Source: a phage
DNA length: 64,000 nucleotides
Sequence record: PZ357121.2
Reading direction: 5' to 3' (one strand)
Shown: one piece after another, positions 1 to 64,000 of the stretch
Numbering within the stretch: the stretch's first letter is position 1
Layout: the number at the start of each line of letters is the position of its first letter
The notes under the pieces: model-generated
Database searches by the model: none
What the model was told of the DNA's origin: nothing
Seen by the model: only the letters and a program-made list of their open reading frames with translations
Position numbers and translations under genes: made by a program

Positions 1-74
1 TGGATATCAATAGGATTCCCACCTACCGACATGATGTTTTGATAACGAACACGATTTAATTTAAATGATTTCAT
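1..74 (-). CDS. 46: recombination nuclease subunit gp46, N-terminal 24 codons only (gene continues past window start)
   Basis: ATG at 72-74 on minus strand translates MKSFKLNRVRYQNIMSVGGNPIDI and stays open to position 1; start overlaps stop of upstream ORF (ATGA); lies downstream of gene 47 as in T4-like phages. Confidence 0.55.
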   Translation of the reverse strand, partial: MKSFKLNRVRYQNIMSVGGNPIDI

Positions 75-313
75 ATGTATTCTCTTCGAATGAAGTCCTC
101 TACATATTTTAACATGTCATCCCTATCAGCAAAATATTCATCTAGTTCTGCATACATAACAACACCTGGTGCGTACTCACAGGTAACATACATTGTTCCG
201 AAGAAACGAGGAGATGATTCCTCGTAATTCTCAGTCCATTCAACGATACCAATATAACCGTCACCAATACTAAATTCATGACGATGGATTTCATAGTCAG
301 TCTTCGTAGTCAT
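71..313 (-). CDS. hypothetical small acidic protein (between 47 and 46)
   Basis: ORF track 71..322; start moved to ATG at 311-313, which has GAGGA about 9 nt upstream. Confidence 0.45.
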   Translation of the reverse strand: MTTKTDYEIHRHEFSIGDGYIGIVEWTENYEESSPRFFGTMYVTCEYAPGVVMYAELDEYFADRDDMLKYVEDFIRREYI

Positions 314-557
314 TATAAGCATCCTCGATGCAGGCTTCAGCCATTTTCAGAAGAGAACCAGGAGTATCACCGTCCATTACATTGAAACTGAATTCCACAG
401 CCCAGTCTGTACAGACACGAACTGCTTTAACTTCACCGTCTTCAACTCGTAATGGTTCAATCCAGTATTTCACTGTGTTCTCGAATCCGTCGTCGTCAAT
501 AACGTCTATTTCAACTTCAAGCCCGAGCCCAGCATTGTTAAATTCATCTAAAGTCAT
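297..557 (-). CDS. hypothetical small acidic protein (between 47 and 46)
   Basis: ORF track 86 aa; ATG overlaps gene 47 stop (ATGA coupling). Confidence 0.5.
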   Translation of the reverse strand: MTLDEFNNAGLGLEVEIDVIDDDGFENTVKYWIEPLRVEDGEVKAVRVCTDWAVEFSFNVMDGDTPGSLLKMAEACIEDAYNDYED

Positions 558-1573
558 TGTGTTGCCTCAATATAAAGTTCGTTGGAATATTTGACCAGCG
601 CTTCTCTGTCTTCGTCTGAGATATCTGGAATCGCGTCAATATATTCTTTAATGATATCTTGAAGTGATTTAATCTCGATTTCCTGGTCGTCATCAGATTC
701 AACACTGTTATCAACTTTAGAAACCATACGAAGAGAGTGAACTACTTTTTCAAGTTCAGATTCAAACTTAGTCAAATCTGAATCAATTTCTGATACTATA
801 ACACGTACGGCTAGATTAGTATAATCAGAATAATTGATTTTGCCTTTAAACGGATAAGTGATTCGTCGATGCCATGTTGTTTCATTAGGAATAAATTCCA
901 TACGTTCGACATCAGTGTCAAATACCCAGAATCCGCGCGGGTCGTTCTCATCACCTGCAGTAAGAGTCCATGGTGTCCCAATATATTTGACGTTAGCAGC
1001 TTCAGAGATTGTGTGGAAGTGGCCGGACCAGACTTGTTTATAGGTCTTTAAGAAATCAGGTTCAAGCCCATGAGACTTCATTCCTTTATAGAAATAAAAG
1101 CCGTTCAGTTCCCAGTGACCAACACAATATGCAGCAGAAGAAGTCTTGATGTGCTCTAAGATTTCACCTGTATTTTCTTCACACATCCATGGAACGATAT
1201 CAATCAGGCATCCGTCAAAATCTACAGTAGTTGGATGTTCGTAAATAGTAAAGTTTTCAAATTGAGTTAACAATTCAGAAACAGTGTTAGGTGTTATTGT
1301 ATTCTTAAACGCCATGTCATGGTTTCCTATCGTGACATGAACGTGAATGCCTGCTTTAGAAATCATATCAACGATTTCACGATTGAATTCCATTGTACGA
1401 TGTGTTATTGCTTTACGGACGTCAAACCAATCACCGTACTGAATCCAAGTTTTAATCCCGTGTTTCTTAGAGTATTCAATTGCTTGTCGAATACCATCAC
1501 GTTGAATATCTTGAACCCATGGGTCGTCTTGTTTGACTCCGATATGGAAGTCGCCTAAGTGCAAAATTTTCAT
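554..1573 (-). CDS. 47: recombination endonuclease subunit gp47 (Mre11/SbcD-like phosphoesterase)
   Basis: 339 aa; calcineurin-like phosphoesterase motifs LHLGDFH, GDWFD, GNHD, GHWE; GAGGAAA Shine-Dalgarno before ATG at 1573; same length as T4 gp47. Confidence 0.9.
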   Translation of the reverse strand: MKILHLGDFHIGVKQDDPWVQDIQRDGIRQAIEYSKKHGIKTWIQYGDWFDVRKAITHRTMEFNREIVDMISKAGIHVHVTIGNHDMAFKNTITPNTVSELLTQFENFTIYEHPTTVDFDGCLIDIVPWMCEENTGEILEHIKTSSAAYCVGHWELNGFYFYKGMKSHGLEPDFLKTYKQVWSGHFHTISEAANVKYIGTPWTLTAGDENDPRGFWVFDTDVERMEFIPNETTWHRRITYPFKGKINYSDYTNLAVRVIVSEIDSDLTKFESELEKVVHSLRMVSKVDNSVESDDDQEIEIKSLQDIIKEYIDAIPDISDEDREALVKYSNELYIEATQ

Positions 1574-1596
1574 ATTATTTCCTCATTAGTTAATTC

Positions 1597-1624
1597 ATTC
1601 TATCATCCGTTTATAAAGCAAAAA
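1597..1624 (-). promoter_or_regulatory. T4-type middle promoter (MotA box TTTTGCTTTA plus -10 TAGAAT) upstream of gene 47
   Basis: minus strand reads TTTTTTGCTTTATAAACGGATGATAGAATGAATTAACTAATGAGGAAATAATATG; MotA box consensus (a/t)3TGCTT(t/c)A with TAnnnT 11 nt downstream. Confidence 0.55.
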
Positions 1625-1643
1625 AGGAACTCCGAAGAGTTCC
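1619..1643 (-). terminator. rho-independent terminator hairpin (GGAACTC-TTCG-GAGTTCC then T-run) for minus-strand transcription
   Basis: plus strand aaaaaggaactccgaagagttcc; on minus strand a 7-bp stem with tetraloop followed by TTTTTT; overlaps stop of upstream small ORF. Confidence 0.6.
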
Positions 1644-1816
1644 TATCCACATAGTACACCGTACAGAGGCTCATTTGAACTTTTAAATCGAATGGGCTTG
1701 TACGTAATAGTTCCTTCGGCTTTAGCTTTATCATAAGACTCTTTAAAACGTCTCATTCTTTCTGCTTTGCCTTTACGGATTTTATCAAAATTTTCAGAAG
1801 TCGGGATGTTCGTCAT
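1643..1816 (-). CDS. hypothetical 57-aa basic protein (below ORF-track size cutoff)
   Basis: hand translation MTNIPTSENFDKIRKGKAERMRRF...; ATG at 1814-1816 with GAGAGGTG upstream. Confidence 0.35.
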   Translation of the reverse strand: MTNIPTSENFDKIRKGKAERMRRFKESYDKAKAEGTITYKPIRFKSSNEPLYGVLCG

Positions 1817-1855
1817 GCATAAGCACCTCTCAGAAAATGCCTAAATCGATTTCTC

Positions 1856-2062
1856 TCATCGTTTCCACCATTTCTTAACTTGAAATGAATCAACCCACAC
1901 GAGTTGTTTTGGATCTGCCTTTACAATAGGCGGACAAATTTCTGTAATAGAACCGTCGTGATATTCCTTTTCGGAAATTTTAACACAAAGAGGACCACCC
2001 AATTTAACGGTGAACCCTGCGTTCAGCTTCAGACGTTTAAACTTTGTTTGAACTAGCGCCAT
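1856..2062 (-). CDS. hypothetical protein
   Basis: ORF track 1856..2077 begins at TTG; first ATG at 2060-2062 gives 68 aa. Confidence 0.4.
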   Translation of the reverse strand: MALVQTKFKRLKLNAGFTVKLGGPLCVKISEKEYHDGSITEICPPIVKADPKQLVWVDSFQVKKWWKR

Positions 2063-2360
2063 TAATGATGTCCTCAATAGCCTGACGAGTAGTAACCCAC
2101 TGGATTTTAATTAACTTGTCATTATACGGTTGTCGTAGAATATCCCGAGATTTCTTAATAGCATATTCGTAAGCTTCGAAGTTGTTTTGAATTGCTGCTT
2201 CTTGAGCATGTGCATAAAGACGGTTTAGTTCAAAACGATTCTTTTTAAGAATCTTTTCGGATTTTTTACGTGCTTCAGCTTCATTTTTCTTTTGGATTTC
2301 TTGTAGCATTTTAGCTACTGCATCTTCTGCTTCTTTATTTTCAATAATCTCGGTAGTCAT
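2037..2360 (-). CDS. hypothetical coiled-coil protein
   Basis: ORF track 107 aa, charged helical composition. Confidence 0.5.
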   Translation of the reverse strand: MTTEIIENKEAEDAVAKMLQEIQKKNEAEARKKSEKILKKNRFELNRLYAHAQEAAIQNNFEAYEYAIKKSRDILRQPYNDKLIKIQWVTTRQAIEDIINGASSNKV

Positions 2361-2361
2361 A

Positions 2362-2571
2362 TTATCTCATTAAATTAAAATAAAAACGTCCATCCTCTTC
2401 AATACAGAACTCATACTCAACTGGAGTCCCATTTATTGAAAATGACACGTCATGTGGGTTCAAAGGGTCGATGTCAAAATTAATTTTAAATTCACGACCC
2501 AACAGTTTTACCAAATAAGGGATTGCTTCGTCAAAAGGTTCTTCTAAGTAGTTAGAGATGTCAATTGTCAT
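2362..2571 (-). CDS. hypothetical protein
   Basis: ORF track 2362..2655 overlaps gene 55 by ~95 nt; internal ATG at 2569-2571 with GAGGA upstream gives 69 aa. Confidence 0.4.
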
Positions 2572-3118
2572 CCTCATATAAAAAATCCAAACTAGGCGAA
2601 TCGCTAACAACTTCCTTCTTTTCAGCCCCAGGAGCTTTATAAGCGGATTCTTCATAATGCGTCATTTTATCGTAGATGTCTTGAATAAACGTTTCATCTA
2701 CCAACGCTACCATATCATCGTCATGACTGTCGTAGACATTATGAACGAAGTAACTATATTTCTTTGCAACTTCCTTACGTTCTTTTTTGATACGTTGGAC
2801 AAAAGCATTAAAACAAGCTCGAGTTATGTATGCATGTGGGTTATTGTACTTAGTTTCGTCGAAATTATGAAGTCCCTTAATAGAGGCTTCAATCCCATCT
2901 GCAATCATCTCCTGCTTCCAAGACTGGGTATATCCTGAAAAGTTGAAACGTTTGGACAGGCCTTCGGCGATAAGCATAATTGCTAAACCGATGGTATCAT
3001 TCTGACGAATAATTTTGTTTGGGTCTTTATTATTTAAGAGCTCCTTTTTCCACTCGATTATAGCGGCGAGAAGCTCTTTATTATTCACATAGTTATTTTT
3101 AGGTTTTTGTTCAGTCAT
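2561..3118 (-). CDS. 55: late-transcription sigma factor gp55
   Basis: 185 aa from ATG at 3116-3118 (ORF track starts at upstream TTG); strong similarity to my recollection of T4 gp55 (NYVNNKELL...[47 protein letters not shown]). Confidence 0.9.
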
Positions 3119-3139
3119 AAGTACCTCTTGGCTCAATTC

Positions 3140-3183
3140 ATAGGTCTATTATATCATAATATTTAGAGACCTATCTTAAAGCA
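3140..3183 (-). promoter_or_regulatory. promoter region upstream of gene 55: MotA-like box, TATAAT, 8-bp inverted repeat ATAGGTCT/AGACCTAT
   Basis: minus strand GCTTTAAGATAGGTCTCTAAATATTATGATATAATAGACCTATG. Confidence 0.45.
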
Positions 3184-3190
3184 CGAGATA

Positions 3191-3460
3191 CTATCGGAGC
3201 AAACAATAAGCCTGAAACACTTTTTCCATTAAACGTTTGAACTCATGGATATCGATATAAAGCTCAGTAAGACCGGCATTATAAAGAAAATCTAAAAAGT
3301 TCTCATGTGTTTCGTTATAGTCGCCTTCGTTTAATTGAGATACATGAGTTTCCCAAAAACCAACACCTTTAACAAATGGAAAATACGTAACTTTCATAAA
3401 GTTGTCGACGTAAAATTCACCCAGCTTTTCTTCAGTTATACTGATTCGAGTTAATTTCAT
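3191..3460 (-). CDS. hypothetical protein
   Basis: ORF track 89 aa. Confidence 0.5.
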   Translation of the reverse strand: MKLTRISITEEKLGEFYVDNFMKVTYFPFVKGVGFWETHVSQLNEGDYNETHENFLDFLYNAGLTELYIDIHEFKRLMEKVFQAYCLLR

Positions 3461-3684
3461 TCTAGTTCCTTTGCTGCTTCAAGAGCAACATCCAGCGAAT
3501 CAAATTGGTCTACGAAATCAATATTCAACGCATCATCAACCGTAGCATATAACCACCATTGTTTGAATTCGTATTCTAGAATAAATCCAGGACCTTCAAT
3601 CTGAGGAAGACCTAGGCTATTTGTACCAACTTCGTAACCAGCTAGACGCAGGTCATTAATCAAAGTTTCTGTTAATACGCTCAT
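3457..3684 (-). CDS. hypothetical acidic protein
   Basis: ORF track 75 aa; overlaps neighbours by 4 nt. Confidence 0.5.
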   Translation of the reverse strand: MSVLTETLINDLRLAGYEVGTNSLGLPQIEGPGFILEYEFKQWWLYATVDDALNIDFVDQFDSLDVALEAAKELE

Positions 3685-4013
3685 TTTGCCGCCTTAACAA
3701 TTTTCAGGTCAACGAATTTTTTCTTACGTTGATTTTTCATACGACGGATAGTCTTTTCAGAGATTTCATGTTTCTGATAAGCTTTAGATTCAACACCAAA
3801 TGCAGCAACGTCAAATTCAGAAAGAATATATTGTACTAGAATTTCACGAATAGAATTACGTCCAATTTTCTGGTCGTGTTTTTGCATGATTTCATAAAGA
3901 CGGAATTCCCACGCATCAAGAACTTGAGGAGTAACAATATTGCCAGATTCCAGAAGAGCAACAACTTTATCGAAAGCGAAAGAATTAACTACGTTTTTGA
4001 TTTTAGTAGACAT
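3681..4013 (-). CDS. hypothetical protein
   Basis: ORF track 3681..4061; start moved to ATG at 4013 (MSTKIKN) because upstream codons overlap the promoter hairpin; GAGGAAA upstream. Confidence 0.5.
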   Translation of the reverse strand: MSTKIKNVVNSFAFDKVVALLESGNIVTPQVLDAWEFRLYEIMQKHDQKIGRNSIREILVQYILSEFDVAAFGVESKAYQKHEISEKTIRRMKNQRKKKFVDLKIVKAAK

Positions 4014-4040
4014 ATTATTTTCCTCGGTTATTTTATTATC

Positions 4041-4080
4041 CAACGAGAGAATTATACTCATCTCTCAAGAGTTTGTATAC
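4041..4080 (-). promoter_or_regulatory. early-type promoter with -10 TATAAT between inverted arms GAGAGA/TCTCTC (copy 1 of a ~50-bp repeat)
   Basis: minus strand GTATACAAACTCTTGAGAGATGAGTATAATTCTCTCGTTGGATAATAAAA; second copy at 35440-35486. Confidence 0.55.
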
Positions 4081-4319
4081 TATTTTTTAAGCATGAAAAG
4101 TAAGTAATTTGTATCACGTGGAGTAATATCAACACCCATATCAAAGATGCCTTTATAGATTGGGTATTTGTTTTCGGTTGTATCGAAGCTGAAACTATTT
4201 CCATCACAACTAACAGTAATAGCATCTGTTAAAATGTCATACTCAATCCTAACAATTGAATCCCCAATTTTAACGTCGAGGTGTTTTTTGAATTTGATAA
4301 AATCTAATTCTTGGGCCAT
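4080..4319 (-). CDS. hypothetical protein
   Basis: ORF track 79 aa. Confidence 0.5.
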   Translation of the reverse strand: MAQELDFIKFKKHLDVKIGDSIVRIEYDILTDAITVSCDGNSFSFDTTENKYPIYKGIFDMGVDITPRDTNYLLFMLKK

Positions 4320-4340
4320 GATATTTTCCTCATTTTAAGA

Positions 4341-4380
4341 CGATAGGAAGATAATAACATGTCTTCCTATCGTTGTACAT
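4341..4380 (-). promoter_or_regulatory. early-type promoter embedded in 11-bp inverted repeat CGATAGGAAGA/TCTTCCTATCG
   Basis: minus strand ATGTACAACGATAGGAAGACATGTTATTATCTTCCTATCG. Confidence 0.5.
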
Positions 4381-4382
4381 TA

Positions 4383-4583
4383 TTAACCGAACTTTTTAGC
4401 GCCTTTCCAGCCTTCGTACATAACTGCACAAGTCAGTAGTACAGCGTGCTGGCATTCTTTGTATTTGTAAATCCAGAACCAGCGTAAGAAGTCTTCATCC
4501 TCAACGCCGTTGAGTTTCATATTGGCAAAGAATTCGGCACGTTCTTCACGAAGCTTTTGCGATAACATAGATTCAGGATTCAT
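4383..4583 (-). CDS. hypothetical protein
   Basis: ORF track 66 aa. Confidence 0.45.
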   Translation of the reverse strand: MNPESMLSQKLREERAEFFANMKLNGVEDEDFLRWFWIYKYKECQHAVLLTCAVMYEGWKGAKKFG

Positions 4584-4714
4584 TTTGTGTTCCAGGCCCC
4601 ATTTTCATCGATGAACTTAATCCAGTCATTTACAGACCATTTAGTTGTATCACCCTTTGGATTAACATTTAAAGTATATAATCCCTGCTTAAAAAGCATT
4701 CGTTTGATATTCAT
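4580..4714 (-). CDS. hypothetical small protein
   Basis: ORF track 4580..4807; start moved to ATG at 4714 (GAGGAAA upstream), 44 aa. Confidence 0.3.
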   Translation of the reverse strand: MNIKRMLFKQGLYTLNVNPKGDTTKWSVNDWIKFIDENGAWNTK

Positions 4715-4721
4715 AATTTCC

Positions 4722-5015
4722 TCAACTGTAACGATAACATTCGTTAGCTTTACGTTTGGCTTCAGTATGAGAAGTATTATAATCATACTCTTCTTTACTG
4801 TAAACATCTTTTTTCAACTTACGAACTTCTTTGCGGAGTTGTCGATTCATTTCATTCTTGACTTCAGAATCAACGCCTTTCATACGCTTCCATTTATCAG
4901 AGCGGAATATGTTTTCAACCATGTCTTTGTGGCTAACACCGTCAGGAGCTTTACGCTTACCAAAATAGTCGTAATCGCGAACTTTCAAATCTTTACGACG
5001 ATATGTTTTACCCAT
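4722..5015 (-). CDS. hypothetical basic protein
   Basis: ORF track 4722..5042 (TTG); ATG at 5013-5015 with GAGGT upstream gives 97 aa. Confidence 0.5.
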   Translation of the reverse strand: MGKTYRRKDLKVRDYDYFGKRKAPDGVSHKDMVENIFRSDKWKRMKGVDSEVKNEMNRQLRKEVRKLKKDVYSKEEYDYNTSHTEAKRKANECYRYS

Positions 5016-5022
5016 AAGTACC

Positions 5023-5271
5023 TCAGAGGTTGATTGATACAACGCGTTTGATAAAATTCACTTCACTTACTGAAAGGTCTTTAAGACCGATTGATTCTAA
5101 ACGCTGAGTAAGCGTCAACATCGGGATATAATCCCAATGAGTTTTATTTGCTTGATAAGTACGAACGCCATTAGCAATTTCAACGTTCAAATCAGAAATG
5201 GTAATGAATATCGGACGTTCGTCATTAACTTTAAGGGTTAGAACAACTTTCTTTGAATCTAAACTAATCAT
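5023..5271 (-). CDS. hypothetical protein
   Basis: ORF track 82 aa. Confidence 0.5.
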   Translation of the reverse strand: MISLDSKKVVLTLKVNDERPIFITISDLNVEIANGVRTYQANKTHWDYIPMLTLTQRLESIGLKDLSVSEVNFIKRVVSINL

Positions 5272-5450
5272 GACTTAATTTCCTTCGCAATTGAACAGAA
5301 GATACCACGGTCACAAAGCATTTCACCAATTTCTGGATATTTGATTGAACGGTACCAAACATCCAGGTTTGAAACTTTGGTTATCTGTACTGCATTACCG
5401 TTGACAGAATAGTACTGGTCAACCTTAATTTCTTTATCTTCAATTGTCAT
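5268..5450 (-). CDS. hypothetical protein
   Basis: ORF track 5268..5612; start moved to ATG at 5450 (MTIEDKEIK), GAGGAAAA upstream, 60 aa. Confidence 0.4.
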   Translation of the reverse strand: MTIEDKEIKVDQYYSVNGNAVQITKVSNLDVWYRSIKYPEIGEMLCDRGIFCSIAKEIKS

Positions 5451-5469
5451 TTTATTTTCCTCTATAGTA

Positions 5470-5507
5470 GATGGTTTAATCTTAACACATTTATTGAGGA
5501 TGTAAAC
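5470..5507 (-). promoter_or_regulatory. canonical T4-type early promoter (GTTTAC -35, TAAGAT -10), no hairpin
   Basis: minus strand GTTTACATCCTCAATAAATGTGTTAAGATTAAACC. Confidence 0.5.
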
Positions 5508-5616
5508 TGTTTTATGAAAATATTTTTTGATTTGAGAGGGGCACAAGGAGATAGTGAAGTGAAGATTCCAATGGATTATATTAGAAATGAGATAAAGAAG
5601 ACCAGGCGGCACCTGG

Positions 5617-5940
5617 TCAATCTTCTATGATATCAGAGTCATATCCTAATGAAATCAAGGACTTTTTAAACTCTGCAATATTCTTTTGTTTCTTATCATT
5701 TAAAAATATGACAGGATAACGAATATTAAGTGAAGTGAATCCTGCACGTTTAGCAAGAGATACGATTAAAGGACGGTCATATTCAATCTTACCATTATTA
5801 GTGAGGACTTTATAAAATGTATAAGGAGCATTGAGCTCCTTTAAAAGTTTTGTAACAGTATAACATCCTGGACAACGTCCAACTTCTTCAGGGATGCCAT
5901 AAATTTCAATCTTGTTCTTTAAGTTCGAGTTTTGTTCCAC
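5617..5940 (-). CDS. nrdH: glutaredoxin-like protein NrdH
   Basis: CPGC redox motif (GRCPGCYTVTKLL); ORF track 150 aa has an implausible hydrophobic N-terminal extension; GTG at 5938-5940 with AAGGA upstream gives 107 aa; start uncertain. Confidence 0.6.
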   Translation of the reverse strand: MEQNSNLKNKIEIYGIPEEVGRCPGCYTVTKLLKELNAPYTFYKVLTNNGKIEYDRPLIVSLAKRAGFTSLNIRYPVIFLNDKKQKNIAEFKKSLISLGYDSDIIED

Positions 5941-6223
5941 GAGAAATAATTCCTTGGTAAGCCCAATAAGGAGGATTAACAGAATCCTCGCCAGAGTTTT
6001 CTTCAGGAAAATAAACCTGGATAACGAAGCCGGATTCATCAAAGGTAAAATAAACCGTAGGCAGTTCACCTAACAAATCGGCACGAGCGTTGATTTCTTC
6101 GAGGTCTTGTTCACGTCCAGCCCAGAAGCTTGGGTTCAGACTACATTCATAGAAATAATAGTCATTACCGAACATATCAAAACCATTCCAACTCTCTACT
6201 ACATACCGCTCAAAACTAATCAT
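5906..6223 (-). CDS. hypothetical acidic protein
   Basis: ORF track 105 aa. Confidence 0.5.
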   Translation of the reverse strand: MISFERYVVESWNGFDMFGNDYYFYECSLNPSFWAGREQDLEEINARADLLGELPTVYFTFDESGFVIQVYFPEENSGEDSVNPPYWAYQGIISRGTKLELKEQD

Positions 6224-6225
6224 AA

Positions 6226-6441
6226 TTAAGCCTTTTTATCAAGAACAGAGTTCAGTTTATTAGTAATTTTGTCCAAACGTTCATTGAATTCGCTGGAGGA
6301 TAAACCCTTTTCTGGAGAAATTAAACTAATCACGAAAAATACACCAGTAAAAGGAATAAGAAAAATAGCTCCAACTGCCATAAACAAAAAGAACGTTACA
6401 GTTGTAAGAAAATCAGCTAAACCTTTACGAAATTTGTACAT
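6226..6441 (-). CDS. hypothetical small membrane protein
   Basis: ORF track 71 aa; hydrophobic stretch FFLFMAVGAIFLIPFTGVFFVISLI. Confidence 0.5.
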   Translation of the reverse strand: MYKFRKGLADFLTTVTFFLFMAVGAIFLIPFTGVFFVISLISPEKGLSSSEFNERLDKITNKLNSVLDKKA

Positions 6442-6551
6442 ATTTACCCTTAATTAACTAAGCATTGATAATCATTAAACTATATTGCGAATAAAATTCT
6501 GGACCAAAACGAAAAATCATATCATTTATAGTATCCATAATGTAATTCAAT

Positions 6552-7022
6552 TTAATCATGTTTCCACACCCCATCGGTATTTGACCAAAGTCGCTGATTA
6601 TCTGATCCTCGCCACAGCTTTTTAGTCGGAAGATTTTTCTCATACTTCCCATCAATAATAACATCAACATATTTAAGCATTTCTAGTTGTTTAATATCTT
6701 CAAACTTATATCCTGTCCACAACCAAATGCTTTTATTGGGATAAAGATTTTTTACTGTTTGAGCAATGCAATGAATAACATCTCGGTTATCAGGATAGAG
6801 AGGGTCACCTCCGGTTATAGTTAATCCTTCTATATAATCATTATTCAAACATTCAATTAATTGTTCTAGTGTTTCACCAGTGAATGGAACACCATTTCTA
6901 GCATTCCATGTTGATTTATTATAACACCCTTCGCATTTATGCAAACAACCTGTAACGAAAAGAACGACCCTGCATCCAGGACCATTCACAAAATCGCAAG
7001 GATAAAATCTATCATAATTCAT
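6552..7022 (-). CDS. nrdG: anaerobic ribonucleotide reductase activating protein NrdG (radical SAM)
   Basis: 156 aa; CxxxCxxC motif GCLHKCEGC; lies directly downstream of nrdD. Confidence 0.9.
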   Translation of the reverse strand: MNYDRFYPCDFVNGPGCRVVLFVTGCLHKCEGCYNKSTWNARNGVPFTGETLEQLIECLNNDYIEGLTITGGDPLYPDNRDVIHCIAQTVKNLYPNKSIWLWTGYKFEDIKQLEMLKYVDVIIDGKYEKNLPTKKLWRGSDNQRLWSNTDGVWKHD

Positions 7023-8310
7023 TGGTGTTTAACCCTATGCATGATTTCTTTATTTTTACCGAGATTAAATCCGCGTTCGTTCGGATTTCCCAAATAACCA
7101 CATGTTCTTCTTATTGTGTTCATCTTTTTAGGATCAGTTTCTCCACAAACTGAACAAACAAATCCGTTTTCAGTAGGAGTCATTTCATGGGTACTTCCGC
7201 ATGTAAAACATTTATCTACTGGCATATTAACACCAAAATAATCTAAATGTTGTGCAGCATAATCCCATACGGCCTCAAGACCTTTTAGGTTATTTTTCAT
7301 ATCAGGAAGTTCAACATAAGAAATGTGACCGCCGGTCGCTATGAAATGATATGGCGCTTCACGAGAAATCTTTTCAAACGGAGTAATATTTTCTTCTACT
7401 GAAACGTGGAAACTGTTAGTGTACCAGCCTTTATCGGTAACATCCTTTACACTTCCATATTTTTCTGTATCGAGTTTACAGAAGCGATAACAAAGGTTTT
7501 CAGCAGGAGTCGAATATAAACTAAAAGCAAAACCGGTTCTTTCAGTCCACTGCTTAAGATGAGCATTCATTTTAGTTAAAATTTCTTGTCCAATATCACG
7601 ACCGACAAGAATATTCAATTCGTGAATACCAATGTATCCTAAGGACACTGAACTTCTACCGTTTTTAAATAACTCAATTATATCGTCATCAGGTTTAAGA
7701 CGAACCCCGAATGCACCTTCTTGGTAAAGAATAGGAGCAACAGTCGCTTTAACACCCTTTAAAGAACTAATTCTACACATCAAGGCTTCAAAACACAGAT
7801 CCATTCGTTCATTAAACAACTCGATAAATTTCTGTTCATTGAACTGTGTTCCAATATAAGAATCTAATGCGATGCGAGGAAGATTCAGCGTTACAACACC
7901 GAGATTATTACGTCCATCAAGAATTTCATTACCAGTCGAATCTTTCCATACGCTCAAGAAACTACGGCAACCCATTGGAGAAACTGGAACTGAAGAACCG
8001 GTAATAGCTTTATTATTCTTAACCGAAATAATGTCAGGATACATTCTTTTGCTTGCGCATTCTAACGCAAGTTGTTTAATATCATAGTTCGGATCATCTT
8101 TATAAAGATTAACACCTTCTTCAACAAACATAACAAGTTTAGGAAAAATAGGAGTTATTCCATCACGACCAAGACCTTTAATGCGGTTTTTAAGAATTGC
8201 CTTCTGAATAATTCGTTCAGTCCAGTCAATTCCCGTACCAAATGTAATTGTCACAAAAGGCGTTTGTCCATTAGAGCTGAAAAGTGTATTTACTTCATCA
8301 TTATATTCAG
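7019..8310 (-). CDS. nrdD: anaerobic ribonucleotide reductase NrdD, exon 2
   Basis: glycyl radical motif RRTCGYLGNP and zinc ribbon CFTCGS...CSVCGE at C-terminus; exon boundary inferred at about 8310. Confidence 0.85.
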
Positions 8311-9343
8311 CATGAGTCGCAAATTCATGCCCGTTTATATGAAACAACAAAATTTGGATAGTCCATAGATATGCAACGTTCTTTTATAGTGCTAGGATGA
8401 AAATTTAGCGCTTTAGCTGCTTCTATATAAGACGTATACTTAATACCGTCAACAACCACATATTCAGGAACTTTATGAATAGTAGTCTTAATACTCAAAA
8501 CAAGAGGATGAGTTTCGACTTCACTTTCAGTGCAATTTAAATATTCCGCTGCTTTTTTAAAACTTCTAAAAGTTTTATTTTTAAGCTTTATCGATACTTG
8601 TTTTTTACTTTTTCGACTATTGATATTATTTTGCACATGTTCCTTAGATCTTCCGTTTTTAGCATAATATTCAGCTACAGAAGATTTTATATTGTTTTTA
8701 TGAGATTCGGATAACACTTTACCCTTATGAGCATCTCTTAATTTTTGAATATGTTCTTCAGTATCCGGATGCTTATAAAACTTTTTACCGCCTATGGATT
8801 TATTTAAACATTTTTTGCTATAAAAATATTTACGTATGACCTCTTCTTCATGTTTTAATGCATCTTTATAACTATCAAATGTTTTTAAAATTATCCATTT
8901 AGTAGGTGTATCAGTTTTTAAGCGTTCATTTATATACTTAGATGACGTTGTGTAAGTTTTCCAGTTTGTGGGCTTGTTTTTAATTGTTCTAAATTTTTTA
9001 TAACCGATATAAATGTCACCATTAGAAAACTTAACTAAGTATGTAAATGCGTCTTTATCTTTTATTTTAGTACAACGTCTTTTTATCCATTTCATTGTTT
9101 CACCTCGTATTCATAAGATAATCTTATTTATACAAGATGACTGCTGCATGTCGCCATGCAGATTAGACTATATCTTCATCTTTCGATGCCGGCCGTTTCG
9201 AATAGCATTAGCTTCTATTCTACACCGCTACATTCATCACGGTTAGTCGTTAGGCATTTAGTTCAAAAGAACATTTAGCACGGGATTGTCTACTAGAGAG
9301 GTTCCCCGTTTAGACCGGTTTTACATGAGCCTGAATTAAATTA
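8311..9343 (-). mobile_element. group I self-splicing intron in nrdD (sunY-type), about 1033 nt, carrying a homing endonuclease ORF
   Basis: nrdD reading frame is interrupted; exon 1 ends ...TATGAGT followed by TAATTTAATTCAGG; conserved group I core GGTCTAAACGGGGAACCTCTCTAGTAGACAATCCCGTGCTAAAT at about 9255-9300; ORF sits 3' of the core; boundaries +/- a few nt. Confidence 0.8.
8325..9095 (-). CDS. I-TevII: intron-encoded GIY-YIG homing endonuclease, I-TevII-like
   Basis: 256 aa; N-terminal FTYLVKFSNGDIYIGYKK; NUMOD3-like repeats; C-terminal helix-turn-helix-like tail; GAGGTG before ATG at 9095. Confidence 0.75.
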   Translation of the reverse strand: MKWIKRRCTKIKDKDAFTYLVKFSNGDIYIGYKKFRTIKNKPTNWKTYTTSSKYINERLKTDTPTKWIILKTFDSYKDALKHEEEVIRKYFYSKKCLNKSIGGKKFYKHPDTEEHIQKLRDAHKGKVLSESHKNNIKSSVAEYYAKNGRSKEHVQNNINSRKSKKQVSIKLKNKTFRSFKKAAEYLNCTESEVETHPLVLSIKTTIHKVPEYVVVDGIKYTSYIEAAKALNFHPSTIKERCISMDYPNFVVSYKRA

Positions 9344-9881
9344 ACTCATACGCCTGGAATGCATCGTATACGTCTTTTTCTGTTTTAGATTGGGCATAAT
9401 TCAACGCATCAGCGATTTGCCATTTTTCTGCATCCTCAATATGTTTTGCATAGGTGCGTTTAACATAAGGAGAAAGAACTTTATCGACATTCGCAAATGT
9501 AGTTCCACCATACTGATGCGAAGCAACTTGTGCAGTAATTTGTGCCATAATTGCAGTAGCAACACCAATAGATTTAGGCGTTTCAATTTGAGCATTGCCG
9601 AGCTTAAATCCGTTTTCAAGCATTCCTTTTAAATCTACTAAACAGCAATTAGTAAAAGGCAATGATATACTGTAATCTAAATCATGAAAATGAATTAATC
9701 CAACATTATGGGCATTTACAATATGACTTGGAAGAATACGACAAGCGATATGTTTAGAAACAATACCGGCCATTAAATCTCTTTTTGTTGGAAAGACGCG
9801 AGAATCTTTGTTGGCGTTTTCTGTATTTAATTCTTTATCTTTATTTGAAATAAAATTTAAAACATCTTTTTCTAAAGACAT
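9344..9881 (-). CDS. nrdD: anaerobic ribonucleotide reductase NrdD, exon 1
   Basis: N-terminal 179 codons of NrdD (…NENANKDSRVFPTKRDLMAGIVSKH…FTNCCLVDLKGMLENGFKLGNAQIETPKSIGVATAIMAQ…); frame runs into intron stop at 9336. Confidence 0.85.
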
Positions 9882-10693
9882 AATTCTAATTTATCCTTTT
9901 GAAATTCTTCGTCTAAATATGGGTTCCAACCCATTTTAAACCTTTTGATGAAATTATCAATTCTAAATTTCGGTAAGTTTAAATCCGCAAAAATAGATGA
10001 TTTACTTTTAAAATCTGGACTTAAATAATCATATAAAATTTCTGCGTATTTTAACCATAATATACAAGTACCAGATTTAATTGCTCTCGGAGTTTTCCAA
10101 GGTTTTACACCATACATCGGATTTCCACTTCCTTTATGCCTGATAGAAGATGAAATTCCAATTTTAATTTTAGCTTCCTTTGTATGCGAAAATCCACGAT
10201 GTGGATTTTCTTTCCAGTATTTTTTAGAAGCTTCTGATATTTTCTTTCTGGCTAAATTAGTATGATGCTTTCCATAAAATCCATGATTTTTGCCTTTATT
10301 ACGATTTCTTTTAATCATGGTTATTGATTGCTTTTCTCTAGTTTCTTTAGAAGGAGAAATACCATATGTCGTAAATTGGCCATCAGCATATGCTAAATTA
10401 AAATACTCTTTATTCCATACATCTTTTTCTATATTCTTTTGAAATTCAGCTTCAATGCTAGTTATTTGTTCATCTCCGACTAATTGAAAATATAATATCT
10501 CAACTTTCGGCGTTTCTTTCAATAAGGCTTTTTGAAATTCGGAAGATGACGAAGACGAATAATAAAATTTACCATTTTTATCAATAATATTCGTTCCGTC
10601 AAAAGTGCAATTGGTTTTACTTCCAATGTAATAATATGGCGGGGTTTTAGCATTAATTCTACTAATAAACGATAGTTTATATACTACATTCAT
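9872..10693 (-). CDS. free-standing GIY-YIG family homing endonuclease-like protein (Seg-like)
   Basis: 273 aa; N-terminal VVYKLSF...PPYYYIGSKT; NUMOD3-like repeats (KETREKQSITMIKRNRNKGKNHGFYGK, HTKEAKIKIGISSSIRHKGSGNPMYG). Confidence 0.6.
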   Translation of the reverse strand: MNVVYKLSFISRINAKTPPYYYIGSKTNCTFDGTNIIDKNGKFYYSSSSSSEFQKALLKETPKVEILYFQLVGDEQITSIEAEFQKNIEKDVWNKEYFNLAYADGQFTTYGISPSKETREKQSITMIKRNRNKGKNHGFYGKHHTNLARKKISEASKKYWKENPHRGFSHTKEAKIKIGISSSIRHKGSGNPMYGVKPWKTPRAIKSGTCILWLKYAEILYDYLSPDFKSKSSIFADLNLPKFRIDNFIKRFKMGWNPYLDEEFQKDKLELCL

Positions 10694-11163
10694 TTTAAAC
10701 TCTTTCTAAGCTGCTTTTTGAATGAAGCTATTAATTGTGTTTTAGTATCAGATTCATTATATTCAAATCCTCTTTGAAGCATCTCGGCCATCATTTCCTC
10801 TTTACCTAGTCTCGAGAACTCTTTAGTTTTGTCTGGAACAAAATTAGGATGGATATTATTATCAGAATAATCTTGTTTCAAATAAGCAAGAAGAGCTTCA
10901 AGCCATTCGAGGTAGTTGACATCACGGCCTTTAAGACCGGAACGGTTGAACTTATGCTTCATTTGACCTTCTGCTGCGTTGCACAGATTACAGAGTAACC
11001 CACGAACTCTACCGGCTTTTGGCCCGTTTAATTCGTGGTCGTGGTCAAGATGGTTACCTTGAACATCAGGGTCTAATTCACGGTGGCAAATAGGACACTT
11101 ACCGTTCTGTGCATCATAAAATTTTTGTTTTTCTTCTTTATATTTTGCGCCTGATAATAACAT
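10690..11163 (-). CDS. 49: recombination endonuclease VII gp49
   Basis: 157 aa; zinc-binding CPICH and CNLCNAAEG motifs; strong similarity to my recollection of T4 gp49. Confidence 0.9.
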   Translation of the reverse strand: MLLSGAKYKEEKQKFYDAQNGKCPICHRELDPDVQGNHLDHDHELNGPKAGRVRGLLCNLCNAAEGQMKHKFNRSGLKGRDVNYLEWLEALLAYLKQDYSDNNIHPNFVPDKTKEFSRLGKEEMMAEMLQRGFEYNESDTKTQLIASFKKQLRKSLK

Positions 11164-11198
11164 GATAAACCCTTACCTTAAATAGATAAGGGTATTTA

Positions 11199-11624
11199 TT
11201 AACTTAAACGTCTTTCTAAATATTCAATGTATTCTGCGGCTGCTTGCATCAGGTTACCTTCATAGCCGTCGTTATTTTCTTGTCCAGCTAATTTAGCTAA
11301 TGCATAAGAAATTCGTTCACCTTCGAATTCACCAAGTTTACTACCTAGCACATCCGCAATATCAGCCGAATCAATTTCTTCGAGTTCATCTATTGAATGT
11401 GATTCCCAGAAGCACCAAAGAGAAGTATCACGGTCATAGATGCAAAGTTTCTCACCAGTGTTCAACATCACTTCAATAATGCCATGGTCGCCATAACCAT
11501 CTTCGGTCGTAGTACCAATTACCTTGATGATTGTTCCTTTCTTTAATTCAGGAAACTTGACTTGTAGTTCTTCATCTTCTTTAACAATCTTGAACCATTT
11601 ACCACGTGTGTCAGAAATATTCAT
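11199..11624 (-). CDS. hypothetical protein at the position of T4 pin (identity to Pin not established)
   Basis: ORF track 187 aa; ATG at 11622-11624 (MNISDTRGKWF) with GAGGA 8 nt upstream gives 141 aa. Confidence 0.45.
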   Translation of the reverse strand: MNISDTRGKWFKIVKEDEELQVKFPELKKGTIIKVIGTTTEDGYGDHGIIEVMLNTGEKLCIYDRDTSLWCFWESHSIDELEEIDSADIADVLGSKLGEFEGERISYALAKLAGQENNDGYEGNLMQAAAEYIEYLERRLS

Positions 11625-11625
11625 A

Positions 11626-11796
11626 TCAATATCCTCTATAAAAGTTACGATGAGAACGTTTAGCTTTGCGAAGCTGACGTTTAGTAGGACGAACTGTAAA
11701 TGGTTGTCCAGAGAAAAAATTCGGATCTGTTTTAATAAGCAAATACCAATCATGCTTGCCATTTTTTAATAAACGGTACAATAATTTAACTTGCAT
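11626..11796 (-). CDS. hypothetical small basic protein
   Basis: ORF track 11626..11823 (TTG); ATG at 11794-11796 gives 56 aa. Confidence 0.3.
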   Translation of the reverse strand: MQVKLLYRLLKNGKHDWYLLIKTDPNFFSGQPFTVRPTKRQLRKAKRSHRNFYRGY

Positions 11797-11924
11797 AATA
11801 ATCTCTTCCCATTTCCATATCAATCATATCGTTTACTGTAGGTTCATCATAACACGTTTCTTCGTCGTTGTAAACTGTTTCGACGTCTGGCTCGACAGTT
11901 TCCCATCGAGCCGAATACCATGGC

Positions 11925-12281
11925 TTAACCCCGGAGTTTATTGAGCTCTTCATAATCAATCCAGGATTCTAGCCCTGACGGCAGGTCACATTCAATGTTC
12001 CACAGAAGCTCTTCAATGGCTTGCAGGCGATTATATTCTTCAACGGTAATGGTAACCATTGGTGTAACCGGTTCTGCCTTTTTAACCATCATGTCGTTCA
12101 TCAGGACGTAAAGGTCATCACGAACGACAGTGTCGTTCCAACCCCATGATTTGGCTTCGTAAGCTAATGATGAAGGGAGCACATTTAAAACTTCAATAAT
12201 AGTTGGAGCATCAGGACCAAGTTCATTGGCACAAACTTCGTATACATCTTGGAAATCTTTAAGATTTAATGAATATGTCAT
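11925..12281 (-). CDS. hypothetical acidic protein
   Basis: ORF track 118 aa. Confidence 0.5.
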   Translation of the reverse strand: MTYSLNLKDFQDVYEVCANELGPDAPTIIEVLNVLPSSLAYEAKSWGWNDTVVRDDLYVLMNDMMVKKAEPVTPMVTITVEEYNRLQAIEELLWNIECDLPSGLESWIDYEELNKLRG

Positions 12282-12300
12282 TTAAAATATTCTCGCAGTT
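12278..12300. repeat. 23-bp direct repeat, copy A (tcatttaaaatattctcgcagtt)
   Basis: identical to 12593-12615; spans stop of ORF 12300..12596 and start of ORF 11925..12281. Confidence 0.9.
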
Positions 12301-12596
12301 TATTGTTCTACACATGCACAGGAAACTTCGAAATCAGGACCGTCGTACTTCCAGTGATATTCACCAACAGGAATCCAGTCACCATGCTCGTTTTCTTCAT
12401 AGTCCTCAGGCTCAAGGCCAACGAATCGCCATTGGACACCGATGATTCTATTACCCATCATTACTCGAAATTCGCCCCATGGATTATCAATAGCATACTG
12501 AATATCGTTCTTAGCACGAGAACACATTTCTTGATATAACAAAGTTTCTAATTCGTCCTGGTCATAAGGGCCTGGGAAAGTTAAATCGATATTCAT
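12300..12596 (-). CDS. hypothetical protein, flanked by 23-bp direct repeats
   Basis: ORF track 98 aa. Confidence 0.5.
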   Translation of the reverse strand: MNIDLTFPGPYDQDELETLLYQEMCSRAKNDIQYAIDNPWGEFRVMMGNRIIGVQWRFVGLEPEDYEENEHGDWIPVGEYHWKYDGPDFEVSCACVEQ

Positions 12597-12615
12597 TTAA
12601 AATATTCTCGCAGTT
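12593..12615. repeat. 23-bp direct repeat, copy B (tcatttaaaatattctcgcagtt)
   Basis: encodes the last codons of nrdC (QLREYFK*) and overlaps the start of the next ORF. Confidence 0.9.
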
Positions 12616-12856
12616 GGTCAAATCCACCAATGTGACTTCCGTCAGGAGCAAACACTTGAGGCATCGTCAATCCAACATGTGTTTCACGTCCAAGCTTAGC
12701 CAGAAGCTCAGCAATTTTTTCTTCATCGAATACACCTTTTTCTGGCATAACATTAATGAATTCGAACGGCTGTTTCTTAACAGTCAGCAATCGTTTCGCA
12801 TTATCACAATAAATGCATTTATGAATAGTAGAGTCATACCCGTACACTTTAAACAT
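12593..12856 (-). CDS. nrdC: thioredoxin NrdC
   Basis: 87 aa from ATG at 12856 (MFKVYGYD); redox CIYC motif; ORF track start is 6 codons upstream. Confidence 0.85.
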   Translation of the reverse strand: MFKVYGYDSTIHKCIYCDNAKRLLTVKKQPFEFINVMPEKGVFDEEKIAELLAKLGRETHVGLTMPQVFAPDGSHIGGFDQLREYFK

Positions 12857-13262
12857 TATTTTTCCTTTCATCAATTAAATATGCAATGCCAAATACAATA
12901 CATGTAATAAAACCTGTGATACAGATAGAAACCAACAACACTGTACCAAAGAACCAAATCAAGTTATCTTTAGTAGTTTGTTTGATATCCATCTCACGAA
13001 TTTCTATAGCTATCGTATCACCTTTATTCAGAAGCGTATAAAACGATGGCGATACACGCCTGTCAAAAACTCGTCCTTGCTCATCTTTATAGACTGCAAT
13101 AAATTCTAATTTAGAATATTTTCCTGTAGATTGACCTGAGATTAGCTCTACTACCTCCACAGGAATTACTTTAGTTTCCATGTAAGTATTCTGGCTGTTC
13201 CAAATGAATGGAATGATGGCAAAAACTAAAGCTGCAATAAAGCAACGAAGGCTATATCTCAT
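12849..13262 (-). CDS. hypothetical membrane protein
   Basis: 137 aa; hydrophobic N- and C-terminal segments. Confidence 0.5.
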   Translation of the reverse strand: MRYSLRCFIAALVFAIIPFIWNSQNTYMETKVIPVEVVELISGQSTGKYSKLEFIAVYKDEQGRVFDRRVSPSFYTLLNKGDTIAIEIREMDIKQTTKDNLIWFFGTVLLVSICITGFITCIVFGIAYLIDERKNNV

Positions 13263-13567
13263 TATAATGTTCTCTCAAATTTGTGGAAGCATTTACGGCA
13301 TTTCAATTTCAAGTTATCAGTGGTCCAGTTAACCAGTTGGACTTGGATAGTTCCACATTCCGGACATGGATGTTTTGCTGCCGATTTGGCAGCATTTTCA
13401 CGTCGTTCAACCATTTTCATGATTTCGTTCCATGCCGGAGGAACGAACTCTTCTTCACTGTGGATTTTATCTCGCTGAACAAATTCAATCTTTGAACTAT
13501 CGTCAATAAACTTAACCAAGCCGTGATTAGTGCTCATATCAATATCCTCTAAAAGACGTAGTTTCAT
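13262..13567 (-). CDS. hypothetical zinc-ribbon protein
   Basis: 101 aa; CPEC...CRKC. Confidence 0.5.
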   Translation of the reverse strand: MKLRLLEDIDMSTNHGLVKFIDDSSKIEFVQRDKIHSEEEFVPPAWNEIMKMVERRENAAKSAAKHPCPECGTIQVQLVNWTTDNLKLKCRKCFHKFERTL

Positions 13568-14517
13568 TATAAAACCTCAATGGCATTTCGTAAACCGTCC
13601 GCTTTCGCATTCAGAGCTTTTAACGATTTAGTTTGTTCTGCAATCTGGGCTTCGACTTCTTTCAGACGAGATTTGAGATATTCGCGTTCTTCTCTTAAGT
13701 TATCAACTTTTTCTGCTTTAGGCTCTTTAATAGGCTTAGGCTTATACTCGTTAGGGTTCTTCAGCTTAATTTGAATACGAGAACTGAATAACATTGAACC
13801 GTTATCTTCGGTTTCATCATACATTTCTACCACGTCCATGATTCTTAACATCATGCGAAGTTTATAAGACAGCGAACGAATGGTTTTGTTGCGCTTATTA
13901 ATTTCTTCGGCTTTCATGGTACCGAGATTACGTGAGTAGTAATAAGGAACCTGGATATCAATTGTCAATGATGCGTTACCATTACCGGTTGGTTTGAATA
14001 CTGCAGTAACCCAATCTTTAACATGAACTTTATTTGTACGACCATCGCCGCCTGTGAATAATTTACGTGAATGTTTAAAAAGCATATTCACTTGGTTATT
14101 GAATTCACAAGCAAATTTATCGGCAAATTTAGTTTCAGGAATGGTAGATAACCAATCAGCCAAATGAGTCTTTTTAACATCGTTAATAATAGTAAATTCA
14201 ACTAAATCAGTTTTAGGTGTCACAGATTTAATAAAGCTCGGCTTCATAAAGTTTTTAATGTTATCACGAGCTACAGTAGAAGATAATAAACGAGAACGTT
14301 TGAACCATTGAAGCAGTGTCCCTAATGAATGAGAATACGCATTCTGAGTATCTTTACAGATATGATTTTCTTGGCCTGTGTATGTACCAAAATCGCGAAG
14401 AATACCACTTACTACAACTCGGTGTGGAACATCAAATCCTAATGAACCAGAAGCACGTTGGGCATGAACGTTAGCGATAAGACCTGCAAAATAATCAATG
14501 TAATGTGAACGTGTCAT
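13567..14517 (-). CDS. hypothetical 316-aa protein with C-terminal coiled coil
   Basis: ORF track; C-terminal heptad-like LREEREYLKSRLKEVEAQIAEQTKSLKALNAKADGLRNAIEVL; own promoter upstream. Confidence 0.55.
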   Translation of the reverse strand: MTRSHYIDYFAGLIANVHAQRASGSLGFDVPHRVVVSGILRDFGTYTGQENHICKDTQNAYSHSLGTLLQWFKRSRLLSSTVARDNIKNFMKPSFIKSVTPKTDLVEFTIINDVKKTHLADWLSTIPETKFADKFACEFNNQVNMLFKHSRKLFTGGDGRTNKVHVKDWVTAVFKPTGNGNASLTIDIQVPYYYSRNLGTMKAEEINKRNKTIRSLSYKLRMMLRIMDVVEMYDETEDNGSMLFSSRIQIKLKNPNEYKPKPIKEPKAEKVDNLREEREYLKSRLKEVEAQIAEQTKSLKALNAKADGLRNAIEVL

Positions 14518-14545
14518 AATATTTTCCTCTCGTTAAGATAGAAAG

Positions 14546-14575
14546 ATTATACTCCAACCGTCCTTGGTTGTAAAC
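14546..14575 (-). promoter_or_regulatory. early-type promoter with spacer hairpin (GTTTACAACCAAGGACGGTTGGAGTATAAT)
   Basis: near-identical core at 15539-15568 and 16599-16622. Confidence 0.55.
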
Positions 14576-14579
14576 TGAT

Positions 14580-15512
14580 TTATGATTTTAATGCATTCAT
14601 TGCGTTAAAAAGTTTAGAGTACTGCAACTGGAGCTTGGTAACTACTTGTTGAGCATCACGAAGCTTAGCTTGTGCTTTGTCAAGTTCAACAGACAGTTGG
14701 TCCACAGTGGCTTTGATTTGATTATAATAGTAATCTTCTGCAGGAAGAAGACCGTTAGAGATTTCCAGTTTAGACGACGGTGTGCCGTTAAACATAACAG
14801 GTTGTGCTGAAGCTGAATTAATCTTACCGATAGTCGGGGCGACAATAATTGACGCTTCGAACGTTGCATTTTCCTTTTTAAGATTTTTATAATATTCAGA
14901 GTCTTTGTGCCACCATGGCGCAGGAACCTTTTTACCAATAGATACACGAGCCTGGATAGCGATATGGCCCTTATTCTTGATAACGTCGATAATATTAAGC
15001 TCACGAGAATAAATTGCTTTAATCTGGTGAATATTATCACCTAACACTTCCAACGCTTGGTGGAATACACGAGCAACGTTATCATTCTTAGGTTTATACG
15101 TAAGAGTGAACTCGTTCTCACTGATAACCATGATTTCCAACTTATCGTAAGTATATTTCAAATGTTTCATGTTAATTGCTTGAGGACGAATACGAGAAGC
15201 AATGGCCATCAGATTGTTAAGGTTATTCCGGAACTGCTTAGCGAAATATTGTCCTTCACCACCAATACAAAAATTACGAAGTTTCTGTTTGGCTAATAAA
15301 CGGCTGAACTCACCATTTTTAATGAACTCTTTAACGGGGGTGTTAGTAACGCATTCAAATTGAGTAAACTTACGAGAAGTAATTCCATAATACGAACAGA
15401 TTTCCTCAATCTCTTCAGGAGTCTTTACAGGCATACGGATAGGATTAGGACCTGGGGTATATGCGTTCGAGGTAAATTCTTTGATAAGTTCTCTACGTGT
15501 AATAAAAGCCAT
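14580..15512 (-). CDS. hypothetical 310-aa protein with C-terminal coiled coil
   Basis: ORF track; C-terminal VDQLSVELDKAQAKLRDAQQVVTKLQLQYSKLFNAMNALKS. Confidence 0.55.
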   Translation of the reverse strand: MAFITRRELIKEFTSNAYTPGPNPIRMPVKTPEEIEEICSYYGITSRKFTQFECVTNTPVKEFIKNGEFSRLLAKQKLRNFCIGGEGQYFAKQFRNNLNNLMAIASRIRPQAINMKHLKYTYDKLEIMVISENEFTLTYKPKNDNVARVFHQALEVLGDNIHQIKAIYSRELNIIDVIKNKGHIAIQARVSIGKKVPAPWWHKDSEYYKNLKKENATFEASIIVAPTIGKINSASAQPVMFNGTPSSKLEISNGLLPAEDYYYNQIKATVDQLSVELDKAQAKLRDAQQVVTKLQLQYSKLFNAMNALKS

Positions 15513-15538
15513 TTTATATTCCTCATGTTGAAAAATTT

Positions 15539-15568
15539 ATTATACTCCAACCATCCTTGGTTGTACAT
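15539..15568 (-). promoter_or_regulatory. early-type promoter with spacer hairpin (TGTACAACCAAGGATGGTTGGAGTATAAT)
   Basis: paralogous to the element at 14546-14575. Confidence 0.55.
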
Positions 15569-16563
15569 CATTCCTTAAGAAGTTTTACTACCTGAATAAG
15601 ATTAGCTCGTTCTGTTTTATTTTTACCGTTTAAGCCTGCTAATCGTGAGATTTCATCGTCAGTCTGTTGAATAGTTACATTAAGTTCGTTAATCAAAGCT
15701 TCAAAGTATTTGATTTGCTCAGCATGTTTTGATTCAAATTTCTGAACTGGAATAACGTCTTGGTTTAGTTCATCAATAAGGTCTTTAAGAGCATCTTCTT
15801 GGTTGATATCATATTCAACTTCTTTTATTTCTTCAATGAGCTCGTCTTTATATCTAACGTCTTTTAGTCCTGGTGCTGGTCCTGAAATCTCTTCTTTAGG
15901 AGTACAAACATATCCAATACGGTATCCAATGCCGTCTCGCTTGATATCAACTTCGTCAATAAATCCACAATGTTTAAGACCAGAGCCGATTAGGTCAAAA
16001 TATCCTTGACGTCGTCCTTCAAACGTTACACGAACTACTAAGACAGTTTTACCTGCAACCTTTTGAAGCTCACATTTATAAAAGTCTGTTGAACCTGAAT
16101 AACGTGGATGAGTTTTAAAGTTCATCTGACGATCTAGGCCCATTTGTAAGCGTGCTGATACGGCCATAAAACGTGTTTGGTTCTCGTTAAGATGAGCAAC
16201 AATCCATTTCAAAGGCATTTTACACTGTTCACGACCGAACAAATCAGTATATCCTAGATTACGCAGAATGTTGTTAGAGTTAATCATCGACAGAACGTTA
16301 AGTTTATTCAGCGCGCTGAAGATTCCATCGGCCATTGATTTTCCGTAACCTTTACACGCTTTAATAAGCGCTCGCGGTAGATTAGTATAGATTTCAGACG
16401 GCATATGAAAATCAAATTTACTAGTCAGTAATTGATGAACTTGGATAGCAATTTGCTCATAATTAAGCGCTCTGCGATCATTATGGTCTTTAAACCACAC
16501 TTTAATCTGTGAAGCACATAAACCGTTAATTTCATGTTTTACCGCATCAGATGTAATGCTCAT
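15568..16563 (-). CDS. hypothetical 331-aa protein with C-terminal coiled coil
   Basis: ORF track; C-terminal QIKYFEALINELNVTIQQTDDEISRLAGLNGKNKTERANLIQVVKLLKE. Confidence 0.55.
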   Translation of the reverse strand: MSITSDAVKHEINGLCASQIKVWFKDHNDRRALNYEQIAIQVHQLLTSKFDFHMPSEIYTNLPRALIKACKGYGKSMADGIFSALNKLNVLSMINSNNILRNLGYTDLFGREQCKMPLKWIVAHLNENQTRFMAVSARLQMGLDRQMNFKTHPRYSGSTDFYKCELQKVAGKTVLVVRVTFEGRRQGYFDLIGSGLKHCGFIDEVDIKRDGIGYRIGYVCTPKEEISGPAPGLKDVRYKDELIEEIKEVEYDINQEDALKDLIDELNQDVIPVQKFESKHAEQIKYFEALINELNVTIQQTDDEISRLAGLNGKNKTERANLIQVVKLLKE

Positions 16564-16598
16564 AACTATTTCCTCAGATTGAATTGGAACTCAAAACC

Positions 16599-16622
16599 AT
16601 TATAACCCGTCCTTGGGTAAAG
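16599..16622 (-). promoter_or_regulatory. early-type promoter containing CCAAGGACGGGTTATAAT core
   Basis: third member of the CCAAGGA(C/T)GG promoter family. Confidence 0.45.
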
Positions 16623-16625
16623 CGT

Positions 16626-17153
16626 TTATGCGTGAACCGTCTTTAAACGTTCTTCAAATTTCCGAAGAGTACTAATACGTTCTGCTTTCTGTTTTGTATA
16701 GTTTGCAATACGTTCTGAAGTGAGAGCGTATCGTTCGTTTACTGTTTCTTTCATGAAGTCAGGGATTTCACGAGAAGCTTTAATTTCATCAAACTTATCG
16801 AGTACTGCCTGGTCTTCAGCGATTAAATTTTCGTACATCTCGATATCTTTCTTGATAAACTCGATATCTTCCTGGGTTACTTTGGATAAACGAGATGCTT
16901 TATCCTTTTTGTACTGCTCGTTAGTTTCACGAGACCAGAATAATGTACGTTTTTTGTTAGTGTTTTTGTAGACTTCCACAATTCCAACTGAATCGATGAT
17001 AGCAATCCAATTCCAGCGAGATTTGAAAATCTGACCTCCGTCCACGGTAATCTCGTTACCATAAGCAACGTCATTAAAGAACTTGCTTTGTGCTTCAGAT
17101 TTAAATTTACCGTCGTTATAATTTACCAGGTTGAAAATATCTTTAGCGTTCAT
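16626..17153 (-). CDS. hypothetical protein
   Basis: ORF track 175 aa; GGAGGT before ATG. Confidence 0.55.
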   Translation of the reverse strand: MNAKDIFNLVNYNDGKFKSEAQSKFFNDVAYGNEITVDGGQIFKSRWNWIAIIDSVGIVEVYKNTNKKRTLFWSRETNEQYKKDKASRLSKVTQEDIEFIKKDIEMYENLIAEDQAVLDKFDEIKASREIPDFMKETVNERYALTSERIANYTKQKAERISTLRKFEERLKTVHA

Positions 17154-17172
17154 GTTTTACCTCCAGTAGTTG

Positions 17173-17209
17173 ATAGGTCTATAATAACATAACCATAGAC
17201 CTTGTAAAC
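17173..17209 (-). promoter_or_regulatory. early-type promoter with -10 inside hairpin (arms AGGTCTAT/ATAGACCT)
   Basis: minus strand GTTTACAAGGTCTATGGTTATGTTATTATAGACCTATC. Confidence 0.5.
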
Positions 17210-17211
17210 AA

Positions 17212-17499
17212 CTAAAAGAAACTTTTTTCGGTATTTTTTCCACTGAACCAAACCGATTTCGGAATTTTCTGTAATTTTTCAGATTTAAGTTTCTCTTCCT
17301 GTTCTTTCTTATATGCATCCTTGTCGTACCGGAACAACTCTAGGGCATTCTTTTGTAGACGGTCTAAGGTAATTAAGGCTTTAGTTTTTCCTTTCAAGGA
17401 AGAGTCCTGGCGAACCTCCTCGCTATATTGCATCGTAGAACTAACCATACGATGAGCATAGAGTTCGACTGCGGCTTTAATTTTTTGCATAAAATCCAT
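17212..17499 (-). CDS. hypothetical protein
   Basis: ORF track 95 aa. Confidence 0.45.
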   Translation of the reverse strand: MDFMQKIKAAVELYAHRMVSSTMQYSEEVRQDSSLKGKTKALITLDRLQKNALELFRYDKDAYKKEQEEKLKSEKLQKIPKSVWFSGKNTEKSFF

Positions 17500-17637
17500 A
17501 ACATATCCTCTTTGATTTGTACATCATTATTTTTAAATATTTCTATGCCCTCAGTAGGTTCCTGGTGTCCTTATTTGAGGTAAGCCATATGATTATTCAT
17601 CTTTATGGCTTTTGTTACCTCAGAACTTCCTATAAGC

Positions 17638-18639
17638 TTATTTCAGTAAAGTTACTTCAGAGATTTCCTCCCAACCATCTTTGTCAGTTGAAATAAAATC
17701 TGCTACGTAAAGAGCCGTACGTAATGATACATTGCGAAGACGAGATACGTTAGCCTTCATCCAGGACAAGGCTTTATACGTTTCTGCATCTGTCAGACCA
17801 CGTTTCTGCATCATGTCAGTAGATAATATTACATCTTCAACTCGAACCATAATCTCTTCATTAGAGTGTACTCCAAGGTCGAGATACACTGAACGAGATA
17901 CTAAAGCTTGAAGGTGTGGGGCAAGTTTCGAACCGCGTTCTAACTCTTTATCGATATCAACGTTTGTAATGAAAACGATAGTACCTTCAAACTCAAATTC
18001 TTTATCAATACCCTTATCATCGAGATAAGATGACGCAGTGCTCCAGCAAACTTTGCGTTTATCTCCAGTATCTAATGCTGCTTTAAGAAGGTTCAAGATG
18101 TCCATATCTGAGAATACGTCAACGTCGTCGATTAAGAGAACGCTGTCTGCATCACGGTTGAGCCAAAGTTGTTCGTAAAGGCCGATACCAGAGATTTTAC
18201 CATTAATGCTTTTGTATTTGATGAAACCGTTATCATTAGCATTATTAAGTGCTTTATCCAGAGAATACGTCTTACCAATACCAGCTGCACCTGAAATAAT
18301 GAGTGAACGAATTTTACCATCGATAATGCCATTCGTCATCATGTTCATTACTTTAAAGCGTTTGTTGATACGAGTTTTCATATCTTCAGTGCTTTCAACA
18401 ACTGCAACTGGTGATGTCTCAACTCCTTCCATTACGATGTCTGATTTGAAGACCCATACTCCACGTTCAGAACCATCAATCATAACGAAAATTTTACCAT
18501 CACCTAAGTGGGAACATTCAGGATTAAGCTTTGCCGGGAACCAGGTCTTTGTGGCAACATAAGAACCAGAGATTTCGTTATTACGATAGATACCTTTTTT
18601 GATTTGAACGTTGAACATTTTATTCTCCAATTTACTCAT
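17638..18639 (-). CDS. P-loop ATPase (AAA-like)
   Basis: 333 aa; Walker A GAAGIGKT, Walker B VLLIDDVD, sensor-like FITNVD. Confidence 0.65.
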   Translation of the reverse strand: MSKLENKMFNVQIKKGIYRNNEISGSYVATKTWFPAKLNPECSHLGDGKIFVMIDGSERGVWVFKSDIVMEGVETSPVAVVESTEDMKTRINKRFKVMNMMTNGIIDGKIRSLIISGAAGIGKTYSLDKALNNANDNGFIKYKSINGKISGIGLYEQLWLNRDADSVLLIDDVDVFSDMDILNLLKAALDTGDKRKVCWSTASSYLDDKGIDKEFEFEGTIVFITNVDIDKELERGSKLAPHLQALVSRSVYLDLGVHSNEEIMVRVEDVILSTDMMQKRGLTDAETYKALSWMKANVSRLRNVSLRTALYVADFISTDKDGWEEISEVTLLK

Positions 18640-18647
18640 TTCGTTTC

Positions 18648-18684
18648 GATAGGTCTATAGTATCATATCCTAAAAGCATGTACA
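18648..18684 (-). promoter_or_regulatory. early-type promoter (TGTACA...TACTATAGACCTATC)
   Basis: shares the -10/right-arm sequence TATAGACCTATC with the element at 17173-17209. Confidence 0.4.
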
Positions 18685-18714
18685 CTACTTTTTTAAAATA
18701 TTTTAACCCCCTAA

Positions 18715-18735
18715 AGGGACCCGAAGGTCCCCACA
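18715..18735 (-). terminator. terminator-like hairpin GGGACC-TTCG-GGTCCC
   Basis: plus strand gggacccgaaggtcccc immediately 3' of ORF 18737..19018; weak T-run. Confidence 0.4.
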
Positions 18736-18736
18736 T

Positions 18737-19018
18737 TTACTTATCGCACTTAGCAACATAATTAGGCATATCACAGAATACGGAGCGAGTAACTACTCGG
18801 CCCTTTGACCATGCTTCAGTTGCTTGTCCGGCCGTGCTATTAATATAGCTTGATCTAATGTTCTCAATACCCTGAGAATGTGATGCATTTACCGAACCAT
18901 TAGAAGACCCAGAAGACTGGTTACCACCAGCTCCTGCACTACCGCCAGCAGCACCCGTGGTAGCACCAACAGAGAATGCCATCATTACTGCGAATAAACC
19001 AATTACTAATTTTTTCAT
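18737..19018 (-). CDS. hypothetical secreted protein (signal peptide, Gly/Ser-rich linker, 2 Cys)
   Basis: 93 aa; N-terminal MKKLVIGLFAVMMAFSVGA. Confidence 0.5.
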   Translation of the reverse strand: MKKLVIGLFAVMMAFSVGATTGAAGGSAGAGGNQSSGSSNGSVNASHSQGIENIRSSYINSTAGQATEAWSKGRVVTRSVFCDMPNYVAKCDK

Positions 19019-19049
19019 ATTTACCTCAAGTTAATGGTTATTTATCTAC

Positions 19050-20039
19050 TTATTTATAGTAAGAATTATGATTTTCGAGATAGACTTGTTCAAGGAAGTC
19101 ATCCCAGAAACTCATATCTACTTTTTGTTGCATGCCGTTCTTGGCAGCTTGTTCTGATGCTTGTTCAACTTGGTCAACGATATCTTCTAGGAATTCTTGT
19201 ACAGTTTTAAATGTATGTTTACCAAGCTTAACATCGAGAATAAATGGAGCATCCTGAAGTGGGTAAACCAGATCGCCTGTTTTGTAAATTTCCAATAATT
19301 GAAGTCCACCACGACATGCATGACTCAATGCTTTCCAGTCAATACCTTCGTTAGCTTCTGCCTTACGAGCACGTTCACCATAGTTCTCTTCCAGTTTAAC
19401 CAGGATGGCATTGAACTCTTTATTGGTTAATGTGTCTTGGAATTTACGGTCTAACAGATTATAGAATGTTTGCTTACCTGTTTTCTCGTTTTCAGTTTCA
19501 ACCCACGAAGCAAATTCACCTACAGGCAGAACATTCTTCATATGTGATAAACGAATTACTGCACCATTATCAAAGTATTGTCCCCATTCATTAGAACGTT
19601 TAAGGGCTTGACGAAGAACAGCCAGTCGAGAACCCTTGACACCGTATTTAGAAGCTTGCTTACGGACGTACCCTAAATAAGATTTCATGTTAGTGGTATA
19701 GAAACGAGACCTGTTGTCTTGAATATACTTCCATACATCAGGCAAATCAGATTTAACTACTAAACTTGGTGGAGTGTGAAGCATATCTAATGCGACGGTT
19801 TCACCATCTGCAGCTAGTTTAAAGAAATATTTGAGACTATACAACTCATGGTCCACGTCGTCTTTTGTGTTCTTAGAAGATGTGTTATTCGTGTTCTTGC
19901 TCACGTGTTCTTTAACGTTACCGGTCAAGATATCACGAGCATGAGGGACATAAATTTCTTTAAAATCGACGTCGGATTCAGGAGTAGACGTTCCATAAAG
20001 GTGGCTACCAAAGTAGCCTTTCATAATTGTTTTCATCAT
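19050..20039 (-). CDS. predicted nucleotidyltransferase (Pol-beta superfamily fold motif)
   Basis: 329 aa; N-terminal GSHLYGTSTPESDVDF fits the GS-x(9-13)-DxD NTase signature, with a further acidic residue in ETVALD; start overlaps stop of upstream membrane protein (ATGA). Confidence 0.55.
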   Translation of the reverse strand: MMKTIMKGYFGSHLYGTSTPESDVDFKEIYVPHARDILTGNVKEHVSKNTNNTSSKNTKDDVDHELYSLKYFFKLAADGETVALDMLHTPPSLVVKSDLPDVWKYIQDNRSRFYTTNMKSYLGYVRKQASKYGVKGSRLAVLRQALKRSNEWGQYFDNGAVIRLSHMKNVLPVGEFASWVETENEKTGKQTFYNLLDRKFQDTLTNKEFNAILVKLEENYGERARKAEANEGIDWKALSHACRGGLQLLEIYKTGDLVYPLQDAPFILDVKLGKHTFKTVQEFLEDIVDQVEQASEQAAKNGMQQKVDMSFWDDFLEQVYLENHNSYYK

Positions 20040-20509
20040 TTAGCCTTATATTCAAGAGTAGGACAAACTTTTTCTTTACGAGCTTTAAGGTATTCGCCTA
20101 TTAATGATTTCTTACGTTCAATAGGCTCAAGTCCATTTTTAATTCGTTCTTGGTTTTGCGCAATGAGCTCAATTTCTTTATAATATTTTCTGTCGTTATA
20201 TTTGTCTAACAACCAAGACGGACCAATTACCAATCCAGTAGCAATAAAAGCCATGACTGCTACCATTAAAATGCCTACGCCAATTGAGGCCGGAACTAAT
20301 GTCCATAGACTGCTAAAAACAAAGAATCTAGTTAAAATTTCCTGGCCAATGATTGTGACTGCTGCTAAAATCGCAAATCCAATAATTGAAACAGACAATA
20401 CCGGGATTAACGTTTTCCAAAAATAAGCACACAACGTTTTCGGACGATTCCATGTACTATTGAACGCGGCATAAATTTTAAAGTGCCAAGAGTTTTCATT
20501 GATAATCAT
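20036..20509 (-). CDS. hypothetical integral membrane protein (several predicted TM segments)
   Basis: 157 aa; hydrophobic segments LIPVLSVSIIGFAILAAVTIIG and LVPASIGVGILMVAVMAFIATGLVIG. Confidence 0.55.
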   Translation of the reverse strand: MIINENSWHFKIYAAFNSTWNRPKTLCAYFWKTLIPVLSVSIIGFAILAAVTIIGQEILTRFFVFSSLWTLVPASIGVGILMVAVMAFIATGLVIGPSWLLDKYNDRKYYKEIELIAQNQERIKNGLEPIERKKSLIGEYLKARKEKVCPTLEYKAK

Positions 20510-20518
20510 AATAATTCC

Positions 20519-21049
20519 TTATTTCAAAGTTGGGATAATAGAATCGAGATAAGCTTTAAGAGCAACTGCTTCATCTTTGTCTAATGTAATGATATGTTGA
20601 CGAAGGTCATCAATTTGGCGAATAACTACGACATCACCGTCTTCATAAGAAGGATTAACGCCTAGGACTGTTGTATAGTCAGGGCGGTCCTGATTTGTAA
20701 TAAAAGCATTACGGCATTTAGCCCATTGAAGCTTGGCCTTTTTGGCAGTTTCAGATTCTATGAATTCTTTCACCTTAGTGACGAATGTTTTCCAATTATT
20801 GATAGAAAGGCATTCATCTTCTGTTTCGATATTAACCCCACTATAAAGACCGTGATAAAAACGAACTTGAAGGTCTTCATCAATGTTAATTACAGATGCA
20901 TGTCCCGGTGGATTGAGTTTCAAAATCTTGTCCAGTTCCATAGGAAGAATAGTAGCAGCATCATCTTCTTGTGTCAGAACATACACATAACCACGTTTTT
21001 CGATACATAAATCACCAAACAACTCGGTTGTTTCAATTACAGTTTTCAT
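20519..21049 (-). CDS. hypothetical protein
   Basis: ORF track 20519..21061; ATG at 21049 (MKTVIETT) gives 176 aa. Confidence 0.5.
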   Translation of the reverse strand: MKTVIETTELFGDLCIEKRGYVYVLTQEDDAATILPMELDKILKLNPPGHASVINIDEDLQVRFYHGLYSGVNIETEDECLSINNWKTFVTKVKEFIESETAKKAKLQWAKCRNAFITNQDRPDYTTVLGVNPSYEDGDVVVIRQIDDLRQHIITLDKDEAVALKAYLDSIIPTLK

Positions 21050-21056
21050 ATTATTC

Positions 21057-21230
21057 ACCAATTAAAGTTTCAACAAAATTCACCAAAGCATTCTGGCAAA
21101 CATCAACCTGATTTTCATAAAAGTCTTCGTTATCATTTACTGCATGATAAGCTACATCATTTAAATCTGAATCAGCTTCACGTAAGTCATGGATAAGGTC
21201 CATCAATTTATTAGCTTGTTCACGGGTCAT
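21057..21230 (-). CDS. hypothetical 57-aa acidic protein (below ORF-track cutoff)
   Basis: hand translation MTREQANKLMDLIHDLREADSDLNDVAYHAVNDNEDFYENQVDVCQNALVNFVETLIGE. Confidence 0.35.
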
Positions 21231-21337
21231 TTTACCATACTCGTTTCAATAAGATTCACTATGCCATTTACCATGTTATAAGTAAACATCGGATAATTGT
21301 ATTGTACTACAACATAAGAGATAAGCAAAAGTTTCAT
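21227..21337 (-). CDS. hypothetical 36-aa hydrophobic peptide, first ORF after promoter
   Basis: MKLLLISYVVVQYNYPMFTYNMVNGIVNLIETSMVK; GGAG Shine-Dalgarno; stop overlaps next start (ATGA). Confidence 0.25.
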   Translation of the reverse strand: MKLLLISYVVVQYNYPMFTYNMVNGIVNLIETSMVK

Positions 21338-21356
21338 TTTGTTCTCCGTTTGTTTT

Positions 21357-21395
21357 GATAGGACTACTATAACATAGTCCTATCAAGATGTAAAC
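21357..21395 (-). promoter_or_regulatory. hairpin-embedded early promoter, family A (GTTTAC, 10-bp arms GATAGGACTA/TAGTCCTATC flanking TGTTATAG)
   Basis: minus strand GTTTACATCTTGATAGGACTATGTTATAGTAGTCCTATC; same hairpin at 31346, 32641, 39733 (arms perfect in 3 of 4 copies). Confidence 0.6.
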
Positions 21396-21604
21396 TACCG
21401 ATTGTGTTTTAAATGTTGATAAAGTTCTTCAACTTGTTTAGGGTCCAAAACAATTAAGTCATTTTCTTGACGAAGATAAATCCATCCCTTATCCCCAGGG
21501 CCATTTTTACAAAACATCACCGTCGTCATATCGTCATCTTCAGCGCTTTCAGGTAAAAGTTCAAGTACACCGTCTTCAGATTTTCCAGTATAATCGTAAA
21601 GCAT
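21395..21604 (-). CDS. hypothetical acidic protein
   Basis: ORF track 21395..21631; ATG at 21604 with GAGGA upstream gives 69 aa. Confidence 0.45.
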   Translation of the reverse strand: MLYDYTGKSEDGVLELLPESAEDDDMTTVMFCKNGPGDKGWIYLRQENDLIVLDPKQVEELYQHLKHNR

Positions 21605-21611
21605 AATATCC

Positions 21612-21791
21612 TCACATAATCTCGTTAACATACATTTGCAATTCGGTGTGGGCTTCAGCCATCTTTTTCATAGCTCTGTTAATGTCGATGTCTCCATCTT
21701 CGCAACCATGAGCATTTTCCCAATCAGATACCGCATTAGCGTACTCTTCAATCAAAAACATTAACTTTGAAATCTTTTCTTTACGCGTCAT
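21612..21791 (-). CDS. hypothetical protein
   Basis: ORF track 21612..21860; ATG at 21791 (MTRKEKISK) sits downstream of promoter and GAGGAG, 59 aa. Confidence 0.45.
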   Translation of the reverse strand: MTRKEKISKLMFLIEEYANAVSDWENAHGCEDGDIDINRAMKKMAEAHTELQMYVNEIM

Positions 21792-21797
21792 AATGTT

Positions 21798-21847
21798 CTC
21801 CTCTAGTAAGTAAGGACTACTATAACACAACCTGAGGAGAAGTAAAC
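21798..21847 (-). promoter_or_regulatory. early-type promoter inside a long hairpin whose 3' arm is the Shine-Dalgarno (CTCCTC...GAGGAG)
   Basis: minus strand GTTTACTTCTCCTCAGGTTGTGTTATAGTAGTCCTTACTTACTAGAGGAGAACATTATG. Confidence 0.5.
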
Positions 21848-21860
21848 TGATAGATGCCAA

Positions 21861-21890
21861 AAAGCCCCAACCATAAGGAAGGGGCTAGTA
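21861..21890 (-). terminator. rho-independent terminator after rI (AGCCCC...GGGGCT hairpin then T5)
   Basis: plus strand aaaaagccccaaccataaggaaggggct; same hairpin type at 36606-36634. Confidence 0.6.
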
Positions 21891-21892
21891 AA

Positions 21893-22195
21893 TTAGATAG
21901 ATGTAGGCTCTAATTTTATTTTCATGAACTCAGCAAATTGTCTGGCAGTTTTTATGCCTTGTTCATGACATTCAAATGCATCATCACAGGGGCTATTTTT
22001 GTAATGCTTTGCCATATACTTATAGAATTTTTCAGAATTCTCGACATTTTGAATTTCAAACAAAGTATATACGTTTTTAATCCCTGATTCCATAAAGTTA
22101 TCAAAATATGGGTCGATATATGCAGTACCAACGATAGGAGTTGTTGCTGCAAAAAACCCCAGCATCGCCATGACAGCTATCGCTCTTAAGGCCAT
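21893..22195 (-). CDS. rI: lysis inhibition regulator rI (antiholin-like, signal-anchor N-terminus)
   Basis: 100 aa; similarity to my recollection of T4 RI (AMLG...DPYFDNFMESGIKNVY...PCDDAFEC...FMKIKLE). Confidence 0.8.
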   Translation of the reverse strand: MALRAIAVMAMLGFFAATTPIVGTAYIDPYFDNFMESGIKNVYTLFEIQNVENSEKFYKYMAKHYKNSPCDDAFECHEQGIKTARQFAEFMKIKLEPTSI

Positions 22196-22207
22196 ATAGG
22201 CCTCCTG

Positions 22208-22420
22208 TTAATTTTGGCCAGTATTTATTTTTCGCCTTTGGACGGCCTTAACATCTGTGAGGTATTTTTCCAGCTTGCGCTTGCGTGTATAATCAGCTTT
22301 AGAACCAGTTTGACGGATATCCTCGTTTAAATGAGAAATAGAATGACCTAATTCTCTTCGGATTTCATCCAATTGGGTTACAGTAAGATTACGAAGTTGT
22401 CTTTCGTTTAATTGCTGCAT
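22208..22420 (-). CDS. hypothetical protein (rI.1 position)
   Basis: ORF track 70 aa. Confidence 0.5.
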
Positions 22421-22447
22421 ATATACCTCTTGGTTAGATATTAGTAT

Positions 22448-23029
22448 TTATAACAACCCTGTCAAATCGTTCCAATGCTTCCGGCATAATGACACATATC
22501 TATCGGTATCACCAATTTCAATTTGACTGCCATCTGTAATTGGAAGTCCGTCTTCCGTGACTCTAGCTACCATTGTGGCCTTTTTACCACAATGACAGAC
22601 ACCTTTAAGTTCAACAAGCTTATCGGCAATAGCCATTAATGCTTGAGAACCTTCAAATAGATTACCTTTAAAATCTGTTCGTAGTCCATATGCCATTACC
22701 GGCACATTGTATACGTCAACAATACGACTAAGTTGATACACCTTTTCAGTAGTTAAGAACTGAGCTTCATCAACAAATACACAGTGAATATCCTTTTGTG
22801 CTGCAGCCCATTTATAGAATTCAAAGATATCCATGTCTTTTGTAATTATATTGGCATCCTGACGAATACCAATACGAGAGACTATTTCACCTTTTGAATC
22901 ACGAGTATCAATAGCCGGTTTAAGAACTAATACACCCATGCCACGTTCTTTATAGTTATGTGCGGCAGTAAGTAATGAAGCAGACTTACCAGCGTTCATA
23001 GCGGCATATGTAAAAATTAAACTAGCCAT
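22448..23029 (-). CDS. tk: thymidine kinase
   Basis: 193 aa; P-loop AAMNAGKSASLL; zinc-binding C-terminal CHCGKKA...SLCRKH. Confidence 0.9.
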   Translation of the reverse strand: MASLIFTYAAMNAGKSASLLTAAHNYKERGMGVLVLKPAIDTRDSKGEIVSRIGIRQDANIITKDMDIFEFYKWAAAQKDIHCVFVDEAQFLTTEKVYQLSRIVDVYNVPVMAYGLRTDFKGNLFEGSQALMAIADKLVELKGVCHCGKKATMVARVTEDGLPITDGSQIEIGDTDRYVSLCRKHWNDLTGLL

Positions 23030-23037
23030 AAGAGTCC

Positions 23038-23223
23038 TTATTCGGTAATTCGTTCTAAATAATCATCCAATGCTTTTTGAGCATCTTCCAATTCTTGTGT
23101 TGCAAGTTGTTTTGCCAGTTTAGACGAGAAATACGATGAATGTTCCCATTCATAAGCTTGTTCTGCTAACCGTATTTCATTAGACAAATAAATTATTTCT
23201 TCTTTCTGTTGGCGAGTAATCAT
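23038..23223 (-). CDS. hypothetical protein
   Basis: ORF track 61 aa. Confidence 0.45.
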   Translation of the reverse strand: MITRQQKEEIIYLSNEIRLAEQAYEWEHSSYFSSKLAKQLATQELEDAQKALDDYLERITE

Positions 23224-23402
23224 AACGAATTCACATAGTTAATGAGTTCTTGCTCTTTCCTGTCAAATGATTCCATCAATGCTTGATATTCTTCGTCTGA
23301 TAACGGGGCGTATTCGTCGTATGTGGCTGTACCCGCCTGCTCATCCAAAAGGTCGTGAATGAGTTCAAATAATTTAGCTTTTTCTTCTTTAGTCAATTTC
23401 AT
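23220..23402 (-). CDS. hypothetical acidic protein
   Basis: ORF track 60 aa. Confidence 0.45.
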   Translation of the reverse strand: MKLTKEEKAKLFELIHDLLDEQAGTATYDEYAPLSDEEYQALMESFDRKEQELINYVNSL

Positions 23403-23605
23403 TTAGGTTCGCCTTCTTTAACGAAATCTGGATAAGGGCAAAATCCTGAGTAAAACCCTTCACCTTTATGATTGTTACAACCCTTGTTCGAGCAATAGCA
23501 CCAATAATCAAAATCACAAGCCATTTCGTCATTGCATAGAGCAAATACTACAGGCCATTCGCACTTTTCGCATTTAGCGCCTAGAAGAATTTTTGTTTGA
23601 CTCAT
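23399..23605 (-). CDS. hypothetical Cys-rich small protein
   Basis: ORF track 23399..23626; ATG at 23605 gives 68 aa; 12 Cys. Confidence 0.45.
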   Translation of the reverse strand: MSQTKILLGAKCEKCEWPVVFALCNDEMACDFDYWCYCSNKGCNNHKGEGFYSGFCPYPDFVKEGEPK

Positions 23606-23814
23606 AACCACGTCACCTGCATGCAATATTCTTCGACATGCTTTTTACGACCTTTCTTATCGATAAAGGTGTATTCCATAAAGCGGCCATGATAACGACG
23701 TTCAACATCATGTGGGGTATTAATAGGACACTTAGTCTGGCGAATTTCTTCCCATTCACGAATAATGACTGCTTTATTCTTCGGGTCATACGGGTGAGGA
23801 TAATGTACATTCAT
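23602..23814 (-). CDS. hypothetical protein
   Basis: ORF track 23602..23829; ATG at 23814 gives 70 aa. Confidence 0.45.
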   Translation of the reverse strand: MNVHYPHPYDPKNKAVIIREWEEIRQTKCPINTPHDVERRYHGRFMEYTFIDKKGRKKHVEEYCMQVTWL

Positions 23815-24308
23815 AACAATGGTTCCCAATCAACAATCACAATTTCTAGTTTAGTGGAATACGTATCAAGAATTTCTTCAATGATATCCCAGTTTCCACC
23901 ACCTATACCTGCACCAATTCTCGGCATATAAATCACAGGCTTTGTTATTTTATTCTTTCCGAATTCATTTAATTCTATTATACAATTCATTAAAGCATAG
24001 TACTCGAAATTAGGTCCCGGCTCAAACTGTGTATAAAGATTAAAGCAATAAGCTTTATGGGTCTTAAAATATTTTTCATAAACCGAATAAGTCCCGAGTT
24101 TAGTCTCATCACCGAATTCGGTTTGAAGTTTATCTGCTTCTAAAATTTTTGGATAAGCCTTTGCTAATTGTCCTGCTACACCGGAACCCATTGTATGAAA
24201 ACAATTACACCCATGAGCAATATTATTACCTTTAGAAAACAGGGCGACAATATCGCCCTTGATATAGTTTTTAATCACTTGCTGCAAGTCCTCTATTATA
24301 AGAGTCAA
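23811..24308 (-). CDS. macro-domain-like protein (putative ADP-ribose binding/processing)
   Basis: 165 aa; NIAHGCNCFHTMGSGVAGQL resembles the macro NAAN...GGGV motif and PVIYMPRIGAGIGGG the second glycine-rich loop; motif-level only. Confidence 0.45.
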   Translation of the reverse strand: MTLIIEDLQQVIKNYIKGDIVALFSKGNNIAHGCNCFHTMGSGVAGQLAKAYPKILEADKLQTEFGDETKLGTYSVYEKYFKTHKAYCFNLYTQFEPGPNFEYYALMNCIIELNEFGKNKITKPVIYMPRIGAGIGGGNWDIIEEILDTYSTKLEIVIVDWEPLL

Positions 24309-24618
24309 CTAGACGGTCCACCATAGAATTGCATGCTGCCTTATCTTTAGGTTCCGCCACCGAGCATTCTAATATTTGCCATTTTTTATAGTATCTTTTA
24401 ATTAAGGTAGACGCCTTGAACCTACTAGACGCCCCATCTTTTTCTCCGTCTTTATACGCATATAACAATTTTTGTGAAAAATCTACTTTACACTCTTGAC
24501 TTTTACCACAATAATCAGACGCCGTTCTGTTTGTATACTCCGTTACATCAGTATATGTAGTATTAGCAAGAGCGCTAAATGAAACCAAGCCAACTATTAA
24601 AGCCAACATTTTGGTCAT
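24271..24618 (-). CDS. hypothetical secreted protein (signal peptide, 4 Cys)
   Basis: 115 aa; N-terminal MTKMLALIVGLVSFSALA. Confidence 0.5.
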   Translation of the reverse strand: MTKMLALIVGLVSFSALANTTYTDVTEYTNRTASDYCGKSQECKVDFSQKLLYAYKDGEKDGASSRFKASTLIKRYYKKWQILECSVAEPKDKAACNSMVDRLVDSYNRGLAASD

Positions 24619-25157
24619 TCTTTTATTTCCAGTAGTTTATTTGATTTAAGGTAATTAGCCTTTTCTAGGACTTCAGAAGCATATTTACTTCCAGCACTTG
24701 TCTTCCATCCCGCATTATATGAGGATATAGCTTTTCTTATATCCCCATTATGTATATTTAACCAATAAGAAAATTCGATATAAGCCCATCTGGCTGAATT
24801 AGACCGCTTAGATAGCATTTTCTTAATTTGGGCATCAGTCATATTATAACCAAGTTGGTTAATTCTTGCCCTCATTGTTGGTAGATAATTTTGGAACATT
24901 CCATACGCATGGTGACCTTTCTTATCTTTAAGATTAATACCGGCAGATGATTCCTGCCATAGTATTGCGGCCATTATGTATCCAAGTCCTTTCTTATGCA
25001 TATTTTCATGCGTTTTAAATTTTCCGTCCTTAGAAAACTGTTCCCCAAACTGATAAGCATAATTCAAGTTATCGAGTTGGACATTACTAAAAGTATGCTC
25101 GGAGCTATGTGCTGATAATGAAAGAGCAAATAGACCAGCGAGTAGTGCTTTTCTCAT
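24615..25157 (-). CDS. secreted lytic transglycosylase-like protein (SLT domain)
   Basis: 180 aa; signal peptide MRKALLAGLFALSLSAHS; AILWQESS...AYGMFQ resembles the SLT catalytic Glu-Ser and GLMQ motifs. Confidence 0.5.
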   Translation of the reverse strand: MRKALLAGLFALSLSAHSSEHTFSNVQLDNLNYAYQFGEQFSKDGKFKTHENMHKKGLGYIMAAILWQESSAGINLKDKKGHHAYGMFQNYLPTMRARINQLGYNMTDAQIKKMLSKRSNSARWAYIEFSYWLNIHNGDIRKAISSYNAGWKTSAGSKYASEVLEKANYLKSNKLLEIKE

Positions 25158-25165
25158 GTTTACCT

Positions 25166-25624
25166 CTAGATTTTAATCACTGCTTTAGAAGCTTTTCCTG
25201 GTAGTCGTTTACTGTTAATAATAGCCATTCTGCATTGAAGAGTCTTCATTTTGAATGCTGGATTTTCGCGACAAACTGTAAGTCCTAACCAAAGATTTCC
25301 ATCAGTTATTTCTAAACGGCCTGGGCGATATTCGACACCTTCGACAAAATCTTCATCAACATCTGGACGTGCCGGCATTGATAAAAATTCTGCAACTTCT
25401 TTAACATGATTTTTTACTTTACGAAATAATTCAAAAACGTAATTCTCATCTATTTCTCTCTGGATGGCACGATCTAAGAGATGTTGAGAATACTTGATAT
25501 GAAAGCCTGGTAGTCCAAGAGACTTTGCAGCATCTTTTATACTGGCATTTATTTTGCGGAACTCCGTTTCAAAGATTCGACGGAGTTTATTGCGGCGGAT
25601 AAAAACGTCTGAATTGATAGCCAT
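25166..25624 (-). CDS. regB: endoribonuclease RegB
   Basis: 152 aa; similarity to my recollection of T4 RegB (FIRRNKLRR...YSQHLLDRAIQREID...CRMAIINS.RLPGKASKAVIK). Confidence 0.8.
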   Translation of the reverse strand: MAINSDVFIRRNKLRRIFETEFRKINASIKDAAKSLGLPGFHIKYSQHLLDRAIQREIDENYVFELFRKVKNHVKEVAEFLSMPARPDVDEDFVEGVEYRPGRLEITDGNLWLGLTVCRENPAFKMKTLQCRMAIINSKRLPGKASKAVIKI

Positions 25625-25632
25625 TTTGATTT

Positions 25633-25681
25633 CTCCTCTAGTTGACAGGTCTATAGTAACACAACTAGAGGAGAAGTAAAC
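25633..25681 (-). promoter_or_regulatory. early-type promoter inside 12-bp inverted repeat CTCCTCTAGTTG/CAACTAGAGGAG; 3' arm is the regB Shine-Dalgarno
   Basis: minus strand GTTTACTTCTCCTCTAGTTGTGTTACTATAGACCTGTCAACTAGAGGAGAAATCAAAATG. Confidence 0.55.
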
Positions 25682-25980
25682 TACTCTTTGAAAGGAATTA
25701 ACTTTTTAACTGCTTTAGATACTTCGTCACGAACCTGGTGGAAGTTCTTGAGCTGTTCAAGGCGTTGTTCGTAATACGCAATCTCATCTTCTTCAAGACA
25801 ATCGTCAGCGTCTTCTTTCAGATATGCCTTGTACTCATTAAAGAGGGCCCATAGGCGGTTCTCAAAGTCATCAAGGCTTTGAATTTTCTTGTGCTTCGGA
25901 ACAAGGCCAAAAGGATTGCTTTCAGTTATGCGTCTAGATGCTTCATAATGAGTTCCAAAGCCTGATAGGATTTGAGCCAT
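25681..25980 (-). CDS. hypothetical acidic protein
   Basis: ORF track 99 aa. Confidence 0.5.
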
Positions 25981-26246
25981 TAGTATTTTTCCTCAGGTCG
26001 AAATACTGCACGACAGGCCCACATGCTGGCTTCTTTTAGATGTTGCTTAGCATACTTAAGAGCCTGTACTGCATCCATATCTTCTTTGGTTTGTTGCTCT
26101 GTTTCATTTTCTTTCAAGATATATGCTTCTTCAATCAGAGCATCAAACAACAATCCAAGACGGACTTCTGCATCTTTAATAGCGTTCACTTTACCGATTT
26201 TATCATCGGTATGCGGCTTGTAGCCTTTGATGTCTTCAATCGACAT
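25980..26246 (-). CDS. hypothetical protein
   Basis: ORF track 25980..26414; ATG at 26246 (MSIEDIKG) with GAGGAAA upstream gives 88 aa. Confidence 0.45.
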
Positions 26247-26460
26247 AAGGAATTTCCTCATCGGTGGCAAGGTCATATTCGACCAATTGGATAGGCTCAT
26301 TAATACCATATCCACGTACAGTGATATCAGTTGTCGGATAGTTTCCAGTAATATCACCCATTCTAAATGATTCAATGAATGATTGCTCGCCTGAGCAACT
26401 AAACCAGGCGGCAAAACATTTTAAAACATCTTCAGACCCTTCTATAATCAATTTAGCCAT
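26236..26460 (-). CDS. hypothetical acidic protein
   Basis: ORF track 74 aa. Confidence 0.45.
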   Translation of the reverse strand: MAKLIIEGSEDVLKCFAAWFSCSGEQSFIESFRMGDITGNYPTTDITVRGYGINEPIQLVEYDLATDEEIPYVD

Positions 26461-26822
26461 TATAGACTCTCAGTAAAGGTGCGAGCGATAACGTCACGCT
26501 GCTGTTCCGGAGTCAGAGAGTTAAAGCGAACTGCATAACCGGATACACGGATGGTCAGCTGCGGATATTTTTCCGGATGCTTAACTGCATCTTCCAGAGT
26601 TTCACGACGCAGAACGTTAACGTTCAGATGTTGACCACCTTCAATTTTAACTTTAGGTTGATGTTCAATTTCAATTTCACGGGCATTCAAACCGTAGAAA
26701 ATTTCTGGGTCTACAATAGCGTCTTCTTTAAAAGTCTTAGAGACAATAATCCGGGCTTGAGTACCGTCTTCAAAATAAATAGTGCCTTTGTGTGTGCCTT
26801 CAAGAATTTGATATGCTTTCAT
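26460..26822 (-). CDS. autonomous glycyl radical cofactor (GrcA/YfiD-like)
   Basis: 120 aa; C-terminal half [61 protein letters not shown] matches the glycyl-radical domain (RVSGY) of E. coli GrcA as I recall it. Confidence 0.85.
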
Positions 26823-26828
26823 ATAACC

Positions 26829-27137
26829 TCAATTAGAAAATAAATTTATCCAAGTTTTTTCTTTAATCAAAAATGGGTTGGAATTAAACACCATTAAACT
26901 TTGAGTGATTAATCCCTTAAATGGCCCATCAATAAATTCCATTTTGAAATGTGGAATACTAGTCATCAACCGTGCATTAGGAGCAGTACAAAGAACCTGC
27001 TGACCTGCGAACGGACCTTTAGTCAAACGATATCGTTTAGGTTTAAAATGGTAAATCTCATAATTTTCTACAAGAGCCCTTTTATTGCATACCGGGCTAT
27101 TATAACAATATTCAAAAACTTCAATAGTGGTCATCAT
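26829..27137 (-). CDS. hypothetical protein
   Basis: ORF track 26829..27200; likely start at internal Met about 27137. Confidence 0.4.
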   Translation of the reverse strand: MMTTIEVFEYCYNSPVCNKRALVENYEIYHFKPKRYRLTKGPFAGQQVLCTAPNARLMTSIPHFKMEFIDGPFKGLITQSLMVFNSNPFLIKEKTWINLFSN

Positions 27138-27673
27138 TGCATTCCAATCACAAAAAATTGAGGACGAGCAATACCGCCGTTGCAATATTTGCTTTTGCAA
27201 CAGTGTTGGACTGTTTTAATATGTACATTGTAAATCTTATCCATATCAGGAGCTTTAATAGGCTCGTCAATTATATACAGAATACGAGAAAGCGTTAATC
27301 CACGGAATTTAGAACCTTCATTGCCAATAAAACTACGAACAGAATCAGTAAATAAACGGAATCGAATATCGTCGCTAGAATAACGAGAAAATTCTTTTTC
27401 AATGTTGCCAGCAGAAATTTTAGCATAAGCTGAAGTATTAGAAAGAACAATAACCGTTCCACCATCATACAGCCAATTAGCAGCAAAGTTAGTCACAGCA
27501 ATTGATTTACCTGATTGTCGGCCACCGTCTAAACGAAGTGTACAGTACTGCTTGAGTACGTCTTCAAACGGTGGGACATAACCGTTCTTACAAATTTCTT
27601 CTACTCTAGCATCAGAATGGTGTGTAAAAGCATTCATCAGGGATAGATAAGGTCCAGTTAAAAATGTTCTCAT
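27134..27673 (-). CDS. hypothetical P-loop NTPase
   Basis: ORF track 27134..27709; ATG at 27673 gives 179 aa; Walker A DGGRQSGKS, Walker B ILYIIDEP. Confidence 0.5.
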   Translation of the reverse strand: MRTFLTGPYLSLMNAFTHHSDARVEEICKNGYVPPFEDVLKQYCTLRLDGGRQSGKSIAVTNFAANWLYDGGTVIVLSNTSAYAKISAGNIEKEFSRYSSDDIRFRLFTDSVRSFIGNEGSKFRGLTLSRILYIIDEPIKAPDMDKIYNVHIKTVQHCCKSKYCNGGIARPQFFVIGMQ

Positions 27674-27849
27674 ATTATTTCTCTTAAGGTTTGGGCCATT
27701 CCGTGGCACATGTTAGGTCCTTCGACTCGCTATGTAAACCCATTACCGCATTGCGCTCGACCTTATTACAGGTTGGAAAAGGTACATCACTCAGAGGACT
27801 CGACGTTCATGAGGAGAGGTTGCGTTCCCCTTTATTAGACAGGAATTAT

Positions 27850-28110
27850 TTAAGCTTTACCACCAGAAACAATTCCAAAGTTATCAAAATCGTATTCAAT
27901 ATCATCAGCATCCACTTTAGGTCCCGCTACGATGTATGCGATTTCGCGGCGCTTTGCATAGGTATTGATTTCTTTACCGTCACCACCTAAGAAAGAATAT
28001 CCATTACGTTTTAATGAGCCAAAGTCTTCAGCATCACCTGCGAATGCTTTAACTTTAAATTTAGGGCCTTTAACGACTGCTTCTGTGATAAATTCTTGAT
28101 ACGTTTTCAT
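27850..28110 (-). CDS. internal head protein (IP) paralog with N-terminal capsid-targeting sequence MKTYQEFITEA
   Basis: 86 aa from ATG at 28110; N-terminus matches the conserved T4 IPI/IPII/IPIII leader. Confidence 0.6.
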   Translation of the reverse strand: MKTYQEFITEAVVKGPKFKVKAFAGDAEDFGSLKRNGYSFLGGDGKEINTYAKRREIAYIVAGPKVDADDIEYDFDNFGIVSGGKA

Positions 28111-28125
28111 TTTTATGTCCATTAG

Positions 28126-28539
28126 TTAGTAAATTGATTTGCCATAATATTTGTACCAAGACGGCCGTTGAGCAATTTTTTCATCTAAGCGTGCTTGACT
28201 TATCGCAATGGACGCTTCGGACGGGTCATAATTATTACGAAATTCGGCAGGGATGTCGGAAATATCCTGGACTGTCGTGTCCTTGATTTTGAAACCACGT
28301 TTCAAGCATTCAGCGATTAGCTCGATTTGACGTAAACGTAAAAATTCGAGTTTGTCGTAAAAGAATGTTACGTGACCTGTGCCTAAGATAAATGTTGGAG
28401 AGATTTTAAAATCCTTTACACGTTTACCGTTTTGAACATGTTTACGGACTGCACCAAATACGCGTGGTAATTCACGATACTCAGCCATAAGATGTTGGTC
28501 GGCCAGTTCAGAAACAAGTGTTAAATTGATACGGGTCAT
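28126..28539 (-). CDS. denV: endonuclease V (pyrimidine dimer DNA glycosylase) DenV
   Basis: 137 aa from ATG at 28539; very high similarity to T4 endonuclease V ([35 protein letters not shown]...). Confidence 0.9.
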
Positions 28540-28542
28540 AAT

Positions 28543-28596
28543 TTCCTCCAAGTAGTTGATGAATGTATAGTATCAAAGTCCTTGGAGGAAGTAAAC
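28543..28596 (-). promoter_or_regulatory. early-type promoter inside 10-bp inverted repeat TTCCTCCAAG/CTTGGAGGAA; 3' arm is the denV Shine-Dalgarno
   Basis: minus strand GTTTACTTCCTCCAAGGACTTTGATACTATACATTCATCAACTACTTGGAGGAAATTATG. Confidence 0.55.
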
Positions 28597-28597
28597 A

Positions 28598-28879
28598 CTA
28601 TTTTTCTGAAGCGCCTGAAATATATTTTTCAAGACGTTGTTTCATTAGCGAGCCGTTCTTAGCGATTTCTTCCGGTTTATCGCACATACGTAACAAGGCT
28701 TCAAGCTTAGCGATATCGCTGGTACGTTCAAATTTGCGAGTATCTATCTTACTAGCAAGTTCAGAAATACGTGCTAATAGACTTTCAGCTTCAACCAAAG
28801 CTGCACCTAGCTTAGTTGCAAATGTGTCAGTAGCTTCGTTAAGAATAGATTCTGATAAAAATTCACTATATGTTTTCAT
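28598..28879 (-). CDS. internal head protein (IP) paralog with leader [11 protein letters not shown]
   Basis: 93 aa from ATG at 28879. Confidence 0.55.
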
Positions 28880-29364
28880 ATATACGCTTTCCAAGTTCCT
28901 GTTTTAAATGTTGAGATTACGCGTTTCGCGCGATTAGGTGTCTGACGATACCATTTAGATTGGGCTAGATTTACTGCCGCTTCATCCCAACGTTTCTGTT
29001 GAAGCATACGAAGAGAATTAGTAAAACCGGCGACTCCTGCTACACCCATTTGGAAGACCATATTGACCAATGCACACCGACGAACTGCATCTAAAGAATC
29101 ATATACCGGTTTAAGTTTAGCATTACCCAAGATTCCGCGGACGGCTTTATCAACGTCTTCATTAAATAGCTTTTCAGCCTCATCAAGGGTAATTGTACCG
29201 TTGCATTTACGTCCGATCATTCTGTCAAGTTCAGCTTTAGCTACGGCTAAAGACGGATTCTTTGTTACTAAATGACCTATGCCAATCGTCCAAAAGCCTT
29301 CAGTGTCTTTGTATAAAGTCAGTCTAAGACCTTCGTCATTACGAAGCATTTCAAATATATTCAT
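28876..29364 (-). CDS. e: lysozyme (endolysin) e
   Basis: 162 aa from ATG at 29364 (MNIFEMLR); catalytic E11, D20, T26 conserved; roughly 80% identical to T4 lysozyme from memory. Confidence 0.9.
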
Positions 29365-29365
29365 A

Positions 29366-29400
29366 ATACCTCCCACGTTTATAGGAGGTATTTATTACTT
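29366..29400 (-). promoter_or_regulatory. lysozyme regulatory hairpin TACCTCC/GGAGGTA with late-promoter-like AATAAATA and TATAAACG; 3' arm is the Shine-Dalgarno
   Basis: minus strand AAGTAATAAATACCTCCTATAAACGTGGGAGGTATTATG; same architecture as the T4 gene e translational control. Confidence 0.55.
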
Positions 29401-29854
29401 ATAGGAGGGTAGTGAGCACCTTATATAATGATTTGCCCATTACATATTCCCATTGAGAAGGTTTAATTAAAGCGAATGCATCAAATTCAGGAATCTGTCG
29501 TCCGTCTGGGAACGTATGATAGGAATTACAAACACTGTTTCTGAATTGCTCGTGCTCTACAGGGATGGTATATAAGAACAGATGAATATTCTTATTGTCT
29601 GAGTAACGATGTTCACCTAGGTCTTTCAGGAAGGCAGGGTCATATTGTGTAAACCCAGTTTCTTCTTCGCATTCACGAATAGCGGCTTCGATAGGAGATT
29701 CACCGGGCTCGACACGGCCTTTAGGAATATCCCACCGATGAGCTAAAGAACCTTTAGGACGAGAACCAGTTACACGGCCCATGAATAACTCTTTATCTTT
29801 TGTCATGAAGATAATACCAGCTGATAGCTCTTTCACTTTATTTTTCTTACTCAT
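29399..29854 (-). CDS. nudE: Nudix hydrolase NudE
   Basis: 151 aa from ATG at 29854; Nudix box GRVEPGESPIEAAIRECEEETG. Confidence 0.8.
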   Translation of the reverse strand: MSKKNKVKELSAGIIFMTKDKELFMGRVTGSRPKGSLAHRWDIPKGRVEPGESPIEAAIRECEEETGFTQYDPAFLKDLGEHRYSDNKNIHLFLYTIPVEHEQFRNSVCNSYHTFPDGRQIPEFDAFALIKPSQWEYVMGKSLYKVLTTLL

Positions 29855-30333
29855 CATCTCAAATTCCTGCATTCGGTAATAAAATGTTCAACTTCATTAT
29901 TCTTGGCCTTTATCTTGTCTTTATGATCTTGTAAACTACTTTTAATAAGATTAATAATGATGGCGGCGGTACCGCCGCCAATGATGCCACCAACAACACT
30001 TATGATACTAGATGCTAATAAGATAGCAATAATATCAACAAAACCGAAAGAACTCACCTTAGTACTGAAAAACCATATAGACGGTACAAATATAATCCAT
30101 CCTGTTATCCATTGGCACTTATTGAAAAACCTTTCAAGCTCAGCTTGAGTTGTTCGTATTACTTCATCGATAGGTTGATATCCATTAATGTATCTGTTCA
30201 CGATAATACCTGCTGGCTGGTCGATTTTAAATTCTTGACAAATATGTTTCACTAAGTAGGATGGACAGGATGTCCAATCTACTGAATAGTATGAAATACC
30301 TTCATTGCCATCGTCTATATTATTGTTAATCAT
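29854..30333 (-). CDS. hypothetical membrane protein with C-terminal HFITECR motif
   Basis: 159 aa; TM segments; C-terminal motif shared with 31021, 33475, 34177 ORFs. Confidence 0.5.
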   Translation of the reverse strand: MINNNIDDGNEGISYYSVDWTSCPSYLVKHICQEFKIDQPAGIIVNRYINGYQPIDEVIRTTQAELERFFNKCQWITGWIIFVPSIWFFSTKVSSFGFVDIIAILLASSIISVVGGIIGGGTAAIIINLIKSSLQDHKDKIKAKNNEVEHFITECRNLR

Positions 30334-31019
30334 TACCAGCCTTCCATAGGGAATTCCAGATAAACTTGAGCATTGACACGAATTTCATTGGTAATCTTTT
30401 TAACTCGGTCTGTATTACGAGATACACGTCCGAACCAACGCCATCCATTACTAATTGCACGAGAACCAGTGTGCCATGTTTGCCAATCAAACTGAAGAAG
30501 AGTACGATCTGGAGCTTCCCATTTCTCTAGTTCACCTTTTTCGATTTTTTCGAGGACTTCTTTGTGCCACTGGCGATAGATAAGTTCGCCATCAGGAATC
30601 TGACCGAACTCTGCAGTTCCTGTTGCAAAATGAGTAGGACACACATCAGCGTTAACAAGACCAAGAATATGTTCAGAATGGTAACGAGGGTTGTCATAAT
30701 CAGGTTGTCCTGCAGTAATAAAGTGTTGACCGGCTGGAATATCAGGGCGTGGTACGTCATCATGGTGATATCCAGGAATAGCAGGATACCAACCAGGCAT
30801 CAACATGTGAACTCGTGAATCAAATACTACATCCGAGTCTTTCCAATCGCCAGGAAGATTTTGGATAAAGCTACGAGTAATTGGACCGCCATTATCAAAA
30901 GCAAAATTCAAATCGCAGTTAAAGAACATAGGCTCGTTTTTAATCTGGTCGTTTTTAATCGCGTGAGCAAAACCACCTACTGCACGAGCTTGGCTATTAA
31001 ACACTTTAGAACTATTCAT
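30333..31019 (-). CDS. hypothetical protein with His-rich HxD...H motifs (possible metal-dependent enzyme)
   Basis: 228 aa; GYHHDDVPR...AGQHF. Confidence 0.45.
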   Translation of the reverse strand: MNSSKVFNSQARAVGGFAHAIKNDQIKNEPMFFNCDLNFAFDNGGPITRSFIQNLPGDWKDSDVVFDSRVHMLMPGWYPAIPGYHHDDVPRPDIPAGQHFITAGQPDYDNPRYHSEHILGLVNADVCPTHFATGTAEFGQIPDGELIYRQWHKEVLEKIEKGELEKWEAPDRTLLQFDWQTWHTGSRAISNGWRWFGRVSRNTDRVKKITNEIRVNAQVYLEFPMEGW

Positions 31020-31020
31020 A

Positions 31021-31326
31021 TTATTTTCCTCGACATTCTTTAATGAAATTTTCTAGATTGGTAGATTCAATAGCTTTTTTACGAGCTTCTGCGTGTTCTT
31101 CTTCAGACAATTTACATTTATAATTGACCCAGACATTATGGTCGAAACTAGTCGTGGCATATAATAACAATGCTCCAACGAATAGCAAAAACGGCGATAA
31201 GAATACAAAACCAGGAACACCATCCATATCGTAAGCCTTTTGTAATACTGCAACAGAAAGAGCTGCGTAAAAAGGTGATGCAAATATTGTTAAAAGACCA
31301 ATTCGGTTGGTTTCGCCTAATTTCAT
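31021..31326 (-). CDS. hypothetical membrane protein with C-terminal NFIKECR motif
   Basis: 101 aa; GAGGAG before ATG. Confidence 0.5.
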   Translation of the reverse strand: MKLGETNRIGLLTIFASPFYAALSVAVLQKAYDMDGVPGFVFLSPFLLFVGALLLYATTSFDHNVWVNYKCKLSEEEHAEARKKAIESTNLENFIKECRGK

Positions 31327-31345
31327 AATATTCTCCTCATGTTTT

Positions 31346-31384
31346 AATAGGACTACTATAACATAGTCCTATCATGTTGTAAAC
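31346..31384 (-). promoter_or_regulatory. hairpin-embedded early promoter, family A copy
   Basis: plus strand aataggactactataacatagtcctatcatgttgtaaac. Confidence 0.6.
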
Positions 31385-31396
31385 AGTTTTGCGAAA

Positions 31397-32353
31397 CTAT
31401 TTGAAAGGTTTTACCATATGGAAATTTTGTTTGAAACGTTTGACGTAATCATCATGTCCTAAGCTTTGATACATACTTACTACTTTGCTGTAGTTTTCCC
31501 AGGCATACTCACGGAACCAGCCGGAGGTTATGCTTGTGCAGACTTTTTCTAATGCTATCATAAAACTGGCTTCAGGGTTAATTTTAAAGTCATTAGGAAT
31601 CTGAGAACGTTCTAATGCTAGTACACATGATTCTTCGTATACGCCGGCCAATTTGACCATTTCTGGCAATGATTCAAACTTCTCGCGTGAGGTCATGACT
31701 TCAGAACCGTCTTTCATATAAAATGTATACGCTGGACGGTCTGTTAGTGCAATGGCTTCATGAATAGTATCATGGTCGTATGTATAGATGTCATCTTTAA
31801 AGAACGCACTTTTAGAAGTGTCAAGAACTGGGTGAGCATAGTTCAAGGTTTCTTTCTGGCGTTTCAGCATAATTTCAGTAAGTTCATCGTTCAGTGTAAC
31901 ACCTTTACCACGAAGATACTGAATATGGTTCATAGTCTTTAAAAAGAACGGATTATTTTTCTTGAAACGATGAGACATCTTAATTGCAAGACATATCTCA
32001 GGAGTTGCCCAGTAAAACCCATTCAAACGGTCTTTAGACAAATGTTTCTTGGCGTATTTTAAAAGGTCATAAGAAGACGTGAAATCTTCAGGAGTGAGTT
32101 CACCGACTAATTCACGGACATTAGTGATTGCCGGAACAATATACGCTTCAAAATGAGTTTCGCGTCCGTTATGGAAGCATTTGAAAACTTGGACATCAGG
32201 GTTATCTTGATGAACATATACACCCATCATTTGATTTTTGAATGTATTCCAAGAACCTTGGTCTGCAATAAAGTCCCAGTCACTATTTTTGATAGCGTTA
32301 GAATCAATAAGACCATGATAGTGAAGTGCACGAGAACCAATAACTAACATCAT
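31397..32353 (-). CDS. hypothetical 318-aa protein (N-terminal IGSRALHYHGL...SDWDF, weak NTase-like signature)
   Basis: ORF track. Confidence 0.45.
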   Translation of the reverse strand: MMLVIGSRALHYHGLIDSNAIKNSDWDFIADQGSWNTFKNQMMGVYVHQDNPDVQVFKCFHNGRETHFEAYIVPAITNVRELVGELTPEDFTSSYDLLKYAKKHLSKDRLNGFYWATPEICLAIKMSHRFKKNNPFFLKTMNHIQYLRGKGVTLNDELTEIMLKRQKETLNYAHPVLDTSKSAFFKDDIYTYDHDTIHEAIALTDRPAYTFYMKDGSEVMTSREKFESLPEMVKLAGVYEESCVLALERSQIPNDFKINPEASFMIALEKVCTSITSGWFREYAWENYSKVVSMYQSLGHDDYVKRFKQNFHMVKPFK

Positions 32354-32381
32354 AATATTTTCCTCGGATTAATTCATTAAC

Positions 32382-32621
32382 TTAAATTTCACGACATGCG
32401 ATATCATATTCATCCCAGAGGTCATCGTGTGAAGCCTCTACCAATGGAACGATTGTACCATTTATGTCTTCATTATAAGGGCAAATTGTACAGTGCGCAT
32501 CTTCGAATCGAATGCCTTTGTGTTCAGATTTTTTATAACGCATATCGAATATCTTTGCAAACTTTTCACGAGTAATGGTTTTAGCAACCACTTCGGTTCC
32601 AACACTTTCGTAATAAATCAT
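32382..32621 (-). CDS. hypothetical protein
   Basis: ORF track 79 aa; GGAG before ATG. Confidence 0.5.
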   Translation of the reverse strand: MIYYESVGTEVVAKTITREKFAKIFDMRYKKSEHKGIRFEDAHCTICPYNEDINGTIVPLVEASHDDLWDEYDIACREI

Positions 32622-32640
32622 TGTGGACTCCGTTTAATTT

Positions 32641-32679
32641 GATAGGACTACTATAACATAGCCCTATCTTGTTGTAAAC
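32641..32679 (-). promoter_or_regulatory. hairpin-embedded early promoter, family A copy (one arm mismatch)
   Basis: plus strand gataggactactataacatagccctatcttgttgtaaac. Confidence 0.55.
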
Positions 32680-32683
32680 TGTT

Positions 32684-32881
32684 TTAGCAAGAATAACTAG
32701 ATGATACCCAGCCTTGAACAGTAATACTATTATTTGATACCGAGATCGCGTTCTGGAGATTCAGGCCTGCGTTATCTTCAATCCACAATGTAACTTCTTC
32801 GCGTTCTTCTGTTGCAATTTGGAACAGGTTTTCTAGGGCAGCTACTGCCGTACGTACAGCACAATCTAATTCACGAGACAT
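32684..32881 (-). CDS. hypothetical small protein ending GWVSSSYSC (paralog family)
   Basis: ORF track 65 aa. Confidence 0.45.
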   Translation of the reverse strand: MSRELDCAVRTAVAALENLFQIATEEREEVTLWIEDNAGLNLQNAISVSNNSITVQGWVSSSYSC

Positions 32882-32890
32882 ATGGTTTCC

Positions 32891-33163
32891 TTAACAAGTG
32901 TGAGAAGATGCGATCCAACCACCAGTTTCGAGGCTCAGGTTGTAGTCGTATTGGTAAACATCAGCCCATTCAGCATAGCCGTTTTTTGTACAACGTTCAA
33001 GATCGGCTTTAAGTTGTCCGGGTGAATGATAGGTTCCACCCATACCATAAGCTGGACACAAGTCGAATGTTGTGTTTTGTTTATCAGCAATTTCTTTGGC
33101 AGCCTCAATAGCTGCATAGATTTTTGCTACGGCTTCAGCCAGTTCGGTTTGTTCTTTAGACAT
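32891..33163 (-). CDS. hypothetical small protein ending GGWIASSHTC (paralog family)
   Basis: ORF track 90 aa. Confidence 0.5.
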   Translation of the reverse strand: MSKEQTELAEAVAKIYAAIEAAKEIADKQNTTFDLCPAYGMGGTYHSPGQLKADLERCTKNGYAEWADVYQYDYNLSLETGGWIASSHTC

Positions 33164-33172
33164 AATGATTCC

Positions 33173-33478
33173 TTAGCACAACGCAGAAGACGAAACCCAA
33201 GCACCTTCAGTAATAACGTAACCATTACCTTCACGCTTAACATCGCCACCATTATTTTCAATTTCATCTTTCATCCACTGGGATACGATTTCACCCTTAG
33301 GATAATAAGTACGACCGCTACCATAATCACCTACAGAAAATGATACGGCGTATTGGTCTGCGATCTTTGTTGCTTCTTCTTCGATACGTTCAGCTTGATT
33401 CAGAAGTTTATAAATTGCATCTGAAGCGGATTTGGCATCATTAAACTCTGGTACTTTAATTTCAATAATCTTACTCAT
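33173..33478 (-). CDS. hypothetical small protein ending GAWVSSSALC (paralog family)
   Basis: ORF track 101 aa. Confidence 0.5.
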   Translation of the reverse strand: MSKIIEIKVPEFNDAKSASDAIYKLLNQAERIEEEATKIADQYAVSFSVGDYGSGRTYYPKGEIVSQWMKDEIENNGGDVKREGNGYVITEGAWVSSSALC

Positions 33479-33834
33479 TTTCTACATTCCTTAATAAAGT
33501 TTTCTATTGTTTCATTTTCACGTCTAGCTAGGAGTTCATTATAACTAATCATTTGAGAAGCGTAAACCTTTTTATTTTTCTTGTTATGGTTTATAAAATC
33601 GTAGTAAAAATAGACTACAGTACAAAATGATGCGATGGATGCAAAGGCTTGGGTATACCGTAAGTCCTGCCATTGGTCTGTGAATCCACCAGTGTTCCCT
33701 ATAAATCCTAACACAACGCCGTCAATAAGAAATCCAACTAATCCAAAGGCAAATCCCATGCCAATACTCATAATAAAAATTAGAATGTTCTCACCAAGAG
33801 AAGGCCATACGGTTAAGAGTTGAGGCTTTTGCAT
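33475..33834 (-). CDS. hypothetical membrane protein with C-terminal NFIKECRK motif
   Basis: ORF track 119 aa. Confidence 0.5.
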   Translation of the reverse strand: MQKPQLLTVWPSLGENILIFIMSIGMGFAFGLVGFLIDGVVLGFIGNTGGFTDQWQDLRYTQAFASIASFCTVVYFYYDFINHNKKNKKVYASQMISYNELLARRENETIENFIKECRK

Positions 33835-34238
33835 CTTATTTCCTTAACGAATTCCATAGCTTCTTCATATTCATACTTTTTAACAGCTTCGTCATACTGA
33901 GCTTGGGCTTTTGCGCACTGAACTTTCCATTCTCTTAATCGGGCTCTGTGATGACGTCCTTGGTGCCAATATCCTGCCCAATTAATAGGCATTAATAAAA
34001 ATGGTACAATAAACGACCCGGCTATAATAAGTAAAAACACTGCATCAGACGATATAACTTCACTAGAATCTAAAATAGCTCCTATAATCATAAAGATTAA
34101 AAATGCTAAAGCTAAAATAGGGCCAAATAGTACTTCATTTGGGATTAATTTACGCTTGTATTCATACGCCCAGGGCTTACTTGGCATGTATAGGGTTGGC
34201 TTTGACATATTCTCTACATTCCATAATAAATTGCTCAA
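33813..34238 (-). CDS. hypothetical membrane protein (start uncertain)
   Basis: ORF track 141 aa; two TM segments; possible start at internal Met near 34190. Confidence 0.45.
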   Translation of the reverse strand: MSNLLWNVENMSKPTLYMPSKPWAYEYKRKLIPNEVLFGPILALAFLIFMIIGAILDSSEVISSDAVFLLIIAGSFIVPFLLMPINWAGYWHQGRHHRARLREWKVQCAKAQAQYDEAVKKYEYEEAMEFVKEIRCKSLNS

Positions 34239-34794
34239 GGATTAAATTGTTAGTGAAATTAGGACTAACAACCATGGTTTCATAAAGCGCATCAATAGCA
34301 CTTAAAGCATCAACTCTTTTAAGCAAAGGCTTGCCTTCATACATAGTTTCAGAATCGACGATTAACGTAAAGTAATATTTTTTATTATCGACTAGAACTT
34401 CAGTATCGATATAAAACATGTTAGACCTTAAGAGCTTATCTCTAAAACCATAATAATCTTCAGAGCGTTCGCTGATATAGTCCCGTTCAGTGTTTAAACA
34501 ACAAACAGACCATGTAGGAGCAACAAAATCAGTGAATCTAATATCATGGTCTGCAACTAGTTTAGCAATAGCTCCGATATCATGAATCATAATACCTGGG
34601 GCTAATAAAGATTTTCGGCGATTTGCATATTCAGTTGTCTCATAAGAAGACGACCAGTACCATTTACGTCCAGTTGCAACATATCGTAATGAATCAACTA
34701 AAGAAGTAGGTGGATTTACCTTATTTCGGAACTCTTCGAACATTGAGTCAATATCATTATTTTGGTTTCGCATGTTAACTCCTTTATTATCCAA
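34177..34794 (-). CDS. hypothetical protein with near-C-terminal QFIMECR motif
   Basis: ORF track 205 aa. Confidence 0.5.
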   Translation of the reverse strand: MDNKGVNMRNQNNDIDSMFEEFRNKVNPPTSLVDSLRYVATGRKWYWSSSYETTEYANRRKSLLAPGIMIHDIGAIAKLVADHDIRFTDFVAPTWSVCCLNTERDYISERSEDYYGFRDKLLRSNMFYIDTEVLVDNKKYYFTLIVDSETMYEGKPLLKRVDALSAIDALYETMVVSPNFTNNLILEQFIMECREYVKANPIHAK

Positions 34795-34821
34795 AGGAGG
34801 ACCGGAGTCCTCCGTATTATT

Positions 34822-35415
34822 TTATTTCAAAGAGTTAATATATTCTTGTACATCAGCAGAAGTGGTTTCGACACCAGCTGGAGCGCCATTGAACGTTTCA
34901 ACACGAGTCAGAGTGTCTTCGATATCAACCTTAGTCAGTGCAGCGATTTCAATTACATCGTCAGCCGTAGAGATACCAAGGGCATTAGCTGCTCGAGTTT
35001 CACGAATGTATTCGAGTTTGATTGCCAGATTCTGACGAGCATCGTCAAGTTCAACAACCTTACGAGCAATTTCAATTCGCATAGCGGCATACCCGTCAGC
35101 TTTTGTATTAAGTTGTTCAGCCGTTCGACGATACAGAAGACCAAGCTTAGCATGCATGGTAACATCTTGACCTTCAGCCAGGAGCTTACGAATTTCACGT
35201 TCCTTAGAAGCGGCTTGCTTATTCTTTTCATTAACAAGTTCGCGAATACGTTTTTCTTCATTAATAGATTTAACAGAAGCCGTTTTTAGTTCTTTGATTT
35301 GGGTAATCAACTTATCTGCAGCTGCGTTATACTGTTCTTCGACAGTCAGATTTTTAGCCATAGCAGTACCCAGTTTAGTGCGGATGAATTCAACAAGTTT
35401 CTTCAGTGTGTTCAT
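34822..35415 (-). CDS. hypothetical coiled-coil protein
   Basis: ORF track 34822..35430; ATG at 35415 gives 197 aa. Confidence 0.5.
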
Positions 35416-35439
35416 ATTATTACCTTTCAATTGGTGGTT

Positions 35440-35486
35440 TATTATCCAATGAGAGCATTATACTCTGCTCTCAAGAGTTTGTAAAT
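35440..35486 (-). promoter_or_regulatory. early-type promoter with -10 between inverted arms GAGAGC/GCTCTC (copy 2 of ~50-bp repeat; compensatory change versus copy at 4041-4080)
   Basis: minus strand ATTTACAAACTCTTGAGAGCAGAGTATAATGCTCTCATTGGATAATAAA. Confidence 0.55.
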
Positions 35487-35713
35487 TATTTTTTAATCAA
35501 ATTGACATAAAACTCGGCGTCTTCCGGGTGCATGCCTTCGCAGTATTCTTCAACCATGAACTTCTTAACAGCTTCATAAGGACCACTCAGATTAAGCTCA
35601 GTTGTCCAGAACTTGGAATCTTGGACTGAATCGATACGAACTTCAGGGTGGCGGTTGCGAATAACTTCTTCGGTGTATTCATAATCAACGACATCAATAC
35701 TAACTGTAGCCAT
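35486..35713 (-). CDS. hypothetical acidic protein
   Basis: ORF track 75 aa. Confidence 0.5.
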   Translation of the reverse strand: MATVSIDVVDYEYTEEVIRNRHPEVRIDSVQDSKFWTTELNLSGPYEAVKKFMVEEYCEGMHPEDAEFYVNLIKK

Positions 35714-35742
35714 TTTGTTTCTCCTCTGTAGTTGATAAGTCT

Positions 35743-35772
35743 ATAGTATCACCATCTTTGGTGCTTGTACAT
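35743..35772 (-). promoter_or_regulatory. early-type promoter with small spacer hairpin (CACC...GGTG)
   Basis: minus strand ATGTACAAGCACCAAAGATGGTGATACTATAG. Confidence 0.4.
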
Positions 35773-35780
35773 CATTATTT

Positions 35781-36086
35781 TTAATTTTTCCAACTTAACA
35801 ACTTGTAGTGTCCTTCATTCATACGTGGTTTATCCCAAGAAATACTAATATATGATTCGCTGTCAATAGAAGTCGCCGGGTTTTTCTCTACCGTAAGACC
35901 TTCACTTTCCAGCCATTCAATAGTATTTGCGCATAAATCGGAAGAACACCTCATTGGAAACCGGCAAGATTTTTCACCTTTAGCTGCAGTGTTATACATC
36001 TTTTCTAAAATACGCTTTTGCACGTTTTTAAAAATAGTTTCAGCAGATTCTTCAGATTTTTTATTCAGTTCAGTATAAAGATTCAT
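35781..36086 (-). CDS. hypothetical protein
   Basis: ORF track 35781..36113; ATG at 36086 with GAGGAG upstream gives 101 aa. Confidence 0.45.
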   Translation of the reverse strand: MNLYTELNKKSEESAETIFKNVQKRILEKMYNTAAKGEKSCRFPMRCSSDLCANTIEWLESEGLTVEKNPATSIDSESYISISWDKPRMNEGHYKLLSWKN

Positions 36087-36103
36087 AATATTCTCCTCAT
36101 TAA

Positions 36104-36141
36104 TAGGGCTCATAATATCTCAATCATAAGCCCGTGTAAAC
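36104..36141 (-). promoter_or_regulatory. early-type promoter with -10 inside imperfect hairpin (GGGCTTATGA...TATGAGCCC)
   Basis: minus strand GTTTACACGGGCTTATGATTGAGATATTATGAGCCCTATTAATGAGGAG. Confidence 0.45.
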
Positions 36142-36143
36142 AA

Positions 36144-36419
36144 TTATTTCATATTATTGAAATAATCTTCCGCATCAAAATCGTTATCATGGTAAACTTT
36201 GGTAGACGATTTGGCGTAACCTTCAGCTGAGAACATATTAATCACAACTTTAATTGTATACCACTGTCCGTCTTCATTACCCATTACTGCATAGGTTTCA
36301 TACACTGGGTGTTCAGGTCCAATAACTTTAATATCATTCACCGTACGTCCGAAATCTTCTGGAACGCATTTCATAAAGAAGTTGAACAGTTCACCGTAAT
36401 TATCCATTTCATTCTCCAA
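36144..36419 (-). CDS. hypothetical acidic protein
   Basis: ORF track 91 aa. Confidence 0.5.
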   Translation of the reverse strand: MENEMDNYGELFNFFMKCVPEDFGRTVNDIKVIGPEHPVYETYAVMGNEDGQWYTIKVVINMFSAEGYAKSSTKVYHDNDFDAEDYFNNMK

Positions 36420-36605
36420 GTTTTTTCTGTATTGGTAGTTGATAGTTGTATAGTACCACGGAAGAACAGGGATGTAAACAGTTTTGTGAAAAAAAGTTTT
36501 TGTGGAATTCTAGGGCAGGGAGAGGAAATTAAAAAGTAGGATAATATATTATAAAGGGTATAAACTAAATGATGTGCCTAGAGAGGTCCAGAAAGGCCTA
36601 GATAC

Positions 36606-36634
36606 CAAAAAGCCCCAACCTTTCGGAAGGGGCT
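36606..36634 (-). terminator. rho-independent terminator (AGCCCC...GGGGCT hairpin then T5)
   Basis: plus strand aaaaagccccaacctttcggaaggggct; downstream of the tRNA/stable-RNA region. Confidence 0.6.
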
Positions 36635-36673
36635 ATACCTTGTCGGGGTTCCACCTGCAAGGCAAGTGTTTGT

Positions 36674-36765
36674 ACGAAACGCCGGGATTCGAACCCGGTT
36701 ATTAAGCAGTTGACGCTACTCAATATTTTTAAAAGGCCATATCTCGACCATATCCGAACGTTCCG
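36674..36765 (-). ncRNA. tRNA-like small RNA candidate (canonical T-arm and acceptor-like stem, no full cloverleaf)
   Basis: minus strand has CCGGG-TTCGAAT-CCCGG T-arm followed by CGTTTCG that can pair with CGGAACG 92 nt upstream; D and anticodon arms could not be folded by hand; in an ORF-free 290-nt gap. Confidence 0.3.
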
Positions 36766-36933
36766 TCAAAAACGCTACTCGGCTTACGGCAAAGATATTT
36801 CCTCGAATCGATAATTCTGTGCGCTGTTTCTGCTGTGATGTAAGGGGATATTAACGAATCATAAAGATTTATTAAGACCAGTCCTTACGCAGGGAACATC
36901 AGTCCGACGACTTACCGGTAGCGACCCGGCTTC

Positions 36934-37278
36934 TTATTTTGGCATATCATCAATTTGCTCTCGACGCCGACGCCATAGATTAATCGCTTCATAAACACAT
37001 TCTGCGTTTGGTATATGACGGCAATAATATAATGATTCGCGTTTCTGGAACCGATGTTGCAACGGGATTTCGTTTAAAAGGTCTTTACGGTCAAAGTATT
37101 CAAAACTAGTTAACCCAGAACGATTTTTAATGAACTTCCAATGCCCAAATTCATTTTGAACATAGATGTAATCGGCATGCTGATACAGCGAATTAATCAA
37201 TCGATGAGAAATAACTGTATCATATTCGTTAAAATAAAACGTTAAATCATGAACTACCAGATAAATATTGCCTTTCAT
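36934..37278 (-). CDS. hypothetical protein
   Basis: ORF track 36934..37329; ATG at 37278 with GAGGAAA upstream gives 114 aa, immediately 3' of tRNA-Arg. Confidence 0.45.
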   Translation of the reverse strand: MKGNIYLVVHDLTFYFNEYDTVISHRLINSLYQHADYIYVQNEFGHWKFIKNRSGLTSFEYFDRKDLLNEIPLQHRFQKRESLYYCRHIPNAECVYEAINLWRRRREQIDDMPK

Positions 37279-37296
37279 ATTTTCCTCACTTAAAGT

Positions 37297-37372
37297 TGGT
37301 GCCTCTAGAAAGATTTGAACTCTCACCATTAACCTTAGAACGATTATATGCTATCCATTACACTATAGAGGC
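37297..37372 (-). tRNA. tRNA-Arg (anticodon UCU), CCA encoded
   Basis: hand-folded cloverleaf: acceptor GCCTCTA/TAGAGGC, D-arm GTGT-AATGGATA-GCAT, anticodon stem TAATC/GGTTA with loop GTTCTAA, T-arm GAGAG-TTCAAAT-CTTTC, then ACCA. Confidence 0.8.
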
Positions 37373-38023
37373 AATTAAATTATTTACAATATCTTCTTTA
37401 TAAACTTCAGCATAATGAAGTTCATATATTTCCCATCCTAATGATTTTATAATATCATGGCGTTCTTTATAATAAGGGGCCAAAATCTTTTTCTTAGGAT
37501 TGGAGTAATGTTGGTTTCCATTAACTTCAATAATAATCTTTTTATCTATTAAAGCAATATCCGTGCAATACGCTCGGTTTTTAACCGGTTGGTATTCTTC
37601 AATAAATGAAATTCCGTTTTCTATTAATTTAGATTTCAAAAATTCACAAGGCACAGATTTAAATTTTGTATTTTTCTTCCAAGGATGTTTATCAGGGTTT
37701 TCATTCAACCATTTTTTCCGAGCATTAGATATTTTTATTCTAGATTCCTCAGAGTGTTCTCTACCTAATGAAGCGGCTGACAATTTTTGTCTAGTCTCTT
37801 CCGAAATTACTACAGGGACACCAGTCTTTTTAGATACAACATACTGGTTTAAATTACCTGAAGCTATACGTGCTTTATTCATTGCTGCAATGGCTGATTT
37901 AGAACTTTCTTTATACAATTCCAATTTAGGGTTGGATTTACACCATCTAGTGTGGTTAGCCATCCATCCTTTAGGTTTATTAGAAATATCAAATTCCATA
38001 TTACAATGTTTACAAATGCTCAT
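37358..38023 (-). CDS. putative free-standing endonuclease: N-terminal zinc finger, NUMOD3-like linker, C-terminal Vsr/DUF559-like (PD-(D/E)xK) domain
   Basis: 221 aa from ATG at 38023 (AGGAGA upstream); CKHCN...HTRWC; SEETRQKLSAASLGREHSEESRIKISNARKKW; IEVNGNQHY...ERHDIIKSLGWEIYELHY; last 5 codons overlap the 5' end of tRNA-Arg. Confidence 0.5.
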   Translation of the reverse strand: MSICKHCNMEFDISNKPKGWMANHTRWCKSNPKLELYKESSKSAIAAMNKARIASGNLNQYVVSKKTGVPVVISEETRQKLSAASLGREHSEESRIKISNARKKWLNENPDKHPWKKNTKFKSVPCEFLKSKLIENGISFIEEYQPVKNRAYCTDIALIDKKIIIEVNGNQHYSNPKKKILAPYYKERHDIIKSLGWEIYELHYAEVYKEDIVNNLIASIV

Positions 38024-38097
38024 TACCAATTATCTCCTATAAAATATAGGAGTATTTATTATTTGGATAGAGCACTTAATTTACTTCGTTTAAATTA

Positions 38098-38169
38098 CTG
38101 GCGCACTTGGACTCGAACCAAGATAAAGGAGTTAACAGCTCCCCGTAATAACCTTTATACGATGCACCA
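38098..38169 (-). tRNA. tRNA-Asn (anticodon GUU), CCA not encoded
   Basis: hand-folded: acceptor TGGTGCA/TGCGCCA (one G-U), D-loop with GG, anticodon stem GGGAG/CTCCT with loop CTGTTAA, T-arm CTTGG-TTCGAGT-CCAAG; D-stem has one mismatch. Confidence 0.6.
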
Positions 38170-38175
38170 TTTGTT

Positions 38176-38250
38176 TGGTGACCCTGGCTGGTTTCGATCC
38201 AGCTACCTATCAGTTATGAGCTGACAGCTCTCCCATTGAGCTACAGGGCC
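38176..38250 (-). tRNA. tRNA with CAU anticodon (Met, or Ile if lysidine-modified), CCA encoded
   Basis: hand-folded: acceptor GGCCCTG/CAGGGTC, D-arm GCTC-AATGGGA-GAGC, anticodon stem GTCAG/CTGAT with loop CTCATAA, T-stem GCTGG/CCAGC with atypical loop ATCGAAA, then ACCA. Confidence 0.7.
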
Positions 38251-38329
38251 TAAATAACTTTCTATTATGAAAGGCACTTTAGAGCACCTTTGGTAATAGA
38301 GGGTATGAATTAATAATAACACATAATTC

Positions 38330-38845
38330 TTAAAGCAAATCAATCATTTTAACAGTCGGCAAAACAATTTCTTCTTCAATATAAGCGAATTCAACACGTT
38401 CAACTACACGCAAGAAATCATAGTCGTAGTATTCAGAAGCATAGCCAAGAATATCAATAAGGCCTTGGGATATCTCATCGCCTTTCACAAAGAACAGGTC
38501 GAATACACGCGATTCGTCTTCTTCAGATTTATTACCAAGGTCGACTTCAATATCAAAGACCTTTTTAATGAATTCTGGATAAAGCTGGTCTGAGAACAGT
38601 CCTTCAACCAAGTATTCATAGATTAAAAGCGAGCAATCACTGAATGGTGTATTACCACAGTAACGTTCAACTTTAGTGCTAGAATGACGACTCTTAAATT
38701 TCTTCAAGAGATATTTAAACTGTTGGAGCTCATGCTCTTCTACACCAAATAATGTTTTGGTTTTATAGTTGTCGCCGTCATTTTCCCAAGTAGTGACATC
38801 AATTACGTAACCTTTAGGAATTGTACTGCCTAAACAAATATTCAT
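38330..38845 (-). CDS. hypothetical acidic protein
   Basis: ORF track 171 aa. Confidence 0.5.
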   Translation of the reverse strand: MNICLGSTIPKGYVIDVTTWENDGDNYKTKTLFGVEEHELQQFKYLLKKFKSRHSSTKVERYCGNTPFSDCSLLIYEYLVEGLFSDQLYPEFIKKVFDIEVDLGNKSEEDESRVFDLFFVKGDEISQGLIDILGYASEYYDYDFLRVVERVEFAYIEEEIVLPTVKMIDLL

Positions 38846-38849
38846 TTAC

Positions 38850-39140
38850 TCACCGTACCATATTAATGTAATTATATTCAATGCAACATAATTTCAAAGG
38901 ATTCTTGAAAATATCATATTCAAGAGGACCTTTTTCTGTTTCAATAAAGAAATCAAAGTTCACACTATTAAATTTGCGGTCTTCCCAAAGTAATTTAACC
39001 TGTGAAGATGAACGGTCGACGTAAACCTTTTCAACTTCAAAACATGTTAAAATGCCATAATCATCAATCAAGGCTTTAGCTGCTTCTTGATCATATTTAT
39101 ATCCATTTTCAATGGATGATACTTTCGCATAAAGAATCAT
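38850..39140 (-). CDS. hypothetical protein
   Basis: ORF track 96 aa. Confidence 0.5.
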   Translation of the reverse strand: MILYAKVSSIENGYKYDQEAAKALIDDYGILTCFEVEKVYVDRSSSQVKLLWEDRKFNSVNFDFFIETEKGPLEYDIFKNPLKLCCIEYNYINMVR

Positions 39141-39142
39141 TA

Positions 39143-39526
39143 TTAACCTTTATCAACAATAGTATGTGTATGGGCATTTACGATTTGCCACCAGTCAAAA
39201 CTATCGCCAAATCGTTTTGATTTATTGTCTTCAATAATTTGGCGTAATTCATCTTCAGTAGCGGCTTTCGCGATTAAATCAGCATATCCACCACGAGGAT
39301 AATAATTATCACCTGCAAAAAGTAAAAAGTTTGGTTTAATATTATTAAACTCTTCAAGAGTAATAACTTTTCCTGTCGGTTGAACAATCTCTACATATTT
39401 ATATCCTAATTTTTGAGCAGCATCTACTGCTTCAAGCAAAGTATCATGAGCCCATCCAATTTGACAACCTGGCTTTTCAGATGGATTAGCCTGATAATCC
39501 GCGTACACTTTATACATTCTATTCAC
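39143..39526 (-). CDS. hypothetical protein
   Basis: ORF track 127 aa. Confidence 0.5.
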   Translation of the reverse strand: MNRMYKVYADYQANPSEKPGCQIGWAHDTLLEAVDAAQKLGYKYVEIVQPTGKVITLEEFNNIKPNFLLFAGDNYYPRGGYADLIAKAATEDELRQIIEDNKSKRFGDSFDWWQIVNAHTHTIVDKG

Positions 39527-39725
39527 CTTTAGAAATTTTATCCATAACGATAGCGATTAAGCCGATTAGAAATGCTACTACCAATGAGATAGAATTTTCG
39601 GTTGTTGTCAGTAGTCCGCAAATGAATCCTACAAACATCGAAAAACTAAAAGCCATTGAAGCAATTACTACAGCAACATTACGAATCAGTTCAGCGCGTT
39701 TCATTTTATTTCTCCATTTACTCAT
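39519..39725 (-). CDS. hypothetical small membrane protein
   Basis: ORF track 68 aa; two hydrophobic segments. Confidence 0.5.
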   Translation of the reverse strand: MSKWRNKMKRAELIRNVAVVIASMAFSFSMFVGFICGLLTTTENSISLVVAFLIGLIAIVMDKISKGE

Positions 39726-39732
39726 TTGTTTT

Positions 39733-39771
39733 GATAGGACTACTATAACATAGTCCTATCATCATGTAAAC
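39733..39771 (-). promoter_or_regulatory. hairpin-embedded early promoter, family A copy
   Basis: plus strand gataggactactataacatagtcctatcatcatgtaaac. Confidence 0.6.
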
Positions 39772-39773
39772 TA

Positions 39774-40037
39774 TTAAATACCAGCTTCGCGTTTAACATA
39801 ATCGACGTAAGCTTGGATAGCTTTCTTGCTGGTAATTTTTACCTGACCACGACCATTGCCTTCTTTAGAGTTTTTCTTAACAACTACATTACCATCTTTA
39901 ACACCCCATACATGGACGTAAGTACCGATGTTTCGGTCGTAGAACATTGCATGGTCGTTGTTGTAAGAGAATGATTCGTAGTTCTCTGTCAGAGTAGAAG
40001 ATTGAGATTCGGCGATAAATTCTTTATAGGTTTTCAT
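39774..40037 (-). CDS. internal head protein (IPI-like) with leader MKTYKEFIAES
   Basis: 87 aa; capsid-targeting leader; located next to 57B as ipI is in T4. Confidence 0.6.
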   Translation of the reverse strand: MKTYKEFIAESQSSTLTENYESFSYNNDHAMFYDRNIGTYVHVWGVKDGNVVVKKNSKEGNGRGQVKITSKKAIQAYVDYVKREAGI

Positions 40038-40062
40038 TTTATTTCCTTGAGGCTGTTTATTT

Positions 40063-40101
40063 GATAGGATGATAGTAACACACCATCATCCTTATGTAAA
40101 C
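40063..40101 (-). promoter_or_regulatory. hairpin-embedded early promoter, family A architecture with different arms (GGATGAT/ATCATCC)
   Basis: plus strand gataggatgatagtaacacaccatcatccttatgtaaac. Confidence 0.5.
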
Positions 40102-40114
40102 TGTTTTGTGAAAA

Positions 40115-40800
<686 letters not shown>

Positions 40801-40804
40801 TTTA

Positions 40805-41539
40805 TTACCTTAAGATTGTTTCAATTTTAGAATAAAGCTCTTCTAAAGAGCCGTCGTTTGTAATAACTAAATCGCCTTCTTCAATAGGCAACCCAGCTTC
40901 TGTAATATGTTTATCAGTGGATTCCGTACCAGAGCGAACCACATGAATAACTGTAGCACCCATCGCTCTAGCGGTTTCCATTTCATGGACTTGGCGTGTA
41001 TCGGTTACAACATAGTAATCGAAATCACTTCCAATATAATCCATATAGTTTAATGCAAAAAGTTTAACCCAATACATACGGTCAAATAAATTAACGACAA
41101 CATCCGTACCGAGGGCTTGCATAAGACGGCGGATTGACCATGTGTCGTTGATATTATTTATAGCTTCACGCAGGGCTTCATATGGTTTAATATCTAGATA
41201 TGAATACCCACCTTCTAATGATGATAATACTTTAACATTATTAATTGGTAAATATTGACTTTGTAAATAAATTAGCGCTTCTTCCAATAATTCAATAACA
41301 TCCAACTTATTGAGATTTAATGGTGTTTCACGGTCGTATCCAACACCTTCGAAGTATTCATATTTCAACTCAGTGAATACATCAGGATTTTCAGCATGCC
41401 TACGTCCCCAGGCTATTGCTAGAGCGTCTTTAATCGGATATGCCAATTGGTATTTTACGGATTTAAAGTTTGAATTGATGTAATCGGCAGTAGTGTCTTT
41501 ACCACTACGTTTGATGCCGCTTAAAAAGATTAGCTCCAT
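40805..41539 (-). CDS. 1: deoxynucleoside monophosphate kinase gp1
   Basis: 244 aa; P-loop GIKRSGKDT; T4-like gene order 57A-1-3-2-4. Confidence 0.85.
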   Translation of the reverse strand: MELIFLSGIKRSGKDTTADYINSNFKSVKYQLAYPIKDALAIAWGRRHAENPDVFTELKYEYFEGVGYDRETPLNLNKLDVIELLEEALIYLQSQYLPINNVKVLSSLEGGYSYLDIKPYEALREAINNINDTWSIRRLMQALGTDVVVNLFDRMYWVKLFALNYMDYIGSDFDYYVVTDTRQVHEMETARAMGATVIHVVRSGTESTDKHITEAGLPIEEGDLVITNDGSLEELYSKIETILR

Positions 41540-41592
41540 AGGTTTTCCTCATATAATTTATGAATGATTATAACATACGGAGCTAGAAGCGA

Positions 41593-42177
41593 TTAACGCA
41601 AGGAAGGGTGTCTAGAAATGGATTTAGATTCGACCGCTTGACGTGGCTGTTGAGATACAATGACTTCGCCATCCTTTTCTATCGTCATATACGCGTAGTG
41701 AATAGTTGCTACGCACGTAACGGCAGGGTCAGAGTCTTCGGTGTAACTAAATTCAATTTCACTCAAATCAGAAATCCATGGTTTATAGAAATTTGCCGTC
41801 AAAACTACTTCGGTCTTATTGTTGTTTAAAATGTGCAAAGTAACAAACTCAGGACCATCTGAGTGGGCCGTATTATGTCCGGTTATATAGTTATTAGTGC
41901 TGAGCATCCATTTATACATGTTCATCCAGGACGTCATGTCTTCATCAACTATAAATCGTACAACAAAAGGGTCATATTCAAATGTGGTGCCTGCACGCAT
42001 TGCACGTCCTAACCCCATTGTGCCTGTCACAGTTTCAACAACAGGAATTCTCACACCTGGTAATGGAGCCGTTTGGGCATTGAGCACAAAACCTGAAGTT
42101 CGTGTACTATCTGGGATATCCACAACAAAGTTTGTTATATTTGTTTGGTTAAAAATCTGTCTCGCTGGACGAGTCAT
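41593..42177 (-). CDS. 3: tail completion and sheath stabilizer protein gp3
   Basis: ORF track 41593..42183 (GTG); ATG at 42177 with GAGGTG upstream gives 194 aa; called by position between 1 and 2. Confidence 0.65.
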   Translation of the reverse strand: MTRPARQIFNQTNITNFVVDIPDSTRTSGFVLNAQTAPLPGVRIPVVETVTGTMGLGRAMRAGTTFEYDPFVVRFIVDEDMTSWMNMYKWMLSTNNYITGHNTAHSDGPEFVTLHILNNNKTEVVLTANFYKPWISDLSEIEFSYTEDSDPAVTCVATIHYAYMTIEKDGEVIVSQQPRQAVESKSISRHPSLR

Positions 42178-42279
42178 AAGCACCTCAAAAACGCTTTAAT
42201 AAAAATGCAGTATAATGGTTTTAGGTCTCTTCCATTAATCCGGTTCAACAGAATATCAGAAGAACGGAAGAGAATAGAA

Positions 42280-43101
42280 TTAAGATTTCCAAACAGTATT
42301 CGCAGAGAAACGTTTTCCTTTTGACATAAACTGCTGAGTAGGTAACATGATTATGTTAGCCCAGTCTTTAGGAGCTATTTCTGTTATTGTTCCTCTAATG
42401 TGGCCTGGCAGGTATGCTTTAATCATTTTGTCAGCACCTTGAAATCCTTTCACCTTGCTCCAGTCTATCTTAAACTTTGTGTTATTAGTAATAGTAGTTG
42501 TGCTAGCATATTGCTTCAGCAATTCTTCAAGAAACTGTTGTCGTGCTTTAGGTGGGATATAGTGCAAGTTTAACCCATACATCAAATTATGTTTACCTAA
42601 TCCTAAATAAATAATCAAAGGATATCGGTCCCAGTATGGCAAAGTATCTTTATGTTTAGCATCATACACGTAAGTATAAATTTTGCCTGGCGTAGGCTTG
42701 ACTACTTTATGACCTTTTACACTTTTCTTAATTGTTTCAACAAACCACTTAGATGATTTGTTGTTTACTGCTGCGCCTTCATTTCTAATCTTTTCTCGTA
42801 TTGAACTGCGAAACGAGTTTATCATCAGAAGTTGACGTTCTTGCTTATTGAGTTTATTTTTAGGTTTAGATTCAAGCGTTTCAATTTTCTGTGCAGTCTT
42901 AATAGATGATGCATATCTAGACATTGCAGATGTAAACGACGAGTATTTTATTCCTTTTGATTCTGCAAATGCTTTTGCAGTGATTCCTTTCTCTTTAGCT
43001 TTCTTGTATTCTAATCCTATCTCAATCCATTTTCTTTCATTCATAGACTGAGCAATCTTAGTGGCTTGTACGCCTTCAGATATAATTTGGAATATGCTCA
43101 T
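42280..43101 (-). CDS. 2: DNA end protector protein gp2
   Basis: 273 aa; position and length match T4 gp2; start overlaps stop of upstream endonuclease gene (ATGA). Confidence 0.75.
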
Positions 43102-43748
43102 TCAACTTTCCTCATTTTACAATTATCACCATGCCAACGTTTATAAGGCGCAGGTTTACATTCTATACCGCAGTATTGGCATATCTTATTATGAGTATTT
43201 AAGTATCCTAATCTCATGTTTTCCTTTTCTTCAGGAGTTCTATTTCGTCCTGTAAGAGTATTTTTTATTTTGTCTCTAATCTCTTTGGGCATTATCCTGC
43301 CTCGGCCTGCTTTACCTATTTTAGCTTTATGCTCTTCGGATAATTTCTTACCCTTCTTAGCTAAACTCATTTTCTTTTTAGATTCTTCGGAAATAGGACC
43401 TAATTTTCTACCTCTGGATGAATCGCCTATTCTTTTTCGCACATCAATAGAACGGCCTCGTCCTCCCTTTCCTCCTAGGTCTATATTATATGTATCTTCT
43501 CTATCCACAAAAGATTGATCAACTAATTCTGCTTCCTTTTGGAAAGCCATTTCTTCATTTAGTAATTCGTCACCGGTATCATACACATATAATACTTCTT
43601 TTACAAAATTATCTAATCCGTATTTAGCATGGGCTTTTAAGATAATTTTACCTGTTCCTTTATAAGAATCATCCGGATTATTAGTTTTATGAACACCTAT
43701 ATAAATTTTATTATTTACGATGTTAGTTATTTTATATACAGTATACAT
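43098..43748 (-). CDS. free-standing GIY-YIG homing endonuclease (Seg-like) between genes 4 and 2
   Basis: 216 aa; canonical GIY-YIG N-terminus [21 protein letters not shown]; NUMOD3 repeats; C-terminal zinc finger CQYCGIECK...HGDNCK. Confidence 0.75.
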
Positions 43749-43749
43749 A

Positions 43750-44199
43750 TCATCCCTTATATCCTAAACGACGTAAACCGTCTTCTGTGAGAATTCTGAA
43801 TTTTATATTTCTCTTTTCTGCGACAGCAGAAGCAGCTTTCCATTTATCACAGTTCACAGACCACACGTAGATCTCGTTCATATAACGTTTCTTTGCTGCG
43901 GTCGTAAGATTTGCAGGCTTAATAGGTGGCTGAGTTTCTTTCTTTGGTTTTATTTCTACAAAGAACTCTTGACCTGATGCATCTTTCATCCATATGTCCA
44001 TATAGTATCGACGTTTCTTACCTTCGGCATTACAAAAATATGGAATTACTGCTGTTTCACTACCCCATGCAATAATTTCTGGATTTTTATCTAACCATTC
44101 GAAAAAGAATTTTTCCCAGTTTGAACGATACGTTATTTTGGTATGGTCTCCACGGTATTTTTTTAAATTTTTTGGGACCCATTTACCAGAGTAGGCCAT
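43750..44199 (-). CDS. 4: head completion protein gp4
   Basis: ORF track 43750..44343; ATG at 44197-44199 (MAYSGKWVPKNLKKYRGD) with GGAGGA upstream gives 149 aa, matching T4 gp4 length and N-terminus. Confidence 0.8.
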   Translation of the reverse strand: MAYSGKWVPKNLKKYRGDHTKITYRSNWEKFFFEWLDKNPEIIAWGSETAVIPYFCNAEGKKRRYYMDIWMKDASGQEFFVEIKPKKETQPPIKPANLTTAAKKRYMNEIYVWSVNCDKWKAASAVAEKRNIKFRILTEDGLRRLGYKG

Positions 44200-44210
44200 G
44201 TTGTCCTCCT

Positions 44211-44218
44211 TATAAATA
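44211..44218 (+). promoter_or_regulatory. T4 late promoter TATAAATA upstream of gene 53
   Basis: exact TATAAATA about 43 nt before the gene 53 start, in the divergent 4/53 intergenic region. Confidence 0.6.
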
Positions 44219-44260
44219 GTATTATTATTTATACCAATTTCATATTGGAAGGAGACTATC

Positions 44261-44836
44261 TTGTTATTTACATTCTTCGACCCAATAGGATACAGTGCTA
44301 AAACAGTTAATAAGAATGCACCTACTATTCCTATGACAGACATATTTCGTAACTATAAAGAGTACTTTAAGCGTGTTGCTGCCAATTATAGATTACGTTC
44401 TTATTATATTAAAGGCTCTCCGCGTCCTGAAGAACTAGCAAACATAATTTATGGCAACCCTCAATTATACTGGGTCCTTTTGATGTGTAATGACAACTAT
44501 GATCCGTATTATGGTTGGATTACATCTCAGGAAGCAGCGTATCAAGCTTCTATTCAGAAATATGCTAATGCCGGCGGCGACCAAGTTCTTTATCATATTA
44601 ATGAAAATCATGAGAAATTTTACAATTTGGTTTCATATCCAGACGAGCCTTTAGTGTGGTACGATAAAGGTGATGAAGCTCGTAAGTATCCGCAATATAA
44701 AGGACCTTTAGCTGCAGTAGATACTTATGAAGCTGCAGTATTAGATAATGAAAAACTTCGTAAAATAAAAATTGTTGCAAAAGAAGATATAAACTCGTTT
44801 ATCACAGATTTGATTCGTGAGATGGAGATTGCATAA
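44261..44836 (+). CDS. 53: baseplate wedge protein gp53
   Basis: 191 aa; TTG start with GGAG upstream; position between 4 and 5. Confidence 0.75.
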   Translation: MLFTFFDPIGYSAKTVNKNAPTIPMTDIFRNYKEYFKRVAANYRLRSYYIKGSPRPEELANIIYGNPQLYWVLLMCNDNYDPYYGWITSQEAAYQASIQKYANAGGDQVLYHINENHEKFYNLVSYPDEPLVWYDKGDEARKYPQYKGPLAAVDTYEAAVLDNEKLRKIKIVAKEDINSFITDLIREMEIA

Positions 44837-46572
44837 TGGAAATGATTAGCAGTAGCCTTAATTGGTTCGTGGGTGTTGTCGAGGACAGAATGGACCCGTT
44901 AAAACAAGGGCGAGTTCGAGTTCGAGTCGTTGGTCTTCATCCGGCGCAGAGAACACAAGGTGATGTACAAGGTATTCCTACAGAAAAACTTCCATGGATG
45001 ACTGTTATTCAACCTATTACGTCTGCATCAATGTCAGGTATTGGTGGTTCTGTTACAGGTCCTGTTGAAGGAACTCGAGTATATGGTCATTTCTTAGACA
45101 AATGGAAAACAAACGGGATTGTACTTGGTACATATGGCGGAATAGTACGTGAAAAGCCTAATAGACTTGAAGGTTTTTCAGACCCGACAGGTCAGTATCC
45201 GCGACGTTTAGGTAATGATACGAACGTATTAAACCAAGGTGGTGAAGCTGGTTATTATTCGAACTCTAACGTAATTCAAGATAACAACTTGGATTACGGT
45301 ATAAACCCAGATGATACAGATTTAGCAAATATTCCAGAAGATGACGACCCTAATTTTACAATAACAGAAATGTTACGTCGTGATGAAGGTCTTCGTGATA
45401 AAGTGTATTGGGACCATCTCGGGTATCCTACAGTAGGTATTGGACACCTTATCGTAATGGAAAAGACCCGAGATATGTCTCGAATTAATAAATTGTTATC
45501 TGATCAAGTAGGGCGTGAAGTAACAGGAAATCCGGGAACTATTACATTAGAAGAAGCAACAGCGTTATTTGAGAAGGACCTTTCTAAGATGCAGAAAGAC
45601 ATTCGTTCTAATTCTAAAGTAGGTCCTGTTTATGCTAAAATGAACAGATCTCGCCAAATGGCATTAGAAAACATGTGCTTCCAAATGGGCGTTGGTGGTG
45701 TAGCAAAATTCAATACTATGCTTAAAGCAATGGCCACAGGTGATTGGAAAACCGCATACAAATCTGGACGCGATTCGTTATGGTTCCAACAGACTAAAGG
45801 GCGTGCTTCACGTGTAACAACAATTATTTTAACTGGTAACATGGAATCATATGGCGTTCCTGTTAAAACACCACCTTCACCAGGAGTTGGTGCTGATTTA
45901 GTTACTAGAAATACCGATCCAGAAGACCCAGCTGGTCCTCCTGTTCCGTTAGATTCGCGTATCCTTTTTAAAGAACCGGAATCAAGTTATCGTGGTGAGT
46001 ATCCATACGTTCATGCTATGGAAACAGAAAGTGGTCATATCCAAGAATTTGACGATACTCCAGGTAATGAACGTTATCGCTTAGTTCATCCAACAGGGTC
46101 ATATGAGGAAGTTTCTCCGTCTGGGCGTCGTACTCGTAAAACTGTAGAAGACCTTTTTGACATCACTAATGGCGATGGGAACTTCTTGATTTCTGGTGAT
46201 AAACTTGTTAACGTTGGTGCTAACGAAATATATTATAACATGGCAGACCGCCTCCATCAAATAGATGGCAATGACACAATCTTTATTCGTGGTAACCAAT
46301 CTAAAACTGTTGAAGGCGATGGAACTCTTTACGTTAAGGGTAATATCAAAATAGTTGTTGACGGAAATGCAGATATTCTTGTTAAAGGTGATGCTAAAAC
46401 TCAGGTCGAAGGGAATCATGATTACACCGTCAATGGAAACGTTAAATGGACTGTTAACGGTAATGTTGATATGACTGTTGCCGGGGATTGGGCAGAAACA
46501 ATGTCTACAATGAGCTCAGTAGCTTCAGGACAATACACAATTGATGGTAGCCGTGTGGATGTCGGGTTATAA
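44836..46572 (+). CDS. 5: baseplate central spike / cell-puncturing lysozyme gp5
   Basis: 578 aa; N-terminal OB-fold region, internal lysozyme domain (…LRRDEGLRDKVYWDHLGYPTVGIGHL…), C-terminal beta-helix VxGxxxxxx repeats. Confidence 0.9.
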   Translation: MEMISSSLNWFVGVVEDRMDPLKQGRVRVRVVGLHPAQRTQGDVQGIPTEKLPWMTVIQPITSASMSGIGGSVTGPVEGTRVYGHFLDKWKTNGIVLGTYGGIVREKPNRLEGFSDPTGQYPRRLGNDTNVLNQGGEAGYYSNSNVIQDNNLDYGINPDDTDLANIPEDDDPNFTITEMLRRDEGLRDKVYWDHLGYPTVGIGHLIVMEKTRDMSRINKLLSDQVGREVTGNPGTITLEEATALFEKDLSKMQKDIRSNSKVGPVYAKMNRSRQMALENMCFQMGVGGVAKFNTMLKAMATGDWKTAYKSGRDSLWFQQTKGRASRVTTIILTGNMESYGVPVKTPPSPGVGADLVTRNTDPEDPAGPPVPLDSRILFKEPESSYRGEYPYVHAMETESGHIQEFDDTPGNERYRLVHPTGSYEEVSPSGRRTRKTVEDLFDITNGDGNFLISGDKLVNVGANEIYYNMADRLHQIDGNDTIFIRGNQSKTVEGDGTLYVKGNIKIVVDGNADILVKGDAKTQVEGNHDYTVNGNVKWTVNGNVDMTVAGDWAETMSTMSSVASGQYTIDGSRVDVGL

Positions 46573-46575
46573 ATA
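46568..46575 (+). promoter_or_regulatory. T4 late promoter TATAAATA overlapping gene 5 stop, upstream of the segC-like gene
   Basis: exact TATAAATA 17 nt before the start at 46592. Confidence 0.5.
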
Positions 46576-46591
46576 ATTCCAGAGGTAAATT

Positions 46592-47455
46592 ATGAAGAAA
46601 TCCAAAACCATACAATTCCGTTACATTTATAAATCAACAGTAACCAACCCAAAGGGGTTGGTTCGAATATATATAGGAAAGCATGAATCCAGATATTTTA
46701 ATCTAGAGGATGATAATTACGTAGGAAGCGGGGATTATATACAAAAGATTAAAAACAAACCAGGCTATGCTATAGATTTCGAAATTATCGAATTCGTTTC
46801 AACACTCGATGTTTTAAATGAAAGAGAAAAATTTTGGATATCTGAATATAGAAAAACAGGCCAGTGTGTTAATATAAAAGACGGTGGAGATGGATTTTCT
46901 TCAAACGATTTAAAACGAATGTGGTCTAATCCTGAGTATCGAGAAACTCAACTTAAAGCTTTGGCAAAAGGAAAATCTACAAAAGAATTTTCAGAAAAAA
47001 TTTCAAAAATTAATAAACTTAGATGTTCGGAATCGGAATATCGAAAGAAAATGAGTAATGCGATGAAAACTGCTTTTGAAAATGATCCCACATTAAAAAT
47101 TCGTATTTCTAATACTGTCAAATCTTTATGGAAATCCGATGAATATAGAAACAAATTAATTAATCATCCAGGAAAAATAGAAGGAACGAAAAAATCCTGG
47201 AATAATCCTTTAATAAGAAAATCAAGATTAGATACTAGAAATAAAAAACTAAGATCAGTTGAACCTTGGATTAGTATTGAAAAAGTCAAAAAACTTTGGG
47301 AGGATTTGGGAAAACCTCATCCGCAGAAATATAAATGGTTTAGAGAAAAAGCAATTGAACATAATCTACCGGATGTAAGTTATAACGCAATTTTAAAAGC
47401 ATTGAAAAAATGTGATTATAAATTTACACCATTGGAGAATTCAGTAATTGGCTAA
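46592..47455 (+). CDS. free-standing GIY-YIG homing endonuclease, SegC-like (between 5 and 5.1)
   Basis: 287 aa; FRYIYKSTVTNPKGLVRIYIGKHE, YVGSGDY, KFWISEY; repeated W-x-N/S-x-EYR motifs. Confidence 0.7.
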   Translation: MKKSKTIQFRYIYKSTVTNPKGLVRIYIGKHESRYFNLEDDNYVGSGDYIQKIKNKPGYAIDFEIIEFVSTLDVLNEREKFWISEYRKTGQCVNIKDGGDGFSSNDLKRMWSNPEYRETQLKALAKGKSTKEFSEKISKINKLRCSESEYRKKMSNAMKTAFENDPTLKIRISNTVKSLWKSDEYRNKLINHPGKIEGTKKSWNNPLIRKSRLDTRNKKLRSVEPWISIEKVKKLWEDLGKPHPQKYKWFREKAIEHNLPDVSYNAILKALKKCDYKFTPLENSVIG

Positions 47456-47963
47456 TATACTTCCTTTAAATACCGACTTAGGAGAAGACATGGAAGGGGC
47501 GTCTATTGACGTCCTTTTTACTCCACAGTTAGAAACAACCGAAACTTTAGTGTCAATAAATATAACAGATTATGAACCGACACAAGGCATTACGGTAGAT
47601 GGTAATCGTTTATATGGAACATATGAAAGTGTGTTTAGTTTTTCTTCGGATGCATTGAAATACCGATTAAATGATGATTTTGAAACTGCATCTTCATGGG
47701 ATGATTTACCAAAAGATGAATCCACACAGTTATATTTGTGGAGAGCTCCTCAGAATCTTCGTAAAGTGTTTAGTTATACGGTTGAAATGATTTATAACTA
47801 CCAAGAAGAAAGTTCATCAGGCGATTCTAGAAGTGCCTCTGGTACAGAACCTCCACCGGCTCCAGTACAAAAAACTCTTACTAAGGTTTATACAAAAACT
47901 ATAGTAGGAAATTGGAGCAAATGGGCTCAACAATTACGAAACTATGTTTATGTGAGGCCGTGA
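47448..47963 (+). CDS. 5.1: gp5.1-like protein
   Basis: 171 aa; position between gene 5 and the PAAR protein. Confidence 0.55.
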
Positions 47964-47965
47964 AA

Positions 47966-48259
47966 ATGTCTGGTTTAAGTTACGACAAGTGCGTTACAAC
48001 AGGTCATGAAGCATGGCCTCCTACTGTAATAAATGCTTCCCAATCTAAAGTATTCACCGGCGGTATTCCTGTTCTTGTGGCAGGAGACCAAATAACACCT
48101 CATACAGAAATTAAAAAACCATACGAGACTCATGGAGGTGTTACTGAACCTCGTACATCTAAAGTATACGTCACCGGTAAAAAGGCCGTTCAAATGGCTG
48201 ACCCAATTTCATGCGGGGATACTGTTTCTCAGGCCTCGTCAAAAGTCTTTATAAAATAG
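47966..48259 (+). CDS. 5.4: PAAR-repeat spike tip protein gp5.4
   Basis: 97 aa from ATG at 47966 ([33 protein letters not shown]...); GAGG Shine-Dalgarno; ORF track start is 18 codons upstream. Confidence 0.85.
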
Positions 48260-48267
48260 GAATTAAA

Positions 48268-50241
48268 ATGGCAAACACTCCTGTAAATTATCAATTAGCC
48301 CGAACAGCGAATGCTATTCCCGAGATTTTTATCGGGGGCACATTTGCCGAAATCAAACAGAATATTATCGAATGGCTTAATGGGCAGAATGAATTTCTTG
48401 ATTATGATTTTGAAGGTTCGCGTTTAAACGTATTGTGTGACCTTTTAGCATATAACACTCTTTACATCCAACAGTTCAGTAATAGTGCAGTGTATGAAAG
48501 TTTTATGCGTACTGCAAACTTGCGTAGTTCTGTTGTACAAGCGGCTCAAGATAACGGATATCTGCCTTCATCTAAATCAGCAGCACAAACAGAAATTATG
48601 CTCACATGTACGGATGCATTAAATAGAAACTATATCACCATTCCACGCGGCACTCGTTTCTTAGCATACGCTAAAGATACTTCTGTTAACCCGTATAACT
48701 TTGTTTCTACTGAAGATGTCATTGTAGTTAAAGACAAAAATAACCAATATTTTCCACGTCTTCGATTAGCTCAAGGACGTATTGTTCGCACTGAATTAAC
48801 ATTTGATAAATTAAAACCTATCATTATTCGTGATAAGAATATTGACCGTAATTTGGTTAAGTTGTATGTTGACGGAGCAGAATGGATTAACTGGACTCGT
48901 AAGTCGATGGTTCACGCTGGTTCTACGTCAACAATCTATTATATGCGTGAAACAGTTGATGGGAACACCGAATTTTATTTTGGTGAAGGCGAAATCTCTA
49001 TTAACACATCAGAAGGTGCGTTAACATCTAACTATATTGGTGGCCTTAAACCTGTTCAGGGTTCTAAAATCGTAATTGAGTATATTTCTACTAATGGTGC
49101 AGATGCTAACGGAGCTGTAGGATTTTCTTATGCTGATACATTAGCTAATATCACGGTAATCGATATTAACGAGAACCCTAGCAATAACCCAGACTTTGTT
49201 GGGGCAGACGGTGGTGGTGACCCTGAAGATATTGAACGTATCCGCGAATTAGGCACAATTAAACGCGAAACTCAACAACGTTGTGTAACCGCTTCCGACT
49301 ATGACACATTCGTCTCTGAGCGGTTTGGTTCTATTATTCAAGCGGTTCAAACATTCACAGATTCATCTAAACCAGGGTACGCATATATTGCTGCTAAGCC
49401 TAAATCTGGATTGTATTTGACTTCTGTCCAACGTGATGATATCAAAAACTATTTGAATGATTATAACTTAGGGACTATTACACCTGTTGTTATTTCGCCT
49501 GATTATTTGTTTATCAAAATGAATATCAAAGTTACATACGCGTTGAATAAACTCCAAGAATCAGAACAATATCTTGAAGGGCAAATTATTAATAAAATTG
49601 ACCGATATTATATTGAAGATGTAGAAATTTTTAACTCATCGTTTGCAAAATCTAAAATGCTAACTTATGTCGATGATGCAGATATTTCTATTATTGGTTC
49701 TTCTGCTACTATTCAAATGGTTCGCGAAGTACAAAACTTCTATAAAACGCCTGAGGCCGGTATTAAATACAATAATCAGATTAAAGATAGATCGATGGAA
49801 TCTAATATATTCTCGTTTGATTCGCACAGACCTAATCCAGAAAATGCAAACGAAACTATTAAATACGGTGTTCGCATAGTATCTTCTGACCGTAATGACC
49901 GTGGCATAGGTCAAGTTATTATTGGTCCATTTGCAGAAGGTGATGTTGTTGAAAACGAAAATATACAACCTTATACAGGTAATGATTTTAATAAACTTAC
50001 TGTTACTGACGGACGAAACAAATACTATTCAATTGGTGAAGTGAATTATCCTGCCGATTCGATTTATTGGAACATTGCTAAAATTGACCTCACTTCAGAC
50101 CGTTTTGAAGTTCAAACAATTGAACTTTATTCCGACCCTGCAGATGATATTATTTTTACAAAGGATGGTTCTTTAATCGTATTCGAAAATGACTTACGTC
50201 CTCAGTACTTAACTATAGATTTGGAGCCTATTTCACAATGA
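48268..50241 (+). CDS. 6: baseplate wedge protein gp6
   Basis: 657 aa from ATG at 48268 (MANTPVNYQLARTANAIPEIFIGGTF). Confidence 0.9.
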   Translation: MANTPVNYQLARTANAIPEIFIGGTFAEIKQNIIEWLNGQNEFLDYDFEGSRLNVLCDLLAYNTLYIQQFSNSAVYESFMRTANLRSSVVQAAQDNGYLPSSKSAAQTEIMLTCTDALNRNYITIPRGTRFLAYAKDTSVNPYNFVSTEDVIVVKDKNNQYFPRLRLAQGRIVRTELTFDKLKPIIIRDKNIDRNLVKLYVDGAEWINWTRKSMVHAGSTSTIYYMRETVDGNTEFYFGEGEISINTSEGALTSNYIGGLKPVQGSKIVIEYISTNGADANGAVGFSYADTLANITVIDINENPSNNPDFVGADGGGDPEDIERIRELGTIKRETQQRCVTASDYDTFVSERFGSIIQAVQTFTDSSKPGYAYIAAKPKSGLYLTSVQRDDIKNYLNDYNLGTITPVVISPDYLFIKMNIKVTYALNKLQESEQYLEGQIINKIDRYYIEDVEIFNSSFAKSKMLTYVDDADISIIGSSATIQMVREVQNFYKTPEAGIKYNNQIKDRSMESNIFSFDSHRPNPENANETIKYGVRIVSSDRNDRGIGQVIIGPFAEGDVVENENIQPYTGNDFNKLTVTDGRNKYYSIGEVNYPADSIYWNIAKIDLTSDRFEVQTIELYSDPADDIIFTKDGSLIVFENDLRPQYLTIDLEPISQ

Positions 50242-53200
50242 CAGTAAAAGCGCCAGCAGTCACAAGTCTCAGAATATCCAAGTTGTCCGCTAACCAAGTT
50301 CAAATACGCTGGGATGACGTTGGTGCTAATTTCTACTATTTCGTAGAAATCGCTGAGACTAAAACAGCGGACGGTGGAATAATTCCCCCTGCCAGCTACA
50401 GATGGATAAATTTAGGATATACTCCTAATAGCAACTGGTTCGAAAATAGCTTAGACCCATTAACTTCTTATATTATTCGTGTATCAACTGCCGCTGAAGG
50501 CTTTGAGAGATCTGATTGGGTATATACCGAAATATTTGAATCATTTCAGACTAACGCGTATACATTTCAACATATGATTGAAATGCAATTGGCTAACACT
50601 TTTATTAGAGAAAAATTTACAAATAACAACATGGCTTATGTCGATTTTAATAACGACACTATAATGGCAGCTCTAATGAATGAATCGTTCCAATTTAGCC
50701 CTGCTTATGCGGATATTTCATCTATTAAAAATTTCATTATTGGCGAAAATGAGTATCATGAAATTCAAGGTTCGATTCAACAGGTGTGTCATGATATAAA
50801 CCGTGTTTATTTGATGGAATCCGAAGGAATTCTTTATTTGTTTGAACGGTATCAGCCTGTGGTTAAAGTCTCTAATGATAAGGGACAAACCTGGAAATCG
50901 GTTAAATTGTTTAATGACCGTGTAGGGTACCCTGTATCAAGAACAGTGTATTACCAGACAGATTACACCACGTATGTTCTTGGGTATGATAAATTATTTT
51001 ACGGCCGTAAATCAACTGACGTTCGTTGGTCTGCTGATGATGTGAGATTTAGTTCTCAAGATATAACATTTGCTAAAATTGGTGACCAGTTAAATTTAGG
51101 ATATGATGTAGAAATATTTGGTAACTATGCATCATTACCTGCTAACGTATCACGTATTGCAGAAGCTATCGTTTGCAATGACGATTATGTATACGTTGCT
51201 GCTCGAGATAAAGTTCGTTTTATTAAAACTAGTAATGCCCCTATTGATTCAGACCCGTTATCTCCGACGTATTCCGAACGTTTGTTTGAACAAGAAACAT
51301 TTAACATCACAGGTAACCCTAAGGCAGTTTGCTATAAAATGGATTCTGTCGGTGGTAAAATATTTGCACTGATTATCGGTGAAGTTGTTAATCTTAATGA
51401 CGACCCGAGGACCACTCCTATTGTCGATTCTGCTGATAAGGGTGTTTATGTTCTAGACCATGATGCTGGCACATTTAAACGTGTGTTTGGTAATACTGAA
51501 GAAGAACGCCGTCGTATTGAACCAGGGTACACCAGTATGTCTACTGATGGTGTTGAGTTATCTATTTCATCTAGTAATTTTAAATTTTTAGAATCGGATA
51601 TTGTTGATGACCCAAAAACACAAATCAAGTACGGTTTAATCGGTGCTGTTAAATATGAGTATCCTCGCGAATGGTTGGCTGATAAACATTATCATATGAT
51701 GGCATTTACTTCAACTGAAGACTCTCAATGGGAATCGTTCACTCCACAACCGATGGAATACTATGCCGAGCCATTCTTTAGTTATTCTAGAAAGTCTGGT
51801 ACTCGTTGTTGGATTAATAACTCAGACAAGGCTGTTGTAATTTATTCTGATTTACTTTACACTAAGGTTATTGAGAATCATCCACTTAGTTCTTCAGACC
51901 GTGAAGTTCATGAATATTGGAAGGACGGTGACTGTACAATAGTGATGCCTAACGTAGATTTCACCGGATTTAAAAAATATGCATCTGGCATGATTTTCTA
52001 TAAAGCATCAGGTGAGATTATTTCTTATTATGACTTTAGTTACCGTGTTAGAGATAATGTTTCTATAATTTGGAAGCCTACTAATATATTCTTAACAGCA
52101 TCGTTACAAAACCAAGAAAAAGATACCACATGGACTCCTGTAGAAGAGACTGGTATCGCGGACCCAGATTTACGACCATTGCTCACTACAATGATGCCAG
52201 AGTCTTATCTTTTAGATAATACAAACTTCGAAGCATTCTGCGAGGCTTATATTCAGTATCTTTCTGACGGTTATGGGACACATTATAACAACCTTTTAAA
52301 TCTTATTAAAAATCAATATCCACGCGAAGAACATGCGTGGGAATATTTATGGTCTGAGATTTATAAACGAAACATTTACTTAAACGCTGAAAAACGCGAT
52401 TTAGTGTCTCGTTTCTTTGAATCAAGAAGTTATGACTTCTATTCAACTAAAGGAACTGAAGCATCATATAAATTCTTGTTTAAAGTGCTTTATAACGAAG
52501 ATGTTGAAATTGAAATTGAATCTAGTTCCGGGACCGAATATGATATCATCATTGAATCTGATTCGTTGACAGAAGATTTGGTCGGACAAACCATATACAC
52601 CGCTACAGGACGTTGTAATGTGACGTATATCGAGAGAAGTTACTCTAAAGGTAAATTACAATGGACCGTAACAATTCACAACCTCTTAGGTCGTTTAATC
52701 CAAGGACAGGAAGTTAAAGCTGAAAGACTCCCTGGTTTTGAAGGTGAAATTGTTCGCGGTATTAAAGGTAAAGAGCTTTCTCAGAACAACATCGATTACA
52801 TAAATCGTGGTAGAGCATACTACGTAATGAAGATTAAATCTAAACTTCCGTCATCTCGTTGGAAATCAGACGTATTACGTTTTGTTCATCCGGTTGGATT
52901 TGGATTTATCGCAATTACCCTTCTCACAATGTTTATTAACACCGGATTAACACTTAAACATGTTGAAACCATTATTAATAAATATAAAAACTATAAGTGG
53001 GATTCTGGATTACCGACTAAATATGCAGACCGAGTGGCTAAATTAGACCCACAAGGAAATGTTGAGTTTGACCCTATTACAGGTAAAGCGATATATGAAA
53101 TAGGCCCTATGGCTGGTCAAGATTATCCATTGCCTGAAGATTATAACGCTGAAAACAATAACTCTGTATTTCAAGGTCAACTTCCATCGGAACGTCGTAA

Positions 53201-53336
53201 ACTGATGAGCCCATTATTTGATGCGTCCGGAACAACATTCTCTAGATTTAGAGATTTGGTTGAACAACGGTTAATCGATAATGTAGGAAATCCAAGAGAC
53301 CCCGTGAATCCACCACAGGTTAAATTAGATGAATGA
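50238..53336 (+). CDS. 7: baseplate wedge protein gp7
   Basis: 1032 aa, identical length to T4 gp7; 4-nt overlap with gene 6. Confidence 0.9.
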   Translation: MTVKAPAVTSLRISKLSANQVQIRWDDVGANFYYFVEIAETKTADGGIIPPASYRWINLGYTPNSNWFENSLDPLTSYIIRVSTAAEGFERSDWVYTEIFESFQTNAYTFQHMIEMQLANTFIREKFTNNNMAYVDFNNDTIMAALMNESFQFSPAYADISSIKNFIIGENEYHEIQGSIQQVCHDINRVYLMESEGILYLFERYQPVVKVSNDKGQTWKSVKLFNDRVGYPVSRTVYYQTDYTTYVLGYDKLFYGRKSTDVRWSADDVRFSSQDITFAKIGDQLNLGYDVEIFGNYASLPANVSRIAEAIVCNDDYVYVAARDKVRFIKTSNAPIDSDPLSPTYSERLFEQETFNITGNPKAVCYKMDSVGGKIFALIIGEVVNLNDDPRTTPIVDSADKGVYVLDHDAGTFKRVFGNTEEERRRIEPGYTSMSTDGVELSISSSNFKFLESDIVDDPKTQIKYGLIGAVKYEYPREWLADKHYHMMAFTSTEDSQWESFTPQPMEYYAEPFFSYSRKSGTRCWINNSDKAVVIYSDLLYTKVIENHPLSSSDREVHEYWKDGDCTIVMPNVDFTGFKKYASGMIFYKASGEIISYYDFSYRVRDNVSIIWKPTNIFLTASLQNQEKDTTWTPVEETGIADPDLRPLLTTMMPESYLLDNTNFEAFCEAYIQYLSDGYGTHYNNLLNLIKNQYPREEHAWEYLWSEIYKRNIYLNAEKRDLVSRFFESRSYDFYSTKGTEASYKFLFKVLYNEDVEIEIESSSGTEYDIIIESDSLTEDLVGQTIYTATGRCNVTYIERSYSKGKLQWTVTIHNLLGRLIQGQEVKAERLPGFEGEIVRGIKGKELSQNNIDYINRGRAYYVMKIKSKLPSSRWKSDVLRFVHPVGFGFIAITLLTMFINTGLTLKHVETIINKYKNYKWDSGLPTKYADRVAKLDPQGNVEFDPITGKAIYEIGPMAGQDYPLPEDYNAENNNSVFQGQLPSERRKLMSPLFDASGTTFSRFRDLVEQRLIDNVGNPRDPVNPPQVKLDE

Positions 53337-54333
53337 TTCAAGTGTTATCTATCGTGCAATAGTTACATCAAAATTTAGAACAGAGAAAATGCTGAATTTT
53401 TATAATTCAGTTGGGGATGGAGATGATAAGAACTCCATTTATATTACGTTTGGACGTTCAGAGCCTTGGGCGTCAAATGAAAATGAGGTGGGCTTCGCCC
53501 CACCTTATCCTACAGATTCTGTTCTTGGTGTTACTGATATGTGGACCCACATGATGGGTACCGTTAAAGTTTTACCTTCAATGTTAGATTCTGTTATTCC
53601 TAGACGTGATTGGGGAGATGTGCGATATCCAGACCCTTACACGTTTAGAATTAACGATATAGTCGCATGTAATACTGCTCCGTACAACGCGACAGAAGTT
53701 GGAGCTGGTTGGTTAATTTACCGTTGTTTAGATGTCCCTGACGTAGGGCTCTGTTCAATAGAATCTTTAGATAATAAAGATGAATGTCTTAAATTAGGTG
53801 GTAAATGGACCCCGTCTGTTCGTTCTATGTCTCCTCCTGAAGGCAGAGGCGATGCTAATGGGGTTATAGAAACCGGTGATGGATATATTTGGGAATATCT
53901 TTATGAGATTCCTGCCGATGTGTCAATTAACCGTTGCACTAACGAATATCTTGTAGTTCCATGGCCGGAAGAAATTAAAGAAGACCCCACCCGTTGGGGA
54001 TATGAAAATAACTTAACTTGGCAACAAGATGACTACGGCTTGATTTATCGTGTTAAAGCTAATACAATGCGGTTTAAAGCATATTTTGATTCTGTTTATT
54101 TCCCTGAGGCAGCTTTGCCTGGTAATAAGGGTTTTAGACAGATATCAATTATCGCAAACCCGTTAGAAGCTAAGAAAAATCCAAACGACCCTAATGTTAA
54201 AGCAGAAAAGGATTATTACGACCCTAGAGACCTGCAACGTCATTCTGGTGAAATGATTTATATGGAAAACCGCCCACCTGTTATTATGGCAATGGACCAA
54301 ACAGAAGAAATTAACATTTTGTTTATGTTTTAA
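53329..54333 (+). CDS. 8: baseplate wedge protein gp8
   Basis: 334 aa, same length as T4 gp8. Confidence 0.9.
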   Translation: MNDSSVIYRAIVTSKFRTEKMLNFYNSVGDGDDKNSIYITFGRSEPWASNENEVGFAPPYPTDSVLGVTDMWTHMMGTVKVLPSMLDSVIPRRDWGDVRYPDPYTFRINDIVACNTAPYNATEVGAGWLIYRCLDVPDVGLCSIESLDNKDECLKLGGKWTPSVRSMSPPEGRGDANGVIETGDGYIWEYLYEIPADVSINRCTNEYLVVPWPEEIKEDPTRWGYENNLTWQQDDYGLIYRVKANTMRFKAYFDSVYFPEAALPGNKGFRQISIIANPLEAKKNPNDPNVKAEKDYYDPRDLQRHSGEMIYMENRPPVIMAMDQTEEINILFMF

Positions 54334-54340
54334 TTAGGGA

Positions 54341-54362
54341 GCCTTCGGGCTCCCATTTTTGT
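54341..54362 (+). terminator. rho-independent terminator after gene 8 (GGGAGCC-TTCG-GGCTCCC then ATTTTTG)
   Basis: 7-bp GC-rich stem with tetraloop followed by T-run. Confidence 0.65.
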
Positions 54363-54365
54363 ATC

Positions 54366-54373
54366 TATAAATA
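54366..54373 (+). promoter_or_regulatory. T4 late promoter TATAAATA upstream of gene 9
   Basis: exact TATAAATA 33 nt before the gene 9 ATG. Confidence 0.6.
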
Positions 54374-54405
54374 GAATATAATATCGGACAACAAAAGGCA
54401 GAATT

Positions 54406-55278
54406 ATGGCATTTTTTAAGCAAACTCCTAAACAATTAATTGATACCGGCGAAATTGGTAATGCCTCAACAGGTGATATCTTATTCGATGGTGGTAATAA
54501 AATAAATGACGATATCAACGCTATTTACAATGCATTTGGCGATCAACGTAAAATGGCCGTAGCAGATGGAACCGGGCCTACAGGTCAAACTATTCATGCC
54601 ACAGGTTATTATCAAAAAGGAAAGGCTGTCGATTATCAAACTCCTATTAAACCAGGCACTATGCATGATATTGATGCTTCTGATGGTGGTGTGATTGTTA
54701 TTATTGACCGTCCTGAATTAGGTGACTCTGTAGAATTCATAAACTCTAATGGGTCTATTTCTGTTAACAATCCTTTAAGTATCCAAGTAACTGATGGTTC
54801 AATTAAAGGTGTTCTTAATAATCTTGTTATTTCCACCCCTTATACCCATGTTGTTCTTCGTTGTGTTGAAATTAATGGGCCTACTTCAGTATGGAATTAT
54901 TCTACTGATAGCATGTTTGGGCAGAAAGAATCTCCTGTCGATGGGACTTGGAGTCTTACAGGAAACACAGTTTCTATTCCTCTGTTTTATCGCACAGATT
55001 ATAACATGGCTAAATTGCTTGTTACATGCCAATCCGCAGACGGTAGAAAAATAAAAACATGCGAAATAAATATTCTAATAGATACAATTAACTCAGAAGT
55101 TCTTTCTACTGAATTTGCAGTAATGCGAGTTGGTAATGTAGATGAAACCGACGAGATTGCTAATATTAGCTTTAGTATTATTAACAACTTTGCTACTATG
55201 ACGATTACATCCGATATTATTGGATTACGTTCAGCAGTTAAAATTATCTCAACACAGAAAATTGGGGTCGCTCAATAA
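54406..55278 (+). CDS. 9: baseplate wedge / long tail fiber socket protein gp9
   Basis: 290 aa; similarity to my recollection of T4 gp9 (LIDTGEIGNASTGDILFDGGNKIN...KIGVAQ). Confidence 0.85.
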   Translation: MAFFKQTPKQLIDTGEIGNASTGDILFDGGNKINDDINAIYNAFGDQRKMAVADGTGPTGQTIHATGYYQKGKAVDYQTPIKPGTMHDIDASDGGVIVIIDRPELGDSVEFINSNGSISVNNPLSIQVTDGSIKGVLNNLVISTPYTHVVLRCVEINGPTSVWNYSTDSMFGQKESPVDGTWSLTGNTVSIPLFYRTDYNMAKLLVTCQSADGRKIKTCEINILIDTINSEVLSTEFAVMRVGNVDETDEIANISFSIINNFATMTITSDIIGLRSAVKIISTQKIGVAQ

Positions 55279-57083
55279 TGAAACAAAATATTAAAATTGG
55301 TAACGTCGTTGATGACGGACAAGGCGATTACCTTCGTCGAGGTGGTGAAAAAATAAATGAGAACTTTGACGAAATCTATTATGAATTAGGTGATGGTGAA
55401 GTTCCTTATGCCGCTGGCGCATGGAAGACTTATGATGCGGCTGATGGTCTTAATCTTAAGGCCGCTTGGGGTAAATCTTATGCAATTAATACTACTTCTG
55501 GGCGAGTTTCGGTAAATCTTCCTAAAGGGACAATTGCAGACTATAATAAAGTTATTCGTGCTCGTGACGTATTTGCAACTTGGAACATTAACCCTGTTAC
55601 TTTAATTCCGGCAAATGGAGACACGATTAAAGGTTCTTCATCTCCGGTAGAAATTAACGTTCAGTTCTCTGATTTAGAATTAGTTTATTGTGCTCCTGGA
55701 CGTTGGGAATACATCAAGAACAAACAAATTGATAAAATAGTTAGCTCTGACATTAGTAACGTTGCTCGTAGAGAATATCTGGTTGAAACCCAAGGTCAGA
55801 CCGATTTCATGGATGTTTTTAACGGGACCTCTTATAACGTTAACAACATTCGCGTAAAACATCGTGGCAACGAATTGTACTATGGTGATGTATTCAGTGA
55901 TAACAGTGATTTTGGTTCTCCAGGCGCTAATCCTGGTGAACTGGTTGCACTTGATGGATTTAATATTAGATTACGCCAACCATGTAATGTTGGCGACACT
56001 GTACAAATTGAGACATTCTTAGATGGTGTTTCTCAGTGGCGTAGTTCATATACTCGTCGCCAAGTTCGCATTTTAGATAGTAAATTGACTGCTAAAAAAT
56101 CTATTGACGGAAGTATTTACGTCACTGATTTGAGTACGTTCCGGTCTATTCCATTTACAGCATTTGGTATTAATCCTACGGAACCACCTAACCCTAATTC
56201 GTTAGAAGTTCGCTTCAATGGTATTCTCCAAGAATTAGCTGGTACTGTTGGAACTCCTATTTTCCGTTGTGAAGGTGTGGATGCTGATTCTGAAGAGTCA
56301 TGCGCTAATCTCGGTGGGACGTGGACTCAATCGTATACAGATTATGCGATTGAATATACTGATAATATCCCTAGCGCAATTCTGTTTGACCGTCAATTTG
56401 AAGACCAAGACATTATTACCATCACATGGTTTAATAACGATTTAGGAACTCTTCTTGAAATGGAAGAAATCCTTGATGCCACTGACGAGAAATATGTTTC
56501 TCAAGGGTCTAACATTGAAATTACTGGTGACGTTGCATTAACCGATTTCGATAAAATTGGATGGCCTAATGTAGAACCTGTTCCTAAGTATGAACGTGAA
56601 TTCTCGACTATCTCAGCAATATTTGATACAATTTATCCTGTCGGGACTATTTACGAAAATGCGGTTAACCCTAATAATCCGGCAACTTATTTAGGTTTTG
56701 GTTTGTGGAAAATTTGGGGACAAGGCAAAGTATTAGCAGGTTGGAATGACGACGCATCCGATCCTAATTTTGCATTAAATAATAATGACCTTGACGTCAA
56801 TGGTAACCCTACTCATACCGCAGGTGGTACCGTTGGTGTAACAACCATCACATTAGAAAATGCTGATTTACCAGCTACACAAACCGATGAAAAGGTTCTT
56901 ATTTCTGATGATAATGGTACAGTAATTATAGGCGGTTGCCAATATGACCCGGATGAAGAAGGTCCTATTTACACTAAATATCGTGAAGACCATGCAAAGA
57001 CTAATGGATCTCATGTTCCAGCGCGTTCTATAACTAATATTCAGCCATCTATAACTGTATACCGTTGGGTAAGGATTGCATAA
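55278..57083 (+). CDS. 10: baseplate wedge protein gp10
   Basis: 601 aa; stop overlaps gene 11 start (TAATG). Confidence 0.85.
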
Positions 57084-57742
57084 TGACTGTACTTAATACA
57101 AAGGCGGGAGTTATTTCCCGTCATGCTGATTTTTTGAATTACAGAAAAAATCCAGCTCAAATTGATGTTTTAAACAACCAAGCTGTAGGTTCCGTGACTA
57201 TTTCTCAGTTAGCTCGCGGTTTTTATGATGCTAACGTAGAATCTGCAATAAATGATGTCCATAATATGGCACGAGCTGATATTGGTACTGTTGTCACAAA
57301 CACTTCAGGCGTATCGCCTGAAGGTACAGCACAAGTTGATTATTGGACTTTTTCTGGTGATGTTCTCGACGATACTTTGACCACTGGAACGCCAGTCGTT
57401 ATTAACGTATTTGGACTTGCTGTTAAAGCAACAATCGGTATGACTGATAACGAATTAACGGCACAAGTTCGTATAGCTTTACAAGAAGCCATTGCTAATC
57501 AAATCGCTATTTCTTCTTATAAAGACCATCCGTCTGAAGGTAATAAACTTCAGGTGACATATTTAGATAACCAACGTCATGTGTTGCCAACATATGCTTC
57601 GTTTGGTGTAACAATTTCGCAAGAAATTTTGTCTGAAGCAAAATCCGGATACGGAACATGGAATTTATTGGGTGCCCAAACGGTTACTCTTGATAACCAT
57701 GATACTCCTACCGTTTTCTACCACTTTGTGAGAGCCTCATGA
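57083..57742 (+). CDS. 11: baseplate wedge protein gp11 (short tail fiber attachment)
   Basis: 219 aa from ATG at 57083 ([17 protein letters not shown]); ORF track start is 6 codons upstream. Confidence 0.85.
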
Positions 57743-59322
57743 GTAATAACAATACATACCAACACGTTTCAAACGAATCCATTTACGTTGAATTCGACCC
57801 AGTAGGGTCGAATTTTCCAGATACAGTCACTAATGTCCAAGCCGCATTAGCTGCTATTTCTCCTTCAGGTGTTAATGGCGTACCGGAAGCAACAACTACT
57901 ACACCTGGAATTATTCAAATAGCCACTCCACAAGAAGTTATTGATGGATTAGATAATAATAAAGCTGTTACTCCGGCATCACTGAATGCTCGTCTACAAT
58001 ATCCTAATGCAACCGAAACTCAATATGGTTTAACTCGTTATGCTACTGAAGATGAAGCAGTAGCCGGAGCTATTGACGATGCATCAATTACTCCGCTTAA
58101 ATTGAATCAAAAAATAGACAATGTATTCCAGACAAAAGTATCAACAGAAGCAACAAATGGTGTAATTAAAATTTCAACTTCTGCTGCGGCATTAGCTGGT
58201 TCTGACGATACAACGGCAATGACTCCGTTAAAAACGCAACAATTAGCAATTAAACTTATTTCGCAAATTGCTCCAAATAATAGTGACGCCACCGAATCTA
58301 TTACAGGTGTTGTTCGTTTAGCTACAGTTGCACAAGCACAACAAGGCACCCTGCGTGAAGGCTATGCAATTTCACCTTATACCTTTATGAATTCAGTAGC
58401 ATCAGAAACTAATAAAGGTGTCGTTAAACTAGGGACACAGACTGAAGTAAATAGTAACAACTCTTCAGTTGTAGTGACCGGCGCAACATTAAACGGGCGT
58501 GGGGCTACAACTTCTTTACGTGGAGTTGTTCGTTTAACTACACAAGCGGGTAGCCAATCAGGTGGTGATGGTTCTTCTGCCCTTGCTTGGAATGCTGATG
58601 TTATCCACCAACGAGGCGGTCAAACTATTAATGGCACTCTTCGCATTAATAATACGTTGACGGTTGGTTCTGGTGGTGCTAATATAACGGGTAATGTCAA
58701 TATGACCGGTGGTTATATTCAAGGCAATCGTATTGTGACTCAAAATGAATTAGACCGAATTCTTCCAGTTGGCGCTATTACAATGTGGGCTGCAGATAGT
58801 TTGCCGAGTTCGGACTGGCGTTTCTGTCACGGTGGGACCGTTTCTGCTTCAGAATGTCCGGTATATGCTTCCAGAATTGGGACACGATATGGTGGTAGTT
58901 CTTCTAACCCAGGCTTGCCCGATATGCGTGGATTATTTGTTCGCGGCTCAGGTCGTGGTAACCATTTAACTAACCCTAATGTTAATGGTAATGACCAATT
59001 CGGTAAGCCTCGTCTGGCGGTAGGTTGTACCGGTGGATATGTTGGTGAGGTGCAAAAACAACAGATGTCATATCATAAGCATGCTGGCGGTTTTGGTGAA
59101 CATGACGATGCAGGAGCATTCGGTAATACTCGTCGTTCAAACTTTGTTGGTACTCGTAAAGGACTTGACTGGGATAACCGTTCGTATTTTACTAACGATG
59201 GATATGAAATTGATCCAGCGTCTCAGCGTAACTCTAAATATACCCTGAATCGTCCAGAATTAATTGGAAATGAAACTCGCCCATGGAATATTTCTTTAAA
59301 CTATATCATTAAGGTAAAATAA
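57739..59322 (+). CDS. 12: short tail fiber protein gp12
   Basis: 527 aa, identical length to T4 gp12; conserved C-terminal receptor-binding region. Confidence 0.9.
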
Positions 59323-60770
59323 TGACTGATATAACTCTGGTAGATTTACCATATGTTGACGGCCCACCAGACGCGGGTCAGAGTCGTATTGAATGGATTA
59401 AAAACGATGAAGAAATAACAGGTGCTGACACAAAATACGGTTCTGAAGGTGTAATGAACCGTCCTATTGTTGAAGTTCAACGTAACGTAGAAGCGTTAGA
59501 TGTTAATATTAAAACTATAGCATCTTCTTTGAATACGGCCAATGAAGATATCAAAGCTATTCAAGGTATTTTAGATGTTTCTGGGGATGTTGATGCTCTT
59601 GCACAGATAGGCCAGAACACCCAAGATATTGATGTCATTAAAGTCACAATTCAAACCCATGCTAGTGAATTGAATGATTTGAATGAACATATTGATGCGA
59701 ATACTGATGATATTGGTGTTTATAATCAGGAAACAGATTCAGTTTATAGAACTGTTCGTAACGACCTGCTTTGGATTAAAAATGAATTAGGACAATACAC
59801 TGGTCAAGATATTAATGGGGTTCCTACTCCAGGAAATGATAGCACTGGTATGAAACGCCGTATTATGACTAATAGCTCCGTAATTGTTGACCACGGTGTT
59901 CGTTTATCCGATTTAGAAACTAAATTTGCTGATTCTGACGTCGGCTCTTTAACTATTGAAGTCGAACACTTGCGCGAAGAAATGGGACCTCGCACTTCTT
60001 TCACTACTCCAGTGTTTAGTCGTCTTTCCAGTATTGATTTAACTTTGTCACGTCAAAATGCTGACTTGGATGGCATTAAACAGTCTATTGGGTATCCTAA
60101 TACGACTTCTATTATTACTACAACTAATGCGAATAGTTCAGCAATAAACGACATTAATCTTGAGCTCAATCAATCTGGTGGTATTAAACCTCGTTTGACT
60201 ACAGTAGAAACTGCCATTGGCGCCGATGATTTGCCTACTACAATCCAAGGACGTATTAAACTCAATACTGATGCTATCGGAGCATTGAATACTGTTGTCG
60301 GCTCTGATTCTTCGTCAGGATTGCGTTTTAATGTGTCATGGTTAAATAACGTAGTTGGTGTTGACGCTTCAGGTGGGAAACCGGAACCAGACGGCTCTTT
60401 GCTTTATCGTACTCGAGAGCTTGAAGGAACTATCGGTGGGCTGAGTAATGACATTCAGAACATTCAAACTGATGTTGGGACTAATTCCACAGGAATTAAG
60501 GGTTCTGTAAACACATTAAATACTCTTATAAATGGCACCAACCCAAATGGTTCGACTGTTGAAGAACGCGGTATATTGCCTACAGTTAAAAGTCATGATA
60601 CGACAATTAATGGTTTAACTTCTAGAATTGCTACTCTTGAAACTGATTTGGCCGCTGCAGAAGCTGAAATCCAAACTCTTAAGGACGCTGGATATATTGA
60701 AGATGCTCCTTCAGACGGTAAATTCTATGTTCGCAAAGATGGCGCATGGGTTGAACTTCCTACAGCTTAA
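59322..60770 (+). CDS. wac: fibritin (whisker antigen control) wac
   Basis: 482 aa; coiled-coil segments and C-terminal foldon-like GYIEDAPSDGKFYVRKDGAWVELPTA. Confidence 0.85.
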   Translation: MTDITLVDLPYVDGPPDAGQSRIEWIKNDEEITGADTKYGSEGVMNRPIVEVQRNVEALDVNIKTIASSLNTANEDIKAIQGILDVSGDVDALAQIGQNTQDIDVIKVTIQTHASELNDLNEHIDANTDDIGVYNQETDSVYRTVRNDLLWIKNELGQYTGQDINGVPTPGNDSTGMKRRIMTNSSVIVDHGVRLSDLETKFADSDVGSLTIEVEHLREEMGPRTSFTTPVFSRLSSIDLTLSRQNADLDGIKQSIGYPNTTSIITTTNANSSAINDINLELNQSGGIKPRLTTVETAIGADDLPTTIQGRIKLNTDAIGALNTVVGSDSSSGLRFNVSWLNNVVGVDASGGKPEPDGSLLYRTRELEGTIGGLSNDIQNIQTDVGTNSTGIKGSVNTLNTLINGTNPNGSTVEERGILPTVKSHDTTINGLTSRIATLETDLAAAEAEIQTLKDAGYIEDAPSDGKFYVRKDGAWVELPTA

Positions 60771-60775
60771 TGAAA

Positions 60776-60793
60776 AGGGCCTTCGGGCCCTAA
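60776..60793 (+). terminator. terminator-like hairpin after wac (GGGCC-TTCG-GGCCC)
   Basis: plus strand aaagggccttcgggcccta; weak T-run. Confidence 0.45.
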
Positions 60794-60802
60794 AGGATTT
60801 AT

Positions 60803-61729
60803 ATGTCAGGTTATAATGCACAAAACCCTAAAGAATTAAAGGACGTAATATTACGTCGTTTAGGCGCTCCTATTGTAAATGTTGAATTAACTACAGACCA
60901 AATTTATGATTGTATTTCACGAGCGTTAGAACTTTATGGCGAATACCATTTTGACGGGTTGAATAAAGGTTTCCACGTATTTTTTGTTGATGACGAAGAA
61001 AAATACCGTCATGGTGTATTTGATATGCGTGGTTCTAATGTATTTGCTGTAACAAGAATTATAAGAACAAATGTTGGCTCTATTACTTCAATGGATGGTA
61101 ATGCAACTTATCCATGGTTCACTGATTTCCTTTTAGGAATGGCAGGTGTTTCAGGTGGTATGGGTAGTAATTGTGGTAAATTCTACGGCCCGAACGCTTT
61201 TGGCGCTGACCTCGGGTATTATTCTCAATTAGTATCTTATATGGGTATGCTTCAAGATATGATTGCTCCTCTTCCAGATTTTTGGTTTAACTCTGCAAAC
61301 GAGCAATTAAAAGTAATGGGTAACTTTAGACAGAAAGATGTCATTATCGTTGAATCGTATGTTCGCTCTTATATCGAGACCCATAAGATGGTAGGAAATA
61401 CAGTAGGGTACGGTCAGGTCGGTCCTCGTGATTCATGGTCTATTTCTGAACGTTATGATAATCCAGACCATAATTTGGTCGGACGTCGAGTTGGTGAAGA
61501 TCCTGCAACTAAACAAGGCGCATATAACAACCGCTGGGTTAAAGATTATGCAACTGCATTAGCTAAAGAGCTTAATGGACAAATTCTTGCTAAACATCAA
61601 GGTATGATGTTACCTGGTGGCGTCACTGTTGATGGTGTTCGATTAATTGAAGAAGCTCGTTTAGAGAAAGAAGCTTTACGAGAAGAGTTATATTTACTGG
61701 ACCCTCCTGCAGGTATTTTGGTAGGTTAA
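60803..61729 (+). CDS. 13: neck protein gp13
   Basis: 308 aa; position after wac. Confidence 0.85.
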
Positions 61730-61730
61730 T

Positions 61731-62366
61731 ATGGCAACATACTACAGATTGTATATTACAACATTTGAAACATCCACCGGTATAAAGATTTATGGTGGTA
61801 AACACAAATCAGTTTACGAAGACCCTTCAAAAGACCCTTATACTGGGTCTGGCACCTTTATACGAAGGGCCAAAAGAAAATACGGTCCGTCTTGTATAAA
61901 AGAAATTATATGGTCTAAGCCATTTGAATCTAAAGCTCTAATGGATGAAGCTGAAGAGTTACTGGTAGATGAATTATCCATTTTAGAAAATTGCGCAAAT
62001 CTTGTTAAAGGTGGTGCAGGCGGAAGGTCGTATATTAACCCAGAAGATAATCCATCTATAGGACAAAAACGTTCAGCCCAATCTAAAAAGAAAATGTCTG
62101 ACGCCGCAAAATCAAGAAAATGGACTGAAGAAGGGTTAAGAAAACGTAAAGAATCTACAGCAAGAATGTGGAAAGATTTCAAACATAGACATCCTGATTT
62201 TTCTGGTTCAAAAAATCCAGCAGCTCGAAAAGTTAGTGTAAATGGTAAAATATTTAACACCTGCAAAGAATGTGGTGAAGAATTTAATATCACATCAAGC
62301 GCGGTTATAGGCCGATGCAAAAACAACAAACCTAAATGGGCAGGATGGAATTATGTCGACGTATAA
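61731..62366 (+). CDS. free-standing GIY-YIG-like homing endonuclease between neck genes 13 and 14
   Basis: 211 aa; [24 protein letters not shown]; NUMOD3-like repeats; C-terminal CKECGEE...GRCKNN; starts 1 nt after gene 13 stop and overlaps gene 14 start by 14 nt. Confidence 0.6.
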
Positions 62367-63117
62367 TTCAAATTTATTTGCAAAGTTAGAAAACCGAGAA
62401 GGCTATTCTAAAACTAATGAAACAGAGATTTTAAACAAATACGTGAACTTCAACAAATACGAAAATAGCCAGACATTAGCCGATGTTCTAGTGGCAGAAA
62501 GCATACAGATGCGCGGTATTGAATGTTTTTATGTTCCACGTGAATATGTTGCCGTGGACCTTATCTTTGGTGAGGACCTTAAAAATAAATTTACTAAAGC
62601 ATGGAAATTTGCTGCATATCTGAACTCTTTTGAAGGTTATGAAGGAGCGAAATCGTTCTTCAGCAACTTCGGAATGCAAGTTCAAGACGAAGTTACATTA
62701 TCTATTAACCCGGGTCTTTTCAAACACCAGGTCAACAATCAGGAGCCCAAGGAAGGTGATTTAATATACTTCCCAATGGACAACAGTTTGTTTGAGATTA
62801 ACTGGGTTGAACCATATGACCCATTCTATCAAGTAGGTAAAAATGCGATTCGTAAAATTACTGCAGGCAAGTTTATTTACTCTGGCGAAGAAATCAATCC
62901 GGTGCTTCAGAAAAATGAAGGTATCAATATACCTGAATTTAGTGACTTGGAACTTAACCCTGTTAGAAATCTTGACGGTATCCATGACATTAATATCGAT
63001 GAGTATTCTGAAGTTGAGCAAATCAATTCAGAGGCAAGTGAATACGTTGAGCCGTATGTAGTAGTTAACAACCGTGGTAGACAAAATTCACCATTTGACG
63101 ATGGGTTTATGAATTAA
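62353..63117 (+). CDS. 14: neck protein gp14
   Basis: 254 aa. Confidence 0.85.
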
Positions 63118-63166
63118 TAAATAGATAAGATAAAGCAAACACCGGTCGAAAGGCCGGTTAGGAGAA

Positions 63167-63991
63167 ATGATGTTTGGTTATTTTTACAACTCGTCGTTCA
63201 GGCGATATATCACAATGATGGGCGATTTGTTTTCAAATATCCAAGTTAACCGTCAATTGTCTACAGGCAATAAATTAATTAGAGTTCCTATTACGTATGC
63301 ATCTAAAGAGCACTTTATGATGAAACTTAATAAATGGACCTCTATAAACTCACAAGAAGATGTGGCTAAAGTCGAAACTATTCTACCACGTATAAATCTC
63401 CAAATGGTAGATTTCGTTTATAACCCGACGTTTAAAACGAATATATTGAATAACTCTCTTTTGAGTAAATCGACTAAGGATATTGTAGACCAATACAACC
63501 CATCACCAATTAAAATGATTTTTGAACTGAGCATCTTTACTCGTTATGAAGATGATATGTTCCAAATCGTTGAGCAAATTATTCCATATTTTCAGCCGCA
63601 TTTTAATACGACTATGATTGAGCAATATGGGCAGGATATTCCATTTGAAAGGGATATTAAAGTCGTATGGATGGCAGCAGCAATGGATGAACAAATAGAC
63701 GGTGATAATTTATCCCGTCGACGTTTAGAGTGGTCATTAACATTTGAAGTAAATGGATGGATGTATCCTCCGGTAGGCGCAGCTGAAGGCCTTATTAAAA
63801 CGACTTATCTTGATTTTCATGCTAATGAGCGAGACCTTCAAACAGCCGCCAGTGTTTTTGAATCAGTTGATACAGAAATTAAACCGAGAGACGTTGAAGC
63901 ACAAGATTGGAATGGTGAAGTTGAACAAACTTATACTCATGATATTCCAATCCCGACTCCACCAACCCCTCCTGGTCCTAGAAAACAATAA
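63167..63991 (+). CDS. 15: tail sheath stabilizer / tail terminator gp15
   Basis: 274 aa (second ATG at 63170 has better AGGAGA spacing); hairpin ACCGG-TCGAAAGG-CCGGT just upstream. Confidence 0.85.
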   Translation: MMFGYFYNSSFRRYITMMGDLFSNIQVNRQLSTGNKLIRVPITYASKEHFMMKLNKWTSINSQEDVAKVETILPRINLQMVDFVYNPTFKTNILNNSLLSKSTKDIVDQYNPSPIKMIFELSIFTRYEDDMFQIVEQIIPYFQPHFNTTMIEQYGQDIPFERDIKVVWMAAAMDEQIDGDNLSRRRLEWSLTFEVNGWMYPPVGAAEGLIKTTYLDFHANERDLQTAASVFESVDTEIKPRDVEAQDWNGEVEQTYTHDIPIPTPPTPPGPRKQ

Positions 63992-64000
63992 GAGGTAAAT

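Follow-up and report, generated by a model that had tools for sequence, protein, structure and literature searches.

Diverged nrdC.3, nrdC.5 and nrdC.6 paralogues between nrdC and rI of a Mosigvirus-type phage: a plausible anti-defence array

The T4 genes located between nrdC and rI include one with an established role in the conflict between phage and host. Srikant, Guegler and Laub (2022, PMC9391042) showed that T4 nrdC.5, when expressed in trans, enables a deletion mutant to plate again on dsr1+ E. coli. Dsr1, the protein that T4 NrdC.5 overcomes, is a SIR2 defence protein, and nrdC.5 is dispensable on MG1655 (PMC9391042). No phenotype has been published for the paralogues of NrdC.5 discussed below, and literature searches for alternative names of the nrdC.x proteins, for their mechanisms and for the DUF numbers led to nothing beyond PMC9391042.

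Other phage counter-defences offer partial parallels. The DSAD1 protein of an SPbeta phage binds the defence-associated sirtuin DSR2 and stops NAD+ depletion (PMC10973363, PMC11087589). It may be regarded as a functional analogue of the mechanism proposed here for the paralogues, but it acts on another defence protein (DSR2, not Dsr1), comes from another phage group and is likened to them by function, not by sequence. IPI, IPII and IPIII also make up a variable T-even family in a hyperplastic region, built from a short common targeting segment and variable bodies; IPI counters GmrSD and IPIII an ECOR17 system (PMC9391042). However, what they have in common is a capsid-targeting peptide at the N terminus, and they enter the host together with the injected DNA, whereas the paralogues have a C-terminal coiled coil in common and homologous bodies. 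T4-type phages also have, in a hyperplastic region, PeSL cassettes (Arbiol 2010, PMC2839356; Comeau 2014, PMC4122927), early promoters of the form TTTACW-N17-TAYWAT with a stem-loop in the -35/-10 spacer, which stand before variable ORFs. A MotA-type variant has been described as well (PMC4122927).

The window, i.e., the whole stretch of 64 kb analysed here, comes from a Mosigvirus-type T-even phage. It carries between nrdC and rI a block of six ORFs of 316, 310, 331, 175, 95 and 333 aa, all on the minus strand. A preliminary description of the sequence had given both the limits of the ORFs and their position in the nrdC-rI region correctly:

12596-12856: nrdC, one flank of the block
13567..14517, minus strand: paralogue 1, homologue of T4 nrdC.3 (316 aa); head ~1-255, Pro/Lys-rich linker, heptad helix 273-316
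14580..15512, minus strand: paralogue 2, NrdC.5 family, DUF7235 (310 aa); hypervariable linker 217-252, heptad helix 269-310
15568..16563, minus strand: paralogue 3, homologue of T4 nrdC.6 (331 aa); heptads 283-310, break AGLNGKNK, then a terminal helix
16626..17153, minus strand: NrdC.8 homologue (175 aa), 83% identity to T4 nrdC.8; phrog_2274
17212..17499, minus strand: NrdC.9 homologue (95 aa), Pfam DUF7203 (7.9e-24), 33% identity to T4 nrdC.9
17638..18639, minus strand: NrdC.10 homologue (333 aa), P-loop AAA-like ATPase, 77.5% identity to T4 nrdC.10
21908-22195: rI, other flank of the block

The block itself is not new, since its genes are known T4 ORFs, found in hundreds of sequenced phages: the six are homologues of T4 nrdC.3, nrdC.5 (DUF7235), nrdC.6, nrdC.8, nrdC.9 (DUF7203) and nrdC.10. 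Judged by their sequence profiles, the three large genes are very diverged tandem paralogues of one phage-only superfamily, with NrdC.8, NrdC.9 and NrdC.10 as separate neighbours. The preliminary description had named clear homology to T4 nrdC.x housekeeping proteins lacking a shared tail as the outcome that would speak against it. The homology is indeed clear, but the tail is common to the paralogues and the genes are not housekeeping genes.

The 316-aa protein (C-terminus ...GLRNAIEVL) belongs to the nrdC.3 family, with 57% identity to T4 nrdC.3 over 316 aa (E 9e-120) and a match to phrog_1435 (7e-104); all its homologues carry PF26897 and its type occurs in 654 phage records. The 331-aa protein (...NLIQVVKLLKE) is a member of the nrdC.6 family, 29% identical to T4 nrdC.6 over 271 aa (E 2e-18). 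It matches phrog_2257 (7e-127), its homologues carry PF26899 and its type is present in 742 phage records. Both proteins are orthologues of their T4 counterparts, although the T4 reference copy of nrdC.6 is frameshifted whereas the window copy has an intact tail; the window is without a copy of nrdC.4. The 310-aa protein (...KLFNAMNALKS) matches Pfam DUF7235 (PF23882) over model positions 1-307 of 307 with 373.5 bits (1.2e-111; cut-off 30), and T4 NrdC.5 matches the same model with 420.6 bits (5.3e-126). The two proteins also agree in architecture, gene-order position and tail motif. However, they are just 24% identical (E 1e-9), the 310-aa protein having a replaced linker and replaced parts of the head.

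Promoter-like elements stand ahead of most of these genes:

14546..14574, minus strand: early-promoter-like cassette upstream of the 316-aa gene, PeSL-type; TTTACA-N17-TATAAT, spacer hairpin AACC-AAGGAC-GGTT (14556-14569)
15539..15567, minus strand: second cassette copy, upstream of the 310-aa gene; TGTACA-N17-TATAAT, hairpin AACC-AAGGAT-GGTT (15549-15562)
16599..16627, minus strand: promoter-like element upstream of the 331-aa gene; MotA-box-like AAACGCTTTA, hairpin ACCC-AAGGAC-GGGT (16605-16618), then TATAAT
17172..17228, minus strand: cassette upstream of NrdC.8, one copy of a 57-nt repeat; TTTACA-N16-TATTAT (17181-17208)
18648..18704, minus strand: second copy of the 57-nt cassette, upstream of NrdC.10; TGTACA-N16-TACTAT

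The promoter at 14546..14574 scores 11/12 matches, and a 27-nt repeat within this cassette is 96% identical to 15539-15565. Both cassettes conform to the PeSL definition, and their stems are compensated in relatives. The AAGGAY loop with NNCC/GGNN stems sets them apart from other PeSL cassettes, being peculiar to the coiled-coil paralogues: within the 64-kb window the NNCC-AAGGAY-GGNN hairpin followed by TATAAT lies upstream of the three paralogues only, and 30 of 78 family genes have the combination in front of them where ~0.36 would be expected, in six compensated stem variants. The element at 16599..16627 overlaps the NrdC.8 stop codon and reads CGCTTTA-N13-TATAAT, with no sigma-70 -35 hexamer at 17 nt; going by the known T4 consensus and the description of PmSL (PMC4122927), it may be a MotA-dependent middle promoter. 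The two copies of the 57-nt repeat are 70% identical, and a terminator-like hairpin (18705-18721) lies ahead of the one at 18648..18704. The view that each large gene has its own promoter is borne out only in part: sigma-70-like sites precede the 316-, 310- and 175-aa genes and the ATPase gene, while the 331-aa gene has the MotA-box-like element instead. Only indirect signs hint that the PeSL cassettes might mediate recombinational shuffling of the genes they flank, namely nrdC.3 alleles common to different genera and isolated tail-only remnants in some phages (H142, H154).

The number of coiled-coil genes varies greatly among relatives. In a sample of 66 loci, 15 have three to five copies, 27 have one and 24 have none; three to five copies are typical of E. 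coli T-even phages, a single copy of other T4-like genera and none of distant relatives, and the expansion of the array is confined to E. coli/Shigella phage genera. The order NrdC.11-NrdC.10-NrdC.8-NrdC.6-NrdC.5-(NrdC.4)-NrdC.3 is kept in the 15 loci with three to five copies, and orthologues follow one fixed order in three genera. NrdC.8 is conserved and found only in loci with the expanded array. Between genera the paralogues retain 20-57% identity, compared to 69-83% for NrdC.8, NrdC.10 and NrdC.11, and the coiled-coil genes and NrdC.10 differ about three-fold in evolutionary rate.

An anti-defence role for the paralogues is plausible because T4 NrdC.5 has been published as overcoming Dsr1, and it is proven for T4 NrdC.5 only. 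The guess that the block is accessory and directed against host defences has held up in this respect, the 310-aa protein carrying the same DUF7235 as the protein that restores infection of dsr1 E. coli (PMC9391042). With 24% identity to the tested T4 protein, the target of the 310-aa protein may differ from Dsr1. The best explanation overall, in which we place moderate confidence, is an old tandem paralogue array that exerts anti-defence activity by means of fast-evolving heads carried on a tail helix. The array consists of old tandem paralogues (nrdC.3/.4, nrdC.5 and nrdC.6) of a superfamily found only in T4-like phages, each protein being laid out as a predicted alpha/beta head of ~250 residues, a Pro/charge-rich linker and an amphipathic C-terminal helix of 40-50 residues. 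Every paralogue gene retains its own promoter-plus-hairpin cassette and is probably expressed in the early or middle phase of infection. Oligomerisation may be mediated by the tail helix, and the fast-evolving heads would bind and block host immune sensors, different paralogues probably hitting different targets.

A more far-reaching version of this account can be put forward only tentatively. The array might be a phage immune-evasion multigene family, derived from an ancestral gene which would still be single in the T4-like phages of Klebsiella, Enterobacter, Yersinia and Acinetobacter and which would have been duplicated together with its cassette in the lineage of the E. coli T-even phages. 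Every copy would then neutralise a host immune sensor of its own, all would have the oligomerising tail in common, and Dsr1 would be the first known target. If true, the array would provide three or four candidates for unknown counter-defences and possibly lead to unknown defence systems. What is new is the link itself, which unites NrdC.5, with its effect on Dsr1, and nrdC.3, nrdC.4, nrdC.6 and the single-copy gene of many other T4-like genera in one diverged superfamily. Together with the copy-number expansion and the fast divergence, this link makes the uncharacterised paralogues specific candidate inhibitors of other E. coli defences, and the conserved tail helix is a part worth mutating.

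It is also conceivable, if rather doubtful, that the paralogues are accessory early host-takeover proteins without an immune function, engaged for instance in the remodelling of host complexes, and that the effect of NrdC.5 on Dsr1 is indirect. There is a single published phenotype, genetic and not biochemical, and all paralogues could dock onto a common partner by way of their conserved terminal motif. Yet expansion in E. coli/Shigella phages only, fast divergence and the exchange of alleles across genera are the usual pattern of an arms race, and nrdC.5 on its own gives a dsr1-specific rescue (PMC9391042).

The ATPase leads a life of its own. As noted from the sequence in the preliminary description, the 333-aa protein contains GAAGIGKT (Walker A, 117-124) and LLIDDVD (Walker B, 168-174), and these motifs proved invariant or near-invariant over nine genera. 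A small N-terminal domain (~75 aa) precedes them, and VFITN (222-226) and a helical lid follow. Like AAA+ ATPases such as Cdc6/ORC and the clamp loader, NrdC.10 combines Walker A and B motifs with a sensor-1-like VFITN and a helical lid in which an Arg is conserved, and it weakly matches Cdc6 and clamp-loader PHROGs. It differs from them by the additional N-terminal domain and by scoring below the cut-off of every AAA Pfam model (AAA_22 22.1/27, AAA_16 20.5/32.6, AAA_14 16.9/27); NCBIfam gave no match and the best PDB match, to Cdc6, is weak (E 0.18). The idea that the whole block is one machine, in which the ATPase, the coiled-coil proteins and the products of the two small ORFs work together, draws on the adjacency of the genes on one strand and on the order NrdC.10-NrdC.9-NrdC.8-coiled-coil genes conserved in E. 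coli T-even phages. It is nevertheless improbable. NrdC.10 is encoded in 1312 phage records, those of Vibrio, Aeromonas and jumbo phages among them. Its gene is without any coiled-coil gene in 24 of the 66 sampled loci and adjoins topoisomerase genes in Aeromonas and Cronobacter phages, and the coiled-coil genes number between 0 and 5 irrespective of it; the separate promoter-like sites and the difference in evolutionary rates point the same way. NrdC.10 is a separate phage gene, independent of the array and far more widely conserved, and NrdC.8 is unrelated to the coiled-coil family, so the six genes do not form the single block as which they had been presented. NrdC.8 was also considered as a truncated family member and rejected (hhalign <=3%).

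The three large proteins had been described as unrelated N-terminal regions on similar tails, reminiscent of a modular effector family in which heads are swapped onto a common coiled coil. When the heads are aligned as single sequences, the scores do not exceed those of shuffles (z from -1.0 to 0.7). However, once the last 55 aa are removed, hhalign of the family profiles relates the nrdC.3/.4 group to NrdC.5 with 94.5% probability (E 7.6e-8, 175 colinear columns) and to the NrdC.6 group with 95.2% (E 2.8e-8, 158 columns, colinear), as compared to <=2% for eight unrelated neighbour families and <=0.4% for reversed profiles. Sequence blocks common to the paralogue families could be identified. 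When the profiles of the three window families are compared directly in pairs, the links differ in strength: nrdC.3 and NrdC.5 are connected with 85%, and NrdC.6 joins the other paralogues only via intermediate families or merged profiles. On this profile evidence, which is independent of the tail, NrdC.3/.4/.5/.6 constitute a single superfamily. One significant but non-colinear HMM match was seen in the profile comparison; an internal duplication of the head, considered on its account, found no support in broader profiles.

The tails are homologous as well, tails-only profiles being linked via intermediate families with up to 95.7%. The terminal motif L-x-x-A-(L/I)-x-x-L-K is kept in 13-15 families. 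The heptad-rich character claimed for all three tails is confirmed in two of them: the 316- and 310-aa proteins end in an uninterrupted 42-residue heptad helix (273-314 and 269-310) with hydrophobic a/d positions in 10/12 and 11/12 cases (six heptads), a score reached by 0/100 shuffles. The claim holds only in part for the 331-aa protein, in which ~4 heptads (283-310) are followed by a Gly-containing break and a short terminal helix and the score is not above shuffles (p ~0.2). Since heads and tails are both homologous, the genes are whole-gene tandem paralogues. The swapping of unrelated heads, for which the empty single-sequence alignments, the motif ending all tails and the isolated tail remnants could be invoked, is largely refuted by the colinear tail-less profiles with their clean controls. 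It is very unlikely also in view of the constant order of orthologues in three genera, and no head was seen to occur with two different tails, nor a tail with two different heads.

AlphaFold (AF2, monomer) gives single helices at 275-315 of the 316-aa and 258-309 of the 310-aa protein (pLDDT 70-85), and these tail helices are the only confident parts of models that reach a pLDDT of 53.6 (316 aa, 23 homologues) and 41.9 (310 aa, 18-row superfamily alignment). The two head models show their secondary-structure elements in a similar order, at the low confidence that these values imply. A Foldseek search of the 316-aa model (pLDDT 53.6) against BFVD returned its own orthologue and low-TM matches only (TM <=0.33), the family profiles, run against the sequences of the PDB, yielded no relatives, and NCBIfam, PADLOC and Rfam contained nothing relevant.

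A housekeeping role or one in nucleotide metabolism, suggested by the 'thioredoxin' label in many GenBank records and by the proximity of nrdC, is scarcely credible given that Pfam and NCBIfam show no thioredoxin or glutaredoxin domain match, that the label derives from the positional names nrdC.x, that T4 can do without nrdC.5 on MG1655 (PMC9391042) and that the proteins show very rapid divergence and a variable copy number; the label is a widespread mis-annotation, corrected here.

Word-indexed homologue searches recovered close relatives only. The family is tiny: an exhaustive profile search of 1.84 billion proteins produced just 7 matches, of which 6 belong to these phage families. The seventh, P0062 (E 3.6e-4), resembles a chance match to repetitive sequence.

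The block is made up of homologues of known T4 nrdC.x genes and is therefore not a new kind of system. All of its genes are carried by the minus strand, and the preliminary description was exact both in the sizes and limits of the six open reading frames and in placing them in the nrdC-rI variable region, since NrdC and rI flank the block. Window 13200-19100 shares 96-98 % identity with many T-even phages of Mosigvirus type (e.g., JQD51, phi25-307 and JS09); 672 phage records match this region, 141 of which cover at least 80 % of the query.

Genes of the block (minus strand; identity by BLASTP against T4 proteins) and their surroundings
12596-12856, NrdC, 91 % identity to T4
13567-14517 (-), 316 aa, homologue of T4 nrdC.3, 57 % identity, 9e-120
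14580-15512 (-), 310 aa, homologue of T4 nrdC.5, 24 % identity, 1e-9
15568-16563 (-), 331 aa, homologue of T4 nrdC.6, 29 % identity, 2e-18
175 aa (-), homologue of T4 nrdC.8, 83 % identity
95 aa (-), homologue of T4 nrdC.9, 33 % identity
17638-18639 (-), 333 aa, homologue of T4 nrdC.10, 77.5 % identity
19050-20039, nrdC.11, 78 % identity, RlaP-type nucleotidyltransferase, adjoining the block
21908-22195, rI, mapped from T4
22451-23029, tk, mapped from T4

Pfam DUF7235 matches the 310-aa protein (1.2e-111) as well as T4 NrdC.5 (5.3e-126), DUF7203 is the family of the 95-aa protein, and homologues of the 316-aa and 331-aa proteins bear PF26897 and PF26899, respectively. A homologue of T4 nrdC.7, a predicted membrane protein (12849-13262 (-), 41 % identity), adjoins nrdC in the window, unlike in T4 where it lies between nrdC.6 and nrdC.8; nrdC.1, nrdC.4 and mobD are absent from the window at this locus. 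In GenBank, homologues of nrdC.3, nrdC.5, nrdC.6 and nrdC.10 are widely labelled “thioredoxin”. Since none of these proteins matches a thioredoxin or glutaredoxin domain, the annotation looks like propagation from positional gene names.

The N-terminal regions (heads) of the three large proteins had been described as unrelated, but this impression reflects a divergence that exceeds what single sequences can reveal. Using NrdC.10 as an anchor, we extracted and clustered the ORFs of at least 150 aa from 57 IMG/VR and 8 GenBank loci, and cut the last 55 residues so that the coiled coil could not drive hhalign links. Compared by their heads only, nrdC.3/.4 and NrdC.5 are linked at 85 % probability, and several single-copy families from other genera are linked to both. 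With merged profiles, the nrdC.3/.4 group matches NrdC.5 at 94.5 % (E 7.6e-8, 175 colinear columns), the NrdC.6 group at 95.2 % (E 2.8e-8, 158 columns) and an Acinetobacter-phage group at 90 %, while eight unrelated neighbour families remain at or below 2 % and reversed profiles at or below 0.4 %. The heads share F-K-R-S-R-L-L-S..A...L..F, followed by e-F..N...L...a.r-L..G-d-d-R, a helix ending in M-D-v-V-e and, where the tail begins, P-V-(E/Q)-K-(F/W). Both low-confidence AlphaFold2 (AF2) models run from helices through three strands and a long helix to a linker and the tail helix. Given head homology without the tails and clean controls, the 316-, 310- and 331-aa proteins are, at the level of sequence profiles, whole-length paralogues; the idea of swappable heads on a shared tail finds no support. 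A1, the nrdC.3 family profile, also gives a non-colinear match to a T4-type NrdC.5 (P0060; 8974-9996 of the T4 locus L001) at 52-54 bits, E 1.6e-9 against 1.84 billion proteins (profile 35-136 versus residues 161-271; shuffles at most 12 bits), which is absent with broader profiles.

The C-terminal tails show the heptad pattern of a coiled coil to differing degrees. No shuffle out of 100 reaches the heptad score of residues 267-316 of the 316-aa protein or 260-310 of the 310-aa protein, and the T4 nrdC.3 and nrdC.5 tails are likewise positive by this score. In the best register of six unbroken heptads, 10 of 12 (316 aa) and 11 of 12 (310 aa) a/d positions are hydrophobic, and AF2 predicts a single helix in each (275-315 and 258-309; pLDDT 70-85), the remainder of both models being poor. 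The 331-aa tail has about four heptads (283-310), a break (AGLNGKNK) and a terminal amphipathic helix; its heptad score is no higher than chance against shuffles. Although pairwise alignment of the three tails is only marginal (z from 1 to 2), every tail closes with a common motif, hydrophobic residue-x-x-x-L-x-x-A-(L/I/M/V)-x-x-L-K, seen in 13-15 families of ~290-390-aa proteins encoded by T4-like phages that infect many different hosts. Tails-only profiles link NrdC.5 with several of these families at 67-96 % probability with the C-terminus in register; the three window families are less well linked directly to one another (36 %, 0.9 % and 0.7 %).

Some copies are incomplete. In the T4 reference, nrdC.6 (L001, NC_000866, 9997-10300 (-), compared with 13037-13345 of locus L024) bears a 1-nt deletion, GAGCTG-ATATT versus GAGCTGAATATT in a close Tequatrovirus, which puts the tail out of frame, so that the T4 copy is tail-less; the conserved tail ...ISIQQYDDEIFRLSGLSSKAKSEREKLIKIVDLLKS is encoded out of frame within the 70 nt preceding nrdC.5 that are annotated as “intergenic”. 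The tail-coding part alone of nrdC.3 or nrdC.6 is present in unannotated DNA of phages ACG-C40 (H142) and Pinarejo (H154), covering 15 % (85 % identity) and 14 % (60 % identity) of the query; these stretches may be remnants of deletion or recombination.

The paralogues also share a promoter-like hairpin cassette. A 27-nt repeat, 96 % identical between its copies upstream of the 316- and 310-aa genes, reads TTTACA/TGTACA-N17-TATAAT, with a spacer hairpin AACC-AAGGAY-GGTT. The 331-aa gene carries a hairpin of the same type (ACCC-AAGGAC-GGGT) and TATAAT, preceded at 13-nt spacing by AAACGCTTTA, which looks more like a MotA box than a -35 hexamer.

Family hairpins NNCC-AAGGA(C/T)-GGNN, with TATAAT directly after
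14556-14569 (-)
15549-15562 (-)
16605-16618 (-)

These three sites, each upstream of a paralogue, are the only hairpin-plus-TATAAT combinations in the 64-kb window. Across all loci the combination precedes 30 of 78 family genes (~0.36 expected), and the stems of relatives show compensated pair changes in six variants. The arrangement fits PeSL and PmSL, the promoter/stem-loop cassettes of T4-type phage hyperplastic regions (PMC2839356, PMC4122927), which likewise join a promoter with a stem-loop in such a region.

Gene order (NrdC.11-NrdC.10-NrdC.8-NrdC.6-NrdC.5-(NrdC.4)-NrdC.3) is constant in all 15 Tequatro-, Mosig- and Dhakavirus-type loci sampled, which contain three to five coiled-coil copies; a single copy is present in 27 loci of other genera, and none in 24 loci that have NrdC.10. 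Identity between genera is 20-57 % for the paralogues, as compared to 69-83 % for NrdC.8, NrdC.10 and NrdC.11. Alleles cross genus lines, since the window nrdC.3 is closer to one Tequatrovirus copy (77 % identity) than to that of T4 (57 %). Within Mosigvirus, NrdC.5 varies mainly in the linker (residues 217-252). An exhaustive nrdC.3-family profile search retrieved seven proteins among 1.84 billion, six of which belong to these phage families, while one (P0062, E 3.6e-4) is apparently a chance hit to a repetitive sequence.

The sole experimental datum for the family concerns T4 nrdC.5 and dsr1. A T4 deletion mutant plates neither on ECOR17 nor on MG1655 with dsr1; plating on ECOR17 is regained upon deletion of dsr1, and nrdC.5 in trans allows the mutant to plate again on MG1655 with dsr1 (PMC9391042). 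Dsr1 is a NADase of the SIR2 type and, according to a recent report, recognises major capsid proteins of phages through its sensor domain (PMC13581612); the published literature searched offers no mechanism for NrdC.5. Taking architecture, evolutionary pattern and this one phenotype together, our best reading is that the paralogues would be oligomeric binders expressed in the early or middle phase of infection, and that their fast-evolving heads would block immune sensors of the host. The earlier suspicion of an anti-defence role is reasonable, but neither the modular model nor the idea of six genes as a single unit finds support. In the literature searched, there is no description of the paralogy of nrdC.3/.4/.5/.6 or of their family-specific promoter hairpin; they provide concrete candidates for more counter-defence genes.

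NrdC.10 is separate from the array and NrdC.8 shows no relation to the coiled-coil family in profile comparison. By its sequence, NrdC.10 is a conserved phage ATPase: the GAAGIGKT and LLIDDVD motifs noticed earlier are present and conserved, and Walker A, Walker B, VFITN and a helical lid can be recognised. It reaches no cut-off of curated AAA models, its best PDB match being Cdc6 (E 0.18). NrdC.10 turns up in 1312 phage records, among them those of Vibrio, Aeromonas and Acinetobacter phages and of jumbo phages. Its neighbours in Aeromonas and Cronobacter phages (loci L008 and L009) are topoisomerase subunit genes, and no coiled-coil gene lies close by. NrdC.10 may have a role in DNA metabolism. 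Between NrdC.10 and NrdC.9, a gap of 138 nt (17500-17637 (-)), which has no match in Rfam, can form a hairpin GAGGUAA..GCCAUA / UAUGGC..UUACCUC with a minimum free energy of -27.5 kcal/mol (z = -2.3).

Follow-up and report, generated by a model that had tools for sequence, protein, structure and literature searches.

The three sites characterized here most probably form a small dispersed family of predicted T4-type early (sigma-70) promoter cassettes with a stem-loop inside them, which belong to the published PeSL type and allow the genes beside them to be swapped by recombination. They lie in a 64,000-nucleotide stretch of phage DNA (the window) from an RB69-like (Mosigvirus) T4-type phage with 98% identity to Mosigvirus genomes, where the sites and their flanking genes occupy the minus strand of the nrdC hyperplastic region (Table 1). 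RB69 and window proteins that were compared share 93-98% amino-acid identity, and the annotated order in RB69 is nrdC.8, nrdC.6, nrdC.5, nrdC.3, nrdC.2, nrdC.7, nrdC.

Table 1. Genes and promoter-like sites of the nrdC region, with positions in the window
Feature	Coordinates	Strand	Description
316-aa ORF	13567..14517	-	orthologue of RB69 nrdC.3; long C-terminal helix 275-315
310-aa ORF	14580..15512	-	orthologue of RB69 nrdC.5; long C-terminal helix 258-309
331-aa ORF	15568..16563	-	orthologue of RB69 nrdC.6; heptad-periodic segment 281-309
Copy 1	14546..14574	-	TTTACA-accaaggacggttggag-TATAAT, 17-bp spacer; hairpin CAACC-AAGGAC-GGTTG at 14570-14555
Copy 2	15539..15567	-	TGTACA-accaaggatggttggag-TATAAT, 17-bp spacer; hairpin CAACCA-AGGA-TGGTTG at 15563-15548
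Copy 3	16599..16621 (about)	-	TTTACC-caaggacgggt-TATAAT, 11-bp spacer; hairpin ACCC-AAGGAC-GGGT at 16618-16605
nrdC.8 early promoter	17181..17208	-	TTTACA-N16-TATTAT; strong, of the other ('first') family

Sequence comparison supports reading copies 1 and 2 as textbook early promoters of the T4 type. Both have a perfect TATAAT and score 11/12 (copy 1) and 10/12 (copy 2) against the sigma-70 consensus, and both fall within the 16-18 bp between -35 and -10 of T4-type early promoters, a range that copy 3 misses. The claim of near-identical promoter cores, made in an earlier sequence-only reading of this region, stands for this pair, which forms a 27-nt direct repeat (14546-14572 and 15539-15565, 993 nt apart, 26/27 positions or 96% identical) whose likeness ends at the promoter edges; the third site is only a partial copy. 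Within the repeat the 22-mer CCAAGGAYGGTTGGAGTATAAT matches exactly at 14546-14567 and 15539-15560 on the minus strand, with no third match in the window even when three mismatches were allowed and none expected in shuffles, and CCAAGGAYGG occurs exactly three times in the 64 kb, once at each site. Copy 1 begins 5 nt past the point where the 310-aa gene stops, and its other end lies 28 nt before the ATG of the 316-aa gene; in copy 2 the -35 element shares bases with the TGA that closes the 331-aa gene, and the end of the cassette lies 26 nt before the ATG of the 310-aa gene. All three sites are on the coding strand, 26-42 nt upstream of start codons that are preceded by GAGG; the earlier reading was silent on the minus-strand placement of sites and genes. 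None of the three copies has the TG at -15/-14 of a TGn extended -10, and the sequence upstream of them is coding DNA. A middle-promoter reading through a MotA box was discarded, as the sites contain no TGCTT. In RB69, the sites orthologous to copies 1 and 2 correspond to the predicted early promoters Pe:51019 and Pe:52042, obtained with an HMM trained on T4 early promoters (Nolan 2006, PMC1524935, Additional file 3). Judged by their consensus match and these published predictions, copies 1 and 2 most likely fire right after infection and would give the nrdC.3-like and nrdC.5-like genes individual early transcripts.

Copy 3 shares only TTTAC, the 10-mer CCAAGGACGG and TATAAT with the other two, and because of its 11-bp spacer it is not a canonical promoter; at 18 bp, the best -35 matches 3/6 positions. 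The proposal of a separate promoter copy for every one of the three genes is not supported at this site, which lacks TGn and any usable -35 and for whose RB69 counterpart, at the nrdC.8/nrdC.6 junction, no early promoter was predicted (Nolan 2006, PMC1524935). As a spacing-defective variant that retains only the hairpin and the -10 box, copy 3 would leave the 331-aa nrdC.6-like gene to be read mainly by read-through, and its transcription more likely starts, jointly with that of nrdC.8, at the strong predicted promoter at 17208-17181. The latter lies within a hairpin with an 11-bp stem that straddles the -10 (MFE -16.7, z -2.5; further z -4.4), and its RB69 orthologue is predicted as Pe:53683 (Nolan 2006, PMC1524935). 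The hairpin and -10-like box of copy 3 are kept at the junction downstream of nrdC.8 in four genera, the versions of T4, Dhakavirus and Gaprivervirus having TGGTATAAT. Broken spacing together with conservation across four genera suggests that this hairpin and -10 box have a role beyond a simple promoter model.

The sizes and adjacency of the three ORFs are as first described, and the coiled-coil tails attributed to them are borne out by heptad-periodic, Pro/Gly-free segments at the C-termini of all three proteins. The 316-aa protein stands at 57% to T4 NrdC.3 and falls in Pfam PF26897 (precomputed) and in PHROG 1435, a family without assigned function; the 310-aa protein belongs to DUF7235/PF23882 and stands at 24% to T4 NrdC.5, and the 331-aa protein belongs to PF26899 (precomputed) at 29% to T4 NrdC.6. 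Searches of Pfam, PHROGs and NCBIfam for a function of the three proteins led to DUF or unknown families only, PDB sequence searches gave no credible match, and homologue searches recovered close relatives only. AlphaFold2 models of the 316-aa and 310-aa proteins, built from shallow alignments, show the long C-terminal helices listed in Table 1 and are otherwise poor (pLDDT 55 and 38), for which reason only their secondary-structure pattern was used. The nrdC region is now known to contain counter-defence genes, T4 nrdC.5 being one that overcomes the Dsr1 sirtuin defence (PMC9391042).

The sequence-only reading had also placed a small CCAA/TTGG hairpin in the spacer. The hairpin is real, being present in the minimum-free-energy folds of all three intergenic RNAs, and its arms are longer than described: CAACC/GGTTG, CAACCA/TGGTTG and ACCC/GGGT in copies 1, 2 and 3. 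The fold energies of the three intergenic regions resemble those of shuffles (z -0.9, -1.7 and +1.1), and since energy by itself cannot support the hairpins, covariation is required. Across 14 distinct family members drawn from four Tevenvirinae genera (Mosigvirus, Tequatrovirus, Dhakavirus and Gaprivervirus) and from paralogous sites, the six-pair helix is 89% paired compared with 60% in shuffles, four pairs have changes on both sides, and the AAGGA loop is conserved. The covariation score is 0.73 against 0.16 in shuffles, with 0 of 500 shuffles reaching 0.73, a control that overstates the significance because the members share descent; slid registers, which are free of that flaw, score at most 0.12. 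The three sites hold the sole hairpins of the AAGGA-loop type in the 64 kb. At the level of sequence, covariation shows that a spacer hairpin with an AAGGA loop is kept by selection. Because the arms are free to change, the hairpin must act as a folded single strand, and a site for a dimeric DNA-binding protein is out, as the arms vary freely yet stay complementary. The folded strand is most likely read-through RNA from the upstream gene, in which the hairpin could serve as a weak attenuator, as a processing or stability element, or as an exposed Shine-Dalgarno-like loop. A scan for intrinsic terminators found no terminator-like site at the three junctions, the stems in the window are 4-6 bp with no T-run after them, and a stem of 5-6 bp is too weak for an intrinsic terminator.

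Comparative genomics bears out the idea of modular cassettes. Mosigvirus AV118 is without the nrdC.5-like (310-aa) gene, and its junction is a chimera with a left flank from copy 2 and a right flank from copy 1, which, read from sequence, shows present-day recombination inside the repeat. The presence of the 310-aa cassette varies among Mosigviruses: 133 phage records contain its gene and 154 contain the 331-aa gene, about 21 of those 154 being without the former. Two further cassette copies occupy positions 8924 and 8364 of RB69, in its dexA-motB region, where the early promoters Pe:8947 and Pe:8387 were predicted upstream of motB.1 and motB (Nolan 2006, PMC1524935). The same type of hairpin-promoter precedes nrdC.7, nrdC.4 and nrdC.3 in T4 and rIIA.1 in Tequatrovirus genomes near T4, the gene order of T4 differs from that of the window, and the genes flanked by cassettes differ among T4, RB69-like, Dhakavirus and Gaprivervirus phages. 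A cassette of roughly 27-45 bp in direct repeat provides a patch of homology at which phage recombination can delete, insert or swap whole gene-plus-promoter modules, as the chimeric AV118 junction, the gene-order differences from T4 and the dexA-motB copies show.

The same arrangement could be the relic of a tandem gene-plus-promoter duplication, with the three genes being diverged paralogues and the promoter a conserved remnant that is neither mobile nor recombinogenic. Several protein comparisons favor this account, which we consider possible though doubtful: all three proteins end in heptad-periodic helices, both AlphaFold models have the same element order (helical N-terminus, beta/alpha/beta core, disordered linker, long C-terminal helix), the 316-aa protein of the window weakly matches T4 NrdC.4, and locally built NrdC.3/4 and NrdC.5 families align in profile-profile comparison with 89% probability, an E-value of 2e-6 and 164 co-linear columns, a NrdC.3-NrdC.5 signal that is nevertheless lost with narrower alignments. 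For the NrdC.6 family, comparison with the other families gives nothing significant (E 0.015-0.026). The two full promoter copies agree at 26/27 positions, yet BLASTP detects no similarity among the proteins, a mismatch that needs gene conversion or recent exchange beyond ancient duplication alone, and the cassette recurs, together with 12-14 nt of 5' UTR, beside the unrelated genes motB.1 and motB (RB69) and rIIA.1 (Tequatrovirus near T4). The in-repeat recombination read from the AV118 junction likewise speaks against a static remnant.

The unit under selection could instead be primarily an RNA element whose likeness to a promoter is secondary. On polycistronic early mRNA made by read-through, a hairpin exposing AAGGA (Shine-Dalgarno-like) or GGAU/GGAG (RegB-type) would bind or hand over ribosomes, offer a site for RegB/RNase processing, or stabilize the upstream cistron at its 3' end; taken as a whole, we judge this set of roles unlikely. 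It would fit the observations that the hairpin covaries although it lies at distances from the -10 box that differ by several bp from copy to copy, that it is retained in all four genera at the nrdC.8 junction where -35/-10 spacing is broken, that the element always starts 4-14 nt past the stop codon of the upstream gene, and that the loop is nearly invariant. The AAGGA sequence is complementary to the 3' end of 16S rRNA. Class-B copies have GGAG immediately before TATAAT, and strong intergenic RegB sites follow the consensus GGAGRAYARAA, with an unpaired GGA and a constrained fourth base preferred (PMC3014915). Against RegB, the loop reads GGAC in window copies 1 and 3, which is no RegB site, and GGAGUAUAAU fits only 5/7 flanking positions of the RegB consensus. 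Against an RNA element in general, a -10 box always accompanies the hairpin and most copies have a T4-type -35 at exactly 17 bp, which an RNA element would not require; the slur04 copy has the loop AAGA, stability is low, and an Rfam scan of 13400-17400 at E<=1 gave no match. A stricter form, in which the conserved unit is the 4-8-bp AAGGA-loop hairpin directly upstream of the -10 and not the promoter, seems to us quite improbable; on read-through early mRNA the hairpin might present, for example, a Shine-Dalgarno-like loop to terminating ribosomes or GGA(U/G) to RegB/S1, insulating or coupling neighbouring counter-defence cassettes, and such a structured element would explain why it is kept with compensatory changes at the spacing-broken nrdC.8 junction. 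That the likeness of the sites is due to chance, or simply to the consensus that T4 early promoters have in general, without the sites forming a family of their own, is scarcely credible. T4 early promoters do share an extended consensus beyond the hexamers (PMC2988021), and this AT-rich region has no excess of sigma-70-like matches over shuffles (40 found, 38 expected), but 0 of 100 shuffles give any match to the 22-mer, and the other early promoters of the window differ in their spacers and carry another, far stronger hairpin that straddles the -10. A pattern scan of IMG/VR returned mostly random matches, which provided an internal control on the complementarity of the stems and mostly lack the extra stem pairs found in the T4-like copies. 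The 22-mer shuffles, the distribution of the 10-mer, stem complementarity and covariation together refute chance likeness. The IMG/VR scan also contained a few non-Tevenvirinae matches with long stems, namely L035 (before a clamp-loader gene), L064 and L073.

The preferred reading of the sites, as promoter cassettes of the PeSL type, has consequences for how such phages change. The 27-bp promoter repeat brackets exactly one counter-defence-type gene (nrdC.5-like), and relatives have lost this gene by recombination in the repeat, which is relevant to changes in phage host range and to the engineering of therapeutic T4-like phages. Much of the arrangement is already described: T4-type strong early promoters with stem-loops between accessory genes, and the shuffling of genes by recombination between the repeats. 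Recombination between PeSLs is reported to excise ORF cassettes (Arbiol 2010, PMC2839356), and later work adds T4/PST to the phages with PeSLs and gives their promoter consensus as TTTACW-N17-TAYWAT (Comeau 2014, PMC4122927), which copies 1 and 2 fit. As in those accounts, the elements described here lie in hyperplastic regions, directly after an upstream stop codon and before the SD/ATG of the next ORF, and accessory ORFs are flanked by repeated copies through which they are deleted, inserted or exchanged; the window and RB69 present the PeSL features of promoter plus stem-loop, of repeats flanking accessory or variable ORFs (three nrdC copies, and two dexA-motB copies in RB69) and of recombination-made ORF indels (the AV118 junction; 133 versus 154 records). 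The stem-loops differ from those of the published accounts: the stem here is 4-6 bp (up to 8 bp in relatives), of mixed AT/GC content and with a conserved AAGGA loop, whereas stems in RB49 are rich in GC and that of PST/T4 is given as AGNA-loop-TCNT, and the hairpin sits inside the spacer, whereas the PST/T4 stem-loops are placed 'just upstream of' the promoter in a figure legend (PMC4122927). It is also probably too weak for the 'effective terminator' shown in RB49 PeSLs, and with this weak stem and no terminator-like site scored, the terminator half of the PeSL definition may not extend to the AAGGA-loop subfamily.

The RB69 promoters of Nolan 2006 occupy orthologous positions, with the same sequences upstream of nrdC.3, nrdC.5, motB.1 and motB, but are treated there as part of the ordinary early-promoter set, with neither the spacer hairpin nor the sub-family singled out (PMC1524935). 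Classical T4 early promoters (Liebig & Ruger 1989; Hinton 2010, PMC2988021) share the GTTTAC-type -35, the TATAAT -10 and the position just upstream of early genes, and they are used by unmodified host sigma-70 RNA polymerase (PMC2988021), as is predicted for the copies here; in contrast, copies 1 and 2 have no TGn, the place of their UP element is taken up by coding sequence of the preceding gene, and the described consensus includes no conserved spacer hairpin (PMC2988021). Taken together, the three sites are real but ordinary members of the published PeSL type, to which our analysis adds the modest new point of covariation evidence for a selected AAGGA-loop hairpin subfamily, whose selection makes hairpin function an experimentally tractable question.

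Set beside the RB69 and T4 annotations, the three promoter and hairpin copies fall in the nrdC hyperplastic region. A 5-kb query around them aligned along its full length, with 95-99% identity, to the genomes of 148 phages, all RB69-like T4-type myoviruses (Tevenvirinae, Mosigvirus), with vB_EcoM_JQD51 the best at 98.3%. Between roughly 0.5 and 44 kb, all genes of the window are carried on the minus strand, so the motif of the earlier sequence-only reading, which was given in plus-strand coordinates, must be read as its reverse complement. The three ORFs of 316, 310 and 331 aa have the sizes and adjacency that it had claimed. The 316-aa ORF is followed by nrdC.2, a relocated nrdC.7 (12849-13262, minus strand, 137 aa, 41% to T4 nrdC.7 at L002 6902-7303) and then nrdC. 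The nrdC.7 position between nrdC.2 and nrdC is shared with RB69, and in T4 this gene directly follows nrdC.8; the window has neither nrdC.4 nor nrdC.1. Beside nrdC, an identical 22-nt translation-initiation region, AACTGCGAGAATATTTTAAATG, at 12279-12300 and 12594-12615 (minus strand; 0 expected by chance) precedes two neighbouring small ORFs (118 and 98 aa), possibly as a local duplication or a further recombination patch.

Promoter-hairpin junctions and genes of the nrdC region, with other promoters and related hairpins
Feature	Position	Strand	Sequence or relationship
Copy 1 junction	14574-14546	minus	TAA-atcag-TTTACA-accaaggacggttggag-TATAAT-(28 nt)-ATG
Copy 2 junction	15567-15539	minus	TGA-TGTACA-accaaggatggttggag-TATAAT-(26 nt)-ATG
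Copy 3 junction	~16621-16599	minus	TAA-acgc-TTTACC-caaggacgggt-TATAAT-(42 nt)-ATG
NrdC.8, 175-aa ORF	16626-17153	minus	83% to T4
331-aa ORF	between NrdC.8 and 310-aa ORF	minus	orthologue of RB69 nrdC.6
310-aa ORF	middle of three	minus	orthologue of RB69 nrdC.5; DUF7235
316-aa ORF	third in transcription order	minus	orthologue of RB69 nrdC.3
'First' early-promoter family	39770-39742, 32678-32650, 31383-31355, 21394-21366, 4379-4351, 17208-17181	minus	
T4 PnrdC.3 hairpin			arms AGCCA/TGGCT
T4 PnrdC.4 hairpin			arms CCACA/TGTGG
rIIA.1 promoter hairpin, Tequatrovirus genomes close to T4			arms ACCACA/TGTGGT
nrdC.8-junction hairpin, Tequatrovirus, Dhakavirus, Gaprivervirus and one related metagenomic contig			ATACCA/TGGTAT and TATCA/TGATA
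Dhakavirus hairpin			arms CATCC/GGATG
Gaprivervirus hairpin			arms CTTCCA/TGGAGG

Near-identical promoter cores had been proposed at three sites, an observation that is real for copies 1 and 2 and partial for copy 3. A repeat search returned a single 27-nt direct repeat, formed by copies 1 and 2 (26/27 identical, 993 nt apart), whose similarity stops at the promoter edges. The 22-mer originally noticed has two exact matches in the window, with none expected by chance, and no third even with 3 mismatches. The 10-mer CCAAGGAYGG is found once at each of copies 1-3 and nowhere else in the 64 kb, and in copy 3 the -35-like and -10 hexamers are just 11 bp apart. Copies 1 and 2 are the top sigma-70-like sites in the surrounding 11 kb (their hexamers match at 11/12 and 10/12 positions, across a 17-bp spacer) and fit TTTACW-N17-TAYWAT, given in PMC4122927 as the T4/PST early promoter consensus. 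With an HMM that took the early promoters of T4 as its seed, Nolan et al. 2006 (PMC1524935) predicted Pe:51019 and Pe:52042 immediately upstream of RB69 nrdC.3 and nrdC.5; their list has no RB69 promoter in the nrdC.8-nrdC.6 interval, the next upstream being Pe:53683, before nrdC.8. Copy 3 lacks a TGn and an acceptable -35 at 16-18 bp, which makes it most probable that the 331-aa gene is transcribed with nrdC.8 from the strong predicted promoter at 17208-17181, and the proposal that each gene has its own promoter copy is not supported there. Downstream of the three -10 boxes, the MFE fold of each predicted 5' UTR (14518-14545, 15513-15538, 16564-16598, minus strand) has the GAGGAA Shine-Dalgarno base-paired to a stretch rich in U and C (AUUUUUCA...UGAGGAAU in copy 2), which may sequester it.

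The hairpin of this 'second' family is small and sits entirely within the spacer around AAGGA (CAACC/GGTTG, CAACCA/TGGTTG or ACCC/GGGT), whereas the 'first' family, TTTACA-N17-TATAGT/TATTAT, lies inside a large 10-12-bp hairpin that has the -10 box within its loop and 3' arm. Most strong early promoters of the window carry such a large hairpin, with the 5' arm in the spacer and the 3' arm just past the -10 (GATAGGACTA...TAGTCCTATC at 39770, 32678, 31383 and 21394; folding z -4 to -6), and two further promoters, at 35485 and 4079, have another stem with compensatory changes (TGAGAGC/GCTCTCA vs GAGAGA/TCTCTC). A GGGACC-UUCG-GGUCCC hairpin (18731-18716, minus strand) closely follows a stop codon and precedes the nrdC.10 promoter; a terminator-like GGTCCC...GGGGG and T-rich site (18721-18705) adjoins it. 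Extra-stable tetraloops of its C(UUCG)G kind were first recognised between the cistrons of T4.

In related phages the AAGGA (or AGGA) loop is kept throughout, with the -10 box a few bases downstream, and the arms differ yet remain complementary. Across 14 distinct sequences the 6-pair helix is 89% paired (60% after shuffling), four helix pairs show both-sided change, and covariation scores 0.73. Shuffled sequences score 0.16, with 0/500 shuffles reaching 0.73, and slid registers at most 0.12. Random IMG/VR matches to the search pattern mostly form the two built-in pairs alone, and no AAGGA-type hairpin occurs elsewhere in the 64 kb beyond copies 1-3. Covariation and the rarity of chance stems together indicate that selection acts on the predicted spacer hairpin as a structure, whose loop is conserved. 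The proposed small CCAA...TTGG spacer hairpin is thus upheld by its relatives, although its folding energy in copies 1-3 is unremarkable and its arms differ among them. In phage slur04 (L103 3384-3440) the PnrdC.4 hairpin keeps its stem with an AAGA loop, and a T4-like contig (L004, about 9990) combines a broken stem (TAGCT) with a degraded -10 (TACAAA). Three IMG/VR contigs (L035 4714-4742, L073 1116-1142, L064 6565-6595) carry TTTAC...hairpin(AGGA loop)...TATAAT with 5-7-bp stems, the L035 site belonging to a less closely related phage, where it precedes a clamp-loader (gp44-like) gene. All three could be distant members of the type, or could have matched by chance.

The reading of these elements as modular cassettes is supported by comparative sequence evidence. 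Mosigvirus AV118 has the order nrdC.8, nrdC.6, nrdC.3, without an nrdC.5-like gene, and comparison of its single junction (L104 4400-4540) with window 14495-14650 and 15490-15640 showed it to be identical to the left flank of copy 2 as far as the promoter and, beyond that, to the right flank of copy 1, which places the crossover within the shared 27 bp. By megablast the 310-aa gene is in 133 phage records, in two identity classes, and the neighbouring 331-aa gene in 154. Downstream of nrdC.8, GCTTTA-hairpin-TATAATGGTT(C/T)T is common to four genera, and homology to T4 stops after it because T4 has nrdC.7 there, not nrdC.6; T4 carries a hairpin-promoter before nrdC.7, nrdC.4 and nrdC.3, and none before nrdC.6 or nrdC.5. 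The copy-1 sequence with 12-14 nt of 5' UTR recurs after dexA in RB69 and a metagenomic relative, with a CATCC/GGATG variant one gene further in both; the two RB69 copies are Nolan's Pe:8947 and Pe:8387. Tandem duplication may have seeded part of the nrdC array, as profiles built locally point to remote paralogy between the NrdC.3/4 and NrdC.5 families (89% probability, E 2e-6), a signal that is lost with narrower alignments; NrdC.6 has no significant relation to them (E 0.015-0.026). Duplication cannot explain 26/27 promoter identity beside unalignable proteins or cassette copies beside unrelated genes. Phage vB_EcoM_ACG-C40 (L105 4730-5140) has a deletion from inside nrdC.5 to inside nrdC.3 that leaves just 46 C-terminal codons of the latter.

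The coiled-coil tails ascribed to the three proteins are plausible: by a crude heptad score all three C-termini have Pro/Gly-free, a/d-hydrophobic segments (equalled by 1-5/200 shuffles) and NrdC.8 has none, and otherwise poor AlphaFold models contain single long helices at 275-315 (316 aa) and 258-309 (310 aa). Pfam, PHROGs and NCBIfam place the three proteins only in DUF or uncharacterised families, and PDB sequence searches gave no credible match. The 310-aa protein shares a Pfam family with T4 NrdC.5 (24% identity), and T4 nrdC.5 restores infection of cells with the Dsr1 sirtuin defence (PMC9391042), so the nrdC region is, in part at least, an island of counter-defence genes.

As to what the hairpin might do, the freely varying arms argue against a duplex-DNA protein site, and the distance between hairpin and -10, which shifts from copy to copy, argues against a fixed contact with RNA polymerase. 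The loop resembles a Shine-Dalgarno sequence, and in class-B copies GGAG stands just before TATAAT, an imperfect resemblance to the RegB consensus GGAGRAYARAA (PMC3014915); these are leads, not results, for a possible role in read-through RNA.

The cassettes are what Arbiol et al. 2010 (PMC2839356) and Comeau et al. 2014 (PMC4122927) named PeSLs (promoter-early stem-loops), and the sequence-only interpretation was largely right and in substance already published. Terminator function, shown for RB49 PeSLs, is doubtful in the AAGGA-loop sub-family of the window, whose stem is too short and is followed by no T-run. The two papers describe PeSLs as concentrated in hyperplastic regions, where inter-PeSL recombination leads to ORF deletion, insertion or replacement and can release mini-circles.

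Follow-up and report, generated by a model that had tools for sequence, protein, structure and literature searches.

Composite elements that join an early promoter to a stem-loop (PeSLs) were defined by Arbiol et al. (2010) in phages RB49 and phi1, with stems often lying in the -35 to -10 interval or overlapping the -10 (PMC2839356). The RB49/phi1 PeSLs formed mini-circles, and when the stem-loop of a phi1 PeSL was inserted between lacZ and its promoter, expression fell approximately as much as with rrnB T1, a very strong terminator (PMC2839356). The elements of the T-even internal-protein (IP) locus have been regarded as analogs, not homologs, of the RB49/phi1 PeSLs (PMC2839356); they carry T4 early promoters and weaker, AT-rich stems (Repoila 1994, as told in PMC2839356). 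PeSLs of the PST/T4 type, with the consensus TTTACW-N17-TAYWAT and AGNA-loop-TCNT stems, were described by Comeau et al. in 2014 (PMC4122927). Inhibitory hairpins specific to read-through RNA have also been described, for the T4 genes e, soc, 49 and I-TevI (PMC3014915).

The window analyzed here, i.e. the whole stretch of 64,000 nucleotides from sequence record PZ357121.2, is approximately 95-96% identical to Mosigvirus (RB69-like) genomes and approximately 70-87% identical to T4; judged by its sequence, its source is an RB69-like T-even phage, a Mosigvirus. From 1 to 44 kb the window is an early region on the minus strand, with gene 55 at its start and gene 4 at its end; beyond it come late baseplate genes, on the plus strand. 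A census of the window found about 21 early-type promoters (GTTTAC-N17-TGnTAnnnT) on the minus strand, and in ten of these a stem of 8 bp or more spans the -10. All ten are minus-strand promoters of the early region, and the census found no hairpin promoter in the late region. For RB69, 57 early promoters have been predicted (Nolan et al. 2006); promoter features are absent from the T4 RefSeq annotation.

Four segments of the window were missing or far shorter in the relatives ATK47, RB69 and S143_2: 8298-10689 inside nrdD, 37300-38175 beside tRNA genes (with a 223-aa ORF at 37358-38029), 43101-43778 between genes 2 and 4 (with a 216-aa ORF at 43098-43748) and 46574-47449 past gene 5. None of the four had a promoter at its boundary, and their positions suggest introns or homing-endonuclease genes.

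An earlier note on this DNA had described a family of four early promoters embedded in hairpins, and further copies of the same architecture with different arms. The four-copy family was recovered: a 28-nt core, GATAGGACTA-TGTTATAG-TAGTCCTATC, was matched on the minus strand at 21357, 31346, 32641 and 39733 with 0-1 mismatch, and no copy is expected from 100 dinucleotide shuffles. In this family (family A), read on the minus strand, GTTTAC is followed by 5 nt, a 10-nt arm, TGT-TATAG and the complementary arm; downstream from the 3' arm come an A-rich stretch, a Shine-Dalgarno (SD) sequence and ATG. TATAGT, preceded by an extended-10 TG, serves as the -10; its final T is also base 1 of the 3' arm. 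Three of the four copies had been called perfect; only those at 21357 and 39733 are, since the 31346 copy has a terminal G.T. The single mismatch noted in the 32641 copy was found to be a G.T inside the stem. At 40063, 17173, 4341 and 36104 the copies with variant arms were found again, and their arms are complementary. The features are the following:

21357-21395, minus strand: hairpin early promoter with perfect arms, -35 GTTTAC at 21390-21395.
Parts of this copy: 5' arm 21375-21384; loop TGTTATAG 21367-21374; -10 TATAGT 21366-21371; 3' arm 21357-21366; predicted start at A 21359; downstream, a 36-aa mobD.2 homolog (ORF 21227-21337, ATG 21337).
21051-21230: 59-aa ORF, separate from the 36-aa mobD.2 homolog that the 21357 promoter serves.
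31346-31384, minus strand: hairpin early promoter of family A with a terminal G.T, before a 101-aa ORF (31021-31326, RB69ORF133c homolog).
32641-32679, minus strand: hairpin early promoter of family A with an internal G.T, before a 79-aa ORF (32382-32621, RB69ORF135c homolog).
39733-39771, minus strand: hairpin early promoter of family A with perfect arms, before a 61-aa tRNA.4 homolog (39519-39704).
40063-40101, minus strand: hairpin early promoter, arms AGGATGATGG/CTATCATCCT, before an internal-protein gene (39774-40037).
17173-17209, minus strand: hairpin early promoter, arms AGGTCTAT/ATAGACCT, before an nrdC.8 homolog (16626-17153).
4341-4380, minus strand: hairpin early promoter with -35 ATGTAC and 12-bp arms ACGATAGGAAGA/TCTTCCTATCGT, before a 79-aa ORF (4080-4319, RB69ORF075c homolog).
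36104-36141, minus strand: hairpin early promoter, arms GGGCTTATGAT/ATTATGAGCCC with two G.U pairs, before a 101-aa ORF (35781-36086).
35457-35486, minus strand: further hairpin early promoter, absent from the earlier list, with an ATTTAC -35, arms TGAGAGCA/TGCTCTCA and -10 TATAAT, upstream from an e.6 homolog.
4776-4805, minus strand: marginal further copy.

The GTTTAC-N17-TGnTAnnnT pattern was seen in the eight main copies, the -35 of the 4341 copy being ATGTAC, and matches the PST/T4 consensus, in agreement with the claim that these are early promoters; their activity in the window is predicted from sequence. The stems are 8-13 bp long: the promoter spacer supplies the 5' arm and the region of the start site the 3' arm. 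TGn and most of the -10 lie in the loop, so that the arms flank the -10 as had been proposed. The stop codon of the upstream gene lies between 13 nt before the -35 and a 1-nt overlap with it. The 30 nt upstream from the promoters are 60-83% AT (60% for the 4341 copy) against a window mean of 63%. The hairpin promoters are followed by the SD and ATG of ORFs of 36-175 aa, mostly hypothetical, and a median of 21 nt separates the 3' arm from the ATG (112 elements).

These elements are the T-even form of the PeSL cassette, a kind already known. The resemblance suspected in the earlier note was confirmed, as early promoter, stem-loop, SD/ATG and upstream stop all fit the T4-like PeSLs, those of PST/T4 included. 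Like the elements of the window, PST/T4 PeSLs combine a T4-type early promoter with variable AT-rich AGNA...TCNT stems (AGGA...TCCT in the window) and a 3' SD and ATG; both precede small variable ORFs, internal-protein genes among them, and lie beside indels between close relatives, in the window at some of the copies. The PST/T4 catalogue covers Tequatrovirus, whereas the window belongs to an RB69-like Mosigvirus, and according to the PST legend the stems are "just upstream" of the promoter, while those of the window straddle the -10. RB49/phi1 PeSLs share the composite of promoter and stem-loop, the intergenic location, the repetition and the association with ORFan cassettes, but their promoters are near-perfect TTGACA/TATAAT and their stems polyG/polyC; the terminator and mini-circle data concern the phi1/RB49 elements only. 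REP-type intergenic stem-loops, which stabilise the mRNA upstream of them, and intrinsic terminators also place a stable hairpin directly past a stop codon; the window hairpins differ from intrinsic terminators in having no U-tract and from REP elements in being fused to a promoter. The window thus extends the known PeSL class to RB69-like phages, which is mainly confirmatory. What is added here is incremental: the mismatches are asymmetric in favour of the RNA strand, no canonical terminator signal was seen, breakpoints gave no signal specific to hairpins, and a class of early promoters shows SD pairing.

The transcription start predicted from the sequence is the A of CCTA|TC, 7 nt past the -10. 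The earlier note had placed it inside the 3' arm, and this geometry is backed by one further element, which had been listed there among the copies of the same architecture:

3140-3174, minus strand: ortholog of the T4 middle promoter P55, a separate class; arms ATAGGTCT/AGACCTAT with a 19-nt loop.

This region aligns to T4 40139-40254, upstream from gene 55. The mapped start of T4 P55 is 40180 (PMC2988021, Table 1), which is the A of CTA|TG at the site orthologous to 3140, 7 nt past a shared TATAAT. The element itself cannot be counted among the hairpin early promoters: it has no GTTTAC -35, its loop is 19 nt long, its fold is weak (z = -1.97, with 9/200 shuffles as good) and it aligns to P55. 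Its consensus-like MotA box, TGCTTTA, is 23 nt from TATAAT, the usual distance being 12 +/- 1. The 3' arm of T4 P55 carries a G.T (AGATCTAT). Since the RNA made from a hairpin promoter would start inside the 3' arm, it would lack the 5' arm, and only read-through RNA from upstream could fold.

The complementarity of the arms was compared with several controls. Folded as RNA, the eight main copies gave -13.4 to -18.6 kcal/mol (z -3.7 to -7.2), and none of 200 shuffles was as good; the DNA strands were folded too (see below). In a chimera test, the upstream half of each promoter was paired with the downstream half of another promoter. A stem of at least 8 bp was present in 6 of 18 independent promoters, which was matched in 1 of 5000 permutations, and the mean MFE of the self-paired promoters, -8.8 kcal/mol, was reached in 0/5000. 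Of the 67 inverted-repeat pairs found in the 64 kb, the 25 longest included just three that were perfect, spaced and 11 nt or longer, and all three were promoter hairpins.

A collection of viral sequences was scanned with a pattern that left everything free except the -35, TGn, the -10 and a CCTATC downstream. The matches were 120 stretches of T4-like genomes with 116 distinct promoters; 28 of these promoters had 7 or more of 10 arm positions paired, and the distribution was bimodal. In 1.43 Mb of T4-like DNA, a helix score of at least 7 was obtained for 25% of 507 distinct promoter sites and for 1.7% of 4968 same-strand control windows. When 150 promoters, hairpin and plain ones together, were aligned without gaps, with the -35 and -10 as the only anchors, 50.9% of cells were paired against 46.7 +/- 0.8 after shuffling (0/500); slid registers of this alignment gave 31-44%, all below the true register. 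The arm complementarity is thus far above that of shuffled controls. Such a hairpin is missing from approximately three quarters of early promoters.

Among the 112 hairpin promoters, 29 arm families were distinguished whose sequences are unrelated (for example AGTTGACAAGATT/AATCTTGTCAACT and TCCTAGAATTGTG/CACAATTCTAGGA), and in every family the loop contains TGn and most of the -10. Covariation in the 150-promoter alignment was 0.233 against 0.177 +/- 0.008 after shuffling (0/500). Past the -10, the consensus of the 150 promoters is CCTATCAAAA, the promoter's own conserved start region. As this sequence belongs to the promoter, most of the 3' arm is promoter consensus, and it is the spacer that has adapted. 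A CAACTAC before the SD is common to many 5' leaders, and the consensus reaches well into the transcribed leader.

Orthologous promoters were compared as well. At the mobD.2 promoter, arm pair 4 is A-T in the window, G.T in RB69 and S143_2, and G-C in ATK47; the T4 mobD.2 promoter has a perfect 13-bp stem whose sequence is unrelated to the window arms. The tRNA.4 promoter has a hairpin in 5/5 genomes, with different arms. Pairing is therefore kept by compensatory change, also at orthologous promoters in RB69, ATK47 and T4. A degenerate pattern, QYNYPMFTYN, gave 6 loci only, too few for an alignment of orthologs. At the nrdC.8 promoter the -10 hairpin is present in Mosigviruses and absent in T4, which indicates that the hairpin is dispensable at any single site.

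These data bear on the possibility that the hairpins have no function and are by-products of repeat spread or of an inverted duplication of the start region into the spacer. Four near-identical copies in one window and a 3' arm made largely of promoter consensus would be expected from such an origin; the existence of 29 unrelated arm families, the stepwise compensation at mobD.2 with a different perfect stem in T4, and covariation above that of the slid controls, which retain relatedness, make it very improbable. The proposal that the arms vary while pairing is kept, and hence that structure is under selection, was in this way upheld.

The unrelated arm sequences also speak on a possible role of the arms as operator half-sites, at which a dimeric protein of the phage would shut off early promoters. 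The palindrome is centred on the -10, and the mechanism of early-promoter shut-off in T4 is unknown (PMC2988021), both of which would suit an operator. Arm families that are unrelated to each other would be unreadable by one DNA-binding protein, and the palindrome is missing from most early promoters. The operator reading was rejected on the unrelated arm sequences, and we consider it the least credible of those weighed here.

The hairpin was said to exist only in DNA or in read-through RNA. The two can be told apart by the imperfect arms: G.U pairs are tolerated in the sense RNA, while a cruciform also needs the strand in which the same positions are A.C. Among the non-Watson-Crick arm positions of the 29 families there were 16 independent G.T events and 3 A.C events (p = 0.004 vs 1:1). 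Chance helices in coding sequence gave G.T:A.C = 46:30; the G.T excess, which rests on 19 events, is approximately 3.5-fold over this kind of compositional null, with p of about 0.03 by hand calculation. In copies that contain G.T the antisense DNA strand folds poorly; the 36104 copy forms 11 pairs in the sense DNA strand and 5 in the antisense. For a perfect copy, the sense and antisense DNA strands gave equally stable folds. The predominance of G.T over A.C speaks, with moderate strength given the small sample, for an RNA hairpin of the sense strand rather than for a DNA cruciform. Of the two places proposed for the hairpin, read-through RNA is favoured and DNA disfavoured.

A DNA-level role would consist of an inverted repeat that, as a cruciform or hairpin, silences the promoter or is cut (e.g. 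by endonuclease VII) for cassette recombination. Homology to the relatives was examined by comparing breakpoints between the window and ATK47, RB69 and S143_2. Homology breaks were found at hairpin promoters (31377-31384, 36098-36100 and 39715/39773) and at plain promoters (18678, 25685 and 35743). In ATK47 (14177-14439) an extra 66-codon ORF lies between two hairpin promoters with different arms; at 31377-31384 the window has instead a single hybrid promoter, joined in the GT[T/G]TACAA of the -35 with an 8-nt overlap. This mapped ATK47/window crossover is thus in the -35, outside the arms, and shows that the promoter core can serve as homology for a crossover.

Over the 93 gene junctions compared in the three relatives, breakpoints occurred at 9 of 20 promoter junctions and at 20 of 73 others (OR 2.2, p = 0.17), and they were found at 4/10 hairpin promoters against 5/10 plain promoters. 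The suggestion that the hairpins are recombination sites that shuffle cassettes therefore holds for the promoter core as a place of crossover; neither an enrichment of breakpoints at promoters nor a role specific to the hairpin was supported. Gene swaps do break at some hairpins, at a rate that does not differ from that of plain promoters in this sample.

The internal-protein gene at 39774-40037 (minus strand) has a conserved leader, MKTYKEFIAE, with breakpoints at 39985-40014; homology to relatives that carry other IP genes picks up again within its 5' coding region. Since homology resumes in the shared IP leader, the leader, besides the promoter, can anchor IP cassette exchange.

A DNA-level inverted repeat would be suited by the perfect 10-12 bp arms around an 8-nt AT-rich centre in several copies, by the equal folding of both strands of a perfect copy and by the breakpoints at some copies. 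It agrees poorly with the 16:3 ratio of G.T to A.C and an antisense strand often unable to form the stem, with the location of the mapped crossover and with breakpoint rates that do not differ between hairpin and plain promoters. We regard it as improbable.

The position of the hairpin, directly past the stop codon of the upstream gene, raises the question of termination, as the earlier note had proposed a terminator/promoter switch. The 10 nt past the stem are 54% A and 20% T. When a U-tract was looked for after the stem, at least 4 T in 8 nt were present in 4/112 hairpin promoters and TTTT in 1/112, and a terminator scan flagged none of the hairpin promoters. A canonical intrinsic terminator was consequently rejected on sequence, and the proposal fails in its canonical sense. 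The location at the gene end, within about 13 nt of the upstream stop, together with the missing U-tract, suggests to us a hairpin that serves the upstream message as its 3' end or as insulation, rather than a canonical terminator. This hairpin (class 1) leaves the SD untouched and ends approximately 21 nt before the ATG, so that a direct translational effect is not evident. A GGAG (RegB-type) SD was not linked to the hairpin (55/91 vs 129/201 SD-bearing promoters).

A composite of promoter and true terminator, in which the hairpin stops the upstream polymerase and the embedded promoter restarts transcription, is nonetheless the alternative to which we give most weight, while still thinking it rather unlikely. 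The site past the stop codon would suit it, selection at the RNA level is compatible with it, and the drop of the phi1 lacZ reporter to about the level given by rrnB T1 (PMC2839356) fits a terminator better than a pure stability barrier. That assay cannot separate termination from effects on RNA stability or translation, and it was made with a polyG/polyC stem, which the AT-rich stems of the window do not resemble; the A-rich sequence past the stem and the negative scan also count against it.

We favour, at a probability of roughly 65%, a T-even PeSL whose hairpin is selected as a structure of the read-through RNA and most likely insulates cassettes as the 3'-end hairpin of the upstream message; its functional effect is what we infer from this. 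The element is built on a strong early promoter of sigma-70 type, in which AT-rich DNA is followed by GTTTAC, 17 nt of spacer, TGn, TAnnnT and CCTATCAAAA; it is placed between the stop codon of the preceding gene (within about 13 nt) and a small early ORF with its SD and ATG. In approximately one of four early promoters the spacer has become complementary to the start region, giving an 8-13 bp hairpin with TGn and the -10 in its loop. RNA started at the promoter would begin at the A of CCTA|TC, within the 3' arm, and could not form the hairpin; sense RNA coming from upstream would fold it, and it is in this read-through transcript that the structure would be selected. There it might act as a barrier to exonucleases, as a pause for RNA polymerase or as a weak non-canonical attenuator; a stabilising role for the upstream mRNA is likewise only conjectural. 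The repeated promoter cores would provide short homology for the gain and loss of cassettes, for which the hairpin would not be needed.

In a second class of promoters the spacer carries an anti-SD run (TCTCC...) that pairs with the Shine-Dalgarno region. The following cases were found in the window:

25632-25681, minus strand: regB early promoter, spacer TTCTCCTCTAGTTG pairing with the SD-containing CAACTAGAGGAGAA over 14 bp.
28567-28596, minus strand: denV promoter of the second class.
21819-21847, minus strand: a further promoter of the second class.

The class is also present in T4 (regB -22.4, denV -18.0 and nrdC.8 -20.9 kcal/mol), where it is conserved with covariation. Pairing between spacer and SD was observed in 8.9% of 358 promoters and in 1.35% of chimeras, with 16 covarying arm pairs. 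The nrdC.8 promoter belongs to class 1 in the window and to class 2 in T4. By its sequence, the second-class structure would be possible only in read-through RNA and would hide the ribosome site there.

The hairpins of T4 e, soc, 49 and I-TevI are similar to those of the window in that they form only in a longer transcript started upstream, the proximal promoter starting within the structure. They differ from class 1 in sequestering the SD/AUG and in having late or middle promoters; SD sequestration of their kind is found here only in the second class (regB, denV).

Both classes together allow a broader and tentative proposal, to which we give clearly less credence than to the reading of the hairpin as an insulating read-through structure. 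The spacers of T-even early promoters might make every read-through transcript differ in structure from the promoter's own, a genome-wide "transcript-origin discrimination" acting at the RNA level by means other than canonical termination. It is possible, and no more firmly held, that this is what unites the approximately one quarter of early promoters that fold over the start region with the approximately 9% that sequester the SD, orthologs being able to switch from one to the other (nrdC.8). Transcript-origin discrimination as a general principle of early promoters has not been described before.

The strand asymmetry, the missing terminator signal and the absence of a link between hairpins and breakpoints should be useful to specialists. 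Taken together, they suggest that the labels "terminator" and "recombination site" given to T-even elements rest on analogy with RB49/phi1, and direct testing of both is needed. PeSL-type cassettes are proposed "linker" sequences with which T4-like phages swap small accessory genes while leaving the neighbours undisturbed. If transcript-origin discrimination is true, each early cassette would depend on its own promoter.
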